Shown here: one piece after another, positions 1-64,000 of the stretch
Position numbering within the stretch: the first letter of the stretch is position 1
Layout of the letters: every line of letters begins with the position of its first letter
NCBI GenBank assembly: GCA_051747845.1
Contig: JBNJGQ010000001.1
Span: 5,970-69,969 of the forward strand
Origin: Pseudomonadota bacterium
GTDB taxonomy: Bacteria; Pseudomonadota; Gammaproteobacteria; Enterobacterales; Alteromonadaceae
Length of the DNA stretch: 64,000 nt
Direction: 5' to 3'
Made by a program: the position numbers and the translations under genes
The notes under the pieces: generated by a model
The model's database searches: none
Told to the model about the DNA's origin: nothing
What the model saw: only the letters and a program-made list of their open reading frames with translations

Positions 1-351
1 AAAAGGCGCTTGTGCAGAAATGACCTGATGTCGTTCGATTTTGTTGCTGACATGCACTAAACCTGGCGCAGGCCAGGGGAAGCTGTCATCCAGCATTTGA
101 GAAAGATGAGCTCGTTGAGCAATGCAATAGAGCATGGCTAATGGGACATCGCTGACGAAGTCATTAAACGCTTGATGATAACGACTCAGGTGCTTTTCTG
201 TAGGTGCAGGAATAGAGTAACTTTTGCATAAAGTTTCTGATTCGGCCTCAGACTCGTCACTGCGTTGCAAGGTTAACAGTGAACGCAGCAGCATACTTGG
301 CATAGGTGCCAGCTTCTGAGTGGTTGTATCAACACGTTCCATAGTGACCAT
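1..351 (-). CDS. MaoC-like acyl dehydratase, 5' part (runs off the window start)
   Basis: Not in ORF track. Manual translation from ATG at 351 (GGAG SD at 356-359) is open to base 1: MVTMERVDTT...AHLSQMLDDSFPWPAPGLVHVSNKIE; the FPxPxxGLVHxxN motif is typical of double hot-dog MaoC dehydratases. Confidence 0.7.
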   Translation of the reverse strand, partial: MVTMERVDTTTQKLAPMPSMLLRSLLTLQRSDESEAESETLCKSYSIPAPTEKHLSRYHQAFNDFVSDVPLAMLYCIAQRAHLSQMLDDSFPWPAPGLVHVSNKIERHQVISAQAPF

Positions 352-417
352 TAAACTCCATACTGATAATACGGCTATTCTCGCACATGTCTCGTACTAT
401 CAACAGTCCGACCACTT

Positions 418-443
418 AAAGGCCGCCCCGCAGAGCGACCTTT
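418..443 (-). terminator. Probable intrinsic terminator after the BCCT gene
   Basis: Minus strand AAAGGTCGCTC-TGCG-GGGCGGCCTTT hairpin (with G-U pairs) about 10 nt after the stop codon. Confidence 0.55.
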
Positions 444-453
444 TACAGTCCTT

Positions 454-2496
454 TTACTTCTTAGTCTCAAGGTCGTCATTCAAGTCTTCGTCATGCTTCT
501 CGAGATCCCAGGGTAAAACCCCAGGACTATGATGACGAAAATGGAGGTAGTTCTCAAACTGGTTGATCACGTCGTTGATGATATCCGTTTTCTCATAACC
601 ATAGAGATCATACGACTGACCACCTTGTCTGAGGAAAACCTCAGCACGATAGTAGATCTCTCTATTTTTGTCGTTAGTTAGGGCAAACTCAGGTAACAGG
701 TAGTCCCTTAAACGAATTTCATAAGCAAAGTCGAGATCATCTTTTCGTTCAACGCTGAGAATAATGCGGTCATGTTCTTCGTCAGCCCTGAACTCAGCGG
801 GCCAGTCCTGTCCTTTCAGTTCATCCCGAACGTTTTTCAGGCTCTCGGTTGCAGGGCCGTTAATAAACTCCAGCACCGCCTCTTTTTTCGGAAAGTCGAC
901 CAGTCCGGCCAGGCGCTTCTTCCAATAGTCGGGACCTTCGTTAACGCCACGACGATGAGAATGACGGTGACTTTGCAGGCTATTGGACTGATACCCTTCA
1001 ATAACCAAGGCACGCCACATTCCCACTGCTGATATCAAAATAATGATGGCAAAGGGCAAGGCGCTGGTAATAGCAGCCGTTTGTAGAGCTCCCAGGCCAC
1101 CTGCTACGAGCAGTACTGCTGCAACAATACCTTCGGTACTGGCCCAGAAAATGCGCTGCCATACAGGCGTTTCCATCATGCCGCCGGAAGACAGGGAATC
1201 AATGACGAGAGAGCCGGAGTCTGACGACGTAACGAAGAAGGTAATAATTAAAAGTACGGTCAGAAAGCTCAATATGCTGGTCATTGGCAGGTTTTCGTAA
1301 AGCTTAAACAATGCCACTGCCTGGTTGTCCTGAACTTCCGAGATCAACGTTGTATAACCTTCGTTCATTATCATGTTGAGCGCGGTGTCGCCAAACACAG
1401 CGAACCAGAAGAAAGTGAATATTGTAGGCACCAGCATTACCCCGAAAACAAACTGGCGGATGGTGCGACCCCGGCTTATTTTTGCAATAAATAGTCCGAC
1501 AAAAGGCGCCCAGGCAATGGTCCAGCCGAATATAAACAAGGTCCAGTTACCAATCCAGTCGCTGCGCTCGTAAGCTTGCAGATTAAAGGTGCGCTCCACA
1601 ATGCCACTTAAATAAGCCCCGGTGTTTTGCAGGAAAGTTTCCAGAATATGAATCGTTGGTCCGACTGCGAAAACGAACAGAAGCAAGAAGACAACCAAGG
1701 TCATATTAAGCAGCGATAACCGCTTTATTCCTTTGTCCATACCGGCCACCACTGAGGCTATAGCGGCCAGGGTAATGAGTCCTATGGAAATAACCTGAAC
1801 CATGGTTCCGACGGGAATATCTTCCCACAAATAATTGAGACCGGCATTAATCTGAATTACTGACAGCCCCAGGGTGGTTGCGATACCGAACATAGTGCTG
1901 AGAATAGCGAAAGTATCTATGGTATGCCCGATTGGTCCGTTTATTCTGTCGCCAATAAGCGGGTAAAGGGTTGAGCGCATGGTAAGCGGTAAGCCGTGGC
2001 GAAAGGAAAAATAAGCCAGTACCAAACCAACGAGTCCATAAATGGCCCAAATATGGAAACCCCAATGAAAATACGCAATTTGCATGGCCTGCTTAGCCGA
2101 ACTGACTGTTTCAGCCGCTCCTGCAGGAGGCTCTGCATAATGTAATATGGGTTCGGAAACGCCGAAAAAGAGCAATGCAATGCCGTAGCCAGCCGAGAAC
2201 AGCATGGCAAACCAGGACGTAAAACTGTATTCAGGCTCGCAATGATCAGGGCCCAGCTTAATCTTGCCCCAATTGGAAACGGCTACACCAATAATGAATA
2301 TGAGGAAAAGCGCGACCGCCAGCATGTAGAACCAACCAAAGTTGTCGGTAATGCCAGCTAATGTCCAGTCGAATAGCTCTCCGGCTTTATCTGGCGCACT
2401 TAAAGTGCCTATAACCAGCAGGGCAATAACAATTACTGCAGGAAGAAAGACCGGAAGTAAGATAGCAGAATGCCATTTGCTCTTTTCGGCTGACAT
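454..2496 (-). CDS. betT: BCCT-family betaine/choline transporter with long C-terminal domain (BetT-like)
   Basis: 680 aa; SWFAMLFSAGYGI, YFHWGFHIWAIY, WTLFIFGWTIAWAPFVGLFIAKISRGRT, FFVTSSDSGS motifs; C-terminal YRAEVFL domain as in BetT. Confidence 0.85.
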   Translation of the reverse strand: MSAEKSKWHSAILLPVFLPAVIVIALLVIGTLSAPDKAGELFDWTLAGITDNFGWFYMLAVALFLIFIIGVAVSNWGKIKLGPDHCEPEYSFTSWFAMLFSAGYGIALLFFGVSEPILHYAEPPAGAAETVSSAKQAMQIAYFHWGFHIWAIYGLVGLVLAYFSFRHGLPLTMRSTLYPLIGDRINGPIGHTIDTFAILSTMFGIATTLGLSVIQINAGLNYLWEDIPVGTMVQVISIGLITLAAIASVVAGMDKGIKRLSLLNMTLVVFLLLFVFAVGPTIHILETFLQNTGAYLSGIVERTFNLQAYERSDWIGNWTLFIFGWTIAWAPFVGLFIAKISRGRTIRQFVFGVMLVPTIFTFFWFAVFGDTALNMIMNEGYTTLISEVQDNQAVALFKLYENLPMTSILSFLTVLLIITFFVTSSDSGSLVIDSLSSGGMMETPVWQRIFWASTEGIVAAVLLVAGGLGALQTAAITSALPFAIIILISAVGMWRALVIEGYQSNSLQSHRHSHRRGVNEGPDYWKKRLAGLVDFPKKEAVLEFINGPATESLKNVRDELKGQDWPAEFRADEEHDRIILSVERKDDLDFAYEIRLRDYLLPEFALTNDKNREIYYRAEVFLRQGGQSYDLYGYEKTDIINDVINQFENYLHFRHHSPGVLPWDLEKHDEDLNDDLETKK

Positions 2497-2647
2497 AAAA
2501 GCTCCTGTTTTTTCTAATATTTATTTATATATAGACTACTCAGAAAGATTTGTAATGGGTCACTTTGTATTAAATTACTGTTTAGTTTCTGGCCACTGCG
2601 GTATTATGAACAACGTTGTTGTAGTGGATATAAAGTGACTTAGCCGT

Positions 2648-3814
2648 ATGAATACTGATAAGAGTCCCGTGAATTTAGAGCACTTAGCAAACGCTGTTCC
2701 AGGTGCCCTTTACCAACTTGAACGCTCGCCTGACGGAGAATTAAAGTTCAACTATGTAAGCCAGGGTGTGGAAACTATTTTCGGGTGCTCGGCTGAAGCA
2801 CTGAGTAAAGATATTAACTTGCTTAGCACCATTATTCACCCCGACGACTTACTGTCAGTACTTAAAAGTATGCATGACTCCGCGCGTTACCAATATCGTT
2901 GGATAAAAGAATACCGTGTAATTAGAAATGGCAAAGAAGCCTGGATATACGGACATGCGGTAACGATTCGGCAAGACGATGGCAGTACCTTGTGGAATGG
3001 CCAAATGCTCGACATCACTGAGCGAAAAACTCTGGAATTGAAAGCTGAAGAAAACCAGCGAAACTTAATATTAGCTGAACGTGTCGGCGGCCTGGGTCAC
3101 TGGCAGTTGGATCTGGAAACCGGGTTGTCTCAATGGTCAGACACTATGTACGACTTGCATGGGTTGAACAAAGCCAAAACAAAGCCGTCTTTAGCTTTAG
3201 TGATGGATAAGACACACCCGGAAGACAGGCAGGAACTAACAGAAGCTATTGCAGCGGTAAAACAGTCCGGTGCGCGGGACGTAGAGCATCGTATTATGCT
3301 AGCTGACGGCGAAATTCGCTGGTTACGTGAATCTGGAATTTACCGAACAACTGACGATGGCCGGGAAATAATTTTCGGTACGACTCAGGATATTACCGAT
3401 TACAAAGAGCTTGAACTGAAGCTAAGGCAAACCGGGGGCAGTGATGAGCACACTGGGTTTTATAACCGACGTCTTATGCTGCAGTCATTGCAACGTCGTT
3501 TTAGTTTGTTTCAGGCGCATTCTGAATACCAATACTATGTTCTAGTCGTAAAAGTGGCTGACGATGTTACTGCCATAAAAATAGCCAGCCAAATATTGCG
3601 TAACAGTATTCGTGATTACGATATTCCGGGTAGTTTAGGGAATGGTATTATTGTTGTTCTTATGTCGACGCTTTCTGCCGAGCGCAATAATGAGTGTCTA
3701 ACCGAAGTAAAGCAACAGCTAACAGAGCAAGACGTGAACCATAAGATTGCTTTGGAGTGCGCTCAGGTAACGGATCTGCGCTTTGACGATGTGTTAGTCA
3801 GAGCGCTGCATTAA
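2648..3814 (+). CDS. PAS-PAS protein with degenerate GGDEF-like C-terminal domain
   Basis: Two PAS_3 repeats (IHPDD...EYR...WI; THPEDR...EHRI...WL..DIT), then DEHTGFYNRR; GGDEF position reads GNGII, preceded by RDYD. Confidence 0.8.
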   Translation: MNTDKSPVNLEHLANAVPGALYQLERSPDGELKFNYVSQGVETIFGCSAEALSKDINLLSTIIHPDDLLSVLKSMHDSARYQYRWIKEYRVIRNGKEAWIYGHAVTIRQDDGSTLWNGQMLDITERKTLELKAEENQRNLILAERVGGLGHWQLDLETGLSQWSDTMYDLHGLNKAKTKPSLALVMDKTHPEDRQELTEAIAAVKQSGARDVEHRIMLADGEIRWLRESGIYRTTDDGREIIFGTTQDITDYKELELKLRQTGGSDEHTGFYNRRLMLQSLQRRFSLFQAHSEYQYYVLVVKVADDVTAIKIASQILRNSIRDYDIPGSLGNGIIVVLMSTLSAERNNECLTEVKQQLTEQDVNHKIALECAQVTDLRFDDVLVRALH

Positions 3815-3823
3815 CTTCATCGC

Positions 3824-5071
3824 TTACGGTTTATCGATAGCCCAGTCACAGGCCTTACCCATAGTATTAAGCGGTAATTGCTGACCAAAGCTGATGTGCT
3901 CAGGCACTTCCGCTGCAAGCAAGCGCTCGCCTAACCAGTTTTTTATACTTTGCGCAGTTAGGGGGGGCTCGCAATGACTTTGTAAAACAACGAACGCCTT
4001 TAACCCCGTTCCTTCATTAGCTTTGAGTGGTCTGACAGTGGCGTTGGCAATAGCAGGGTGTTGCCGCAAACAATCAGCAACATGCTCCGGAAACACATTG
4101 GTTCCTCTTATTGAAACTGCCTTATCAACGCGTCCTTTAATCTGAAATTCCCGGTCACTTTTCCAGTCCGTCTTATCGGGTAAATCGAAGCTTAACAACG
4201 TATTTCTGTCCACAACGCATTGCGGATTACTGTCATGACTGCGCCAGCGAGGAAGCAACCGATAACTGTCCTCTGGTTCGCTGCGATAACCCAGGCCTGC
4301 GGTTTCTGAACTGCCATAGATTTCGACAGCCCTTGCAGCACCCATAGCGTAGAGCTGATGCAGTGTACCTGGCGGGCAGTGACCTGTTGAGCTCATAAAA
4401 AGCACGCCAGGTGGTAATGGAGGAATCTCCGTCGCAAGTTGAGTTAATAACTCCGGAAAACCGACAACGATATCCCCTGCACGTAAGCCTCCGTTGCGAA
4501 CATGGCTATAGGCTTTAAATCCTCTTATAACCGGAATGTCGACGATATTAGGTAGCAAAACGGTAAACAGAAAACCATAAATATGATGACTGGGCACCAA
4601 GGCGACCACTCTGTTGGGTGATATGTCGTATTCATTATTGAAAATGCGAACGAATGAATTCACTTCCTCAACCAAAGCGCTCCATGAGTGCTCACAAGCC
4701 TTAGGTTGTCCGGTACTGCCAGAGGTGGTTACTGTCAGATTTTGAGAGTGAACTTGTCGTGACTTGAGTACCACTTCAGCCCATTCAGACAGACTGTGAC
4801 GACGTAAGAGGTAATCTTCTACTCCACTGTCTCCCATGTGGAAAAACTGAACAACACGCCCTGCTAGAGCAAGTCTCTCCAGTGAGTCTACAGCAACAGC
4901 CTCGTCACCATTGTCTTTTGTGGCCTGGTTTTTTGATACCAAATAGTCGTCTTCGTGCCATTGCCGGCGTTTCCAGTGTTCGCTTTCAGCCGGACGCATT
5001 CTGGATAACTCATCGGCGATGAGATCGCCGATGACAGTAACAATGAAATGGTGGTTGAGTGAGGTTGTCAC
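3824..5071 (-). CDS. pcl: p-coumarate--CoA ligase, PYP-activation family (AMP-binding)
   Basis: TTSGSTGQPK P-loop, HHIYGFLF, EIYGSSETAG, GRVD, LP..MGK. Probable GTG start at 5071, 1 nt after the pyp stop (ORF track extends to 5089). Confidence 0.9.
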   Translation of the reverse strand: MTTSLNHHFIVTVIGDLIADELSRMRPAESEHWKRRQWHEDDYLVSKNQATKDNGDEAVAVDSLERLALAGRVVQFFHMGDSGVEDYLLRRHSLSEWAEVVLKSRQVHSQNLTVTTSGSTGQPKACEHSWSALVEEVNSFVRIFNNEYDISPNRVVALVPSHHIYGFLFTVLLPNIVDIPVIRGFKAYSHVRNGGLRAGDIVVGFPELLTQLATEIPPLPPGVLFMSSTGHCPPGTLHQLYAMGAARAVEIYGSSETAGLGYRSEPEDSYRLLPRWRSHDSNPQCVVDRNTLLSFDLPDKTDWKSDREFQIKGRVDKAVSIRGTNVFPEHVADCLRQHPAIANATVRPLKANEGTGLKAFVVLQSHCEPPLTAQSIKNWLGERLLAAEVPEHISFGQQLPLNTMGKACDWAIDKP

Positions 5072-5072
5072 G

Positions 5073-5450
5073 TTATAGCCGCTTAACAAACACCCAGTAA
5101 GTATCCCCGGTCAGGGCTTTTTTCATGTGCACTTTGACCTTAGTAGGCTTCATTTCGTAGTCAAAAACGTACTCGAACATGGTGTTCAAGTTGCCACTTT
5201 TAACGCCTTCGTCGAAACGACCTTTAAACTCAGGACTGTTTGTACAAGGAGCCACTTCCTTGAAAAAGTTTTTACCGACAACAGCACCTGGATCGCGACC
5301 CGTAATATCGCCTTCAGCGGCATTGTACTGAATAATCTTACCATTGCCGTCAAGTTGAATAGCACCGAACGCAATGTCGTTTAATTTATCATCTGACATC
5401 TTTGCCAAAGTATTTTCAATATCATCCGAACCGAACTGAACAATTTCCAT
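5073..5450 (-). CDS. pyp: Photoactive yellow protein
   Basis: 125 aa; Y42, E46, T50, R52, chromophore Cys69 (VAPCT) and M100 all at canonical positions. Confidence 0.97.
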
Positions 5451-5543
5451 AGTGTTTCCCTTATTTAAAATGTTTCTGTTAATAGTCTTTACTGAAACCT
5501 TTGGATCATATTTCTTAACACTTCTTAAAGTGAAATTAGGAAT

Positions 5544-5563
5544 AAGCAGGTCTATACTTGCTT
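5544..5563. promoter_or_regulatory. Inverted repeat overlapping a -10 (TATACT) of tetR; candidate TetR operator
   Basis: AAGCAGGT-CTAT-ACTTGCTT (7/8 symmetric) in the pyp/tetR divergent gap. Confidence 0.45.
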
Positions 5564-5581
5564 TCAGGTCAATAATTAAGG

Positions 5582-6181
5582 ATGAAGAAAATGCCCAGAA
5601 CGCCTAAATTTCACCGGGAAACAGCGCTTAATAACGCGCTCAAGCTTTTCTGGCGGAAGGGATATCACGCGACCTCAATGAAGGACATTGAAGAACAAAT
5701 GGACATGAGGCCGGGAAGTATTTACGCAGCCTTTGGTAACAAGGAGGCTCTGTTTAAAGAGACACTGGAAAAGTATGCTTTGCTTGCGGCAGAAGAGTTT
5801 GAACAAACATTGGCTCAAAGGTCGTCTATTTTGCAGGGTATCAGTTTGTATCTTCGCAATATAGCGGTAATGACGTCTAATGAATCGCCGACGAAAGCCT
5901 GCATGTTAGTGAAAACTCTGCTGGAATTTACCCCGGAAGACAGAGCGTTTAGTGAACCAGCCAAAGCGTACCTGAACCAGTTTGAGCGGTGCTTTACCGA
6001 TGCGTTCATTCAGGCTCAACGGCGTGGAGAGATTGGTCAGTCTCAATCTCCGGAACGCCTTGCCCGTTTGTTGCAAACCAATATTATTGGGCTACGAACC
6101 ATGGCTAGACGAGGTATTTCTCAGCAAGAACTGGAGAGCCTGGCAGACGATATTATTGCGCGGATTATTCCTGCAAGTTAA
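5582..6181 (+). CDS. TetR/AcrR-family transcriptional regulator
   Basis: [18 protein letters not shown]...[17 protein letters not shown]; C-terminal ACMLVKT as in the NemR/ComR-like group. Confidence 0.92.
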
Positions 6182-7412
6182 ATAGCCCTTTGTACCCTTT
6201 AGGGTTAAAGCGCCAAGTTATAAGCAGAATTAATAAGCCGACAATAATGTGTAATTGCCAGCCGAGGGTGTAATTGCCCGAGACGTCTCTGAACCACCCG
6301 GTTAAAAGCGGCATGAGGCTGGCAAACATAAAGCCAATACCTTGCATAAAAGAAACCAGACGCCCGGCTTGCACTGGGTTGTCGATATGATCCAACGCCA
6401 TAACAATGCACAGTGGGAAAGCACCGCCTAAACCAAAACCGCAAAGTGCGGACCATAGCCAGGGTGCCTCTGTCGGGAACCAGCTTAATCCGGCAAAGCC
6501 CACCATCTGGGTGATAACCGCTACCATTAACCAAAAGCGTCTGTCTTGCGTTCGAGATAAGGCTGGCAGCAATAAAGCACCAATAACCTGAACTAAAGAA
6601 AACAGTGCCAATAAATTCCCTGCTTTTTGTGCCGGCCAGTCAAACTCTGCGTAAAACGGCGCTATCCAGGCAATAAACCCTGCATAACCTGCATTGACCA
6701 AGGCAAAGTAAATACCGAGCAGCCATGCCCGGGGATAACGATGAGCACGCAAGAGCAGGTGTCTTGGAGGGATACTGGCTACTGGAACCCGGTTAAAAGG
6801 GAGGTACCAAATGACAAGTACCAGTAGAGCCAACAGGGACCAGCTTCCCAGAGCCTGAAATCGTTCAGGTAGTAAGTTTGCAGCCCAGGGAGTGGCAACA
6901 GCACCTAGTGCAGCACCACCCATCAGTGCAGCAGACCAAAGGCCGGTGACCATGCCTAAGCGGTTCAGATACTTTTGTTTGGTCAGCTCAGGGATCACAA
7001 TATGAAGCAGTGCAATACCAACGCCACCAACCAGAGCACTACTGATTAAGCTTATATTTGTCGGTTCAAATAGGCGTGCTACCAAGCCCACGCAAAGCAC
7101 AAGCAGGCCAAGACCTATACCCTGTTTATAACCTAACGCTGTAGTTACCCGACCAGCGAATAAAGCCATTAAACCAATCATTAAGATGGGCAGTGTGGTC
7201 AGTAGCGAAACTTCACTAAAAGACAACTTGGTAATGGTTTGTAGTTCGTCGGTAAGAGGCCCTACCGAGGTGAGCAGCGGCCTTAGATTCAGCCCCAGTA
7301 ATACCAGAACCAGCAAGCCGAAAAGCAGGGGAAGTTTTGATGATTGTGCCACAGGCGCTGATGAAGTCTGCAAATTAGTACCGCTGCTGCGTAAAAGCCA
7401 TACTTTACTCAA
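6165..7412 (-). CDS. MFS transporter, CynX/cyanate permease-like
   Basis: [12 protein letters not shown] motif, about 12 TM segments, FMQGIGF. Start uncertain. Confidence 0.85.
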
Positions 7413-7488
7413 TTTTCATCGCGGTGTGAAACCGTGTTATTATTTCGCGCCAACAGTGATCGTCCGTTTCTTAAAAAGAGAACCCGTT

Positions 7489-8124
7489 ATGACCGCGTCT
7501 CCGGTGTTAGGGAATTTGTTTATCATTGCGGCCCCCAGTGGCGCAGGCAAGTCGAGCCTGATACGAGCTTTGTTGGAAAAACATCCCGATCAATCCATGC
7601 AGGTATCTGTATCATCCACCACGCGCGCACCCCGTCCGGGTGAAGTCCAGGGTGTCCACTACCACTTTCTCAATACTGACGAGTTTGAACAGCACATTGA
7701 TGCGGGTGAGTTCTATGAATGGGCGCGTGTGTTTGGTAATTATTATGGTACCTCTCGTAAAGTTGTCGAGTCTTTGTTGGCTGATGGCAAAGATGTTTTC
7801 CTCGATATTGACTGGCAGGGCGCTCAGCAAGTTCGTGAGCACCACCCTGACGTGCGTTCGGTTTTTATTGTCCCCCCCAGCCTGGAAATTCTGGAAGAGC
7901 GTTTGCGTTTTCGAGGCCAGGATTCGGACGAAGTTATTGCTGAGCGCATGGCAAAAGCTCAGGCAGAAATGTCGCATTATCATGAGTTTGACTACTTACT
8001 GGTAAACGATGACTTTGATAGTACTTTGGCATCGTTGGAGCATATTGTATTTGCCCAGAGGCATAAAATGCCGCATCAACAAGTAAGATATTCAAAGGTA
8101 TTGAAGGAATTGCTTGGATCATAG
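7489..8124 (+). CDS. gmk: Guanylate kinase
   Basis: [11 protein letters not shown]-loop, [21 protein letters not shown]; true start set at ATG 7489 inside the longer 7186 ORF. Confidence 0.97.
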
Positions 8125-8142
8125 GGCTTAATTCCGTATAAT
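8114..8142 (+). promoter_or_regulatory. Putative sigma70 promoter for rpoZ-spoT
   Basis: TTGGAT(8114-8119)-N17-TATAAT(8137-8142). Confidence 0.5.
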
Positions 8143-8190
8143 TCTTAGCCTTTCGAAAAATACGACTCACGCTTTATTTGGAGTAAAACC

Positions 8191-8460
8191 ATGGCTCGCG
8201 TAACTGTAGAAGATGCTGTAGACCGTGTTGGTAACCGTTTTGATTTAATTTTGTTAGCTTCACGCCGCGCGCGTCAGTTGGCTAATGGTAAAGAACCATT
8301 AGTTGAGACAAAGAACGAAAAGCCAACTGTTATTGCTTTGCGTGAAATCGAGCAAGGTCTTATCGACAACGAACGTCTGGATATTGAAGACCAGGCCGCT
8401 CAAAAGCAGCAAGACGCTGAAGAACTGCGTGCGGTAGACGCATTACGCGGTATCGAATAA
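8191..8460 (+). CDS. rpoZ: RNA polymerase omega subunit
   Basis: [21 protein letters not shown]...[10 protein letters not shown]. Confidence 0.98.
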
Positions 8461-8563
8461 AAGTTTCTTTTCGCCAACGGCACCACTGCCGTTGGCAATT
8501 CTGTCAAATCCCCTTATTCTGAAAGTATATTCATAAGTCCGGCGTGACCCGGGGAGTTATCTG

Positions 8564-10669
8564 GTGTACTTATTTGAAGGCTTAAAGGCTCAAGTTAGTG
8601 AGTATCTTCCGTCTGAACAGGTGGAACGTATTCGTGATGCCTTTGTTGTAGCAAATGAAGCCCACAGTTCACAAAAGCGCAGCAGTGGTGAACCTTATAT
8701 TACCCATCCGGTTGCTGTCGCCAGTTTGCTTGCCGATATGCGGCTGGATTGTGAAACGCTCATGGCTGCGTTACTGCATGACGTAATTGAAGATACCGAA
8801 ACCAGCCAGGAAGACTTGGCTGAACGTTTTGGTGCAACCGTTGCCAGTTTAGTGGAAGGGGTTTCTAAACTCGATAAGCTGCAGTTTAACTCCAAAGAAG
8901 AGGCCCAGGCCGAAAACTATCGCAAGATGATTATGGCGATGGTGCAGGATATTCGAGTTATTCTGATTAAACTGGCTGACCGCACCCATAACATGCGCAC
9001 CATTCAGCATCTCCGCCCCGACAAACGTCGCCGCATTGCCCGCGAAACCTTAGAAATTTATGCTCCTTTAGCCCATCGCCTGGGTATGCACGATATTAAA
9101 AATGAGTTGGAGCAGCTGGGTTTTTGGGCGCTATACCCCTGGCGTGGTAAGTTGCTGGAATCGGAAGTTAAACGGGCACGCGGTAATCGTCGCGAGTTTA
9201 CTGAGCGTGTACAAAGCGAAATTAACTCCCGACTTGAAGGCAATAAGATTAAAGCTCGGGTATCCGGCCGTGAAAAGCATTTGCACAGTATTTACCGCAA
9301 AATGCAGGCTAAAGAAGTTAAGTTTGAACAGGTTATGGACATTTATGCTTTTCGCGTCATTGTTGACAGTGTGGATACCTGTTACCGGGTTCTTGGAGCG
9401 CTCCATAATTTGTATAAACCCATTGAAACGCGGTTTAAAGATTACATCGCGATTCCTAAGTCAAATGGCTACCAGTCGTTGCATACCTCATTAAAAGGGC
9501 CACATGGCGTACCGGTAGAAATTCAGATCCGCACCGAAGAGATGGATCTAATGGCCGACCGAGGCGTAGCGGCGCATTGGATGTACAAACAGTCTGATGA
9601 CTCCAGTACCACAGCTCAGGTGCGTGCCCGTAAGTGGATGCAAAGTCTGTTAGAGCTGCAGCAAAGTGCCGGTAATTCCTTTGAGTTTATTGAAAGCGTC
9701 AAATCGGATCTATTCCCTGATGAAATTTACGTATTCAGCCCGGATGGGCGTATTACCGAATTACCTCAGGGCGCTACCGCGGTGGATTTTGCTTATGCGG
9801 TGCATACCGATATTGGTAATACGTGCATTGGCGCTCGTGTTAATCATCGCACCTACTCATTGAGTAAGCCGTTAGAGACCGGGCAAACGGTTGAGATAAA
9901 AACAGCACCGAACTCGCGCCCTAATATTGCCTGGCTGAACTTTGTTGTTACCGGTAAAGCGCGAGCGAAAATTCGTCAGTACCTGAAAAGTCAGGAAGCT
10001 GATGAAGCGCAACAGTTAGGTGAGCGTTTACTTCGCTCCGCACTGGGTCAGGTCAGTTATGACGAAATTCCTGAGTCGGAATTTAACCGTGTGTTGCAGG
10101 AAACCAAAATTGATACCCGCGAGAACCTGTTAAAGCAAATTGGCCTGGGTAATATGATGTCGATTGCTATTGCGAAGCGTTTATTGGGCGATTTACAACC
10201 AATTAAAGACGATAACGCATCGCAAAAAAGCCTCTCAATTAAAGGGGCCGAAGGTCTGCTGGTGAGTTTCGCGAAGTGCTGCCGGCCTATTCCGGGCGAT
10301 GACATTATTGCCCATGTCAGTCCGGGTAAAGGTTTGGTCATTCACCGACGCGAGTGCAAGAACGTACGTGGGCACGAAGATGACCCAGGGCGTTACTTCC
10401 CGGTTGAGTGGGATAACAAACCTGAAGCCGAGTTTATTTCAGAAATTCGCATTGAAATTGTTAACAACCAGGGTGTACTGGCTAAGTTAACCTCGTCAAT
10501 TGCCACCACGGGTTGTAATATTGATGGTCTGCAGACCGAAGAAATTGATGCCAACATTTATTTCATTGATGTGGCTTTAACGATAAAAAACCGTAAGCAT
10601 TTAGCGGACGTGATACGTCACATTCGTAAAATGCCGGATGTTCAGCGCGTGACGCGCTTAAGGAAGTAA
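8564..10669 (+). CDS. spoT: Bifunctional (p)ppGpp synthetase/hydrolase SpoT
   Basis: Intact HD hydrolase ([19 protein letters not shown]), synthetase (YQSLHT, EIQIRT), TGS, ZFD, ACT; GTG start. Confidence 0.98.
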
Positions 10670-10670
10670 A

Positions 10671-11063
10671 ATGTCTAAAGTAATTATTTCAACGGATACA
10701 GCGCCAGCTGCCATCGGTACTTATTCGCAAGCCGTTAAAATTGGCACCACCGTTTACCTTTCCGGGCAGATCCCTTTGGTGCCTGAAACCATGGAGCTTG
10801 TCAGTGAAGACTTCACGGCTCAGGCTGAGCAGGTATTTAAAAACCTGACAGCAGTTTGTGAAGCATCCGGTGGTGAATTACAGGATATGGTTAAAGTTCA
10901 GATTTATCTGACTGATCTGGGTCAGTTCGCTATTGTGAACGAAGTGATGGCGAAACATTTCAGACAGCCATACCCGGCTCGCGCGGCTATCGGCGTAAGG
11001 CAATTACCGAAAGGCGCGCAGATTGAAATTGACGGTATTATGGAGCTGCCCAGCACCAACTAA
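10671..11063 (+). CDS. ridA: RidA/YjgF/UK114 enamine-imine deaminase
   Basis: [29 protein letters not shown]...EID. Confidence 0.92.
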
Positions 11064-12404
11064 TTAGGCTGACTCTGGTGTCGGCTCTCTGTCCTCCAGA
11101 GGTCGGCGCCAGATGATAATGGCAATAGCGACGGCTGCTAAAATAAAGCAATAACCCGTATGCAAACTGACTGACAATGGGGAGATTTTAAAACTAGCTC
11201 CCATTAGCAGTGCTTGTGCCCCATACGGCAGAGCGCCTTGCACAACACAAGCAAAAATATCTAATAAGCTGGCGCTTTGGCGCGGTGCCAGGTTCCCCAC
11301 TTTTGCTAAACGCTTGCTGACTTCACCGGCTAATAAAATACTGACTGTGTTGTTGGCAACACAGAAATTGGTCAAGGCAGTAAGTGCGGCAACGCCAATA
11401 GCTGATGCGCGTTGTTTGTGTTTACTCACTTTGTTGGCTGCACTTTCGACAAAAGCGGCTAAGAAAGCCAGTCCACCCTGTTGACGGATTAATGCTGATA
11501 AGCCACCAATGAGTAACGACAGCAGGAAAATTTCCTGCATGCTGCCAAAGCCTTCGTAAATATCCTGACTAAAAGCAACCCATTCATAACCAACCGTGAA
11601 CATGCCAAAAGCAGCGGCTAAGACAATACCAAGCCCTAATACGGCAAAAACGTTAAGCCCCATTACCGCCAATACAATAATGGCGAAATAAGGTAGTGAG
11701 AGCCAGAGGTTAGCTTCCGGTATTTCTAGAGGAACCTGGCTGGTGTCGTAAGTAATTAGCCAAATAACCGTAAAAATAGCCGCGGGTATCGCAATTTTTA
11801 AGTTGGCGCGAAATTTATCCCGCATGGTACAGCCCTGTGTACGAGTGGCAGCAATGGTGGTGTCCGAGATGATCGATAAGTTGTCACCAAACATCGCGCC
11901 GCTAACAAGCACGCCGGCCAGCAATGGCAGACTGATATCGGTTGCTTCACCAATACCCAGAACGACCGGAGCCAGCGCGGCCAGCGTGCCCATTGACGTG
12001 CCCATAGCCGTAGAGATAACGCCCGCTATGATGAATAGCCCGGGTAACAGAAACGATGGAGGGATGATGTTTAGACCTAAAGCCACCATAGCGTCTACAC
12101 CGCCTGTTGCTTCTGCCACCGTGGAAAAGGCACCGGCTAATAAATAGATTAAACACATGGTAATGATGTTGTTGTCGCCGACACCACCCACGAAAGTTTC
12201 AATGCGTTCTTCAAAAGCCTGTTTGCTGAGCAATATGCCCAGCACAATTGCCGGTAAAATGGCGACCGGACTGGGCAATTGATAAAACGCGTACTCCACG
12301 CCTTCGCTTTGAAAATACAGCCCTGTTCCTAAGAACAAAATTAGGAACAACGCTAGGGGTAACAGCGCCTTAGCGCTAGCCGGTTGTGGCGAAGCATTTG
12401 TCAT
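11064..12404 (-). CDS. NhaC-family transporter, probable methionine transporter (MetT-like)
   Basis: GTSMGT, GAMFGDNLSIISDTTIAATRTQG, ANNTVSI, PYGAQ motifs; Met-box-like array upstream. Confidence 0.8.
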   Translation of the reverse strand: MTNASPQPASAKALLPLALFLILFLGTGLYFQSEGVEYAFYQLPSPVAILPAIVLGILLSKQAFEERIETFVGGVGDNNIITMCLIYLLAGAFSTVAEATGGVDAMVALGLNIIPPSFLLPGLFIIAGVISTAMGTSMGTLAALAPVVLGIGEATDISLPLLAGVLVSGAMFGDNLSIISDTTIAATRTQGCTMRDKFRANLKIAIPAAIFTVIWLITYDTSQVPLEIPEANLWLSLPYFAIIVLAVMGLNVFAVLGLGIVLAAAFGMFTVGYEWVAFSQDIYEGFGSMQEIFLLSLLIGGLSALIRQQGGLAFLAAFVESAANKVSKHKQRASAIGVAALTALTNFCVANNTVSILLAGEVSKRLAKVGNLAPRQSASLLDIFACVVQGALPYGAQALLMGASFKISPLSVSLHTGYCFILAAVAIAIIIWRRPLEDREPTPESA

Positions 12405-12427
12405 GTGTCAGCCTTTTATTTTTATTT

Positions 12428-12451
12428 GGACGTCCAGCAGCTTATCCGTCC
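12428..12451. promoter_or_regulatory. Tandem MetJ boxes (3 x 8 bp)
   Basis: GGACGTCC-AGCAGCTT-ATCCGTCC in register; 6/8, 4/8 and 5/8 matches to AGACGTCT. Confidence 0.55.
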
Positions 12452-12490
12452 AACTTCTTTTGTGCAATAGGAAATTAATGCATTGACTGT

Positions 12491-12503
12491 TACCACAGTG
12501 GTA
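12491..12503. promoter_or_regulatory. Perfect palindrome overlapping the promoter of the three-gene insert
   Basis: TACCAC-A-GTGGTA between TTGACT (12483) and an extended -10 TGnTATATT (12499-12507); AAGGAGG SD follows. Confidence 0.5.
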
Positions 12504-12525
12504 TATTTTTACAAAAGGAGGGTAT

Positions 12526-13749
12526 ATGGATCAGTTTTTTGGCCGAGCGTATGTTTTTATTCCATGCTATTTGAACGGCACTTCACTCAAAAGCGAAGAC
12601 ACTAATGAAAACTCTTATATTAGTGAATTTGATGAAAGAGTTTCAGAAGAGATTTCCAATCGCAGCTGGAACCAGTTTGAGCGCGGTGCGTTAGGTAGTT
12701 TTTCGTTCAATTTTCATGGTGAGAGCGAAAAAGACACCAACTGCGAACAGCTTACCGGAGGCGTCTATTTTACTCTCAACAAGCGCACACAGTTGTGTAT
12801 TTTGACCATTGTTTTTGGAGTAAACGGCGAACCGATAACACAATTACTTGATAGAGTGTCGCGTGAAGGTATAGAAATTACCAATGGCGCCGAGCGGAAT
12901 TTCGATTTTTATCACTACTTAAAATCAACCTATGGTTTGCACGTGTCCGGAAAAGCGCGTGTTTGTCTCAGTACGGGTAGAAAGTTGCCTGAGGCCTTGA
13001 AACCGTCAGTGTTTGCTAATGAAATGTACGAATCTGATGTGATGGAGTCGGCGGGACTGATGGCAAGCTTTGGTGATGGTAGCTGGCAGGAAAACCTTGC
13101 GGTGTATAACAGCAGTGAAATTTATGCCAGCAAGACCACGGTGCTTCGTTATGACAATCATTTGGATGGTAATGATCCTGAGCTCTCCGGTACGGCTATT
13201 AAAGCGATTCGCCGTGACTTAATGCTTACTTTTATTATTGAATTGCTCATGTTCAGGGAGGCGTCGATAAAACGCGCCAACTTGAGGGTAAACCGATCCA
13301 TACAAGCGGACGAAAAATTGGAGTTAGACGATATTAATGATCTGATGGGTGACTTCAAGTCTGCTATTTTGTTTTGGGACTTGGACATATTTCTTTATCC
13401 ATCAGCTCAGCAATTAGCAGACCGGTTGTTTGCGAAATTCGACATTGATCGCTCCTTAGAAACGTATCGCAAAAACCAAAACTTCCTTGAGCAACGAGTT
13501 AGCTTGTCCAATGCTGCACAGGCCGAGAAAGAAACGCGGACCATTAACTATATTGCAATTATTGTATTCTTTTTTGAGGTGGCGCCTTTGTTATTTGTTT
13601 TGGCTCAATCGGTTATACAGAAGAAACCACTCAACCTTTCAGTCATATACTCTGGCGTTGTGGCAATCAGCGCCAGTCTTGTTTTATTTGTGGTGATTAT
13701 CGGTATTGTTAGAATGCGTAAATTAACGAAGAAAGCGGTACGAAGGTAA
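12526..13749 (+). CDS. Hypothetical membrane protein; large soluble domain, helical stalk and two C-terminal TM helices (CorA-like architecture)
   Basis: 407 aa, strong SD; amphipathic helices then INYIAIIVFFFEVAPLLFVLA and VIYSGVVAISASLVLFVVIIGIV with a basic tail; no GMN motif. Confidence 0.7.
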   Translation: MDQFFGRAYVFIPCYLNGTSLKSEDTNENSYISEFDERVSEEISNRSWNQFERGALGSFSFNFHGESEKDTNCEQLTGGVYFTLNKRTQLCILTIVFGVNGEPITQLLDRVSREGIEITNGAERNFDFYHYLKSTYGLHVSGKARVCLSTGRKLPEALKPSVFANEMYESDVMESAGLMASFGDGSWQENLAVYNSSEIYASKTTVLRYDNHLDGNDPELSGTAIKAIRRDLMLTFIIELLMFREASIKRANLRVNRSIQADEKLELDDINDLMGDFKSAILFWDLDIFLYPSAQQLADRLFAKFDIDRSLETYRKNQNFLEQRVSLSNAAQAEKETRTINYIAIIVFFFEVAPLLFVLAQSVIQKKPLNLSVIYSGVVAISASLVLFVVIIGIVRMRKLTKKAVRR

Positions 13750-14309
13750 TGGATAATAAAGCAAAGCGATTAGACGCCGGGCTTTTTACCTACGCACAGT
13801 TACAGGACATGGGATACACGGTCGATGATATCGTTAAAAAAACGGTGGCGCTATCCGCAGATGATATCTCTGGTTATGATTCACAAGCTGATGAAAGCCA
13901 GTACTGGCTGAAGCATCGGCGTAATAATATGTCTCTGTTTGTGTGTGTAATGGAAGATGGCATTATGCTTGGACACTTCTCGGCGATGCGAGTCAGAGCT
14001 AATGAAGCTTTGGCGTTTTTGAACGGGAAATGCAGAGAAACAGAATTTTCGGTAATCTCAGGAAAGAATGCTCAAAGTATGCCTCATTATGTATATATCA
14101 GTGCGGTAGTGGTCAAAAAATCTTTGCGCAACAGCCCTGTTGCAATGAAGCTTATACGGCAAGGGCGCCGGTTGATAAACCAGTATCTTAAAGATAATCC
14201 ACAGGTAAAAGGTATTTTTGCAGAAGCGTACTCCGAGGAGGGGAGGCGTCTCTGTGATTTATTTGGCATGGATAATATATCAGCTAATTTTTATCGTAAG
14301 GACACCTAA
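13749..14309 (+). CDS. GNAT-fold hypothetical protein
   Basis: YVYISAVVVKKSLRNSPVAMKLI (motif A-like) and IFAEAYSEEGRRLCDLFGM (motif B-like); TAATG overlap with upstream gene. Confidence 0.65.
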   Translation: MDNKAKRLDAGLFTYAQLQDMGYTVDDIVKKTVALSADDISGYDSQADESQYWLKHRRNNMSLFVCVMEDGIMLGHFSAMRVRANEALAFLNGKCRETEFSVISGKNAQSMPHYVYISAVVVKKSLRNSPVAMKLIRQGRRLINQYLKDNPQVKGIFAEAYSEEGRRLCDLFGMDNISANFYRKDT

Positions 14310-15232
14310 TGTTCAGTAAGAAGCTCGATCCGGAGTTAGAGTCACAACTTTTATCGCTATCGGTATTGGCGTCGTTACTGTTTACAGTGTCGGGCATTGT
14401 GGTTGGGCTATTAACAGGTTCGTCCGTGGTTCTTTTTGACGGCCTATATTCGGGGATAAGCTTGCTGTTATCGTATTTATCGCTAATAGCTGCAAAGAAT
14501 GTAAATGCCGAGGACAGTCTGTCATTTCCTTATGGAAAAAGTGCGATTGAACCGTTCTTGGTGGGCGTAAAATATTTGACCTTAATTGTCTTATGTATTT
14601 ACTCTGCTTTTGCTGCAGCGTTTGATATAGCGGCAGGTGGCTCCGAGGTAAATATTGACGTTGCTTTAATTTACTCACTTATCTCGGCAATCGTATGTGC
14701 AGGCATTTATGCTTATTTTAAGCAAGCTTCAGCAAACTTGGAGTCAGACTTGGTTCAGTCGGAATCGTATGAGTGGTTTCTCGACACGGTCTTATCCATA
14801 GGGATATTCATTGGCTTCGCTGTGGCGCTTATACTTATAAGTGTCTCGCTAGAAGAGTTGGTACCATATATTGACCCCGTTCTAGTGCTTATCGCTTCTT
14901 TGGCATTTATCGCCACACCGTTGAAAGGCCTAATTCAAAGTGCCAAAGAGCTCGTAGGCTTTCAGCCGAAGGGTAAGCTTGTCAAAAAGTTGAACCGTAT
15001 TGTTGAAGAAGTTCAAAAGAAGAGTAACTTCGACTCGAGTGTAGTTCGTATTCAAAAAGTTGGTAGAACCATATTTTTGGAAATAGACTTCGTTGTGAGA
15101 GAAGATGACTTTTCGGTTACTGTATTGCGCCAGGACGAGATACGAGAAGAGATCCATAATCAAATTGTGAAGCTAGGCTACCGGTGGTGGTTAACGGTTG
15201 CCTTTACTAAAGATGAGAAGTGGGTTGCTTAA
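14309..15232 (+). CDS. Cation diffusion facilitator (CDF) family transporter
   Basis: TGSSVVLFDGLYS, FPYGKSAIEP, EWFLD, YIDP, KVGR..FLEIDF; six TMs plus C-terminal domain; TAATG overlap. Confidence 0.88.
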   Translation: MFSKKLDPELESQLLSLSVLASLLFTVSGIVVGLLTGSSVVLFDGLYSGISLLLSYLSLIAAKNVNAEDSLSFPYGKSAIEPFLVGVKYLTLIVLCIYSAFAAAFDIAAGGSEVNIDVALIYSLISAIVCAGIYAYFKQASANLESDLVQSESYEWFLDTVLSIGIFIGFAVALILISVSLEELVPYIDPVLVLIASLAFIATPLKGLIQSAKELVGFQPKGKLVKKLNRIVEEVQKKSNFDSSVVRIQKVGRTIFLEIDFVVREDDFSVTVLRQDEIREEIHNQIVKLGYRWWLTVAFTKDEKWVA

Positions 15233-16437
15233 GTAATGGCTAAACGGCACCATTGGCTGGCATCAATATAAAGCTGGCCAATATCGGTGCCGTTTAACTT
15301 CTTTTTTAACGGGTGTTTATCCAGCACTTCCCACTCGCCGCGTTCATAGATTTCCGTCATTTGCAGCAAATAACCCCAGACACCCTCACGGTTTTTCAGC
15401 GCTTTAGTAATTTCTGAAGAAAGAGGAAGCTGCTTTAGTACATCGTCCATCGATATTCCCAATATGATATCCAGCAAAGAGAGTATGCCGGTTAAAAAAG
15501 CGCTGGAGCGGTGCTTTTCGTTGAGGATTGCTGTGGTTATTAATTCCATAAAACGCGCCCGGGTAACCGACTTAATGGTCAGCTCTTCAGGTTGCCCCGC
15601 TGAAACATTGGCTAACACTACCAGGGTAACAAAACGGCGAATTTCGGCATCGCCTAAATAGACTAATGCGTGCTGAATGTTTTCTATTTTCTTACGGCCA
15701 CCGTAAAGCGCGCTGTTAACCAGTTTCAGTAAGCTGTATGTCAGCGACAAGTCCTGCTCGATAATCTGCCGTATGGTATTTAAATCGAGCTCTTTTTTAT
15801 GAACCTCAGATAACAAGGTGAGCATACTAATGCGGTTAGGTGCCAGTGACTTTTGCTGCACTACCTGTGGTTTCTCAAAGAAGAACCCCTGGAAATAGTC
15901 GAAGCCTAACTCCAGGCAGCGTTCAAACTCGTCATGAGTTTCAACCCGCTCGGCTAAAAGAGGAATACCTTTTTCTTTGAAGAACCGAATTTTACTTTCT
16001 AGGTTCAAGCCCTGTTCCTGAATATCAACTTTCACCATGTTGATCATTGGAATAACCGGATCCCATTGGCCGTCAAAGTCGTGATCGTCCAATGCAATGC
16101 GATAACCTTTGGCGGTTGTCGTGTTGCAGGCTTCGAGTAAAGGCGCATCAACGCCTACGGTTTCCAGCAGCTCTACCCAAACGGTGCGGGCGTTGAGAAA
16201 GGAAGGGAAGTCATTTAGCAAGGTACGGGCATGAAAATTGATAAACGCCTGCTTTCCCATACAAAGCGTTTGAATATTGCCCAGTAAATGCTGCTGCAAA
16301 AGCAGTTTAGAAGTGGCTTCGTTAGGATCAATATTCGGGAAGCTGTTTTCAGTGCTGTTGCGGAATAGCAGTTCGTAACCAAAAACCTTTTGGTCTCTGG
16401 TTAAAATAGGTTGTCGTGCAATGTAGGAGTACGACAT
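15229..16437 (-). CDS. EAL + HDOD domain protein (YuxH/CdgJ-like)
   Basis: ARQPI..GYELLFR, ALDD, LAERVET, FQGFFF, then HDOD (DLSLTYSLLKLVNSA, AFLTGILSLLD). Confidence 0.9.
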   Translation of the reverse strand: MSYSYIARQPILTRDQKVFGYELLFRNSTENSFPNIDPNEATSKLLLQQHLLGNIQTLCMGKQAFINFHARTLLNDFPSFLNARTVWVELLETVGVDAPLLEACNTTTAKGYRIALDDHDFDGQWDPVIPMINMVKVDIQEQGLNLESKIRFFKEKGIPLLAERVETHDEFERCLELGFDYFQGFFFEKPQVVQQKSLAPNRISMLTLLSEVHKKELDLNTIRQIIEQDLSLTYSLLKLVNSALYGGRKKIENIQHALVYLGDAEIRRFVTLVVLANVSAGQPEELTIKSVTRARFMELITTAILNEKHRSSAFLTGILSLLDIILGISMDDVLKQLPLSSEITKALKNREGVWGYLLQMTEIYERGEWEVLDKHPLKKKLNGTDIGQLYIDASQWCRLAIT

Positions 16438-16533
16438 TGTTACTCTTGTCTTCCTTGATGGCGCATAGGGTTAGTTCTGGCCGATTCTCTCGGGTATACT
16501 GCTTATATCTAGTCCTATTTTCATAAAAAAGCA

Positions 16534-17214
16534 ATGAGTCCTGAACGATATCAACGAATTAACCAAATGTTGGACAAACGTCAGCCAGATCTGACCGTTG
16601 TCATGGAAAACGTGCATAAAAACCATAATTTGTCTGCGGTTGTTCGCTCAGCAGACGCGATAGGCGTACATGAAATGCACGCGATATGGCTGACCAAAAA
16701 GGCGCGTTTGTCGGGTGGTACCGCACTGGGCAGCCAAAACTGGGTGAAAATCCACAATCATAAATCCGTTGGTGAAGCGCTTGAGGCAACTCATGGACAA
16801 GGCATGCAAGTTGTAGTGACTCACCTTTCGGAACATTCGGTGGATTTTCGTGAAGTGGACTACACCAAACCAACCGCTATTCTGCTGGGGCAGGAAAAAT
16901 ACGGGGTCACCGACGAAGCTTTGGATATTGCTGATCATCACGTAATGATTCCTATGGTAGGCATGGTACAGTCACTGAATGTCTCTGTGGCTGGCGCGGT
17001 GATGTTGTATGAAGCGCAGCGTCAGCGTGAACTGGCCGGGTTGTACGATAAAGCGCATGTGAGTGCCGAAGAGCGACACCGGATACTGTTTGAAGGTGGT
17101 CATCCGATTTATGCTAAGGCGTGTAAACGTAAGAATATGCCTTACCCGGAGCTGGATGAAAACGGACAAATTGTCGCTGATGAAGCCTGGTGGCTGGCGA
17201 TGCGCGCAAGATAA
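16534..17214 (+). CDS. trmH: tRNA (Gm18) 2'-O-methyltransferase
   Basis: RQPDLTV..NLSAVVRSADA, GQEKYG, IPMVGMVQSLNVSVA; upstream of recG. Confidence 0.96.
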   Translation: MSPERYQRINQMLDKRQPDLTVVMENVHKNHNLSAVVRSADAIGVHEMHAIWLTKKARLSGGTALGSQNWVKIHNHKSVGEALEATHGQGMQVVVTHLSEHSVDFREVDYTKPTAILLGQEKYGVTDEALDIADHHVMIPMVGMVQSLNVSVAGAVMLYEAQRQRELAGLYDKAHVSAEERHRILFEGGHPIYAKACKRKNMPYPELDENGQIVADEAWWLAMRAR

Positions 17215-17223
17215 GGAGCAAAG

Positions 17224-19305
17224 GTGGCGGTAAAAGGGCTGCAGCACATTCCACTGACGGTACTGAAAGGCGTGGGCGAAAAGGTTGCGATTAAGCTGCG
17301 CAAGCTGGGCTTAGCCTCTATCAGTGATGCACTTTTGCATCTGCCGCTTCGGTACGAGGACCGTACCCAGGTCAGTGACGTTGCAAATTTGCGTGCGGGT
17401 GTGGCGACCAATGTTCTGGTGATTGTACGGCACGCTGACATCAAGTACGGTCGTAAGCGCATGCTGATTTGTCAGGCCAGTGACGAAACGGGCAGTATCA
17501 GTCTGCGCTTTTTTCAATTCAGCGCCGCTCAGTTAAAACAATTTTCTCAGGGCACCCATTTATTAGCTTTTGGTGAAGTGCGCCGTGGCATGACGGGCTG
17601 GGAGATGATCCACCCGGAATACCGAGTGGTCAAAGCGGGGGAGCCATTGACTATGCAGGAGACCCTGACGCCGGTCTACCCAATGACAGAAGGTGTGACT
17701 CAAGGGTTATTGCGTAAAATCATCGAGCAGGCACTAACTTACCTTCAGCCCGGCTCTGTACCCGAGCTTTTGCCGGAAAACTTAAGGCCTCATCAACTTT
17801 CTCTGGAGCAGGCCATTCTGACTCTGCACCGGCCACCGGTAGATGTTCCTCTGGCCCTACTGGAGCAAGGGGAGCATCCGGCGCAGCAGCGGCTGGCATC
17901 GGAAGAACTGATTGCGCATCAGTTAAGTTTATTGCAATTGAGACAGTCCCGGCAGGCTCAGGCGGGCTTTACCATAAAAGGCAATGGCGCGTTACAAGAG
18001 GCATTTTTAAAGCAGTTACCGTTTTCACCTACTGGCGCGCAGGCAAGAGTGGTGAAAGAAATTACCAGCGATATGGCGCGAGGCCAGCCAATGATGCGGT
18101 TAGTGCAGGGTGATGTTGGCTCGGGCAAGACTCTGGTCGCTGCGCTCAGTGCCCTGGCCGCGATTGAAGCCGGATACCAGGTGGCTTTAATGGCACCAAC
18201 CGAGCTTTTGTCTGAACAGCATGCTATTACCTTTAGCCAGTGGTTGATGCCACTTGGCATTCATGTCGCTTGGTTGAGCGGTAAATCGAAAGGTAAGTCC
18301 CGTCAGGAATTACTGACACAGTTAAAGCAAGGTGATATCCAATTACTGGTTGGTACCCATGCGCTGTTTCAGGCGGATGTTGAGTATCAGCGCCTGGCAT
18401 TGGTTATTATTGACGAACAGCACCGCTTTGGTGTGCATCAACGGTTACAATTACGTGAAAAAGGCGTTCAGGCCGGAGTGCACCCTCATCAATTGATTAT
18501 GACCGCAACGCCCATTCCGCGAACATTAGCTATGACAGCCTATGCGGACCTTGCCACTTCGGTAATTGATGAACTACCACCAGGTCGTACACCGGTGACC
18601 ACGGTTGCCATTCCGGATACCCGGCGGGAACAGATAGTGGAACGTGTGCGTGAGGTCTGCGCCACTGAGGGGCGGCAGGCTTATTGGGTGTGTACGCTTA
18701 TTGAAGAGTCGGATGTACTTGAATGTCAGGCGGCAGAAGACACCGCGAACGATCTGCAGGAACAACTGCCGGGCTTAAGTATTGGGCTGGTACATGGCCG
18801 GCTCAAGCACGAACAGAAAGAGCAGGTGATGCAGGCGTTTAAGTCTGGCGATATTGACTTATTGGTTGCAACGACTGTCATAGAGGTTGGAGTGGATGTT
18901 CCCAATGCGTCGCTGATGATCATTGAGAACCCGGAGCGGCTGGGCTTGGCTCAGTTGCACCAGTTGCGCGGACGGGTTGGCCGGGGTTCGGTTGCCAGTC
19001 ATTGCGTGCTGCTGTATCACAGCCCGTTGTCGCAAACTGCACAGCAGCGGCTGGGGGTTTTACGCGAAAGTAACGACGGCTTTGTGATTGCGCAGCGTGA
19101 TTTGGAAATTAGGGGGCCGGGTGAATTGCTGGGTCATCGGCAGACCGGGTTAGCCGAGTTGAAAGTGGCTGACTTAGAGCGCGATGAAGCGCTAATACCA
19201 GAAGCCCAAAATATTGCTCAGCACGTATTAGAGCACTACCCACAAAGCGCTGAAGCGCTAATTGAGCGCTGGTTACCACGTCGTGACCACTATGCTCAGG
19301 TGTGA
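17224..19305 (+). CDS. recG: ATP-dependent DNA helicase RecG
   Basis: QGDVGSGKT, DEQHRFG, MTATPIPR, QLRGRVGRG. Confidence 0.98.
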   Translation: MAVKGLQHIPLTVLKGVGEKVAIKLRKLGLASISDALLHLPLRYEDRTQVSDVANLRAGVATNVLVIVRHADIKYGRKRMLICQASDETGSISLRFFQFSAAQLKQFSQGTHLLAFGEVRRGMTGWEMIHPEYRVVKAGEPLTMQETLTPVYPMTEGVTQGLLRKIIEQALTYLQPGSVPELLPENLRPHQLSLEQAILTLHRPPVDVPLALLEQGEHPAQQRLASEELIAHQLSLLQLRQSRQAQAGFTIKGNGALQEAFLKQLPFSPTGAQARVVKEITSDMARGQPMMRLVQGDVGSGKTLVAALSALAAIEAGYQVALMAPTELLSEQHAITFSQWLMPLGIHVAWLSGKSKGKSRQELLTQLKQGDIQLLVGTHALFQADVEYQRLALVIIDEQHRFGVHQRLQLREKGVQAGVHPHQLIMTATPIPRTLAMTAYADLATSVIDELPPGRTPVTTVAIPDTRREQIVERVREVCATEGRQAYWVCTLIEESDVLECQAAEDTANDLQEQLPGLSIGLVHGRLKHEQKEQVMQAFKSGDIDLLVATTVIEVGVDVPNASLMIIENPERLGLAQLHQLRGRVGRGSVASHCVLLYHSPLSQTAQQRLGVLRESNDGFVIAQRDLEIRGPGELLGHRQTGLAELKVADLERDEALIPEAQNIAQHVLEHYPQSAEALIERWLPRRDHYAQV

Positions 19306-19346
19306 TCATCAAGTACACTAGTACAAAATCAGTTCGGGATAGTTAA

Positions 19347-20102
19347 ATGAACGATAAAAACGAAGAATCCATTGATTTCGGGTATCAAAAAGTTGCCCGC
19401 AGTCAGAAGAAAAGCCTGGTTGCTGATGTCTTTCAATCAGTAGCGGCAAAATACGATGTGATGAACGACTTAATGTCGTTTGGCATTCACCGTTTATGGA
19501 AACGTTACACCATTGACTGCAGTGGTGTCCGCCGCGGTATGAAAGTATTGGATATCGCCGGTGGAACCGGTGATTTAACCGCTCAATTCTCACGCCGTGT
19601 CGGTGCTGAGGGCGAAGTTGTACTGGCTGATATTAACGACGCCATGCTAAAAGTCGGTCGAGATAAACTGCGCGACAGTGGCGTTATCGGCAATGTCCGT
19701 TATGTGCAGGCTGATGCCGAAGAGCTTCCGTTTGATGATAATACGTTCGATGTAATAACCATTGCCTTCGGTTTACGCAATGTGACAGACAAAGACAAAG
19801 CGCTACGTTCTATGTTGCGGGTGCTGAAACCGGGTGGACGCGTATTAATTCTTGAGTTTTCTAAGCCGGTATCGGCTACTTTAAACCAAGTGTACGACTT
19901 CTATTCATTCAACATTTTGCCGAAAATGGGACAGGTTGTTGCTAACGATGCTGACAGCTACCAATATTTGGCGGAGTCTATCCGTATGCATCCGGATCAG
20001 GAGACATTGAAGTCAATGATGAGCGATGCCGGGTACGAAAAAGTCGATTACCAGAATATGACAGGCGGCGTGGTTGCGCTGCACCGAGGGTATAAGTTCT
20101 GA
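19347..20102 (+). CDS. ubiE: Ubiquinone/menaquinone C-methyltransferase
   Basis: [35 protein letters not shown]. Confidence 0.98.
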
Positions 20103-20707
20103 TGACGCTATTACCACTTATTCCAACTTTGTTGGTCGAAAAGGTAGCGAATAATCTGCTGCACCGTGATCCGGAATCGGTGGAGCGTCTGCAGCGTCTG
20201 GATGGCAAGCGGCTGCGTTTTCATTTGAAAGAACTGCCTTTTGAAGTCACCGTGAGTGTGGACACCCACGGTGTGCAGCTCAGTACTTCGGATGAGAGCG
20301 AAGTGGACTGCCGAATTGCAACAGAAATGGGTGTACTGCCTGAGCTTCAGGATACAGCCAACCTGACGCGACTGATCAAAGCGGATTTATTGGATATTGA
20401 TGGCGACCCCATGCTGGCGCAACAGGTGGTGAGCCTGTTTAAGTCGTTAAACGTTGATTGGGAAGCTGAATTGGCGAAGAGCATAGGTGATGTTCCCGCA
20501 CACTGGTTGGGTAAGCTTTGGCGACGCAGCCGCGAGCAGGTAAAAACACAATGGCAACAGCAGCAGCGCTGGGTCCATGGTGTGCTAACTGAAGAGAAAA
20601 AACTATTACCGGTAAGAGCTGAATTTGACCAGTTTAAAACCGATTTACAACAGCTGCGGGCTCAAGTCGAGCGCCTTGAACGTCAGTGTCGTGAGAAGAA
20701 GGGTTAA
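20102..20707 (+). CDS. ubiJ: Ubiquinone biosynthesis accessory factor (SCP2 domain)
   Basis: SCP2-like fold, [15 protein letters not shown], coiled C-terminus; between ubiE and ubiB. Confidence 0.9.
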
Positions 20708-22371
20708 TGATGCGGACGCGTCGCTTTTACAAAATTACCAAAACACTACTGAGCTATGGGTTAGATGATCTCATCCCCGCACGTTGGTTGCCCTGGACCA
20801 TTCGTTTAGGTCGTCATGCGTTGTTCTGGCTGCCAAACAAGCATAAAGACAAACCTGCCGGTGTGCGTTTAAGACTGGCTCTTGAAGAGCTGGGGCCGGT
20901 GTGGGTTAAGTTTGGTCAAATGCTTTCAACCCGCCGCGACCTATTACCGCCTGATATTGCGATTGAACTGGCACGCCTGCAGGATAAAGTACCTCCTTTC
21001 GACGGTCATGCCGCGCAGCGTATTATCGAAAAGTCCTTAGGTTTACAGAGTATTAATGACTGTTTTACTGATTTTGACACGACACCTTTAGCGTCGGCCT
21101 CAATTGCTCAGGTGCACACCGGAAAACTGAAGAAAAGAGACGGTGAGTTAACGGATATTGTCATAAAGGTTATTCGTCCGGATATTCGTGAAACTATTAA
21201 TGCCGATCTGGAGCTGATGGAAACTCTGGCGTCGGTAGCTGCGCACCATTTACCGGACGGGCGGCGCTTAAAACCTAAAGAGGTGGTTAAAGAATATCGG
21301 AAAACCTTGCTCGATGAGCTGGACCTAATGCGTGAAGCAGGTAACGCAATACAGCTAAAACGCAACTTTGAAAATTCAGACATGCTTTATATTCCGGTGG
21401 TTTACAGTGACTACAGTCGCCACAACGTGATGGTTATGGAGCGTATTGACGGTATTCCGGTAAGCGACATTGCTACTCTGCAAGCTCGTGGTGTAGATAT
21501 GAAAAAGCTGGCCGAACGGGGCGTTGAGGTCTTTTTCACTCAGGTATTTCGCGACAGTTTCTTCCACGCTGACATGCACCCGGGTAATATTTTTGTGGCG
21601 AAAGATGACCCGAGAAACCCGCGTTATATCGGTATTGATTTTGGTATTGTCGGAACCCTTAACCGCGACGACAAACGCTATTTAGCCGAAAACTTCCTGG
21701 CATTCTTTAACCGCGATTACCGCAAAGTTGCGGAGCTGCATGTTGACTCAGGTTGGGTACCCAAACATACCAATATTGAAGAGTTTGAATCTGCCATAAG
21801 AACGGTTTGTGAGCCTATTTTTGAAAAGCCGTTGGCGGAAATTTCTTTCGGACATGTGCTGATCAATTTATTTAATACGGCGCGGCGCTTCGAGATGGAA
21901 GTGCAGCCGCAGTTGGTTTTACTGCAAAAAACGTTATTGTACATTGAAGGTTTGGGTCGTCAGCTTTACCCGGAACTGGACTTGTGGAAGACCGCTAAAC
22001 CATTCCTCGAGCGTTGGATGAATGAGCAACTGGGCTGGCGGGCTATTGTCCGGTCGGTGAAAGAGAACGCGCCGTACTGGGCTGAGAAATTGCCCGAAAT
22101 GCCAATGATGCTGTATGAAAACTTACGTCAGCAACACAATATTGATGAACGAGAACGGCAACTGCGCAGGCAACAGCTTTTAACTCAGAAGCAGGCCTCA
22201 ACCTCTCTGTTCTGGACAGTATTAACCGGCAGCGGTTTAATCTGCACGACATTACTTTGGAACCAGTCGGAGTTATCCGAGGTTACTATTGGTTCCGGGG
22301 TTGTCACTGTTGTTCTGGGAATTATGGCCTGGCGTACCCGGCCTAAAACAAAAAATAGTGAACTTATTTAA
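20707..22371 (+). CDS. ubiB: Ubiquinone biosynthesis kinase-like protein
   Basis: [42 protein letters not shown]. Confidence 0.97.
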
Positions 22372-22391
22372 CGTAAACGATAGGAAATAAA

Positions 22392-22616
22392 ATGGGTATA
22401 TCACCTTGGCAGCTCCTCATACTGTTAGTCATTGTTGTCTTGCTGTTCGGCACCAAGCGTCTTCGCAATCTGGGTTCAGACCTGGGGAATGCGGTAAAGG
22501 GCTTTAAAAAGTCCATGGGCGATGAAGCGGACTCGAAAGATAAAGATGATGACTCGCTGCAACACAAAGAAGAACATGACGACAAGTCAGATTCGGATAA
22601 AACCGGGAAGTCGTAA
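22392..22616 (+). CDS. tatA: Twin-arginine translocase TatA
   Basis: [24 protein letters not shown]. Confidence 0.96.
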
Positions 22617-22967
22617 ATGTTCGATATTGGTTTCTGGGAGTTATTGCTTATAGCGATAGTCGGCTTGCTAGTGCTTGGCCCCGAGCGCTTGCCGTCAGCT
22701 ATTCGTGGCTTTCAGAGAACCTTATCTGGTATCAGGCAATATTCGCAAAAAGTGCAAAGTGAGCTTGATAACGAACTGCGTATAAAAGAATTGCACGAGC
22801 ATTTAAAAAAAGCTGAAAGTCAGGATTTGGAAAATTTAAGCCCGGAGCTGCAGCGATCGCTGGTCGAACTAAGAAACGCGGCAGCCGATGTTCAGCGGCC
22901 TTACTCAAAAGCAAAGCCTGAACCTGAAGACAAGCCAAAAACGGACACGGATAAAGGTGCAGAATGA
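22617..22967 (+). CDS. tatB: Twin-arginine translocase TatB
   Basis: [17 protein letters not shown]. Confidence 0.96.
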
Positions 22968-23698
22968 GTGACTCGCCTTTATTAGACCACTTACTTGAAC
23001 TGAGAAACCGGTTACTGCGCTCTATACTGGTAATTCTGTTGGTTTTTGCTTCACTGGCTTACTTTGCCAATGATATTTACCATTTTGTTGCACAACCTTT
23101 GCTCAGTAACATGCCGTTAGGCACGCAAATGATAGCGACAGACGTCGCCGCCCCCTTTTTCACACCCTTTAAATTAACTTTGGTCGTAGCCTTAGCGCTG
23201 GCGGTTCCTTATTTATTATGGCAAGTCTGGGGGTTTATTGCGCCGGGCTTGTATGGACGTGAGAAGCGCTTAGTCATTCCGCTTTTGGCTACCAGTACCT
23301 TGCTTTTTTATGCCGGCATTGCTTTTGCTTATTTTGTGGTTTTACCCATTGCCATGGCGTTTTTTACTGGAGCTGCACCTGAGGGTGTTACGGTTGCCAC
23401 GGACATATCCCGTTACCTCGACTTTGTTTTAGCTATTTTCGTCGCTTTTGGTATTGCGTTTGAGACTCCGGTTGCCATTATGCTGCTTATTTGGACCGGA
23501 ACCTGTAGCCGCGAGTCGCTAGCGAAAAAACGGCCTTATATTATTGTTGGCGCTTTTGCTATTGGCATGTTGCTAACCCCTCCGGATGTCATTTCTCAAA
23601 CGTTATTAGCTATACCGATGTGGTTATTATTTGAATTAGGTTTACAAGTCAGCCGCTGGTATACGCCGGGTAAACAGGAAGAAGACGATGTGGTTTGA
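22964..23698 (+). CDS. tatC: Twin-arginine translocase TatC
   Basis: [26 protein letters not shown]. Confidence 0.97.
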
Positions 23699-24471
23699 TG
23701 CTGGCGTCAATTTAACCAATAAGCGACTGCTGAAGGACCTGGAGGGCGTTATGCTGAGGGCCCAACAGGCAGATGTGCGAAAGCAACTGATCATATCAAC
23801 CTCTATTGAGGAAGCCGAACAGGCGGTTGAGTTGTGTGAGCAGTACCCGGAGCAACTGTTAATGACTGTGGGTATTCATCCTCATGACGCAGGTGAAGCT
23901 CCGGCAGACTGTAAGCAGAAATTGAAAGAGATAGCCCTGCACCCTGGTGTCGTTGCGATAGGCGAATGCGGCCTTGATTTTAACCGTAATTACTCTCCCC
24001 GGCCCGAGCAGGAAGCCGTGTTTGTTGCGCAAATTGAGCTGGCTAATGAGCTCAATCTACCGTTATATTTGCACGAACGTGATGCCATTGACCGACAAAT
24101 TGAGCTGCTTAACCAATACTGTGCTGATAAAACGTTATGCTTAACGCATTGCTTTACAGGCGGTGCTGATGAACTGAAACGCTATGCCGAGCGAGGCCAC
24201 TGGTTTGGCATTACTGGTTGGCTGTGTGATGACCGGCGGAATCAGGAACTGGTAGCGGCGCTGCCTCATTTACCACTCGACAGATTGGTTTTAGAAACTG
24301 ATGCGCCGTTTTTATTGCCCAGAGGCATTAAACCGCGGCCTAAGATGAACGAGCCTGCGTTGTTACCTGTTATAGGCGAAACGTTGGCGAAGCATCTGCA
24401 GATATCAACGCAAAAGTTGGCTGAATTAACCTACGCAAATACTGAGCACTTTTTCGGCCTGGGAGAACCAA

Positions 24472-24479
<8 letters not shown>
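23688..24479 (+). CDS. tatD: TatD-family nuclease
   Basis: [29 protein letters not shown]. Confidence 0.93.
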
Positions 24480-28198
<3,719 letters not shown>

Positions 28199-28199
28199 A

Positions 28200-29477
28200 T
28201 TACGACGCGTTGCGCGGTGGTCCTGAGCGACGACCACGAGGCTTACCTTTGCCTCCGCCGGAGTTATGGCGGCGGCGACGTTGTACAGGACGAGGACGTC
28301 TTAAGTCGGACAATAAAGCGTCAGGGTCGTACTTGGTTACCGGAATTGTATGACCAATGTAGTCTTCAATAGCCGGTAAGTTGTAAACGTACTCCTCGCA
28401 CGCCAGGCTTATTGCAGCGCCACTGGCTCCGGCACGGCCGGTACGACCTATACGATGAACATAGTCTTCGCAGTCGTCAGGCAGGTCGAAGTTATACACA
28501 TGCGTTACTTCGGGAATATGCAGACCACGTGCCGCGACATCGGTTGCGACTAAAAAGTCGAGTTTACCCTCGGCAAAGTCTTCCAGAATGCGTAAGCGTT
28601 TCTTCTGCGGCACATCACCGGTGAGCAGGCCTGCGCGGTGTTCATTTGCTACCAGCCAGCCGTGTACTTTCTCGCAACCATGCTTGGTATTGGCGAAAAC
28701 AATGGCTTTATCCGGCCAGTCTTCCTCAATAAGCGTAAGCAATAACGGGAATTTCTCTGGCTTAGAGGGGTAGAACAACTCTTCGGTGACCCGTGTCGCG
28801 GTTTTTTGCGACGGTTCAACTTCAAGCTTAGTTGGTGCATTCATGTGCTCGTAGGCAAGCTCCTGCACGCGATAAGAGAGTGTCGCCGAAAACAGAAGAT
28901 TTAAGCGCTTGGTCGGTTCCGGCATTTTCTGCAACAAATAACGAATGTCATCGATAAAACCGAGATCAAACATGCGATCAGCTTCATCCAGAACCACAAC
29001 TTCAATGTCGTTGAGACTGAACAGGCCTTGCTTATAAAAGTCGATAAGTCGGCCTGTGGTACCAACCAGTATGTCGGGTTGTGAGGCTAGCTGCTCTTTT
29101 TGACCTTCGTAACCTTCGCCACCGTAGATAACGCCCATTTTCAAACCACAATGTTCGATAAGGGCATCGGCGTCATGCGCTATCTGAATAGCCAGTTCGC
29201 GAGTAGGAGCCATAATGAGTGCACGCGGCCCCGATTCTGTTTTTTCGGACGATTCGTTCTGCATTAAGCGGTTGAAAGTAGCCAGCAGAAATGCCAAGGT
29301 CTTTCCTGTACCTGTCTGGGCTTGGCCAGCAACATCTCGCTCAGAGAGAGCAACAGGCAGACTTAACGCCTGAATTGGAGTACAATACTCGAATCCGGCA
29401 CTGGATATTGCTTGCTGGATTTTGGGGTGAAGCGCCAAATCAGCAAAGCGAGTTTCTGTAAGATGTGTTTTAGTCAT
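28200..29477 (-). CDS. rhlB: DEAD-box RNA helicase RhlB
   Basis: [30 protein letters not shown]; divergent from trxA. Confidence 0.97.
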
Positions 29478-29568
29478 AAGTTATAAGCATATCAGTTTGC
29501 GCTTGTATTCAAAAACAGAAATAATACTATTCTAATATTTCCACGCGAAGAAAGTAGCGGAGAGTACC

Positions 29569-29895
29569 ATGAGTGACGCAATAGTTCAGCTAAGTGATGA
29601 CAGTTTTGATGCTGATGTCATTAATTCCGATAAACCCGTATTAGTCGACTTTTGGGCTGAATGGTGTGGACCATGTAAAATGGTAGCGCCTATTCTTGAT
29701 GACATTGCCAGCGAATATGCTGACAAATTGGTTATCGGCAAGCTGAATGTCGACCACAATGAACAAACACCACCTAAGTACAACATTCGTGGCATACCAA
29801 CGTTGTTGTTGTTTAAAGGCGGTGAAGTTGTTGGAACTAAAGTGGGCGCATTATCTCGTGCTCAATTAACCGAGTTCCTTGAGCAGCATATTTAA
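29569..29895 (+). CDS. trxA: Thioredoxin 1
   Basis: WCGPC; upstream of rho. Confidence 0.98.
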
Positions 29896-29902
29896 TGATT
29901 GT

Positions 29903-29932
29903 CAAAAAGCGGCGCGTTATGCGCCGTTTTTG
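29903..29932 (+). terminator. Intrinsic terminator after trxA
   Basis: CAAAAAGCGGCGC-GTTAT-GCGCCGTTTTTG hairpin with U-tract. Confidence 0.75.
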
Positions 29933-30144
29933 TTGAGAAAACTGGACGGATTGCTTTTTTGGTGATAACTTCTGCTCATTAACTGTTCATACGGGTTCAC
30001 CAACTCCACCGGTTAGCCTGTTTTAAAATGAAACTTCTGTTTCTGGTTTCGCACTTCGCGAATTCCGAAAGTTCCAATTGTTTTACTTTCTAGAGTCAAA
30101 TTAAAAAAGGCTTTGTGTTCAATCGATAACTCGAAAACCCTCCT

Positions 30145-31413
30145 ATGAATCTAACAGAACTTAAAGACAAACCCGTAAACGAGCTAGTTCAGCTCGCGGA
30201 CTCAATGGGCCTTGAGAATATGGCCCGCTTGCGCAAGCAAGACATCATTTTCGCTATTTTAAAAGCGCATGCTAAAAGTGGTGAAGACATTCACGGTGGC
30301 GGCGTGCTGGAAATTCTGCAGGATGGCTTCGGCTTCTTGCGTTCAGCCGACTCGTCTTACCTGGCTGGCCCGGATGATATTTACGTCTCCCCAAGCCAGA
30401 TTCGTCGCTTTAACCTGCGTACGGGTGACACTATCGGCGGGAAAATTCGCCCACCGAAAGACAGTGAACGTTATTTTGCCCTGCTGAAAATTCGCGAAGT
30501 TAACTTCGACAAGCCTGAAAACTCCCGCAATAAAATCTTATTTGAAAACTTAACGCCGCTACACGCGGAAGAGCGTTTTCACTTAGAGCGTGGTAACGGC
30601 AGTAAAGAAGATATCACTGCACGGGTGCTGGATTTATCAGCGCCTATCGGTAAAGGACAGCGTGGCCTTATTGTCGCGCCTCCTAAAGCTGGTAAAACCT
30701 TGCTACTGCAGAATATTGCGACTTCTATCGCGGCGAATCACCCCGATGCGGAACTGATTGTGCTGTTGATTGATGAGCGTCCGGAAGAAGTTACAGAAAT
30801 GCATCGATTGGTGCATGGTGAAGTGGTTGCTTCTACCTTTGATGAACCAGCGAGCCGTCACGTTCAGGTAGCGGAAATGGTTATCGAGAAAGCGAAACGC
30901 CTGGTTGAGCACAAAAAAGACGTGGTGATTTTGCTGGACTCAATTACTCGCCTTGCCCGTGCTTATAACACCGTTATTCCAAGCTCCGGTAAAGTATTAA
31001 CCGGTGGTGTTGATGCTAACGCATTGCACAAACCTAAGCGTTTCTTTGGTGCGGCCCGTAATGTGGAAGAAGGTGGTAGTTTAACCATTATTGCAACTGC
31101 TCTTATCGATACCGGTTCGAAAATGGATGAAGTCATCTACGAAGAGTTTAAAGGTACCGGTAACATGGAGCTGCACCTGAACCGTAAGTTGGCTGAACGT
31201 CGTGTGTTCCCGGCCATTGATTTCAACCGTTCAGGCACGCGTCGTGAAGAGTTGTTAACGACTCCGGACGAGCTGCAAAAAATGTGGATCCTGCGCAAAA
31301 TCATGCACCCAATGGGCGAAGTTGAGGCCATGGAGTTCTTGATCGACCGTCTGCAGATGACCAAAACCAATGACGAATTCTTCGAATCGATGAAACGTCA
31401 ACGCAACAGCTAA
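30145..31413 (+). CDS. rho: Transcription termination factor Rho
   Basis: [29 protein letters not shown]. Confidence 0.99.
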
Positions 31414-31420
31414 GTGGCGT

Positions 31421-32893
31421 ATGAAATATCAAGATCTGCGTGACTTTATCGCGCTCCTGGAGGAGCGCGGTGAACTTAAACGCATCCAACAAGAAATAGA
31501 CCCCTACCTCGAAATTACCGAAATATCCGACCGTACGTTAAAAGCACAAGGCCCTGCCTTATTGTTTGAAAACGTGAAAGGCCACGATATGCCGGTGTTA
31601 GCTAATTTATTTGGCACCCCCGACCGGGTGGCTTTAGGTATGGGTCAGGAGTCGGTTACTGCCTTACGTGATGTTGGTAAGCTCTTGGCGTTTTTGAAAG
31701 AGCCGGAGCCGCCTAAAGGTTTTCGCGACGCGTTGAATTTGCTGCCTAAGTACAAAAAAGTGCTGAGCATGTCGCCAAAAAGCATTAAAAAGGCGCCGTG
31801 TCAGCAAGTGATTATGAGCGGCGACGAGGTCGATCTAACCAAACTGCCTATTCAGCATTGCTGGCCGGGTGATGTTGCGCCTTTGGTTACCTGGGGTCTT
31901 ACCGTTACTCGAGGTCCGCATAAAGAACGCCAGAACTTAGGCATTTACCGCCAGCAACTTTTGGGGCCCAATAAACTGATCATGCGTTGGTTGTCGCACC
32001 GCGGTGGCGCGCTGGACTTTCAGGAGTGGTGCCAGCAACATCCGGGTGAAAAGTTCCCTGTGTCGGTAGCCTTAGGTGCTGACCCTGCAACCATTTTAGG
32101 TGCGGTAACACCGGTACCGGATAGCTTGTCTGAATACGCTTTTGCTGGTCTGCTGCGCGACAGCAAAACCGAAGTAACACAGTGCCTCAGTAATGACTTA
32201 CAAATACCGGCGCACGCCGAAATTATTCTGGAAGGTTATATTGAGCCTGGCGAAATGGCGCCGGAAGGGCCTTATGGCGACCATACCGGTTACTATAACG
32301 AAGTGGATGAGTTTCCGGTGTTTACCGTGACTCATGTGACTCACCGTAAAGACCCAATTTACCACAGCACTTATACCGGACGTCCGCCGGACGAGCCTGC
32401 AGTATTGGGCGTGGCTTTGAATGAAGTCTTTATTCCTCTGTTGCAAAAACAATTTCCGGAAATTGTGGATTTTTATTTGCCACCGGAAGGCTGTTCGTAC
32501 CGTTTGGCCGTAGTCACTATGAAGAAACAGTACTCGGGACATGCCAAGCGGGTGATGATGGGTGTCTGGTCGTTCCTTCGTCAGTTTATGTACACCAAGT
32601 TTGTGATTGTGTGCGACGACGATGTGAATGCACGTGACTGGAAAGACGTGATTTGGGCCATGACGACCCGAATGGATCCGGCACGCGATACCACTCTGGT
32701 TGAGAACACGCCAATTGATTACCTCGATTTTGCTTCTCCGGTGTCTGGTCTTGGATCAAAAATGGGAATGGATGCAACCAATAAGTGGCCAGGCGAAACT
32801 GACCGCGAATGGGGCGAGCCTATTGTCATGAGTGAAGATGTTAAGCAGCGTGTCGACGAGCTGTGGGACGAACTGAACATTATGGAGTCGTGA
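31421..32893 (+). CDS. ubiD: 4-hydroxy-3-polyprenylbenzoate decarboxylase
   Basis: [36 protein letters not shown]. Confidence 0.97.
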
Positions 32894-33595
32894 ATGAGTC
32901 AACAAATGACCTGTAAAGCCGAAATTTCGCGCCAGTTGGCGGACGCTGTCTGGGAAGTGCGTTTGCAACTGCCGCAGCCGGTTGAGTTTAAAGCAGGCCA
33001 ATATCTGATGGTAGTCATGGGCGAAAGAGACAAACGGCCTTTTAGCATTGCGTCCTGTCCTTCAGATAAAAGTGAGTGGTTACTTCATGTTGGCGCTACT
33101 CCCGACAACAGCTACGCGATGGAAGTGTTGGATAAAGTTCGCGCCGACGGGGTATTAGAAGTTGATGCGCCGGACGGTACTGCATTTTATCGTCAGGAAA
33201 GTAACCAGCCCGCGGTTTTAATTGCTGGTGGTACAGGGTTTTCTTATGCCTATTCTATTTTGCAGCAGCATTTACGTCTGTCACCGGAGCGGCCATTAAG
33301 CCTCTATTGGGGGGCTAAAAGCTTAAATGACCTGTATTTGCATGAAAAGCTGGAGAGCCTGGCAGAGCAGTACGAGAACTTCGACTATCATCCGGTGGTT
33401 GAAGACGCTGCGGGTGACTGGCCTTATTCAATTGGCCTAGTACATCATGCGGTTATGGCGAGACAGAAAAACTTGTCGGACTGTGAGGTCTATATGGCCG
33501 GACGTTTTGAAATGGTGCGCGTTATTCGCGATGATTTTGTGGCTAAAGGCGTGCCGTTAGAGAATCTTTACGGCGATGCCCTTTCCTTTATTTAA
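32894..33595 (+). CDS. fre: NAD(P)H-flavin reductase
   Basis: FKAGQYL, RPFSIAS, LIAGGTGFSY, AGRFEM; follows ubiD. Confidence 0.92.
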   Translation: MSQQMTCKAEISRQLADAVWEVRLQLPQPVEFKAGQYLMVVMGERDKRPFSIASCPSDKSEWLLHVGATPDNSYAMEVLDKVRADGVLEVDAPDGTAFYRQESNQPAVLIAGGTGFSYAYSILQQHLRLSPERPLSLYWGAKSLNDLYLHEKLESLAEQYENFDYHPVVEDAAGDWPYSIGLVHHAVMARQKNLSDCEVYMAGRFEMVRVIRDDFVAKGVPLENLYGDALSFI

Positions 33596-33650
33596 TTGCA
33601 CGGAAAGTAAATTTGTTTAACGAATAAGCTGCGTTATACTGACGCCGCTT

Positions 33651-33732
33651 TACCAAGGGGTGCCGGCAACGGCTGAGATGCATTAGCGAACCCTTAAAAC
33701 CTGATCCGGTTAATACTGGCGTAGGGATGGTA
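33651..33732 (+). ncRNA. TPP (thi-box) riboswitch
   Basis: ACCA-AGGGGTGCC..GGCTGAGA..ACCCTT-AAAACCTGATCCGGTTAATACTGGCGTAGGGA-TGGT; downstream GGATCGTTTC (33759-33768) pairs with GAAATGATCC covering the SD. Confidence 0.95.
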
Positions 33733-33793
33733 GAAAACCCGTCTAATACAGCCTTACCGGATCGTTTCTGAACGAGTTTTGAGGAAATGATCC

Positions 33794-35911
33794 ATGAAAA
33801 TAATCCATTCATACCTGGCAGTTAGTATAGCCACTGCGCTATTCACGTCACCTGCATTTGCTGACACTGAAGATACGCAAGATATTGAAATTATTGAAGT
33901 GAGTGGTGACTTTCACCGCCGCACCTTAAATGAAACCACCAGCAGCGTTTCTATCATTGATAAAGACGCCATGCAGCAGCGTCACTCTCAGCATTTGCAG
34001 GACACCCTAAACAGTTTCGCCAACGTGAACTTTTCAGGTGGCACCTCCACGGCGCGCTTCATTCAAATTCGCGGTATTGGCGAGCGTTCTCAGTTTGTTG
34101 ATCCGGTGACACCGTCTGTCGGCTTATTGATTGATGGTATTGATTACAGTGGATTAGGCAGCGCCGCGTCGCTTTTCGATATTAATCAGGTAGAGGTTTT
34201 CCGTGGTCCGCAAAGTGGTCGCTTTGGGGTGAATGCTATGGCGGGTCTGTTACTGCTTGATAGTACCGCACCAAGCAGTGATTTTAACGGCGAGTTTCAG
34301 TTATCGGCGGGAAATTATTCTGAAGCCATGGGTGGTTTAGCTATGGGGGGCAGTCTGGGGGCATTAGGTAATGCACGTTTCTCAGTCAGTCAGTTTCAGC
34401 AAGACGGCTATATGGAGAATACTTACCTGGATAGGGATGACACTGAGCAGCGTGATGAGTTAAGTGCCCGCTTCCTGCTGGATACAAAGCTTAGCAAAGA
34501 CTGGTTGCTGCAGACGGTTCTGCACTATAACGATGTCGATAATGGTTACGATGCTTTCAGTCTGGATAATTCGCGCGAGACCTTGTCTGATGAGCCGGGT
34601 TTTGACCGTTTAGAAAGTCAGGCTCTGCGTTTGCAGTTGAGCTACCTTGGCTTTGATAACAGCCGCCTGGAAATGTCTGTTAACCAGCTAGATGCAGACA
34701 CCGGTTATGCCTACGATGAAGACTGGACTTACGAAGGAATAGCGCCGGGCTGGGAGTATTCTGCTTTTGATGCTTACTTCCGCGATCGTGATGACAAAAC
34801 CGCCGAAATTCGCTGGCTTTCTGATGATCCTGAAGCGCTCTTTGGCATCGACAGTGAATGGGTCCTGGGTCTGTATTACTACGACAAGTCGGTACAGTTA
34901 ACCCGCGATTACTTTAACTGGGATTTAGGCGTGCCGGCTATTTTTGAAAGCGATTATGACAGTAAACACAGTGCGCTTTACGGTGAGTTGACCCAGCACT
35001 GGAGTGATCGCGTTAGCACCATTACTGGTTTGCGGGTAGAGCGTTACGACAATGACTACCTGGACAGTCGGGGAATCACTGCAGAACCAGAAGATACCAT
35101 GGTTGGTGGTAACTTCAGCCTGCGTTACCAAGCTTCCGATGAGAGCTACCTGTATGCGACGGTTGCCCGTGGCTACAAAGCCGGCGGTGTTAACGGTGAA
35201 GCCCTGGGTAAAGCTGCAGATCAGGGACTGGAAGAATTAGAAAACTATCTATTGGAGCGAGCAACTTTCGCCCCCGAAATTCTCTGGAGTACGGAGTTAG
35301 GTGTTAAAGGCAGTAGCCCCGATGGCCGGTTAACTTCTCGGGTTAGTGCGTTTTACCACTGGCGCGACGATGTTCAGTTAAAGGGTTGGGTGAATCGCGA
35401 TCAGTCATTTGTCGGTTATATAGAAAATGCAGCTGAAGGCACGAGTTATGGCCTGGAAGCCGAAATTCGAAACCAGTTTACCGATTGGTTAGCTTTTTTC
35501 GCTTCCGCCAGTTGGTTAAAGACTGAAATTGACGGCTTTGTGACAGAAGATGGTACTGATATGAGTGGTCGTGAACAAGCTCAGGCACCTAACTACCAAT
35601 TTAATATTGGGCTCGAGGGCTGGGTAGGCGAGAACTTCCAGTGGGTGATTCAGGCCGACGGCAAAGATGAATTCTACTTCTCCGATTCGCATAACCAAAA
35701 AGCCGATAGCATGGCGGTACTGCACCTTGCGTTGAACTATCATTATCAGGACTGGCGTATCAGTTTGTGGGGTCGTAATTTAGCAGACGAAGATTATGAA
35801 ATTCGTGGCTTCTATTTTGGTAATGACCCACGTAAAGAGTACATCCAAGAAACTTATGTGCAGTATGGTGAACCCCGTCGCTTTGGGGTCACTGTCAGTA
35901 AGTCGTTTTAA
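33794..35911 (+). CDS. TonB-dependent receptor, probable thiamine uptake
   Basis: Signal peptide, IIEVSG TonB box, IRGIG, VEVFRGPQ, C-terminal F; under TPP riboswitch. Confidence 0.9.
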   Translation: MKIIHSYLAVSIATALFTSPAFADTEDTQDIEIIEVSGDFHRRTLNETTSSVSIIDKDAMQQRHSQHLQDTLNSFANVNFSGGTSTARFIQIRGIGERSQFVDPVTPSVGLLIDGIDYSGLGSAASLFDINQVEVFRGPQSGRFGVNAMAGLLLLDSTAPSSDFNGEFQLSAGNYSEAMGGLAMGGSLGALGNARFSVSQFQQDGYMENTYLDRDDTEQRDELSARFLLDTKLSKDWLLQTVLHYNDVDNGYDAFSLDNSRETLSDEPGFDRLESQALRLQLSYLGFDNSRLEMSVNQLDADTGYAYDEDWTYEGIAPGWEYSAFDAYFRDRDDKTAEIRWLSDDPEALFGIDSEWVLGLYYYDKSVQLTRDYFNWDLGVPAIFESDYDSKHSALYGELTQHWSDRVSTITGLRVERYDNDYLDSRGITAEPEDTMVGGNFSLRYQASDESYLYATVARGYKAGGVNGEALGKAADQGLEELENYLLERATFAPEILWSTELGVKGSSPDGRLTSRVSAFYHWRDDVQLKGWVNRDQSFVGYIENAAEGTSYGLEAEIRNQFTDWLAFFASASWLKTEIDGFVTEDGTDMSGREQAQAPNYQFNIGLEGWVGENFQWVIQADGKDEFYFSDSHNQKADSMAVLHLALNYHYQDWRISLWGRNLADEDYEIRGFYFGNDPRKEYIQETYVQYGEPRRFGVTVSKSF

Positions 35912-35922
35912 AGGAGGGTAAC

Positions 35923-36180
35923 ATGCAAGTTTCAGTGGAAATGTCGTTGTATCCTTTAGCTGACAACTATCTGGATACCATAAAAGACTTTATTGAGCGC
36001 TTAAACCAGCATTCAGAGTTAACGGTTCTGACCAACACTATGAGCACGCAGGTGTTTGGTGAGATGCAGGACGTTATGCGTATTTTAGGTGAAGAAATGG
36101 AACTGCTTTTTCAAAATGTGCCTTCGAATGTTCTGGTTTGTAAGTTTATTAACAAGGATTTAAGGCCGGAGAATGCTTGA
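35923..36180 (+). CDS. YkoF-like thiamine/HMP-binding protein
   Basis: SVEMSLYPL...TNTMSTQVFGE motif. Confidence 0.8.
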   Translation: MQVSVEMSLYPLADNYLDTIKDFIERLNQHSELTVLTNTMSTQVFGEMQDVMRILGEEMELLFQNVPSNVLVCKFINKDLRPENA

Positions 36181-36799
36181 GTCTTCGCTCGAATTCTGGC
36201 TTGAACAGCTAATGGTCAGTTCCCCCTGGGAGCTGACCGCTTTAGTTCTGGCGCTTGGCTATCTCGTACTGGCCGCGCATCAACGGCAATGGTGCTGGGC
36301 TGCGGCTGCGGTCAGCTGTACTATTTACGCCGTGTTGTTTTGGCAGGGTAAGCTGTATATGGAGTCTCTGTTACAGGCCATATACATTGCCTTGGCCGGG
36401 TATGGTTGGTGGCAATGGCAACGTCAACAAAGCGCTGCGAAAGAAAGTCCTGACGGTGCAAAGTATTCGCTTCGATGGCACCTTATACAATGGGCCTGGC
36501 TAGTTCCTTTGGCTGCTTTAATTGCCTATTTGCTCTCTGTTTATACAGACGCGGATGCCGTTTGGTTAGACACTTATACAACCGTCTTCAGTTTATTGGC
36601 TACCTGGCTGGTAACCAAGAAGGCGTATGAAACCTGGTGGTACTGGCTGGTCATAGACAGTGTTTACGTTTATTTGTATGCCAGCAAAGGCTTTGTTGCT
36701 ACTGCCTTGCTCTTTGTTGTGTATCTGGCTCTTGTTGTATACGCCATGTGGCGTTGGCGCCATGATACTCAGTTAAAATCTGTGGGCGAAGCCGGGTGA
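36173..36799 (+). CDS. pnuC: PnuC-family transporter (thiamine-type PnuT by context)
   Basis: WEL.A, LYMESLLQ..Y...YGWWQW, D...T..S..ATWL..KK..ETW.YW..ID. Confidence 0.88.
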   Translation: MLESSLEFWLEQLMVSSPWELTALVLALGYLVLAAHQRQWCWAAAAVSCTIYAVLFWQGKLYMESLLQAIYIALAGYGWWQWQRQQSAAKESPDGAKYSLRWHLIQWAWLVPLAALIAYLLSVYTDADAVWLDTYTTVFSLLATWLVTKKAYETWWYWLVIDSVYVYLYASKGFVATALLFVVYLALVVYAMWRWRHDTQLKSVGEAG

Positions 36800-37539
36800 T
36801 AGCTAAGCCGCGTAAAATACAGGTTTTAGCCTCGGGGCAGTCGAACCAGGCGTTACGTCTGATAACGGACAGTGATGATTATGTATTGAAACGTTGGCGG
36901 AATGAGCAGGTATTTGCCGTTGACCGAGAAATGGAAGTGTCACTACAAAAGCAGCTGGCAGAGTGCTCTTTAGCTCCGGAAGTATTGGATTATCACACGG
37001 AACAGGGGTGGCTGCTGCAACCTTATTATAAGGCCCCGTCGTTAGAACAGGTCACTTTATCTCCTTTAATTAAAGCCACTGTGCTGGCTGAAACGCTGGC
37101 CAAAATTCACTCGGTACGTGTGGATATTCCGCGTTGGTCAATGGCGGAGCGCATTGAGCATTATTTGCAGCAACTGCAAGCTTTAGATGTACCTTCGGTA
37201 TCAGTGATGCGACGGCAGTTAGTGCCCATTGCCGCCGTTCTCGATGAATGGTTCAGTTTTCCGGTGCTGTGCCATAACGATTTATCCATGAACCATATTT
37301 TGATGTCCGACCCTATGAGAGTCATAGACTGGGAATACGCCGGCATAGGGAACCCCTTGTTTGATATTGCCAGCACCATAAAAATTAATCAGCTAAATAA
37401 CGAAATGGTCGAGCGCTTAATTTCTGACTATGAAAAACGAACTCATTACCAGGTTGATCGACAACATTTGGCACAATGGTGTGAGTTTGTGGAATGGCTG
37501 AATAAAGTATGGCAGCATTTGTTCCGACATACCTCTTAA
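36796..37539 (+). CDS. Choline/thiamine kinase-like phosphotransferase (ThiK-like)
   Basis: GQSN, YVLK, DREME, LCHNDL...HIL, IDWEYAG, FDIA. Confidence 0.82.
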   Translation: MIAKPRKIQVLASGQSNQALRLITDSDDYVLKRWRNEQVFAVDREMEVSLQKQLAECSLAPEVLDYHTEQGWLLQPYYKAPSLEQVTLSPLIKATVLAETLAKIHSVRVDIPRWSMAERIEHYLQQLQALDVPSVSVMRRQLVPIAAVLDEWFSFPVLCHNDLSMNHILMSDPMRVIDWEYAGIGNPLFDIASTIKINQLNNEMVERLISDYEKRTHYQVDRQHLAQWCEFVEWLNKVWQHLFRHTS

Positions 37540-37554
37540 TGTGAACACATTGCC

Positions 37555-38868
37555 ATGACCGATAAAAAACTGACAGAGCGCGTTTACGGCTATCTAGCGG
37601 AAGACGAAGATGCCCGTGTGTGTAAAGACATTCCTGAATCAGCCTGCAATGAGCAGCCTCGCTCGTTTGTTTTAATGTTGCTATCGTTAATGCTGACAAA
37701 GCTCGGCGATAGCCTTGTCAGCGCGCGTCTGGTGCTGCCATGGATGCTGAGTTCGCTCGGAGCTCCTGCAATTTTTATCAGTGCTTTAGTTCCTTTGCGG
37801 GAGTCACTTGCGTTGTTACCTCAGCTTTTTGTGGCTCAAAAGCTTCGTGAACAGCCAGTACGCAAATGGTTTTGGGTTGCTGGTAGTATCGGGCAGGCAC
37901 TGTCACTGTTTGCCATGTTGTTTGCTGTAGCGACCTTAGATGGCGACATGCTGGGGTGGTCGGTCGTTATCCTGCTGGCGCTGTTCAGTTTGTCACGAGG
38001 TATTTGCTCGGTAGCAAACAAAGATGTGACCGGGAAAACGGTGTCTAAAACCCGCAGAGGACGCCTGTCAGGTGTTGCGGCTTCGGCTGCTGGGTTGCTG
38101 ACCTTACTCACTGCGCTTGTGATCATTTTTGCTCCGGAGATGGATGGCCAGCGGCCTCTATTTGTTGCTCTTTTAGGTGCGGGAGTGGTGCTCTGGGTGA
38201 TTGCAGCGCTGCTTTATGCTGGTATCCCAGAAGTTGCTGGTGCAACTGAGGGTGGCGGTAATGCATTAACCGAAGCAATAAAGTCAATGTCCCTACTTTG
38301 GCAGAATCGTCAGTTTGGTCATTTTGTTATATCACGTGCATTACTAGTCGCAGCCGCATTTGCTATTCCTTACATTGTGGTTTTAATACAGCGAGAAGGC
38401 GAAGCCGAACTGACAAGTTTAGGCAGCTTAATGCTGGCCAGTGGGCTTGCAGGTTTACTGGCAGGGCGTTTTTGGGGACGTTGGTCTGATTCAGCCAGTC
38501 ATCACGTTATGGCTGCGGCTTCGGTTATGTCGACTCTGGTTATGGGCGCAGCTTTGGCTCTTTATTATTGGGCGCCTGGCGCGCTAGGTATGCAATGGGT
38601 AGCGGCTGCTCTGCTGTTTAGCTCTGCAGTGGCTCACCACGGCGCCAGAGTTGGGCGAAAAACCTATTTGGTCGATATGGCAAATCAGGATAACCGAGCA
38701 CAATTGACTGCAGTATCGAATACTGTAATGGGCGTTGTGCTTTTAGCTGGCTTATTGCTGGGCTGGGTTGATGCGGCTTACGGTGTGGCGGCGGTACTGT
38801 GGGTGCTGGCTGCAATAGGTGTTATTGCAACCTTTAGTGCATTGCGATTGCCAGACGTATCGGGTTGA
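37555..38868 (+). CDS. MFS-type permease (conserved EDARVCKDIPESAC family)
   Basis: About 12 TMs; LVPLRES..LLPQL, KDVTGKTV.KTRRG, GRKTYLVDMA. Confidence 0.8.
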   Translation: MTDKKLTERVYGYLAEDEDARVCKDIPESACNEQPRSFVLMLLSLMLTKLGDSLVSARLVLPWMLSSLGAPAIFISALVPLRESLALLPQLFVAQKLREQPVRKWFWVAGSIGQALSLFAMLFAVATLDGDMLGWSVVILLALFSLSRGICSVANKDVTGKTVSKTRRGRLSGVAASAAGLLTLLTALVIIFAPEMDGQRPLFVALLGAGVVLWVIAALLYAGIPEVAGATEGGGNALTEAIKSMSLLWQNRQFGHFVISRALLVAAAFAIPYIVVLIQREGEAELTSLGSLMLASGLAGLLAGRFWGRWSDSASHHVMAAASVMSTLVMGAALALYYWAPGALGMQWVAAALLFSSAVAHHGARVGRKTYLVDMANQDNRAQLTAVSNTVMGVVLLAGLLLGWVDAAYGVAAVLWVLAAIGVIATFSALRLPDVSG

Positions 38869-38890
38869 TACGTCCGGCTAACCGAATCCG

Positions 38891-39088
38891 TTATTTTCCG
38901 CGAATTACCGCGTAGAGACCAACAATGACAGCGGCAACACCGCCAATCAAATACCAAATGGTGTTGTCAGTTGGCTCATTTGTCGCCAATTCTGACATTT
39001 CAGAAGCCAGAGATTGAGAGGCTTCATAAGAAAAATACAGCAAAATAGCACCAACAACTAATAGAACAATACCTACGATACGAGTCAT
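38891..39088 (-). CDS. Small two-TM membrane protein (DUF3185-like)
   Basis: MTRIVGIVLLVVG..SQS.AS.MS...T..PTD.TIWYLIGG; AAGGAAG SD before ATG 39088. Confidence 0.75.
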   Translation of the reverse strand: MTRIVGIVLLVVGAILLYFSYEASQSLASEMSELATNEPTDNTIWYLIGGVAAVIVGLYAVIRGK

Positions 39089-39267
39089 AAAGTCTTCCTT
39101 TTGTTGTGTTAACAACTTATCAATATAAAGCAGTGCGCAAGATCTTCAAGTTTCCTTACGAATTTTTGATTTATGTCATCTGATATATTCCAAAACAGAA
39201 AAAATATCGGTAATTGTTAAATAGCTGATCGCGTTTAAAACGAAAATAACAAAAGTAAGGCGGAACT

Positions 39268-41724
39268 ATGAGCAGAGCATCTTTTAAGCTGGGTTATTTA
39301 GCCCTTTCACTATCTGCTGCGTTGGCAATTCCGAATACCGGCTTTGCACAGCAGGCAGATGTTAATGCAGAATCAGACGAATCGATGGAGCGCATTGTCA
39401 CCCTGGGTTCGCGAGTGAACGGTCGTACAGCCACTGAGTCAGCATCGCCTATCGACATTATTTCTGCTGAGCAACTGGTTAATACCGGTGCGACAGAATT
39501 AGGTAAAGCTCTGCAAATGAGTGCGCCGTCTTTTAACTTCTCCAGTACGACTATTTCTGATGGATCGGACATTATTCGTCCGGCTACTTTGCGGGGGCTT
39601 AACCCTGATCAGGTACTGGTGCTAGTTAATGGTAAGCGTCGCCACCAACAAGCTCTTGTGAATGTACAGGAAACTATTGGTAAAGGCTCTGCCGGTTACG
39701 ATATTAATGCCATTCCTATTACAGCGGTCGAGCGTGTTGAAATTCTGCGTGACGGCGCTGCTGCTCAATATGGTTCTGATGCGATAGCTGGTGTTATTAA
39801 CATTACGCTGAAAAGTTCAGATGGCGGAAGTATCTCAGCGGAAATTGGACAGACTTATGAAGGTGATGGCGAAGTTAATACCGTTGGAATTAACTTTGGT
39901 AAGGAGTTTGAAAAAGGTTTCTTCAACGGTACTTTAGAATACCGTGACCGTGGTATGACAAACCGTGCCTCTTCAGCCGAAGCCTCCTTGATTGGTGATT
40001 GGTCGTCGCCCAGCGGCGACCCGGTGGTCCGTCTGCATATTGGTGACGCAGACTCTGAAAACTTATACGCATGGTTTAACTCGGGTTTTAACCTGAGCTC
40101 AACCACAGAACTGTATGCCTTCGGTGGTGTTTCAACTCGCGATGGTGGCTCTTCGGGATTTTTCCGCGGTAGAGAACACCCCAGAACAATCGAAGCGATA
40201 TACCCGGACGGCTTTTTACCAAAGCTAGAAACCGAGGCGGATGACCAGTCTCTGGCGGTTGGTATTCGAGGTGATCTGCCGAACGCCTGGTTATGGGATG
40301 CCAGTGTTGTCTACGGTAAAAATGAATTCGGCTTTAACTCATCAAACTCAGCTAACGTTAGTTGGTACTACGAACCTCATCCAGATGGCGGCATTTACGG
40401 TGAAACGCCTACGTCAGCTTTTGACGGTGAATTAGTGTTTGAGCAAACCACGTTCAACTTAGATTTTAACGGAACGGTTGATATAGCCAATGAACTGCTT
40501 TATTTAGCTGTTGGTTTGGAAATGCGTCAGGACGGTTATGAGATCAATCCGGGAGATCCTGTGTCCTGGGCTTATGGCCGGACGAATGACCCTAGTGTGG
40601 AAATCTTAACCCCATCGGGAGCCGGTGCTGAAGCTGGTATCCAAGGCTTCCCAGGCTTTAGCCCAAGTCAGGCCGTAGATGCAACTCGTGACAGTTATGG
40701 CGCGTACGTCGATGCAGAGTATTACGTTACCCCGGACTTTTTGTTAGCCGGAGCCTTGCGTTATGAAGACTACGATATTGCCGGTGACAACATTTCCGGT
40801 AAACTTTCTGCGCGTTATGACATCGACAACGACTTTTCTGTTCGAGGAACGGTAGCAACTGGCTTCCGCGCACCAGGTGTGCAGCAAATTTATTACAGCC
40901 AGGTTTTAACGAACATTGTTAACGGAACATTGGTTGAAACCGGAACCATTGCTAACGATGACGAGGTTGCGCGCCAGTTTGGTATTAACGCACTTGAAGA
41001 AGAAACATCAGAAAGTGTCAGTTTAGGTCTTATTAAGCGCTTTAATAACGGCTTTGATCTGACCATGGACTTTTACCAAATTAATATCGATGACCGCATT
41101 GTGCTGTCCGAGTCATTAACGGCCTCTGTTGGCGCTGAATTTGGTGAAATTCTGGAAGATAACAACCTGGGTGCGGCCCAGTTCTTTACCAACTCTGTTG
41201 ATACTAAAACAACTGGCTTAGATGTTATCGCGTCTTATCCCACCGAATGGTTTGACGGTAACCTGAACTTGACGGCGGCCATGAGCTTCATGAACACCGA
41301 CGTTGAACAGGTAAACTCGGTCTCTTCATTAATTCCGGGCGATCAGATCTTTAACGATACTCAAGTGTTGCGTCTTGAAGAAGGACAGCCGAGTGAAAAA
41401 GCGACATTAAGTGGTGACTGGACTCGAGATGCCTGGAACGTCAATTTAGCCTTAAATTACTTTGGTGCTGTTGAGGGGCAGGCTTTTACCGGTGTTCGTC
41501 ATGAGTGGGGCGGCAAGTGGTTAACCGACCTTTCTGTTGGTTATGACTTTACCAGTAACTTAAATGTTCGTGTCGGTGCCAATAACTTGTTCGATACTTA
41601 CCCGGATGAGTGGGGCAGTGCAGGTTCACCATTCTCTGACGCCGGCTTTAAATACGGTTGGGAAACCTTCCCGTTTGGTATTAATGGTGGATACTATTAT
41701 GCTCGCCTGAACTATACGTTCTAA
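39268..41724 (+). CDS. TonB-dependent receptor
   Basis: IVTLGSR, LRGLNPDQVLVLVNGKRRH, ERVEILRDGAAAQYGSDAIAGVINI, C-terminal YTF. Confidence 0.93.
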   Translation: MSRASFKLGYLALSLSAALAIPNTGFAQQADVNAESDESMERIVTLGSRVNGRTATESASPIDIISAEQLVNTGATELGKALQMSAPSFNFSSTTISDGSDIIRPATLRGLNPDQVLVLVNGKRRHQQALVNVQETIGKGSAGYDINAIPITAVERVEILRDGAAAQYGSDAIAGVINITLKSSDGGSISAEIGQTYEGDGEVNTVGINFGKEFEKGFFNGTLEYRDRGMTNRASSAEASLIGDWSSPSGDPVVRLHIGDADSENLYAWFNSGFNLSSTTELYAFGGVSTRDGGSSGFFRGREHPRTIEAIYPDGFLPKLETEADDQSLAVGIRGDLPNAWLWDASVVYGKNEFGFNSSNSANVSWYYEPHPDGGIYGETPTSAFDGELVFEQTTFNLDFNGTVDIANELLYLAVGLEMRQDGYEINPGDPVSWAYGRTNDPSVEILTPSGAGAEAGIQGFPGFSPSQAVDATRDSYGAYVDAEYYVTPDFLLAGALRYEDYDIAGDNISGKLSARYDIDNDFSVRGTVATGFRAPGVQQIYYSQVLTNIVNGTLVETGTIANDDEVARQFGINALEEETSESVSLGLIKRFNNGFDLTMDFYQINIDDRIVLSESLTASVGAEFGEILEDNNLGAAQFFTNSVDTKTTGLDVIASYPTEWFDGNLNLTAAMSFMNTDVEQVNSVSSLIPGDQIFNDTQVLRLEEGQPSEKATLSGDWTRDAWNVNLALNYFGAVEGQAFTGVRHEWGGKWLTDLSVGYDFTSNLNVRVGANNLFDTYPDEWGSAGSPFSDAGFKYGWETFPFGINGGYYYARLNYTF

Positions 41725-41750
41725 GCGTTGAATTGTTTATCAGTATAAAC

Positions 41751-41780
41751 AAAAACGCCCCTTTCAAAGGGGCGTTTTTT
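41751..41780. terminator. Bidirectional intrinsic terminator (TBDR / dps)
   Basis: AAAAACGCCCCTTT-C-AAAGGGGCGTTTTT(T) between convergent genes. Confidence 0.9.
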
Positions 41781-41799
41781 AGTTGGCTAAGCTGACAGT

Positions 41800-42276
41800 T
41801 TAGTTACCTAAATAAGAGGTCAGCATCCACGCCGTTTTTTCCTGCTCTTTAATGTAGTCGCTCATCAGCGCATTGGTACCTTCATCTCCAGCTTCGTCAG
41901 AAATTTCAAGAATTTCACGCTGCAGACGAATGGTGGTCTGATAGCTATCTAAAATATTGGCGACACAGGCACGACCTTCGTGTACATCTTTAACTTCTTC
42001 AATTTCGCTGTTCTTAATGTACGTCGAGTAAGCATGCTGAGGGCGTTGACCCAGAGTCAGAATACGCTCTGCAATTTCATCAATTTTCAGCAGTAAGTCA
42101 TCGTAGGTTTCTTCAAACTTAGCGTGCAATTCGAAAAAGCGTTCGCCTTTAATGTTCCAATGGAAGCCACGAACATTCATGTAAAAAACTTGGTAGTTTG
42201 ATAGCAGCTCATTTAGCTTGTCGCCAAGGTTCTCTGCTTTTTTCTGGTCTAGACCAATAACGCTTAACTGTTTCAT
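41800..42276 (-). CDS. dps: Dps/ferritin-like DNA protection protein
   Basis: RGFHWNIKG..FFELHAKFEE.Y, IDEIAERILTLG, EQEKTAWML; start set at ATG 42276 after AAGGAGG. Confidence 0.93.
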   Translation of the reverse strand: MKQLSVIGLDQKKAENLGDKLNELLSNYQVFYMNVRGFHWNIKGERFFELHAKFEETYDDLLLKIDEIAERILTLGQRPQHAYSTYIKNSEIEEVKDVHEGRACVANILDSYQTTIRLQREILEISDEAGDEGTNALMSDYIKEQEKTAWMLTSYLGN

Positions 42277-42335
42277 AAAACCCTCCTTTGTCATCGTTAT
42301 GCTTTAACCATAGTTGAATCATTGGGTTAAAGAAA

Positions 42336-42382
42336 GCGATGAAAACCGATAAAGCTGACAGTTAAATTCGATAACTGTCAGC
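42336..42382. promoter_or_regulatory. OxyR-like site upstream of dps, overlapping an 11-bp inverted repeat (likely trhO terminator)
   Basis: Minus strand ATCG-N7-CTGT-N7-ATCG-N7-TCGC versus ATAG-N7-CTAT-N7-ATAG-N7-CTAT; IR GCTGACAGTTA-N7-TAACTGTCAGC (42354-42382) followed by TTTATCGGTTTT on minus. Confidence 0.5.
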
Positions 42383-42422
42383 CTATGCTTACATAAGGAG
42401 TACGAGAGTGCAGTGAGTTAGA

Positions 42423-43346
42423 TCAACTGAGGCTTTCGACTTTACCGTCGCGAATGTGTTTCTCACCGCGGGCTTTCGCCAATTGAATTTGACGCTCGCG
42501 CTCGGCAAAACGCTCTTTTTGTTCGGCTGTGGTTTTATCGTAGCAGTGGGGGCAGCTGACGCCCTTTTGGTAGTGTTCTGACTGCATTTCTTCTTTGGTT
42601 ATTGGCATACGGCAGGCGTAACATTGGTCGTATTCACCTGGCTCCAGGCCGTGCTTGACGGTAACCCGTTGATCAAAGACAAAACATTCGCCATTCCAGC
42701 TGCTTTTCTCTTCTGGCATCATTTCCAAGTACTTAAGAATGCCGCCTTTCAGATGATAAACCTCGTCAAACCCTTGTTCCTTCAAATAGGCAGTGGACTT
42801 TTCACAACGAATACCACCGGTGCAGAACATAGCCACTTTTTTGTGCTTTTCCGGGTTAAGGTGCTGTTTTACGTATTCAGGGAACTCACGAAAGGTGTCT
42901 GTTTTGGGGTTAACTGCGCCTTCAAATGTGCCTACGGCATACTCATACTCGTTGCGGGTATCGATAACCAGAACTTCCGGGTCGGCAATTAAGTCATTCC
43001 ATTTGTCGGGGTCAACGTAAGTGCCAACAGAGCTTTTTGGGTCAACCCAGTCAACGCCCAAAGTCACAATCTCTTTTTTAAGCTTCACTTTGGTGCGGTA
43101 AAAAGCTTGTCCGTCGCTGGGCGACTCTTTGTGTTCAATATCCGCAAAACGTTTGTCGGAACGTAAGTAATCCAGCACGTTATCAATACCCTCGCGAGTA
43201 CCGCAGATAGTGCCGTTAATACCCTCGCGGGCTAACAAAAGCGTGCCTTTTACATCGTTTGCAATAAGCGTTTGATACAGTGGCTCGCGGAGTTCTTTGT
43301 AGTCGTTTAGCTCCACAAACTTGTACAATGCCGCACAAATATACAT
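42423..43346 (-). CDS. trhO: tRNA uridine(34) hydroxylase TrhO (YceA/UPF0176 rhodanese family)
   Basis: [56 protein letters not shown]-terminal Cys cluster. Confidence 0.9.
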
Positions 43347-43366
43347 ATTATGTTACCTTTTTCAGC

Positions 43367-43390
43367 GGTCCAGAACGTAAATCCGGAGCC
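43367..43390 (-). promoter_or_regulatory. 5'-UTR hairpin of trhO resembling a tRNA anticodon stem-loop (UAC)
   Basis: Minus strand GG-C-TCCGGA-[TTTACGT]-TCTGGA-CC, 8 nt upstream of the AGGT SD; promoter -10 TATAAT at 43424-43429 with GC-rich discriminator. Confidence 0.55.
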
Positions 43391-43480
43391 ATTAATTAAA
43401 TTGCGGATCAGTAAATCGCGCGGATTATACCGTTTTGATCCTGATCAGCGCAAATTAGGGTTCCAGGGAGTAGTAAAGCC

Positions 43481-44239
43481 ATGGTAAGCGACGCTTTGTT
43501 TTTTGGTTTGGTTCTTTTGTCGGCAGCAACCTCACTGCTGACAGCTGTGGCTGGTGCCGGTGGTGGTGCGGTACTCATCGGTATGATGGCGCTGGTTTTA
43601 CCGGGTAGTGCGGTGATACCGGTTCACGGTTTAGTGCAAATGGGTTCTAATGTGGGCCGTACAGGGTTGTCATGGAAGCACATTCACTGGCCTACCGTTG
43701 CCTGGTTCGTACCTTTTGGTTTATTGGGTACCTTCATTGGCAGTTTATTACTGGTGCAGCTTCCCACGCATTTTTTGCAAATCACCATTGCGTTATTTTT
43801 AATCTGGCTGACCTGGGGGCCCAAGTTGCCGCAAAGCTTTCGTGGTCGGGCGGGCCTGGTTGGCGGAGGTCTGGTAACCGGCTTTATATCGCTATTTGTC
43901 GGTGCGTCAGGTCCGCTGGTTGCGGCCTTTGTAAAAGCCCGTTTTAGCGAGAGACTGCAAACCGTCGCGACATTTTCTGCGGTGATGACCATGCAGCATG
44001 CCCCTAAAGCGCTGGTTTTTGGCATGGCGGGCTTTGTGTTTCAGGATTGGTTGCCGTTGGTGCTGGCAATGATTGCTGCCGGCTTTGTTGGCACCTGGAT
44101 TGGCCTGCATTGGTTGAAGAAAATTACCAACCAACGCTTTGACCAGTTGTTTCGGTTAATCATTACCCTGCTGGCTCTTCGCCTGCTTTGGGTCGCGCTT
44201 GAGCCGTTTGTCCCAGCGTTGGCGAGCATAACGGCGTAA
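43481..44239 (+). CDS. TauE/SafE-family sulfite exporter
   Basis: AGAGGGA, IPVHG.VQ.GSN, SLFVGASGPLV, GTWIG. Confidence 0.85.
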   Translation: MVSDALFFGLVLLSAATSLLTAVAGAGGGAVLIGMMALVLPGSAVIPVHGLVQMGSNVGRTGLSWKHIHWPTVAWFVPFGLLGTFIGSLLLVQLPTHFLQITIALFLIWLTWGPKLPQSFRGRAGLVGGGLVTGFISLFVGASGPLVAAFVKARFSERLQTVATFSAVMTMQHAPKALVFGMAGFVFQDWLPLVLAMIAAGFVGTWIGLHWLKKITNQRFDQLFRLIITLLALRLLWVALEPFVPALASITA

Positions 44240-45202
44240 GCTGGCAATGTTATCGGTTTCATCCATTATGGGGGTGCCCAATATGGTTTCGATAATATCT
44301 TCCAGAGTAATCAGTCCGAGCCAACTGCCGTGTTCATCGTAAACCAGGGCCATATGTTGACGTTCTTTAATGAGATGACTCATTAACGCTTCAACACTCA
44401 CGGTTTCGGTTACTATTTCAACGGGGCGTACAATGTCGTTTAATACGTCAGATTCGTCAGCATCTAAAACATCACTGCGGAAAATGATGCCCTGTGGCTC
44501 TTCTTCACTGTCAATAACTGGGTAGCGTGAAAAAGGCAATTTTCGGATCTTTTCGCTGACCTCCAGCATACTTAAACCCGGGTTGATAGATTCACATACT
44601 GTACGAGGCGTCATAACTTCGCGTACGCGAATTTCATGTAAATCAAGAATGTTTAAAATTACCCGGCGCTCGTCATCATCTAAAGCTTCTTCTTCATGAC
44701 CAATGGTTGCCATGGCTTTAATTTCTGAGCGCACATCAATGTCTGCTTCACCGCTACCAATGCGCTTTGTAATTTGATCAGACAGCCAGATAAAAGGCTT
44801 AAGTGATAAAATCATAAAGTTAAGTATTGGGGGAAGCGAAGGTGCAATGGGTCGCCAGAATTTAGCACCGATTGTCTTAGGTATGATTTCCGATAGCACC
44901 AAAATAAGCAGCGTCATAACCGCTGAAGCGACACCTAAATAGCCGTCACCGAACACCACTCCAACCTGAGCGCCGACACCTGCTGCGCCGGCTGTGTGGG
45001 CTATCGTATTGAGTGTTAATATAGCCGCGAGAGGCTTATCAATAGAATCTTTTAGCTTGCGTAATTGCTGATGAGTTTTCGGTCTGGTCTCTTTTAATTG
45101 TGCCACATAACTGGGCGTGACCGATAAAAGAGCTGCTTCTAAAACCGAGCAAATGAATGAAACGCCAATGGCAATAACGGCAAAAAGAATGAGTAGAAAC
45201 AT
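44156..45202 (-). CDS. CNNM/DUF21-CBS membrane protein
   Basis: SFICSVLEAALLS, ILTLNTIAHT.GA, SEIIPKT, VMTPR, SRYPV, DEHG..GLITLEDIIE. Confidence 0.9.
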   Translation of the reverse strand: MFLLILFAVIAIGVSFICSVLEAALLSVTPSYVAQLKETRPKTHQQLRKLKDSIDKPLAAILTLNTIAHTAGAAGVGAQVGVVFGDGYLGVASAVMTLLILVLSEIIPKTIGAKFWRPIAPSLPPILNFMILSLKPFIWLSDQITKRIGSGEADIDVRSEIKAMATIGHEEEALDDDERRVILNILDLHEIRVREVMTPRTVCESINPGLSMLEVSEKIRKLPFSRYPVIDSEEEPQGIIFRSDVLDADESDVLNDIVRPVEIVTETVSVEALMSHLIKERQHMALVYDEHGSWLGLITLEDIIETILGTPIMDETDNIASLRRYARQRWDKRLKRDPKQAKSQQGND

Positions 45203-45217
45203 TGGTACCTTAAATGC

Positions 45218-45802
45218 TTACAGAAATTGCGTTAGTAATAACATAGTTCCTGCCAGAATCAGAATTGACCAACCGACAGGACCTGCGTATTTACCCCATA
45301 AGCGCTCAGTATAAGGCCCTAACCACAAAACGATAAGTGCTAATACATAATATCTTAAAGCGCGGGCCGCCCCCGCAGCTAGCAAGAACAACGAAAGTGG
45401 GTAGTCCCCCGCACCTGCAGCCAGCATGGCAACTTGAAAGGGTACGGGAGTAACACCAACTAAGAAAATGGCAGCAAAGCCGTCTTCTTTTAACGTCTCC
45501 TGAAACTCCTGGTAATAATCCTGAAGGGACAAATAGCTTATAAACCATTCACCTGCAGAGTCGAATAGCGCAAAGCCAATGTAATAACCACCTATGGCTC
45601 CGGCCATGAACCCTGCCAGGGCTACGGTTGAAACCAGCCAGATACGTTTGCGCTCAAGCACCATGTAAGGCACTAGCACTAATTCCAGGGCAATAGGGAG
45701 TAAAGTTGCTTCCATAGCAGACAGAAAAAAGAGAAGTACCAGAGCATGGGGGGAACTGGCGAGTTTCTGATACCATTGTTGCGTCTTTGTATTTTCTGCC
45801 AT
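45218..45802 (-). CDS. YqaA/DedA (VTT) family membrane protein
   Basis: LSAMEATLLPI..E..LVP, GAIGGY.IG, TPVPFQV, ARALRY. Confidence 0.85.
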   Translation of the reverse strand: MAENTKTQQWYQKLASSPHALVLLFFLSAMEATLLPIALELVLVPYMVLERKRIWLVSTVALAGFMAGAIGGYYIGFALFDSAGEWFISYLSLQDYYQEFQETLKEDGFAAIFLVGVTPVPFQVAMLAAGAGDYPLSLFLLAAGAARALRYYVLALIVLWLGPYTERLWGKYAGPVGWSILILAGTMLLLTQFL

Positions 45803-45935
45803 TGGCGCGTCAATTTATTAATTTCGATAGTATTTATCGGTTTAGTGTAGCGTTATTTCTTTGCAAATAGGGATCGAAGCCGTTAAAACTTACGTAAACT
45901 TTGCAATTAAGCGTATTGTTAAAAGGTAACTGAAA

Positions 45936-47030
45936 ATGAAATATCGAGGAAGCCCTGCATTCTCTCACGGACAGGCAGATAAAATAGGGGTGCTGGTGAC
46001 TAATCTAGGTACTCCTGAAGCTCCGACTAAGGGAGCGCTCAAGCCTTATTTAAAAGAGTTCCTGTCTGACCCAAGGGTGGTTGAGGTTCCTCGGCTGCTT
46101 TGGTATTTCATATTAAATGGCGTGATCCTTCGCTTTCGTCCGAAACGTTCAGCTGAGGCTTATGAGACTGTTTGGACAGAACGCGGCTCGCCGTTGCTTT
46201 TTCATACTCAGGATCAAGCTTCTGCTATTGAGAAAAAACTGAAAGAAACCTGGGGCGACAATATTGTTGTCGACTTTGCCATGCGCTATGGGAATCCGGC
46301 ATTGGGTGATGTGGTCGAGAATATGATGCAAAAAGGGGTACGGAAATTACTGGTTCTGCCGTTATACCCGCAATATTCAGCATCTACCACAGCCTCAACT
46401 TTTGATGCCCTGGCAAAAGATTTCACTAAACGTCGCTGGTTACCTGAGCTGCGTTTTATTACTCATTACCATGACTTCCCTCCCTTTATTGAAGCGGCAG
46501 CAAAACGCATTGAGAGACACTGGGAGCAGCATGGGCGCACTGATAAACTGCTGTTTTCTTACCACGGTATTCCGTTACGCTACTTGAAAAACGGCGACCC
46601 TTATCATTGTGAGTGCTATAAAACTTCACGCTTGCTTGCTGAGCGCCTGGGGCTTAAAAAAGATGAGTACCTGACCACATTCCAGTCGCGTTTTGGTCGC
46701 GAAGAGTGGCTGCAACCGTATACTGATATGACCATGAAAGCGCTTCCCGGAAAAGGCGTTAAGTCTGTTCAGGTATTTTGTCCGGGCTTTTCTTCAGACT
46801 GTTTAGAGACGGTTGAAGAAATTGGCGAGGAGAACCGAGAATACTTTATGGAAAGCGGCGGTGAACGGTACGAGTATATTTCAGCTCTAAATGCCGAAAG
46901 TGATCATATTAGTGCGCTGACACAGCTTATTGAGAATAATTTGCAGGGTTGGTCAGTGGAAGAGGTTTCTGGGCTGCGAGAGCAAAGAGCTGACGAAGTT
47001 AAGAAGCAAGGCTTGCCCTACGATAACTGA
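45936..47030 (+). CDS. hemH: Ferrochelatase
   Basis: NLGTP, FLSDPRV, MRYGNP, PLYPQYS, FSYHGIP, FQSRFG, WLQPYT, DCLET.EE. Confidence 0.97.
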   Translation: MKYRGSPAFSHGQADKIGVLVTNLGTPEAPTKGALKPYLKEFLSDPRVVEVPRLLWYFILNGVILRFRPKRSAEAYETVWTERGSPLLFHTQDQASAIEKKLKETWGDNIVVDFAMRYGNPALGDVVENMMQKGVRKLLVLPLYPQYSASTTASTFDALAKDFTKRRWLPELRFITHYHDFPPFIEAAAKRIERHWEQHGRTDKLLFSYHGIPLRYLKNGDPYHCECYKTSRLLAERLGLKKDEYLTTFQSRFGREEWLQPYTDMTMKALPGKGVKSVQVFCPGFSSDCLETVEEIGEENREYFMESGGERYEYISALNAESDHISALTQLIENNLQGWSVEEVSGLREQRADEVKKQGLPYDN

Positions 47031-47040
47031 GGAGAGAAGC

Positions 47041-47481
47041 ATGGAAAAAGAATTTTCTGTTTCAATGGAGCTGGTTGATAATTATAAGTTTCTTGTCGAC
47101 TTTGGTAGTTATGGTGAGCTTGTTTCAGATGAACCAGAGCCGCTAGGAGAAGGTCAGGGGCCAAATCCGTCACGTATTTTGGCCGCGTCAGTGGCTAACT
47201 GTCTAGCAGCTAGCTTAATGTTTGCTTTGCGTAAGTTTAAAGACGAACCGGGCAAAGTAAGTGCCGAAGTTAAAGGGCATCTTGACAGAGTTGATGGTCG
47301 TTGGCGTATTGTCAGTATGGACGTCGATATAAAATTGGGAAATGCCTCGGCAACGCTGAGTCATCTTGAAAGGGCTTTGGAGCAGTTTGAGGACTTTTGT
47401 GTGGTCACTCAGAGTGTCCGTAATGGTATTGATGTCAATGTCAAAGTTGAAGACAGTGACGGAAAATTAGTAAAAGGATAA
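47041..47481 (+). CDS. OsmC-like protein
   Basis: DEPEPLGEG.GPNP, NCLAASL, FEDFCVVTQSVR.GI; ATG 47041 after GAGGAG. Confidence 0.85.
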   Translation: MEKEFSVSMELVDNYKFLVDFGSYGELVSDEPEPLGEGQGPNPSRILAASVANCLAASLMFALRKFKDEPGKVSAEVKGHLDRVDGRWRIVSMDVDIKLGNASATLSHLERALEQFEDFCVVTQSVRNGIDVNVKVEDSDGKLVKG

Positions 47482-47483
47482 AA

Positions 47484-47987
47484 GTGGCTCGAACGAATTC
47501 ATTCGGTAAGCCTTTCATGTTTATTGCATGGGGGCTTGCTATTGCTATGCTGGTTTGGTTTTTCGAAGACAAACTGCAGCAACAGTTTAACCCTAACTCT
47601 CAGGTTCAAAGTCATGTAGACAACGGGCAAGTCACGGTTATGCTGGAACAAAACCGTATGGGTCATTACGTAGCCCAGGGGAAGGTCAACGGGCAGTCGG
47701 TGACGTTTCTGTTAGATACCGGAGCTACCCTGGTCGCTGTCCCGGAAGGCTTAGCGCAAAAACTCGGACTTCGTAAGGGGCGTCAGGGAATGTCCCAAAC
47801 CGCCAATGGACGTGTTATAACATACCGTACAGAAATTGATCGTTTGCAGCTGGGTGACATTCAATTAAACAATGTTGCCGCCTCTATTACGCCCGGAATG
47901 GACGGCGATGTCATACTTTTGGGTATGAGTGCATTGAAAGAATTTGAGTTAACGCAGAAAGGCGATACTCTTACCTTACGTTATTAA
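47484..47987 (+). CDS. Clan AA aspartic protease (TIGR02281-like), membrane-anchored
   Basis: GHY, FLLDTGAT, TANG, LLGMS. Confidence 0.9.
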   Translation: MARTNSFGKPFMFIAWGLAIAMLVWFFEDKLQQQFNPNSQVQSHVDNGQVTVMLEQNRMGHYVAQGKVNGQSVTFLLDTGATLVAVPEGLAQKLGLRKGRQGMSQTANGRVITYRTEIDRLQLGDIQLNNVAASITPGMDGDVILLGMSALKEFELTQKGDTLTLRY

Positions 47988-48008
47988 AAATAGAAGCAGG
48001 ACTGATGT

Positions 48009-48548
48009 ATGTATAAAACACTACTAGGCGCAACGTTATTTATTATTGCCGGTGCGGCCGGAGCGCAACAAGAAACAATGAAGCAGTGTGCGGAAATTGA
48101 AGATTCGCTCGAGCGACTGGTGTGCTATGACAATTTGGCCAAACGCCAGCAAGGCGAACCTCAGGAAGAAAAAGCTAAAGGACGAGCTAAAGCGGAAGAA
48201 ATGAAAGCCAGAGGACAAGGCAAGGCTGCAGAGATGAAAGCCAAAGCTCAGCAACGAGGCGAGCAGCGCGATAATGCGTCAGAGCAAAATTTCGGTATGG
48301 AGCATAAAGGCAGTAAAAACAATACGGTTGAGAGACTGGAAGTGGAAGTTGCTAGCAAAAAACAGGACCCTTACAAGAAATGGGAAATTGAGCTAAGCAA
48401 TGGACAGGTTTGGAAGCAAACCGATAGCCGGGGTTACTTTTCCTGGGACGATGATGATACCTATTATATTGAGCGAGGTGCTTTGAACTCCTTTTTCTTC
48501 GGGCGAGAAGGTTCAAACCGTCGACTTAGAGTGCAGCGAATCAAATAA
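48009..48548 (+). CDS. Conserved exported hypothetical protein
   Basis: Signal peptide, CAEIEDSLERLVCYD, FG, LSNGQVWKQ, IERGALNSF. Confidence 0.75.
   Translation: MYKTLLGATLFIIAGAAGAQQETMKQCAEIEDSLERLVCYDNLAKRQQGEPQEEKAKGRAKAEEMKARGQGKAAEMKAKAQQRGEQRDNASEQNFGMEHKGSKNNTVERLEVEVASKKQDPYKKWEIELSNGQVWKQTDSRGYFSWDDDDTYYIERGALNSFFFGREGSNRRLRVQRIK
48177..48242 (+). repeat. Imperfect 33-bp tandem duplication within CDS
   Basis: KGRAKAEEMKA / RGQGKAAEMKA; both units end ATGAAAGCC. Confidence 0.7.
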
Positions 48549-48574
48549 GTCAGGAACAATTATGCAGCGGACTC

Positions 48575-51250
48575 ATGCAGGATAGTTTACTCGGTTACAG
48601 TCAAATAGCCACAGGAGTTGTATTACTCCTGATTACCGCGACAGTTTTTGTCAGCGTGGTCCGTAAGAGAGCGCAAAAGAGGTATAAAGGACTCAGTCAG
48701 TTAATTCAGTCTCACTACCATACCTTCAATACTCTTGCCCAACAGAAAGACCTTGAAAGCCGACTGTTGGGCATTTGTCACCTAATTGAATCTCAAATTG
48801 ATGGCGCCATGTGTTCTATTATGGTGGTTAATAAGGACAGTAAAACCTTATCGACAGCCGCCTCTGCTTCCTTACCACGTTCTCTTTCTAATCAGCTTAA
48901 CGGCTTAGAAATTGCTGATGGCGCAGGTGCTTGTGGTACGGCGGCGGCAACCGGCGAACCAGTTTTGATTGCTGATATGAAAAACGATAAGCGTTTTGAA
49001 GCGTTCATGCCGTTGATTACGCAGTATGGTTTGGTTGCTTGTTGGTCTCATCCTATTTTTGGATCCGCTGACGGACAAGTGATAGGAACTTTCGCCATTT
49101 ATTTTTCCGAAGCTAAAATGCCAACAGGGCGAGACCTGGAGCTGATTGTACGTAATCGTGATCTGGTCGCCTTAGTTCTTGAGCAGGAAGAACAACGAAA
49201 GAAACAAACCCGTTTAGAGCAGCATCAGCGTTCCTTATTTACTTATAATCCCGACGCGGTGTTCACATTGGATTTAAAAGGACATTTCACCAGCGTTAAT
49301 CGTGCCGTTTGCGAGCTTTTGCTGCTTCGAGAGGAAGAGTTACTAGGGCAACATTATGAATTGGCAATTCCGGAAGTTGAGCGGGAGCAAACGGCAACTT
49401 ATTTTGAAGCTGCAAAGACAGGAACTCCCCAGTCGTACGAAATTAAAGTTACGGACAGAATGGGTCAGTTTCACGACTTATCGATAACCAATATCCCCAT
49501 TATTATTGATGGTGAAGTTACCGGTGTTCACGGTATTGCAAAAGACATTACTGTGCACCGGGCTAATGAAGCGAAACTTAAAGTATTTGAAAGTGGCGTA
49601 CATGCCAGCGTCAATGGTGTTGTTATTAGTGAAGCTGGAAAAAAAGGTCTCCCGGTACTTTATGTTAACCCGGCCTTTGAAAAGATGAGCGGTTATTCTC
49701 TTACCGAAATAAAAGGCCGTAGCTGCAGTATACTGCAGGGGCCTGATACAGACTCAAAAGTTGTCTTTGAGATTCGAGAAGCGTTAAAGGAAAAGCGGGA
49801 AATAAAAACCGTAATTCGAAATTATCGCAAAGATGGCAGTATGTTTTGGAATGAACTGCTAATAGCACCAGTTACAGGCGCGGACAATAAAGTAACCCAT
49901 TTTATTGGATTACAAAGCGATATTACTGAACGAGTACAACGAGAAGATGCTCTGGCGTTTTATGCCTCGCACGACAGTCTAACGCGTTTAGCCAACCGCA
50001 GCGCAATGGAAGATCGGCTACAACAGTTAGTATCTGATGACAACGAGCCAGCCGTTTTTGTGCTGTTTATTGACCTGGACGGGTTTAAGCCGATAAATGA
50101 CAGTTTAGGACACTACCTTGGTGATGAGGTGCTAATTGAGACTGCGCAACGTCTGCAGCAGGTTGTCCTTGAACCTAACTTGCTCTGCCGCTTTGGGGGA
50201 GATGAGTTCGTTGCTGTTATCCAAAACATGGGGGCAGCAGAGCAGATTAATGGTTTATGTGAGGAAGTATTAGCGGTTTTCGAAGAGCCATTTCGTATCG
50301 GCGAGGTTGAAGTTTCCTTGTCGGCAGCCATTGGCGTTGCCGCAAACGATATTCAATATAAGCACCCTATGGAGCTGACACAGCGTGCGGATGTTGCAAT
50401 GTATGAAGCGAAAAAGCGTGGCGGCAATTCAGTATGTTGGTACTCCGAAAAACTCGATGAGGGACTGGGTTACAAAGTTGCCTTGCGGACAAAAATTCAG
50501 GAAGCGCTTACGAAAAAGCAGTTTGAGCTCTTTTATCAACCCATAATGACCAGTACAGGGCAGGTCTCAGGGGCTGAAGCTTTGATTCGTTGGCACCACC
50601 CAACTAAAGGTTATGTTTCTCCTGCAGACTTTATCCCGGTTGCAGAGCGTACAGGTCAGATCATTCAAATTAGTGAATGGGTTCTCAGGCAAGCCTGCCA
50701 AGACTTAGCTGAACTAAAACGTTACGGTATTCACACTGTTTCTGTGAACTTTTCCCCCATTCAGTTTTATCGTGACGACTTTATTAGTAAAACCAAGTCC
50801 GTGCTCGAAGAATTTAATATAGAGCCGGGTGAGATCACCGTTGAAATAACAGAGAATGTGCTGGTTAACGATACTCCGCGTATTGCTGACCTTTTACAGC
50901 AACTGCGCGATTTAGGGCTTGATGTTGCCATTGACGACTTTGGTAGCGGATTTGCCAGTCTGCGTTACTTGAATGTCCTGCCCGTAAATAAACTTAAGAT
51001 CGATCGCAGCTTTATTGAGAATATTGATCAAAACAGACATAACGCAGCAATAACGGGCGGTATTTTAAGTATGGTTGAACACCTTGGTATACAGACGGTT
51101 GCTGAAGGTGTCGAAACTGAAAACGAATACCGCTATCTGGTTGAGCACGGGTGTCCGTTAATGCAGGGCTTTTTATTCTGTAAACCGAAGCCGCTGGGCG
51201 AACTGCTCGTGTGGGCAGAACGCCAGCAGTCTTTCGAAAACGAAAGTTAA
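48575..51250 (+). CDS. TM-GAF-PAS-PAS(LOV-like)-GGDEF-EAL protein
   Basis: GAF (GACGTAA, ACWSHPI), PAS, GRSCSILQG PAS, DLDGFKPIND/RFGGDEF, EAL/DDFG/KIDRSF/EGVE. Confidence 0.92.
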   Translation: MQDSLLGYSQIATGVVLLLITATVFVSVVRKRAQKRYKGLSQLIQSHYHTFNTLAQQKDLESRLLGICHLIESQIDGAMCSIMVVNKDSKTLSTAASASLPRSLSNQLNGLEIADGAGACGTAAATGEPVLIADMKNDKRFEAFMPLITQYGLVACWSHPIFGSADGQVIGTFAIYFSEAKMPTGRDLELIVRNRDLVALVLEQEEQRKKQTRLEQHQRSLFTYNPDAVFTLDLKGHFTSVNRAVCELLLLREEELLGQHYELAIPEVEREQTATYFEAAKTGTPQSYEIKVTDRMGQFHDLSITNIPIIIDGEVTGVHGIAKDITVHRANEAKLKVFESGVHASVNGVVISEAGKKGLPVLYVNPAFEKMSGYSLTEIKGRSCSILQGPDTDSKVVFEIREALKEKREIKTVIRNYRKDGSMFWNELLIAPVTGADNKVTHFIGLQSDITERVQREDALAFYASHDSLTRLANRSAMEDRLQQLVSDDNEPAVFVLFIDLDGFKPINDSLGHYLGDEVLIETAQRLQQVVLEPNLLCRFGGDEFVAVIQNMGAAEQINGLCEEVLAVFEEPFRIGEVEVSLSAAIGVAANDIQYKHPMELTQRADVAMYEAKKRGGNSVCWYSEKLDEGLGYKVALRTKIQEALTKKQFELFYQPIMTSTGQVSGAEALIRWHHPTKGYVSPADFIPVAERTGQIIQISEWVLRQACQDLAELKRYGIHTVSVNFSPIQFYRDDFISKTKSVLEEFNIEPGEITVEITENVLVNDTPRIADLLQQLRDLGLDVAIDDFGSGFASLRYLNVLPVNKLKIDRSFIENIDQNRHNAAITGGILSMVEHLGIQTVAEGVETENEYRYLVEHGCPLMQGFLFCKPKPLGELLVWAERQQSFENES

Positions 51251-51252
51251 AG

Positions 51253-51882
51253 CTATTTAATATCGGTCAGACGTAAGTATGGACGCAGCGTTTTCCAGCC
51301 TTGCGGGAATTTTTGTTTTGCGTCTTCATCGCTTACTGTCGGGCGAATGATAACGGAATCTCCCGGTACCCAGTCCGCCGGGCAGGCAACTTCTTCACGG
51401 TCGGTCGTTTGCAGAGCATCGATAACACGTAAAATCTCATTAAAGTTACGGCCTACCGTCATGGGGTAAGTCATGATCAGCCGGACTTTCTGATTTGGGT
51501 CGATAATAAAGACTGAACGTACGGTAGCGGTTGCGCTCTCGTTTGGATGGATCATGTCATAAAGCTCTGCAACTTTAAGATCTTTATCGGCAACAATGGG
51601 GAACTCTAAGACCGTGCTTTGAGTGTCGTTTACATCCTCAATCCAGCCTTTATGCGCATCAACCGTGTCAGTTGATAGTCCCAGTGGTTTGACGTTGCGT
51701 TTTTCAAACTCAGGGGCCAGCTGTGCGGTTCTTCCCATTTCGGTTGTGCAAACGGGTGTGTAATCGGCCGGGTGACTGAAAAAGAATACCCAGGAACCTT
51801 TGGCCCAGTCATGAAATTTTATCGAACCTTGAGTGGTATCAATGGTAAAGTCTGGTGCAGTATCGCCAATACGTAATGTCAT
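51253..51882 (-). CDS. 1-Cys peroxiredoxin (Prx6/LsfA-like)
   Basis: FSHPADYTPVCTTE, TVRSVFIIDP, YP..VGRNF.EILR, PYLR. Confidence 0.93.
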   Translation of the reverse strand: MTLRIGDTAPDFTIDTTQGSIKFHDWAKGSWVFFFSHPADYTPVCTTEMGRTAQLAPEFEKRNVKPLGLSTDTVDAHKGWIEDVNDTQSTVLEFPIVADKDLKVAELYDMIHPNESATATVRSVFIIDPNQKVRLIMTYPMTVGRNFNEILRVIDALQTTDREEVACPADWVPGDSVIIRPTVSDEDAKQKFPQGWKTLRPYLRLTDIK

Positions 51883-52009
51883 ATAGTACTCCTGAAGTCA
51901 GTGTTGATAGCTTTATATCGGTACCTACTAAATAGTAGCTTAGTACAAACATTACAAGGCAACGGGCTTAGAACTATTTACTCTAATATAGACTTATGGA
52001 TTATTAGTC

Positions 52010-52453
52010 ATGACCTTATTCATTGATGCCGACGCCTGCCCTCTGGCCATAAGGGAGATTCTTTTTCGTGCGGCGCAGCGTAAGCAATTGCACCTCTATT
52101 TAATAGCCAATCAGCGCATTCAGACGCCAAAATCAAAATTCATTCATATGGTTCAGGTAGGAAGTGGTTTTGATGTAGCTGATCATGAAATTGTTCGTCG
52201 GTGCGAGGCTGGTGACCTGGTGATAACCAGCGACATCCCTCTGGCGGCAGAAGTTATCGAGAAAGGTGCAAAAGCGCTGAGCTCCCGCGGAGAGTTATTT
52301 ACTCCCGACAATATTCGTCAACGCCTGAATATACGCGACTTTATGGATACGATGAGAAGCAGTGGTATTCAGTCCGGTGGGCCTCCGCCTTTAACCAATG
52401 TTGACCGTAAAAACTTTGCTGACCATTTAGACCGATTACTTGCGGGGACCTGA
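52010..52453 (+). CDS. yaiI: YaiI/YqxD (UPF0178) family protein
   Basis: [29 protein letters not shown]. Confidence 0.9.
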
Positions 52454-52455
52454 AA

Positions 52456-53652
52456 TTGGGTTTTATTGCAGCGTTACCGGCAATTATCTGGGCTTTGGTT
52501 GCCTGGCTTTATCCTGAATGGTTGATGCAAATTCAGTTGCCGGTGCCTGGAGCCGTTTCTGCTGGCCTGGGCATTGCCTTTTTACTGGCCGCTTTTTTCC
52601 GACAATGGCACTGGTTTTATTGGTGCGCCTGGGTTGGCGGAAGTTATGCAACCATTCAGCTGGGGTTGCAGCAACCACTGGCGCAAAAAGAAGTGTCACA
52701 ACTGTATCAGGCGTTTCCTGTCTGGCTATCGGTAAGCGCACTATGCTTAGCTTTTATAAAAACGCCAACGCTACTGACGCTAAAAGGTGCTCTCCTGTTT
52801 ATTGTAATGGGAGTTTTACCCTTAGCTTTGCTTTTAGAACCTGTGGCTAACGCGGTTGCAATGCTGAGTCCGGTAGAACTGCTGACTTTGCCTGACTGGG
52901 AAGACAGTGGACTTGCTGTCGGTTTGCTTCTTTGGGTTGTTGCTATGGGAGGAATTTGGGCAACTTTCCTGTTGTATAAAGGCTCATCGTCTTTTGCCTG
53001 GAGTCAGTGGGCTTCATGGCTTGCACTTATGGTTTTTCTGCTTGTTGTCGACCATCGGGATGCCTCAACCTGGGCTTCGGTTGCAGCGGTAGCCGGACTG
53101 TTGCTGGCGCTGGCAGATCAGATGTTGAAGCTGGCTTACATTGATGAATTAACTGGGTTGCCTCAACGAAGAGCGCTAATCAGTCAGTTGCAGCATTTAC
53201 GCCGACGCAGCGCGGTGTGCATGCTCGACGTTGATTACTTTAAGAAGTTTAATGACCGTTACGGGCATGAGGTTGGTGATCAGGTATTAAGATTGCTTGG
53301 CAGTATTTTGAAAGATCATCGGGGTTTTAAAGCGTATCGCTATGGTGGCGAAGAGTTCACCCTGGTTTTTTCTCACAGCGACCCGGATAAATTGAAAAGT
53401 GCATTAGAAAGCGTGCGCGGCAAAGTGGCGAGTTATCCGCTTAAATTAAGGGAACCCTCGCGGCCGGACAGTAAACGCAAAGGTAAGGACGCTCGCGGGA
53501 AAAAAGACGCAGCAAAAACCGTAAAAATAACGATCAGTTTAGGAGCTACTTTAAAAGAACCCGGAGATACACCGGATAGTATTTTAAAACGCGCCGATGA
53601 GAACCTGTATTCTGCCAAAAAGGCGGGGCGTAATAGGGTTGTTCTAAAATAG
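52456..53652 (+). CDS. Membrane-bound diguanylate cyclase
   Basis: Multi-TM N-terminus, AYIDELTGLP.RR, DVDYFKKFND, RYGGEEF; TTG start. Confidence 0.9.
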   Translation: MGFIAALPAIIWALVAWLYPEWLMQIQLPVPGAVSAGLGIAFLLAAFFRQWHWFYWCAWVGGSYATIQLGLQQPLAQKEVSQLYQAFPVWLSVSALCLAFIKTPTLLTLKGALLFIVMGVLPLALLLEPVANAVAMLSPVELLTLPDWEDSGLAVGLLLWVVAMGGIWATFLLYKGSSSFAWSQWASWLALMVFLLVVDHRDASTWASVAAVAGLLLALADQMLKLAYIDELTGLPQRRALISQLQHLRRRSAVCMLDVDYFKKFNDRYGHEVGDQVLRLLGSILKDHRGFKAYRYGGEEFTLVFSHSDPDKLKSALESVRGKVASYPLKLREPSRPDSKRKGKDARGKKDAAKTVKITISLGATLKEPGDTPDSILKRADENLYSAKKAGRNRVVLK

Positions 53653-53733
53653 TGGCGATCTAAACTCACAGGTATACGTTATTAGTAGGTACAAATCGTA
53701 AATCATGCGCTGCAGACAATAACGGGTAAGCCG

Positions 53734-55086
53734 ATGAGCTACATAAAAGAAACCATTGAAAAGCTGAAGCAGACTAGTCCCGCTCAAGTTGAGTTCTACC
53801 AGGCGGTAGAGGATGTGCTGGAGTCTATAGAGCCGCTTCTGGAAGAACGGCCTAAATATCGTGAGCATTCTATTATTGAACGTTTGGTTGAGCCAGAGCG
53901 CCAGATCATGTTTCGGGTTCCCTGGATGGATGACGACGGCAATATTCAGGTGAATAAAGGCTATCGAATTGAGTTCAACTCGGCTCTAGGCCCTTACAAG
54001 GGTGGTTTGCGCTTTCACCCAAGCGTAAATGCCGGAATTATTAAGTTTCTGGGGTTTGAGCAAATATTTAAGAACGCACTAACCGGGTTACCCATTGGTG
54101 GCGGTAAAGGCGGTGCCAATTTTAACCCGAAAGGAAAGTCTGACGCTGAGATTATGCGGTTCTGCCAGTCTTTCATGAGCGAGCTTTATCGTCATATCGG
54201 GCCTAATACCGATGTGCCCGCCGGGGATATTGGCGTGGGTTCACGCGAAACTGGTTATTTATTTGGTCAGTATAAGCGTCTGGCAAACCGCTTTGACGGT
54301 GTGCTTACAGGCAAAAGCCTGCTGTGGGGCGGGTCACATGCCCGTAAAGAAGCCACCGGGTACGGTGCTGTTTATTTTGCGCAGTGTATGATGGATGACA
54401 AGGGTGACTCGCTGGAAGGCAAACGTTGTTTAATCTCGGGCTCTGGTAACGTTGCTATATACGCTATGGAAAAGCTATATGACTTAGGAGCCAAACCCAT
54501 AAGTTGCAGTGACTCCAGCGGCACCATTTACCACGAACAAGGTATTGACCTTGACCTGGTTAAGCGCATTAAAGAAGAGCAAAAGGGACGGCTGGAAGAG
54601 TACCTTGAGACTCATAATAACGCAGAATATACGCCCCGGGACGATTACCCCAAAGACGGTCATACGGTTTGGCGTTACCAAGCCGACTTAGCTTTTCCTT
54701 GTGCAACTCAGAACGAGCTGACCGAAAAAGATGCGCAGTCACTTTTGGAAAATGGTTGTAAATGCATTGTGGAAGGCGCAAATATGCCTTCAACGCAGGC
54801 CGCGGTTGATCTCTTCATTGAAAGTGGCGCTGCATATGGCCCCGGCAAAGCCGCTAATGCCGGCGGTGTTGCGACCAGTCAGTTAGAAATGGTGCAAAAT
54901 GCCAGCATGCTGCGCTGGGACTTTGAGGAAGTGGATGAGAAGCTTAAAGACATCATGCGGAATATTTATCAGGATGCCAAACGCACTGCTGAAGATTTCG
55001 GGCATCCGTCTAACTTAGTTCTTGGTGCAAACATTGCGGGTTTCCGTAAAGTTGCCGACGCCATGATAGAGCAAGGTGTGGTCTGA
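53734..55086 (+). CDS. gdhA: NADP-specific glutamate dehydrogenase
   Basis: GPYKGGLRFHP, GGGKGG, DVPAGDIG, EATGYG, EGANMP, GKAANAGGV. Confidence 0.96.
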   Translation: MSYIKETIEKLKQTSPAQVEFYQAVEDVLESIEPLLEERPKYREHSIIERLVEPERQIMFRVPWMDDDGNIQVNKGYRIEFNSALGPYKGGLRFHPSVNAGIIKFLGFEQIFKNALTGLPIGGGKGGANFNPKGKSDAEIMRFCQSFMSELYRHIGPNTDVPAGDIGVGSRETGYLFGQYKRLANRFDGVLTGKSLLWGGSHARKEATGYGAVYFAQCMMDDKGDSLEGKRCLISGSGNVAIYAMEKLYDLGAKPISCSDSSGTIYHEQGIDLDLVKRIKEEQKGRLEEYLETHNNAEYTPRDDYPKDGHTVWRYQADLAFPCATQNELTEKDAQSLLENGCKCIVEGANMPSTQAAVDLFIESGAAYGPGKAANAGGVATSQLEMVQNASMLRWDFEEVDEKLKDIMRNIYQDAKRTAEDFGHPSNLVLGANIAGFRKVADAMIEQGVV

Positions 55087-55088
55087 AC

Positions 55089-56705
55089 TTAGTTGCTTCC
55101 TGCACTTTGGGTCAGTCGTTTAATGGCTTCATCATTTACCGGTATCGATTGTGCGTTTAGCATAACGACAGCCCTTGAGCCATCAAGATAAAAGCCAACA
55201 AAACTACTGAATCCGGCTGTTTGCCCGTTGTGCCAGGCGTAGGCTTTACCATCTTCGTCTTCGCTAATAAGCCAGGCTAAAGCCTGCTGGCAGCAGCCCT
55301 CAATGTTTTTTTGTGGGGCAAGTAATTGCTCGACAGTGGTATCGCCTTCTGCACTTTTTCGCATGAGTGCTCTGGTGTAGTTGGCCATATCACTCAGTGT
55401 AGAAACAACAGCTCCGGCGCCGGCCAGAGACTGAAAATGCCAGTGAGGGACTACGTCGCCCAAGACATTATGCCCTTGTGACAAGGAGTCTGGAGTATTT
55501 TCTTTGCTGGTTGCCACGTATGTATCCGGCATGCTGAAAGTTTCAAACACAACCTCATTTAACAACTCAGGAAAAGGTTTTTCCGCACGCTTAGCGAGTG
55601 ACTCCGCAAGTAAGCCATACCCGAAGTTGGAATATTCGTAATTGTTGGCGCCGGGCTCTATCTCAGCCAAAGCGCTTTCCAATTCTGACTGACCATAATG
55701 AGCGTAGGGGTCTGTCTGGTCGGCCTTACTTAATAAGTTTTCCGGAAGGCGGGGTAACCCGCTGTGGTGTGTAGCAAGCTGCTCCAAAGTGATTGCGCCC
55801 GGAGCCTTCGGCCAAAACTCTTTGACTGGGGTATCAAAGGTTGTGGACTCACTAACTACCGCATGGGCCAGTAAATAGGCCACCATGGTTTTTGTGACCG
55901 AGCCAATTTCGTATTGTGTATTTTGATCATGCTTGCCATAAAACTGGGTTTTAATTTCACCTTGTTCAATGATGGCCACCGCCGCACCGTGATCGCCCAA
56001 CTCGGGCGCCGGGGTGCTGGCCTGTTTCTCATCCGAACCGGCTTTTTTGAAGGTGAGAGGAAATTCCTGCCTCTGGTTGAAAGTTCCTTCGTAGCCTTCT
56101 GTTGTCTTTTTTCCGTTAAAGCTCGCCTGAATCATCGGTGATTTAAAGCTGAGTGTGTGGTTATCAATATGAACGTCGGTCAGAGGTATACCAAAGCTTT
56201 GCTGCGCAGGGCTGTCTAAGGTCGCAATATACCCGTCGTGCACAACGGCAATATTCACTTGCAATGGTAAACTGGAGCCTTCACTGACGGGCAAGTCGCC
56301 TTTGTAGGTTGCTTCGTAGGTAAGGCGGGCTTTGTCATCCTGAGTCAGCTTATGCATGGTAATACTGCGTTTTTTACCTTGTGTGAAAGTGCCCTCTAAT
56401 TGACCATCATTGAGCTCACCCCGATAACTGGCATTTAAGCTTTTATCGGTAAAGGTTACCTTATTACCCTTAACTGAAAACTGCGTGGGTTGGTGGGCAA
56501 ACATGCCCTGATTCGGGCTGTCGAGAGTTAACTGGCCGTTGTCGACATTAATACCAAGAGTAATACTAACGCCCTCTTGCAGCACAAGTTCTCCACGCCA
56601 TACGCCTTCCAGTTCCTCCTGGTACTCTTTAGCTTGTAAAGAATGGTGGCAGAAAGCTGCCACCATAATAGTTGAGTAAATAAACCACTTAATAAAGGTC
56701 TTCAT
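55089..56705 (-). CDS. Exported serine hydrolase (class C beta-lactamase/AmpC-like fold) with duplicated N-terminal domains
   Basis: GSVTK (SxxK), LATHHSGLP, YEYSN (YxN), WHNGQTAG. Confidence 0.85.
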   Translation of the reverse strand: MKTFIKWFIYSTIMVAAFCHHSLQAKEYQEELEGVWRGELVLQEGVSITLGINVDNGQLTLDSPNQGMFAHQPTQFSVKGNKVTFTDKSLNASYRGELNDGQLEGTFTQGKKRSITMHKLTQDDKARLTYEATYKGDLPVSEGSSLPLQVNIAVVHDGYIATLDSPAQQSFGIPLTDVHIDNHTLSFKSPMIQASFNGKKTTEGYEGTFNQRQEFPLTFKKAGSDEKQASTPAPELGDHGAAVAIIEQGEIKTQFYGKHDQNTQYEIGSVTKTMVAYLLAHAVVSESTTFDTPVKEFWPKAPGAITLEQLATHHSGLPRLPENLLSKADQTDPYAHYGQSELESALAEIEPGANNYEYSNFGYGLLAESLAKRAEKPFPELLNEVVFETFSMPDTYVATSKENTPDSLSQGHNVLGDVVPHWHFQSLAGAGAVVSTLSDMANYTRALMRKSAEGDTTVEQLLAPQKNIEGCCQQALAWLISEDEDGKAYAWHNGQTAGFSSFVGFYLDGSRAVVMLNAQSIPVNDEAIKRLTQSAGSN

Positions 56706-56725
56706 GTTATTGCCTCATTGGTTAA

Positions 56726-59599
56726 TTACTGCTTTTTCATCTCCTGCTGGAATTCCGCCAGGTCAGAAATTACCGTTTGATTCGGCAAGTCTGCGTACGG
56801 CTCATCAGCAAACTTAGTGCCGCGTAGTTGTACCGAAATACGGGCTGCATTCGGGTTTAACAGAGTTTCCTGATAGAAGGCTTTTGCGTTTTCCAATGTG
56901 ACACCCTCAACAGCCTTAATTAGCTGCTCTTTGCTATCAAACTCAAAGCGCTGCAGTCTCAAATCGGCCAGAAGCGGAGACACCTCCTCGTTAAGGTTCT
57001 TTGGTGTTTCGTTCAAGGTAATAAGAGTGCTTTGCTTAAGTTGATTGAACTCCTCTTCAGTCATGCCCTGCAGGTCTTCCCAGTATTCTTTCTTGAAGCT
57101 GTCAAAGCGTTCCTGCATATCGGCAACATTCTTCACCGGAGTTTGAATGTATAACCCAAAGCCAGCGTACTGGTCTAAGCTTGGTGCAAAGGCACCAACT
57201 GCGTAGGCTAACTGTTCTTCTGTACGCAACGTATCGAAAGCTACGGTACGGAAGTGACTTTGTAATACCGTACCGGCGGCTAACGACTCAAAGCCGGGCT
57301 GTGGATGAATGTGTGCATCAACCACTGCGACATCAGCAACCTCTAAGTCACGGCGTAATACAATAGATTGCTCCGGTTGAGGTTCCCAGAACTGAGCCTG
57401 CTCAAAGTCTGTTACTTCCCGACTCTTCGGTAAGCTGTCCTTAATGCGTTTAACCGACTCATTAAGCCCCATTTTATTGTAGTTACCAAAAGCGAAAATG
57501 CGAATAGCATTATTACTCAGCATAGTATTCATGTAGTTCGATAAGTCTTCTGCACTTACAGATCCTGCTGTTTCAATTAATTCGTCCTGATTAAACCCAC
57601 CTTCGCGGATCAACTGCCCGTATGCATCGAAGCTTTGGTAAATAGGGAATTGCTGACCTTTGTTGTTAAGTTCTCTTATATAACGGTCAACTGCTTGCTT
57701 AAAGGCTTGCTGTTCAACTGTAAAGCTTAAGTTATCAATAGCTCGCTCAAGTAGCTGAGGCTGTTTATCGGTAAAACCCGATACTGTCAGGGTGAGTCCG
57801 GTGCTGTCGCTAAGGTTTAGGTTCATTCCGGCAATATTTGCTTCGGTATCAAGAGCGCTAATATTCATATTGTATAAGTCGCGCCATAAAGCGGTTAAAA
57901 CATTCGCTTCTGCACTTTCAAGCGGTGCAGAATTATTGATTTGAATGTTGAACACGCCACGTGGCTGGTCGTTGTATAACTGACTTGGGTATTGCCACAC
58001 CTGAATGCCGTCTTCTTCAATAACCACTTGGGGTTTGTCAAAAGCGTCATTTTGTTTAACTGCAAAGTTTTCAGGTAAAAGCGTATTCACCTTAGGCAGG
58101 TTAATCGCCATTTTGGGTGCTTGGTCCCAGCTTGCGATTTCCTCTTGCGGTATATCGACAACTTTGTATTTACCTTCGTAAAAGTCGAGCTGACTGTCGT
58201 GCGGTTCATCCTGGCTGATGTACCAAACACGCAAATGCTCCGGAGTGAGCTGAGACAGAACTGAGCGTATGGCTTCCGGATCAAACTCCTGATACTCGTA
58301 TGGTGCACTGATAGCGTACTCAGCCGGGAAGTTTTGCATGGCTTCAGCTAAGTTAGAAACGTAACTGAATTCGTCACCTTTTTCTAAGAAACGGAAGCGA
58401 TTGCTCAGGCTGGTTTTAATTTCGTTAAAGTATTTTTCATCAACGCCTTCAGCCCGAACTTTATCAATGTACTGCATTATGAGAGCAACAATGTCTTCAC
58501 GCTGTTGCATACCGGCATTGGTTAGCTCAACGTCAAGTGTCAGAACGCCGTAGTTGCCATAGAAAGTAGGCTGCGCCGATGCGTTTAAATTGGCGATAAG
58601 GCCTGCATCTTTCAGTTGTTGTGCTGGCGTGCCCGGCATCTCAGAGCCAAGCAAATAGCTGACATAACGGTTTGGTTTAACCGCAAACTGGTCCTGGTTG
58701 TCGTTAATAATGAATTCAAGTTTCAGCTGTTTAACATCTTCATTCGGCACATAGTGAATGCGCTTTTTACCGACATCGTCGAAATTGATTTGGGCAGTAA
58801 CCTCAGGCTCTTCAATACCATCATCTTCAATGCTGGCAAAATGCTTACGGGCCAGCTCTTCCATTTCCTGTAACGAACGGTTGCTTATCATGGCAACTTT
58901 CATGATATTGGAAGAATAAAAGCGGTTATAAAAGTCCACAGTTTCCTGATGAAGCTCGCTGCCTTCTTTGTCGCTTAAGCTATCCAGATTACCAATAAGG
59001 AAACGGTTAGACGGGTGTTCGCCCAGAAGCAGGCGGCCAAGCTTGAACTGCCCAAAAAAGTCCATCTCGCGGCGCATAGACCACTCGGCATTAACCGCAT
59101 TACGTTCTTTGTCGACATACTCAGGGTACAACTTAGGAGCTTTGAAAAAGTCCGAGAAACGATCCAGGCCCTCATTGTAGGCATCGTTATTGACTTTAAA
59201 CATGTAGTTGGTGATATCCAGCCAAGTATAAGCATTCTGACTACCACCGTTGTTGCTCATAAATTCGCTGTAGCCATTAGTGTCCGGGTATTTCTCGGTA
59301 CCCAGGAACAGCATATGCTCCAGATAGTGCGCCATGCCCTGTTGTGTTTCAGGGTCTTGCAGTAAACCCACACCGACACTTAACGATGCTGCTGACTTAT
59401 CCGTATTAGGATCAGACACCAACATGATTTCAATATTGTTATCCAGAGTTAATACGCGATACTCACGCTGATCGTTGGGGCTTTTAATGACTTCTCCGGC
59501 AATAGCACTTTGCTGTGTGCTGGTTTCGGTCGCTGGTTGACTGCAGCCTGCGGCTAATAAGGCGGAGCTAATAGCGCTCGCGAGTAGTAACTTTTTCAT
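56726..59599 (-). CDS. M16A insulinase/pitrilysin-like zinc protease, lipoprotein
   Basis: LAAGC lipobox, KSPNDQREYR, AHYLEHMLFLG (HxxEH), NAYT, LRTEEQLAY. Confidence 0.92.
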   Translation of the reverse strand: MKKLLLASAISSALLAAGCSQPATETSTQQSAIAGEVIKSPNDQREYRVLTLDNNIEIMLVSDPNTDKSAASLSVGVGLLQDPETQQGMAHYLEHMLFLGTEKYPDTNGYSEFMSNNGGSQNAYTWLDITNYMFKVNNDAYNEGLDRFSDFFKAPKLYPEYVDKERNAVNAEWSMRREMDFFGQFKLGRLLLGEHPSNRFLIGNLDSLSDKEGSELHQETVDFYNRFYSSNIMKVAMISNRSLQEMEELARKHFASIEDDGIEEPEVTAQINFDDVGKKRIHYVPNEDVKQLKLEFIINDNQDQFAVKPNRYVSYLLGSEMPGTPAQQLKDAGLIANLNASAQPTFYGNYGVLTLDVELTNAGMQQREDIVALIMQYIDKVRAEGVDEKYFNEIKTSLSNRFRFLEKGDEFSYVSNLAEAMQNFPAEYAISAPYEYQEFDPEAIRSVLSQLTPEHLRVWYISQDEPHDSQLDFYEGKYKVVDIPQEEIASWDQAPKMAINLPKVNTLLPENFAVKQNDAFDKPQVVIEEDGIQVWQYPSQLYNDQPRGVFNIQINNSAPLESAEANVLTALWRDLYNMNISALDTEANIAGMNLNLSDSTGLTLTVSGFTDKQPQLLERAIDNLSFTVEQQAFKQAVDRYIRELNNKGQQFPIYQSFDAYGQLIREGGFNQDELIETAGSVSAEDLSNYMNTMLSNNAIRIFAFGNYNKMGLNESVKRIKDSLPKSREVTDFEQAQFWEPQPEQSIVLRRDLEVADVAVVDAHIHPQPGFESLAAGTVLQSHFRTVAFDTLRTEEQLAYAVGAFAPSLDQYAGFGLYIQTPVKNVADMQERFDSFKKEYWEDLQGMTEEEFNQLKQSTLITLNETPKNLNEEVSPLLADLRLQRFEFDSKEQLIKAVEGVTLENAKAFYQETLLNPNAARISVQLRGTKFADEPYADLPNQTVISDLAEFQQEMKKQ

Positions 59600-59669
59600 A
59601 CAATATTGTTCCTTTAACGAGTTATAGGAACATCATACCTAGGAGTAACGGTGTTATTGAAGCGGTTCT

Positions 59670-59684
59670 GTTAACTATTTGTTG
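59670..59684. promoter_or_regulatory. Possible ArcA box upstream of the M16 protease
   Basis: GTTAACTATTTGTTG, 11/15 match to GTTAATTAAATGTTA. Confidence 0.35.
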
Positions 59685-59749
59685 ACTAATTTGTAACAGA
59701 TTGTGAGAGTAAAATTGTCAGTTTAGAATTTTCTGTCGAAATTCTAATC

Positions 59750-59953
59750 ACGTATAAGTTTGATGACCCGAACCTGTCGGGCACTATGATAACTACGGTT
59801 GAACTTAACAGTGTGTCATGCGGAACTGAGTTAAACGTTGTTCAGGAGGGCATTCCGAGCGTAATTCCCAGCGAAGCTTGTTATCTCGGCTGGCAGGAGA
59901 CATTAAGCCAATTAACACAACTTGTGGCGCCTGATACCCCGGATGATATGTAG
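59750..59953 (+). pseudogene. 3' remnant of an SRPBCC/AHSA1-family gene
   Basis: Frame reads YKFDDPNLSGTMITTVELNSVSCGTELNVVQEGIPSVIPSEACYLGWQETLSQL..PDDM*; upstream in-frame TAA at 59687 and no start codon, so the N-terminal half is missing. Confidence 0.8.
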
Positions 59954-59958
59954 AAATT

Positions 59959-59981
59959 GAGCGGCTTAGCCGCTCTTTTTT
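59959..59981 (+). terminator. Intrinsic terminator after the SRPBCC remnant
   Basis: GAGCGGC-TTA-GCCGCTC-TTTTTT. Confidence 0.75.
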
Positions 59982-60024
59982 CCATATAATCGGCAGAGAT
60001 TTGATACTGTAGTAAATAATGCAT
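59968..60024 (-). pseudogene. 5' remnant of a YciI-like gene
   Basis: AGGAAG SD then [19 protein letters not shown], resembling YciI-like N-termini; similarity stops before the R..H motif. Confidence 0.55.
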
Positions 60025-60055
60025 CTTTACTTCCTGCTCAATGAAGGTTTTGAAC

Positions 60056-60394
60056 ATGTCTCTTTTGCTAATAGCCAAAACGCTTGGGCTCTTTTTCATT
60101 ACCGCAATTGCCGAGATTATAGGCTGTTACTTACCTTACCTGTGGTTGAAGAAAGATGGAAGCATGTGGCTATTGATACCTGCGGCTATCAGTTTGGCAT
60201 TATTTGCCTGGCTGCTCACCTTACATCCAGCGGAAAGCGGTAGAGTTTACGCTGCTTATGGTGGTGTGTACGTGGTAACAGCATTACTTTGGCTGAAAGC
60301 GGTGGAAGGTGCATCCTTGTCTACTTACGATGCGATAGGTGCGGCCTTTACTTTAACCGGAATGGCCATAATAGCGGCGGGCTGGAGTCATTAG
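60056..60394 (+). CDS. ynfA: YnfA (UPF0060) small membrane protein
   Basis: [31 protein letters not shown]. Confidence 0.92.
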
Positions 60395-60414
60395 TTATAC
60401 CCGTCGACTTATTT

Positions 60415-61335
60415 TTAAGGTGTTGGCAGAGGAATAAATTCATCTTCATCGCCAACGACTTTATCGAAGCGTTGATTCTGCCAGTCTTTTCTTGCCTGCT
60501 CTATACGCTGTTTGTCAGATGACACAAAATTCCAGTTAATAAACCTGTTGCCCAATGAGTTACCGCCAATAATGACAATGTGCGAGGGTTCTTGCGCTTC
60601 AACAACTGGCTGTTCCTCAGGTTTAAATACAACTAATGTTCTTGCTGTTAGTTGTTCACCTTCTGAATTGAGGCAGCCGGAGACGATATAAACAGCTAAT
60701 TCTTCCGCTGTTGGTAACGTCAGTTTTTGACCGGAGTCGAAACGTGCTTCGGCATACAAAGTTTCAGATAGGGTGGGTACTGGCGATTTGACTCCGTAAG
60801 CTTCACCAATCATGACCCGAAGCGAAACTCCGTCCGCGTTAACCGACGAGATATCGGCCGACGGAACATGATAAAAGGCAGGCTTCGTTTGTTCGTGGTG
60901 CTCAGGTAAAGCTAGCCAGAGTTGCAGGCCATGAATGCTATGGTCTCGGGCGGTAACTTCCGGGCGTTCTCTTTCCGAGTGCGTTACTCCTTTGCCTGCG
61001 ACCATCAGGTTGATGTCGCCGGGCTTAATCACCTGATAGCTGCCAATTGAGTCACGGTGCAGCATTTCGCCGTCGAATAAGTAGGTGACGGTGGATAGCC
61101 CTATGTGTGGGTGTGGTGCGACATTAATGCCTTCCCCTGCCGAAAACTGAGCCGGACCCATTTCATCAAAGAAAATCCACGGGCCGACCATGCGCTTTTG
61201 TCGGGTTGGTAGTGCGCGGCGAACATAAAAACCGCCTAAGTCGCTGTCCCGAGGCTCAACAATGACGTCTATTGTTGATGAGGGTTGTTGGTGCGAATCA
61301 CAACTTTGTTCGGCATTGTTAAGAGTATTGCTCAT
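60415..61335 (-). CDS. Pirin-family protein
   Basis: VRRALP, VGPWIFFD, PHPHIGLSTVTYLF, HRDS, HSE, LQLWLALP, WNFVSS. Confidence 0.93.
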   Translation of the reverse strand: MSNTLNNAEQSCDSHQQPSSTIDVIVEPRDSDLGGFYVRRALPTRQKRMVGPWIFFDEMGPAQFSAGEGINVAPHPHIGLSTVTYLFDGEMLHRDSIGSYQVIKPGDINLMVAGKGVTHSERERPEVTARDHSIHGLQLWLALPEHHEQTKPAFYHVPSADISSVNADGVSLRVMIGEAYGVKSPVPTLSETLYAEARFDSGQKLTLPTAEELAVYIVSGCLNSEGEQLTARTLVVFKPEEQPVVEAQEPSHIVIIGGNSLGNRFINWNFVSSDKQRIEQARKDWQNQRFDKVVGDEDEFIPLPTP

Positions 61336-61758
61336 GGAACACCTCGGTGAATTTTTGCATTTAATACTAGCAGCTAATTCAGTAATGACTGAGTGATTAA
61401 GCCTGGCTCCTCACGAACCAGTGTCTCAAAATAGTGAATTGAATCAGCAACAAGCAGAGCTTCACTGCAATTAAGTATTTTGTCATATTAGCACGGCTTT
61501 TATTCAGCTTATTTGCCAGCTCGGCGTGCATTTGTGAGTCACTCAGTAAGTAAAAATAGAGATATGACGGTTCAACAGTTTGAATGTCTACTCCATGTAA
61601 TCTAGTCGCAGCCGAGTTTATAATCATAATGTATTTCTGAAATTTTGGAGTGTCGAGTGTTATTGATATCCTGAGGCCCCAAACTAGACCTGAACTGCTC
61701 GGGGCTAATGATTCTAATTAATCTATGGTCATGAGATGTCTATCAAATTAGTGGCGAC

Positions 61759-62064
61759 TCAATTCTTTTTCCTCAAAATATTTAGAACTACGTAGTCAAG
61801 AGGAATTGTAATTGCCAGGAAAAGGATTGGCACGGCGATTTCGAATATACTATCCAATGCTCCTGTAGAACTGGGAGTTCCTGGAATGAGCGAATCGAGA
61901 TATTGAATAGTGAATATGAGAGCAAGTAGGATAATAGCACAAGACGCTCCACCCCATGGATATGACCAGCCGAGTAACCGATTAATAGCGATTGTTATTC
62001 CTACAAGAAGGATAGGTGCGACTACACGTAAAATGGGGAGTAAAAGTTCAATAATTTCGTTCAT
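61759..62064 (-). CDS. Hypothetical small three-TM membrane protein (AT-rich context)
   Basis: 101-aa ORF with three hydrophobic segments and AGGA SD; no family recognised. Confidence 0.5.
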   Translation of the reverse strand: MNEIIELLLPILRVVAPILLVGITIAINRLLGWSYPWGGASCAIILLALIFTIQYLDSLIPGTPSSTGALDSIFEIAVPILFLAITIPLDYVVLNILRKKN

Positions 62065-62203
62065 ATTGAATATTCCTAGTGTTCGTACGAGGGTTCTTTA
62101 AACTCTTCTGTATACCGTCTATCTTTTCTCATAAACACCTCTAGTTTTAGTTACATTAAAGCGGTTTTTTGGATGGTGAGGTGAGGCAGTCTTTGGGGGA
62201 AGA

Positions 62204-62228
62204 AAGCCCTCCGGTTCTCAGAGGGCTT
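62204..62228 (-). terminator. Intrinsic terminator after gor
   Basis: AAGCCCTC-N9-GAGGGCTT hairpin followed on minus by TCTT. Confidence 0.6.
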
Positions 62229-62239
62229 AGAATCTCAGG

Positions 62240-63592
62240 CTAGCGAAGCGTGACGAATTCCTCAGCGCTAGTAGGGTGCAGCGCCACAGTTGAGTCTAAA
62301 TCAGCTTTTGTCGCACCCATTTTCAGAGCAACGGCAAAGCCTTGTAAAATTTCATCCATGCCTTCGCCAATGCCGTGAATACCAACCACTTTTTCCTCTT
62401 TGCCCTGACAGACCAGTTTAAAGTAGCTGAGGGCGCGGTGTGGGGTTACTGCATTGTACATTGCCGCGAACGATGACTTATACACGGTAATGTTGTCTTC
62501 ACCGAATTTCAGCTTTGCGTCTTCTTCGCTCAGTCCGACTGTGCCAATGGTGGGGTGGCTGAATACAACAGTTGGAATGTTTTCAAAGTCCATGTGCGCG
62601 TTCGGCATGTTGTTAAACAAGCGTTCTGCCAGTAAGCGTCCGGCCTTTATTGCAACAGGTGTGAGCGCGGCTGCGCCGGTATTGTCACCAACAGCATAAA
62701 TGCCTTGTACGTTTGTATTCTGGAACTTATCGACATTAATGAAGCCATCGTTATCCAGCTCAACACCGGTGCATTCCAGGTTGATGTTGTCAGTTGATGG
62801 CACACGGCCTATGGCCCATACCAGACAGTCCACACCGTCCATGGTTTTGCCGCCTTCAAAGTGCAGCGTTAAGGTACCGTCGTCTTGCTTAACCACTTCA
62901 CGAACGGTGGTTTCTGTATGAAGTTCAGGGCCGTCCTGTTTCATGCGTTCCAGTAAACCGTCGGTAATGTCTTTGTCGAAGGTGCGCAGCGGTCGGTCAC
63001 GACGTACCAGCAAATGCGTGTCTGTGCCCAGGGCATGGAACACGCCCGCAATTTCAACGGCAATATAACCAGCGCCAACAACAGCCGCTTTTTTAGGTTG
63101 TTCGGTTAATGCGAAAAAGCCGTCAGAGTCGATACCATGCTCTGCGCCCGGAATTTCAGGGATCATCGGGCGTCCGCCGGTGGCAATGGTAATATGGTCT
63201 GCAGTAATCTTTTCGCCATTTACTTCAACGGTTTTGTGGTCGACAAACTTGGCGAAGCCCTCAATAAATTCAACTCCGTTACTCTGGAAACCGCGGTGGT
63301 AACCGCCATGAATGCGCTCTATGTACGCTTCGCGATTATGCACCATGGTTGCCCAGTCAAAACCTTTTTGCTCAAGGTCAAAGCCATAAGATGGTGAATA
63401 CTTGATGGCTTCCGCAATATGAGCCCCATACCACATGACTTTCTTGGGTACACAACCCACGTTTACGCAGGTACCGCCAACGAATTTTGCTTCAATAACG
63501 GCGGCCTTTGCACCACGAATGGCGGCACGGTTGGCTGAGGCAATACCGCCACTGCCGGCACCTATCGCAAGATAGTCATAATGTCTGCTCAT
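62240..63592 (-). CDS. gor: Glutathione reductase
   Basis: [37 protein letters not shown]. Confidence 0.97.
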
Positions 63593-63639
63593 ACTGCTTA
63601 ACTCCTGTGCTTAATTCAAAAACTGCGCATATCTTGAAT

Positions 63640-63675
63640 AAAAACCCCGTATCTTGCAAATAAAGACACGGGGTT
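63640..63675 (-). terminator. Intrinsic terminator after the S9 peptidase
   Basis: AACCCCGT...ACGGGGTT stem followed on minus by TTTATT. Confidence 0.6.
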
Positions 63676-63730
63676 GTCATGCTTTTTATACCGATAGCGG
63701 TAATCGAAAGATCAGTTTATAACGCTGCTA

Positions 63731-64000
63731 CTAACGACCGCCGGCCGGTAAGTTTTCTTTGACGAACTTGGTCATCATGGTGCGCAGGTGCAGAGTGGTA
63801 CCTTCACCTTCGTAAATACCATGCGAGCGGTTCGGGTAAGCAAAAAATTCAAACTGCTTACCGTGTTTAATTAACTCATTAACCAGGCGCTCGCTGCCCT
63901 GGAAGTGAACGTTGTCGTCGCCTGTGCCATGTACTAACAATAAGTCGCCTTCCAGATTTTCGGCATGAGTAATCGCCGAAGTTTCTTTATAGCGCTCTGC
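63731..64000 (-). CDS. S9B dipeptidyl-peptidase IV-like protein, 3' end (partial)
   Basis: LLLVHGTGDDNVH (catalytic Asp) and YPNRSHGI (catalytic His); frame open to the window end. Confidence 0.88.
   Translation of the reverse strand, partial: AERYKETSAITHAENLEGDLLLVHGTGDDNVHFQGSERLVNELIKHGKQFEFFAYPNRSHGIYEGEGTTLHLRTMMTKFVKENLPAGGR

Follow-up and report, generated by a model that had tools for sequence, protein, structure and literature searches.

The operator hairpins of thrS are a case of anticodon mimicry. In Escherichia coli, ThrRS binds the thrS hairpins H1 and H2 and prevents binding of the 30S subunit (PMC3858243). TrhO is described as an enzyme that binds tRNA directly, and it modifies unmodified transcript in vitro (PMC6599085). 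The product of its reaction, ho5U34, occurs in tRNAs that decode NYN codons, and the E. coli enzyme requires O2 (Sakai 2019, PMC6599085). The window analyzed here (the whole stretch of DNA, 64,000 nt) contains a trhO gene whose leader carries a tRNA-like hairpin; the features of the locus are collected in Table 1. The original prediction had seen in this hairpin a mimic of the anticodon arm, and an anticodon-arm mimic linked to trhO is well supported by covariation, by an exclusive position 5′ of trhO and by tRNA-like geometry. The hairpin is real, and it is likely an undescribed cis-regulatory RNA.

Table 1. Features of the trhO leader and its surroundings (window positions; loop and stem positions in tRNA numbering)
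Feature	Position	Strand	Remark
Conserved leader element, 25 nt: outer 2-bp helix, 1x3 internal loop, 5-bp stem, 7-nt loop	43365..43389	−	
G24–C25 equivalent, 5′ side of outer helix; matches tRNA D-stem positions 24–25	43388..43389	−	
5′ strand of 5-bp stem (tRNA 27–31)	43382..43386	−	Two-sided changes at all five pairs
7-nt loop (positions 32–38); conserved U33, U34 (43379), purine 35, C36, G37	43375..43381	−	
Stem 3′ strand (positions 39–43)	43370..43374	−	G·U pair at 43372 is G–C in most relatives
G47–C48, 3′ side of outer helix	43365..43366	−	Likely stand-in for tRNA positions 10–11 (putative role)
trhO, oxygen-dependent tRNA U34 hydroxylase, 307 aa	42423..43346	−	CXGGXR motif intact
Divergent TauE/SafE-family gene	43481..44239	+	Context only; nothing ties the element to this gene
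Predicted −10 hexamer TATAAT, then GC-rich discriminator	43424..43429	−	Kept across genus
Candidate −35 hexamer, 18 nt from −10	43448..43453	−	3/6 consensus; putative
Shine–Dalgarno-like AAGGU	43355..43359	−	Begins 5 nt past element; placement typical of 150/171 leaders

The trhO product scores 340 bits against NCBIfam NF001133 (cut-off 170) and consists of UPF0176_N and rhodanese domains, with CXGGXR visible in the sequence. An intergenic gap of 134 bases separates the gene from its TauE/SafE neighbor, and within it the original prediction had the letters and positions right: on the minus strand, TATAAT runs from 43429 to 43424, the proposed hairpin from 43390 to 43367 and its loop from 43381 to 43375, followed by AAGGU and the trhO start codon, an ATG at 43346. 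The GC-rich stretch after the −10 occupies 43423–43417 (minus strand). Because the −35 is weak, the −10 hexamer is absent from promoter-scan output. In 135 of 167 leaders a −10-like hexamer lies no more than 70 nt upstream of the element, versus 29 of 167 in a control window. The distance from the −10 to the element is variable across the leader survey (2–62 nt) and the distance to the Shine–Dalgarno sequence (SD) is fixed. The spacer between −10 and element (window positions 43391–43423) differs in close relatives through short duplications and deletions, its length being about 16–45 nt.

On the other side of the element, an SD-like 4-mer lies 0–7 nt after C48 in 150 of 171 leaders; it overlaps the 3′ strand in eight, is located further away in four and is missing in nine. 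The first in-frame start codon is found 8–16 nt past C48 at 88 of 104 loci, and at 18 nt in the window. Four loci (L117, L122, L139 and L243) place the SD within the 3′ strand of the element with the start codon 3 nt beyond, so that the ribosome-binding site there would be masked by the element. Contigs from public RNA runs of related strains end between about 43361 and 43404 in four of six cases, two of them covering most or all of the hairpin; they show neither strand nor start and are given no weight here. Of the other two runs, one ends inside trhO and one yielded nothing. A run of unknown kind and a run guessed to be RNA span the whole leader region. Two published start-site supplements (PMC5864184, PMC9788540) contain no row assignable to trhO. 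Downstream of trhO, on the same strand, lies a Dps-family gene (41800–42294, minus), with an inverted repeat region near 42350–42390 in between.

In tRNA numbering, the element reads G24 C25 N26, a 5-bp stem, N32 U33 U34 R35 C36 G37 N38, the 3′ strand of the stem, three unpaired bases and G47 C48. The fold first proposed was an 8-pair hairpin, and it is indeed the predicted minimum for the window sequence. Placed on the alignment, this fold is paired in 81% of cells versus 96.7% for the revised structure, and it was rejected. Five pairs of its 6-bp stem are conserved, but the sixth is unpaired in 30 of 56 rows, and the GG:CC outer register breaks down in 35 and 9 of 56 rows. Conservation points to G24–C48 and C25–G47 as the outer pairs, with 98% of cells paired. 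Energy prediction restricted to the window sequence favors the GG:CC register (0.92 versus 0.05 for the conserved outer helix), and the outer-helix pair probability averages only 0.52 over 171 leaders; for the stem it is about 0.9.

The folding energy of the leader is unremarkable (z −0.99), and the case for the element therefore depends on comparison. A stem of at least six pairs closing a Y-U-U-R-N-R-N loop arises in 0.14% of 5000 shuffles of the intergenic region, and the full motif is present once in the 2.03 Mb assembly. The hairpin recurs at 25 of 25 same-genus loci. The second, weaker hairpin with a GATTTAC repeat that had been noted at 43403–43419 does not share this conservation: the second heptamer occurs at only 5 of the 25 loci, and the hairpin lies in a stretch rich in insertions and deletions.

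Comparison across leaders shows that the hairpin is real, that its structure is under selection and that its strand bias is that of RNA. The training alignment contains 56 distinct rows with 7-nt loops, drawn from 77 of 96 loci; the selecting score demanded GC and favored the loop core, and four rows with 8-nt loops were excluded. It is paired in 96.7% of cells, and each of the five stem pairs has two-sided changes. A test alignment of 37 rows from other genomes, picked by the covariance model or by a structure-only score, is paired in 96.9% of cells and has two-sided changes at 7 of 7 pairs, including the outer-pair variants C24–G48 (L499) and U25–A47 (L224, L465 and L496). Since the rows of both alignments were picked by scores rewarding structure or loop, part of their invariance is built in; moreover, genomes within either alignment are related and not independent, and the shuffles take no account of kinship. 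Two results are free of this row-selection bias: (i) pair 28:42, left free in the search pattern, is Watson–Crick in 101 of 104 trhO-linked matches versus 6 of 15 others and (ii) a search by pairing only, over 70 leaders of a second order, recovered the U-U-R-C-G core in 25 of its 34 top scorers. The non-Watson–Crick cells among 1197 comprise 23 G·U, 9 U·U, 4 A·C and 3 others.

Within the loop, position 35 is a purine in 56/56 training, 37/37 test and 26/26 variant rows, and U34 is invariant in the 93 aligned loops of 7 nt and retained in 23 of the 26 variant loops. A single exception to G37 was noticed (L491), and position 38, opposite U33, may be U, C, A or G. The variant loops belong to one family (f6, n = 30 loci), where 26 loci combine one additional covarying pair with a 6-nt loop, three are canonical and one lacks the element. 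Anticodon equivalents in this family are UAA (21), GAA (3), UAG (1) and UGA (1), and the lineage-specific form was seen at L301–L329, L088–L091, L295 and L296. Stem and loop are conserved in orthologous leaders, as the original prediction required of them: a covarying stem and a conserved loop occur in many gammaproteobacteria.

Which tRNA is imitated was judged by scoring tRNA anticodon arms with the leader profile. In a complete same-genus genome with 38 distinct arms, Leu(UAG) scores 17.5 bits, followed by Pro(UGG) at 4.6, Ala(UGC) at −3.0, Ser(UGA) at −3.8 and Val(UAC) at −5.2, and the 29 arms of the window's own genome (80% complete) give the same ranking. tRNA-Val(UAC), the template first suggested, has thus given way to Leu(UAG) (−5.2 versus 17.5 bits). 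The covariance model, which was built without any tRNA, points to the same arm: a class-wide search gave 35 weak matches off trhO, and 10 of the 17 examined are tRNA-Leu(UAG) genes. Over positions 24–43, several Leu(UAG) genes agree with the most frequent leader type at 19 of 20 positions, the sole mismatch being at 36. The combination C36–G37 occurs in none of the 38 arms of the complete genome, where all six G37 arms carry G36, and G36 occurs in one of 119 aligned or tabulated leader loops (L302). Judged by its sequence, the leader is a chimera of a Leu(UAG) frame and a Val- or Ala-type anticodon. By eye, leader stems were not seen to track the Leu(UAG) stem of their own genome. A tRNA-Ser(UGA) pattern matched mostly non-tRNA sequence, and an Rfam tRNA search was used instead. 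The tRNA-Leu(UAG) pattern also revealed tandem arrays in family f24, with 10 matches at G048:C1:815475-818017 and 7 at G074:C8:185508-187113.

To describe the distribution of the element, an even draw of 151 genomes was made from the window's order, of which 96 have trhO. The element is present at 64 of these loci by the covariance model (E up to 0.2) and at 5 more as the family variant by inspection; model and inspection did not find it at the remaining 27, 4 of which look degenerate. These misses include enterobacterial-type genes, a label assigned from their N-terminus (leaders L061–L064 inspected), and loci L065–L068, where the start was not placed. Decayed copies at L047, L053, L293 and L099 have a broken stem and in three cases retain the loop core; other members of the family keep the element, and the loss appears recent.

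In the second order, entered via a Marinobacter genome, 36 of the 70 leaders fetched carry the element (85 genomes have trhO). Twenty of the 34 motif-less leaders sit directly behind a BolA-like gene, one of them confirmed by Pfam, so that trhO has no leader of its own at those loci, and part of this order has a conserved bolA–trhO operon. The C-terminal S-P-x-C-x-G-G tail of the BolA-like protein ends at the trhO start (L435, L436, L441, L444 and 16 more of L434–L503). Hairpins with 8-nt UGC loops at L444, L467 and L488 proved to be the Cys codon region of the upstream BolA-like gene and were discarded as leaders. An even class-wide draw (60 genomes with a match) gave the element at 4 of 29 other loci fetched, with none found at 25. 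The motif is dispensable in many lineages. Carriers named by a pattern scan include Vibrio, Marinobacter, Microbulbifer, Colwellia, Moritella, Kangiella, Endozoicomonas and Methylobacter. Element and trhO also occur together at L155 and L213, in records titled Alphaproteobacteria and Acidimicrobiia, where transfer and binning error are both possible.

Where the element is present, it is specific to trhO. In 150 genomes, 60 of 60 covariance-model matches at E ≤ 1e-3 are in sense orientation and no more than 200 nt 5′ of trhO (38 in genomes that supplied training rows and 22 not, several of these near-identical to training rows), and none of the 55 genomes without trhO has a strong match. A fixed-pattern scan of GTDB estimates 780 stretches; among the 120 matches listed, 104 immediately precede trhO, one breaks off after SD and ATG and 15 are unrelated. 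Twelve weak order-level matches lie away from trhO, none in a tRNA and 11 inside long open frames, and thus no second regulated gene was found. Viral contigs gave no pattern matches. The model overlooked two divergent true leaders (L222 and L224), so a miss by the model does not amount to absence. A TrhO tree (FastTree, 68 rows) shows clustering, with 37 of 45 rows in one subtree and nine changes; it does not fix origin or order of loss.

The reading that we favor, at a probability of about 0.6 and by analogy with thrS, is that TrhO binds the mimic, blocks 30S entry and thereby represses its own synthesis, which would make the element a candidate operator. The element would be part of the trhO transcript, and spare TrhO would be its ligand. 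Bound TrhO, a protein of 307 residues docked 5 nt from the SD, would compete with the 30S subunit. Because the SD is mostly free of hairpin pairing, repression would need the bound protein. Unmodified substrate tRNAs would titrate TrhO off the leader, and the level of the enzyme would then follow the unmodified-U34 load. The logic of the loop may be that U33, U34 and purine 35 are common to ho5U substrate tRNAs, and that C36 is the base found in two good TrhO substrates (Val and Ala) and avoids the G36–G37 signature recognized by TrmD. Through circular permutation, the outer helix would take the place of the first two D-stem pairs.

The substrate range of the E. coli enzymes bears on this reading. 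E. coli TrhO mainly serves tRNAs Ala1, Ser1, Thr4 and Val1, and TrhP prefers Leu3 and Pro3; TrhO binds tRNA-Ala1 and not tRNA-Leu3 (isolated tRNA according to the legend, transcripts according to the methods; PMC6599085). In the leader loop, U34 and purine 35 fit NYN-decoding tRNAs and C36 fits Val and Ala, whereas the arm and G37 are of the Leu(UAG) type. Against TrhO as the ligand, the leader shares G37 with the disfavored Leu3 and Pro3, the two tRNAs here that carry G37, each together with G36, and it would be a poor ligand if G37 is what TrhO rejects. If G36 is the block, C36 of the leader would turn a Leu arm into a TrhO ligand. The E. coli-type trhO leaders in our sample lack the motif and their genes score far lower against the family model, so the tRNA preference of E. 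coli TrhO may not carry over. A further step, in which TrhO hydroxylates U34 of its own mRNA, and with oxygen releases it or hands it to CmoB and without oxygen is trapped and blocks translation, seems to us unlikely; G34 in 3 of 26 variant loops of family f6 implies that leader hydroxylation cannot be obligatory everywhere.

Another tRNA-binding protein, such as CmoB, TrmD or a synthetase (ValRS or LeuRS), might read the mimic and couple trhO translation to its own state, which we hold to be improbable. The leader has the arm type of tRNA-Leu(UAG), a tRNA not bound by E. coli TrhO, and the next pathway enzyme, CmoB (which we take to be the protein modeled by TIGR00452), was found in 36 of the 37 motif-bearing genomes examined for it. 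The exception is a 99% complete genome (G292) that has the motif and no CmoB match, so that CmoB is excluded by one genome only. TrmD–tRNA complexes with C36 have been crystallized, and binding without methylation is thus possible, but TrmD acts only on G36–G37 tRNAs (PMC5372735). That restriction may account for the avoidance of G36 in leader loops. The variable anticodon equivalent (UAC, UGC, UAA, GAA, UGA or UAG) fits no single synthetase, and the motif was found only before trhO, never before cmoB, trmD or a synthetase gene.

A hairpin with a general ligand or no specific one, its UNCG-like loop stabilizing the 5′ end or tuning ribosome loading near the SD, is a quite improbable reading as well. 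The stem is well predicted, and the UNCG tetraloop pattern is matched by U34-R35-C36-G37, which would account for C36 and G37, joint in no tRNA arm examined. UNCG would permit a pyrimidine at its second place, however, and position 35 is always a purine in aligned rows. Position 38 takes all four bases, so no closing pair with U33 is conserved, and one family holds the stem and outer helix but swaps the core for U-A-A-G. Nor would a generic stabilizer be expected to stay with one gene or to keep a fixed 5-bp stem and 1x3 loop.

It is very unlikely that the leader serves cross-regulation of trhO by bound TrhP, the oxygen-independent hydroxylase preferring Leu(UAG) and Pro(UGG). The leader does best match the two TrhP-preferred arms, and the window's genome has a trhP match (to NF011996, presumably TrhP). 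However, 12 motif-bearing genomes gave no trhP match. Of these, 11 are 99–100% complete, and the 12 include all eight of one family with some of the best-scoring motifs. This removes TrhP as an obligatory reader; genomes with trhP and without trhO have no strong motif match. Genomes G083, G158, G038 and G164 and family f7 have CmoB but lack a TrhP match; in these bacteria the whole set of ho5U tRNAs, Leu(UAG) and Pro(UGG) included, may depend on TrhO. Least credible of all is a DNA feature, either a dyad operator for a transcription factor or an integration-site remnant in a tRNA-Leu gene: an inverted repeat does lie 34 nt downstream of the −10 in a divergent promoter region, and integrases use tRNA anticodon arms as core sites, but the arms change in concert and the asymmetric spacer is conserved, the reverse of an operator, G·U exceeds A·C (23 versus 4), the element is always sense-oriented, with SD rather than −10 distance fixed, the rest of the tRNA does not follow it and the window has no tRNA gene. 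That leader stems were not seen to track the Leu(UAG) stems of their genomes also speaks against a DNA feature.

No Rfam 15 family, T-boxes, riboswitches and known leaders included, reaches its gathering score in window positions 43200–43600 or at 12 other leader loci, where only chance matches appear (E 2.8–4). The original prediction knew of no described trhO example, and literature searches, mainly of papers outside subscription, likewise turned up no account of a trhO leader. Three motif surveys (PMC5737381, PMC8632094, PMC11109978), searched in their main texts, and one supplement file revealed no trhO, yceA or rhodanese motif; the supplements of PMC5737381 and PMC11109978 may list the motif, and overlap is possible with the 107 protein-binding candidates in the latter. 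The first 300,000 characters of a 2026 review of RNA modification (PMC13602947) contain neither 'autoregul' nor a passage on a trhO leader. The literature searched describes no case of a tRNA-modifying enzyme controlling its own translation via a tRNA mimic.

Should TrhO be the ligand, feedback by mimicry would reach beyond synthetases and ribosomal proteins and take in the modification machinery, and cells could match their wobble-modification capacity to the tRNA load and possibly to oxygen. The alignment would then be a natural mutational scan of TrhO recognition, in which U33, U34, purine 35, a base other than G at 36 and the D-stem junction are predicted to matter, and the 25-nt element is a candidate minimal ligand for structural work. 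A point left open by Sakai 2019, whether G36 or G37 is behind the disfavoring of tRNA-Leu3 and tRNA-Pro3 by E. coli TrhO, becomes testable. Were U34 of the leader hydroxylated, the element would be an oxygen-sensing switch and would bear a chemical mark on an mRNA made by the enzyme it encodes.

Set beside known structures, the 7-nt form of the loop resembles a UNCG tetraloop in that positions 34–37 are UACG or UGCG, which does not apply to the family f6 form; unlike that tetraloop, it has seven nucleotides, no conserved closing pair around four of them and only purines at position 35. The likeness to the gammaproteobacterial tRNA-Leu(UAG) arm comprises the 5-bp stem and the 7-nt loop frame of U32, U33, U34, A35, G37 and U38. 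Position 36 differs, being C in the leader (A in one family) and not G, and the leader lacks acceptor, D and T arms, with the partners of 24–25 lying 3′ of the stem. As a small structured leader before the gene of a nucleic-acid-binding protein, presumed to be autoregulatory, the element resembles the protein-binding candidates of the Breaker survey (PMC11109978).

The thrS operator offers the most detailed comparison. In both cases an anticodon-arm hairpin stands right before the SD of a gene that encodes a tRNA-binding enzyme, although the start of the transcript is only predicted here. The trhO leader has the anticodon-arm geometry of such an operator, with a covarying 5-bp stem, a 7-nt loop, U33 and a purine at 37, and competition between TrhO and the 30S subunit, relieved by tRNA, is predicted by analogy. 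trhO differs in encoding a modification enzyme rather than an aminoacyl-tRNA synthetase, and its leader has a single hairpin, with one strong model match per genome, where thrS has two. With one hairpin and no synthetase, the trhO leader is not a member of the thrS operator family. Unlike the thrS hairpins, the trhO loop copies no single cognate tRNA, and an outer 2-bp helix imitates D-stem pairs. Finally, and again unlike the thrS system, TrhO could in principle modify its candidate operator.
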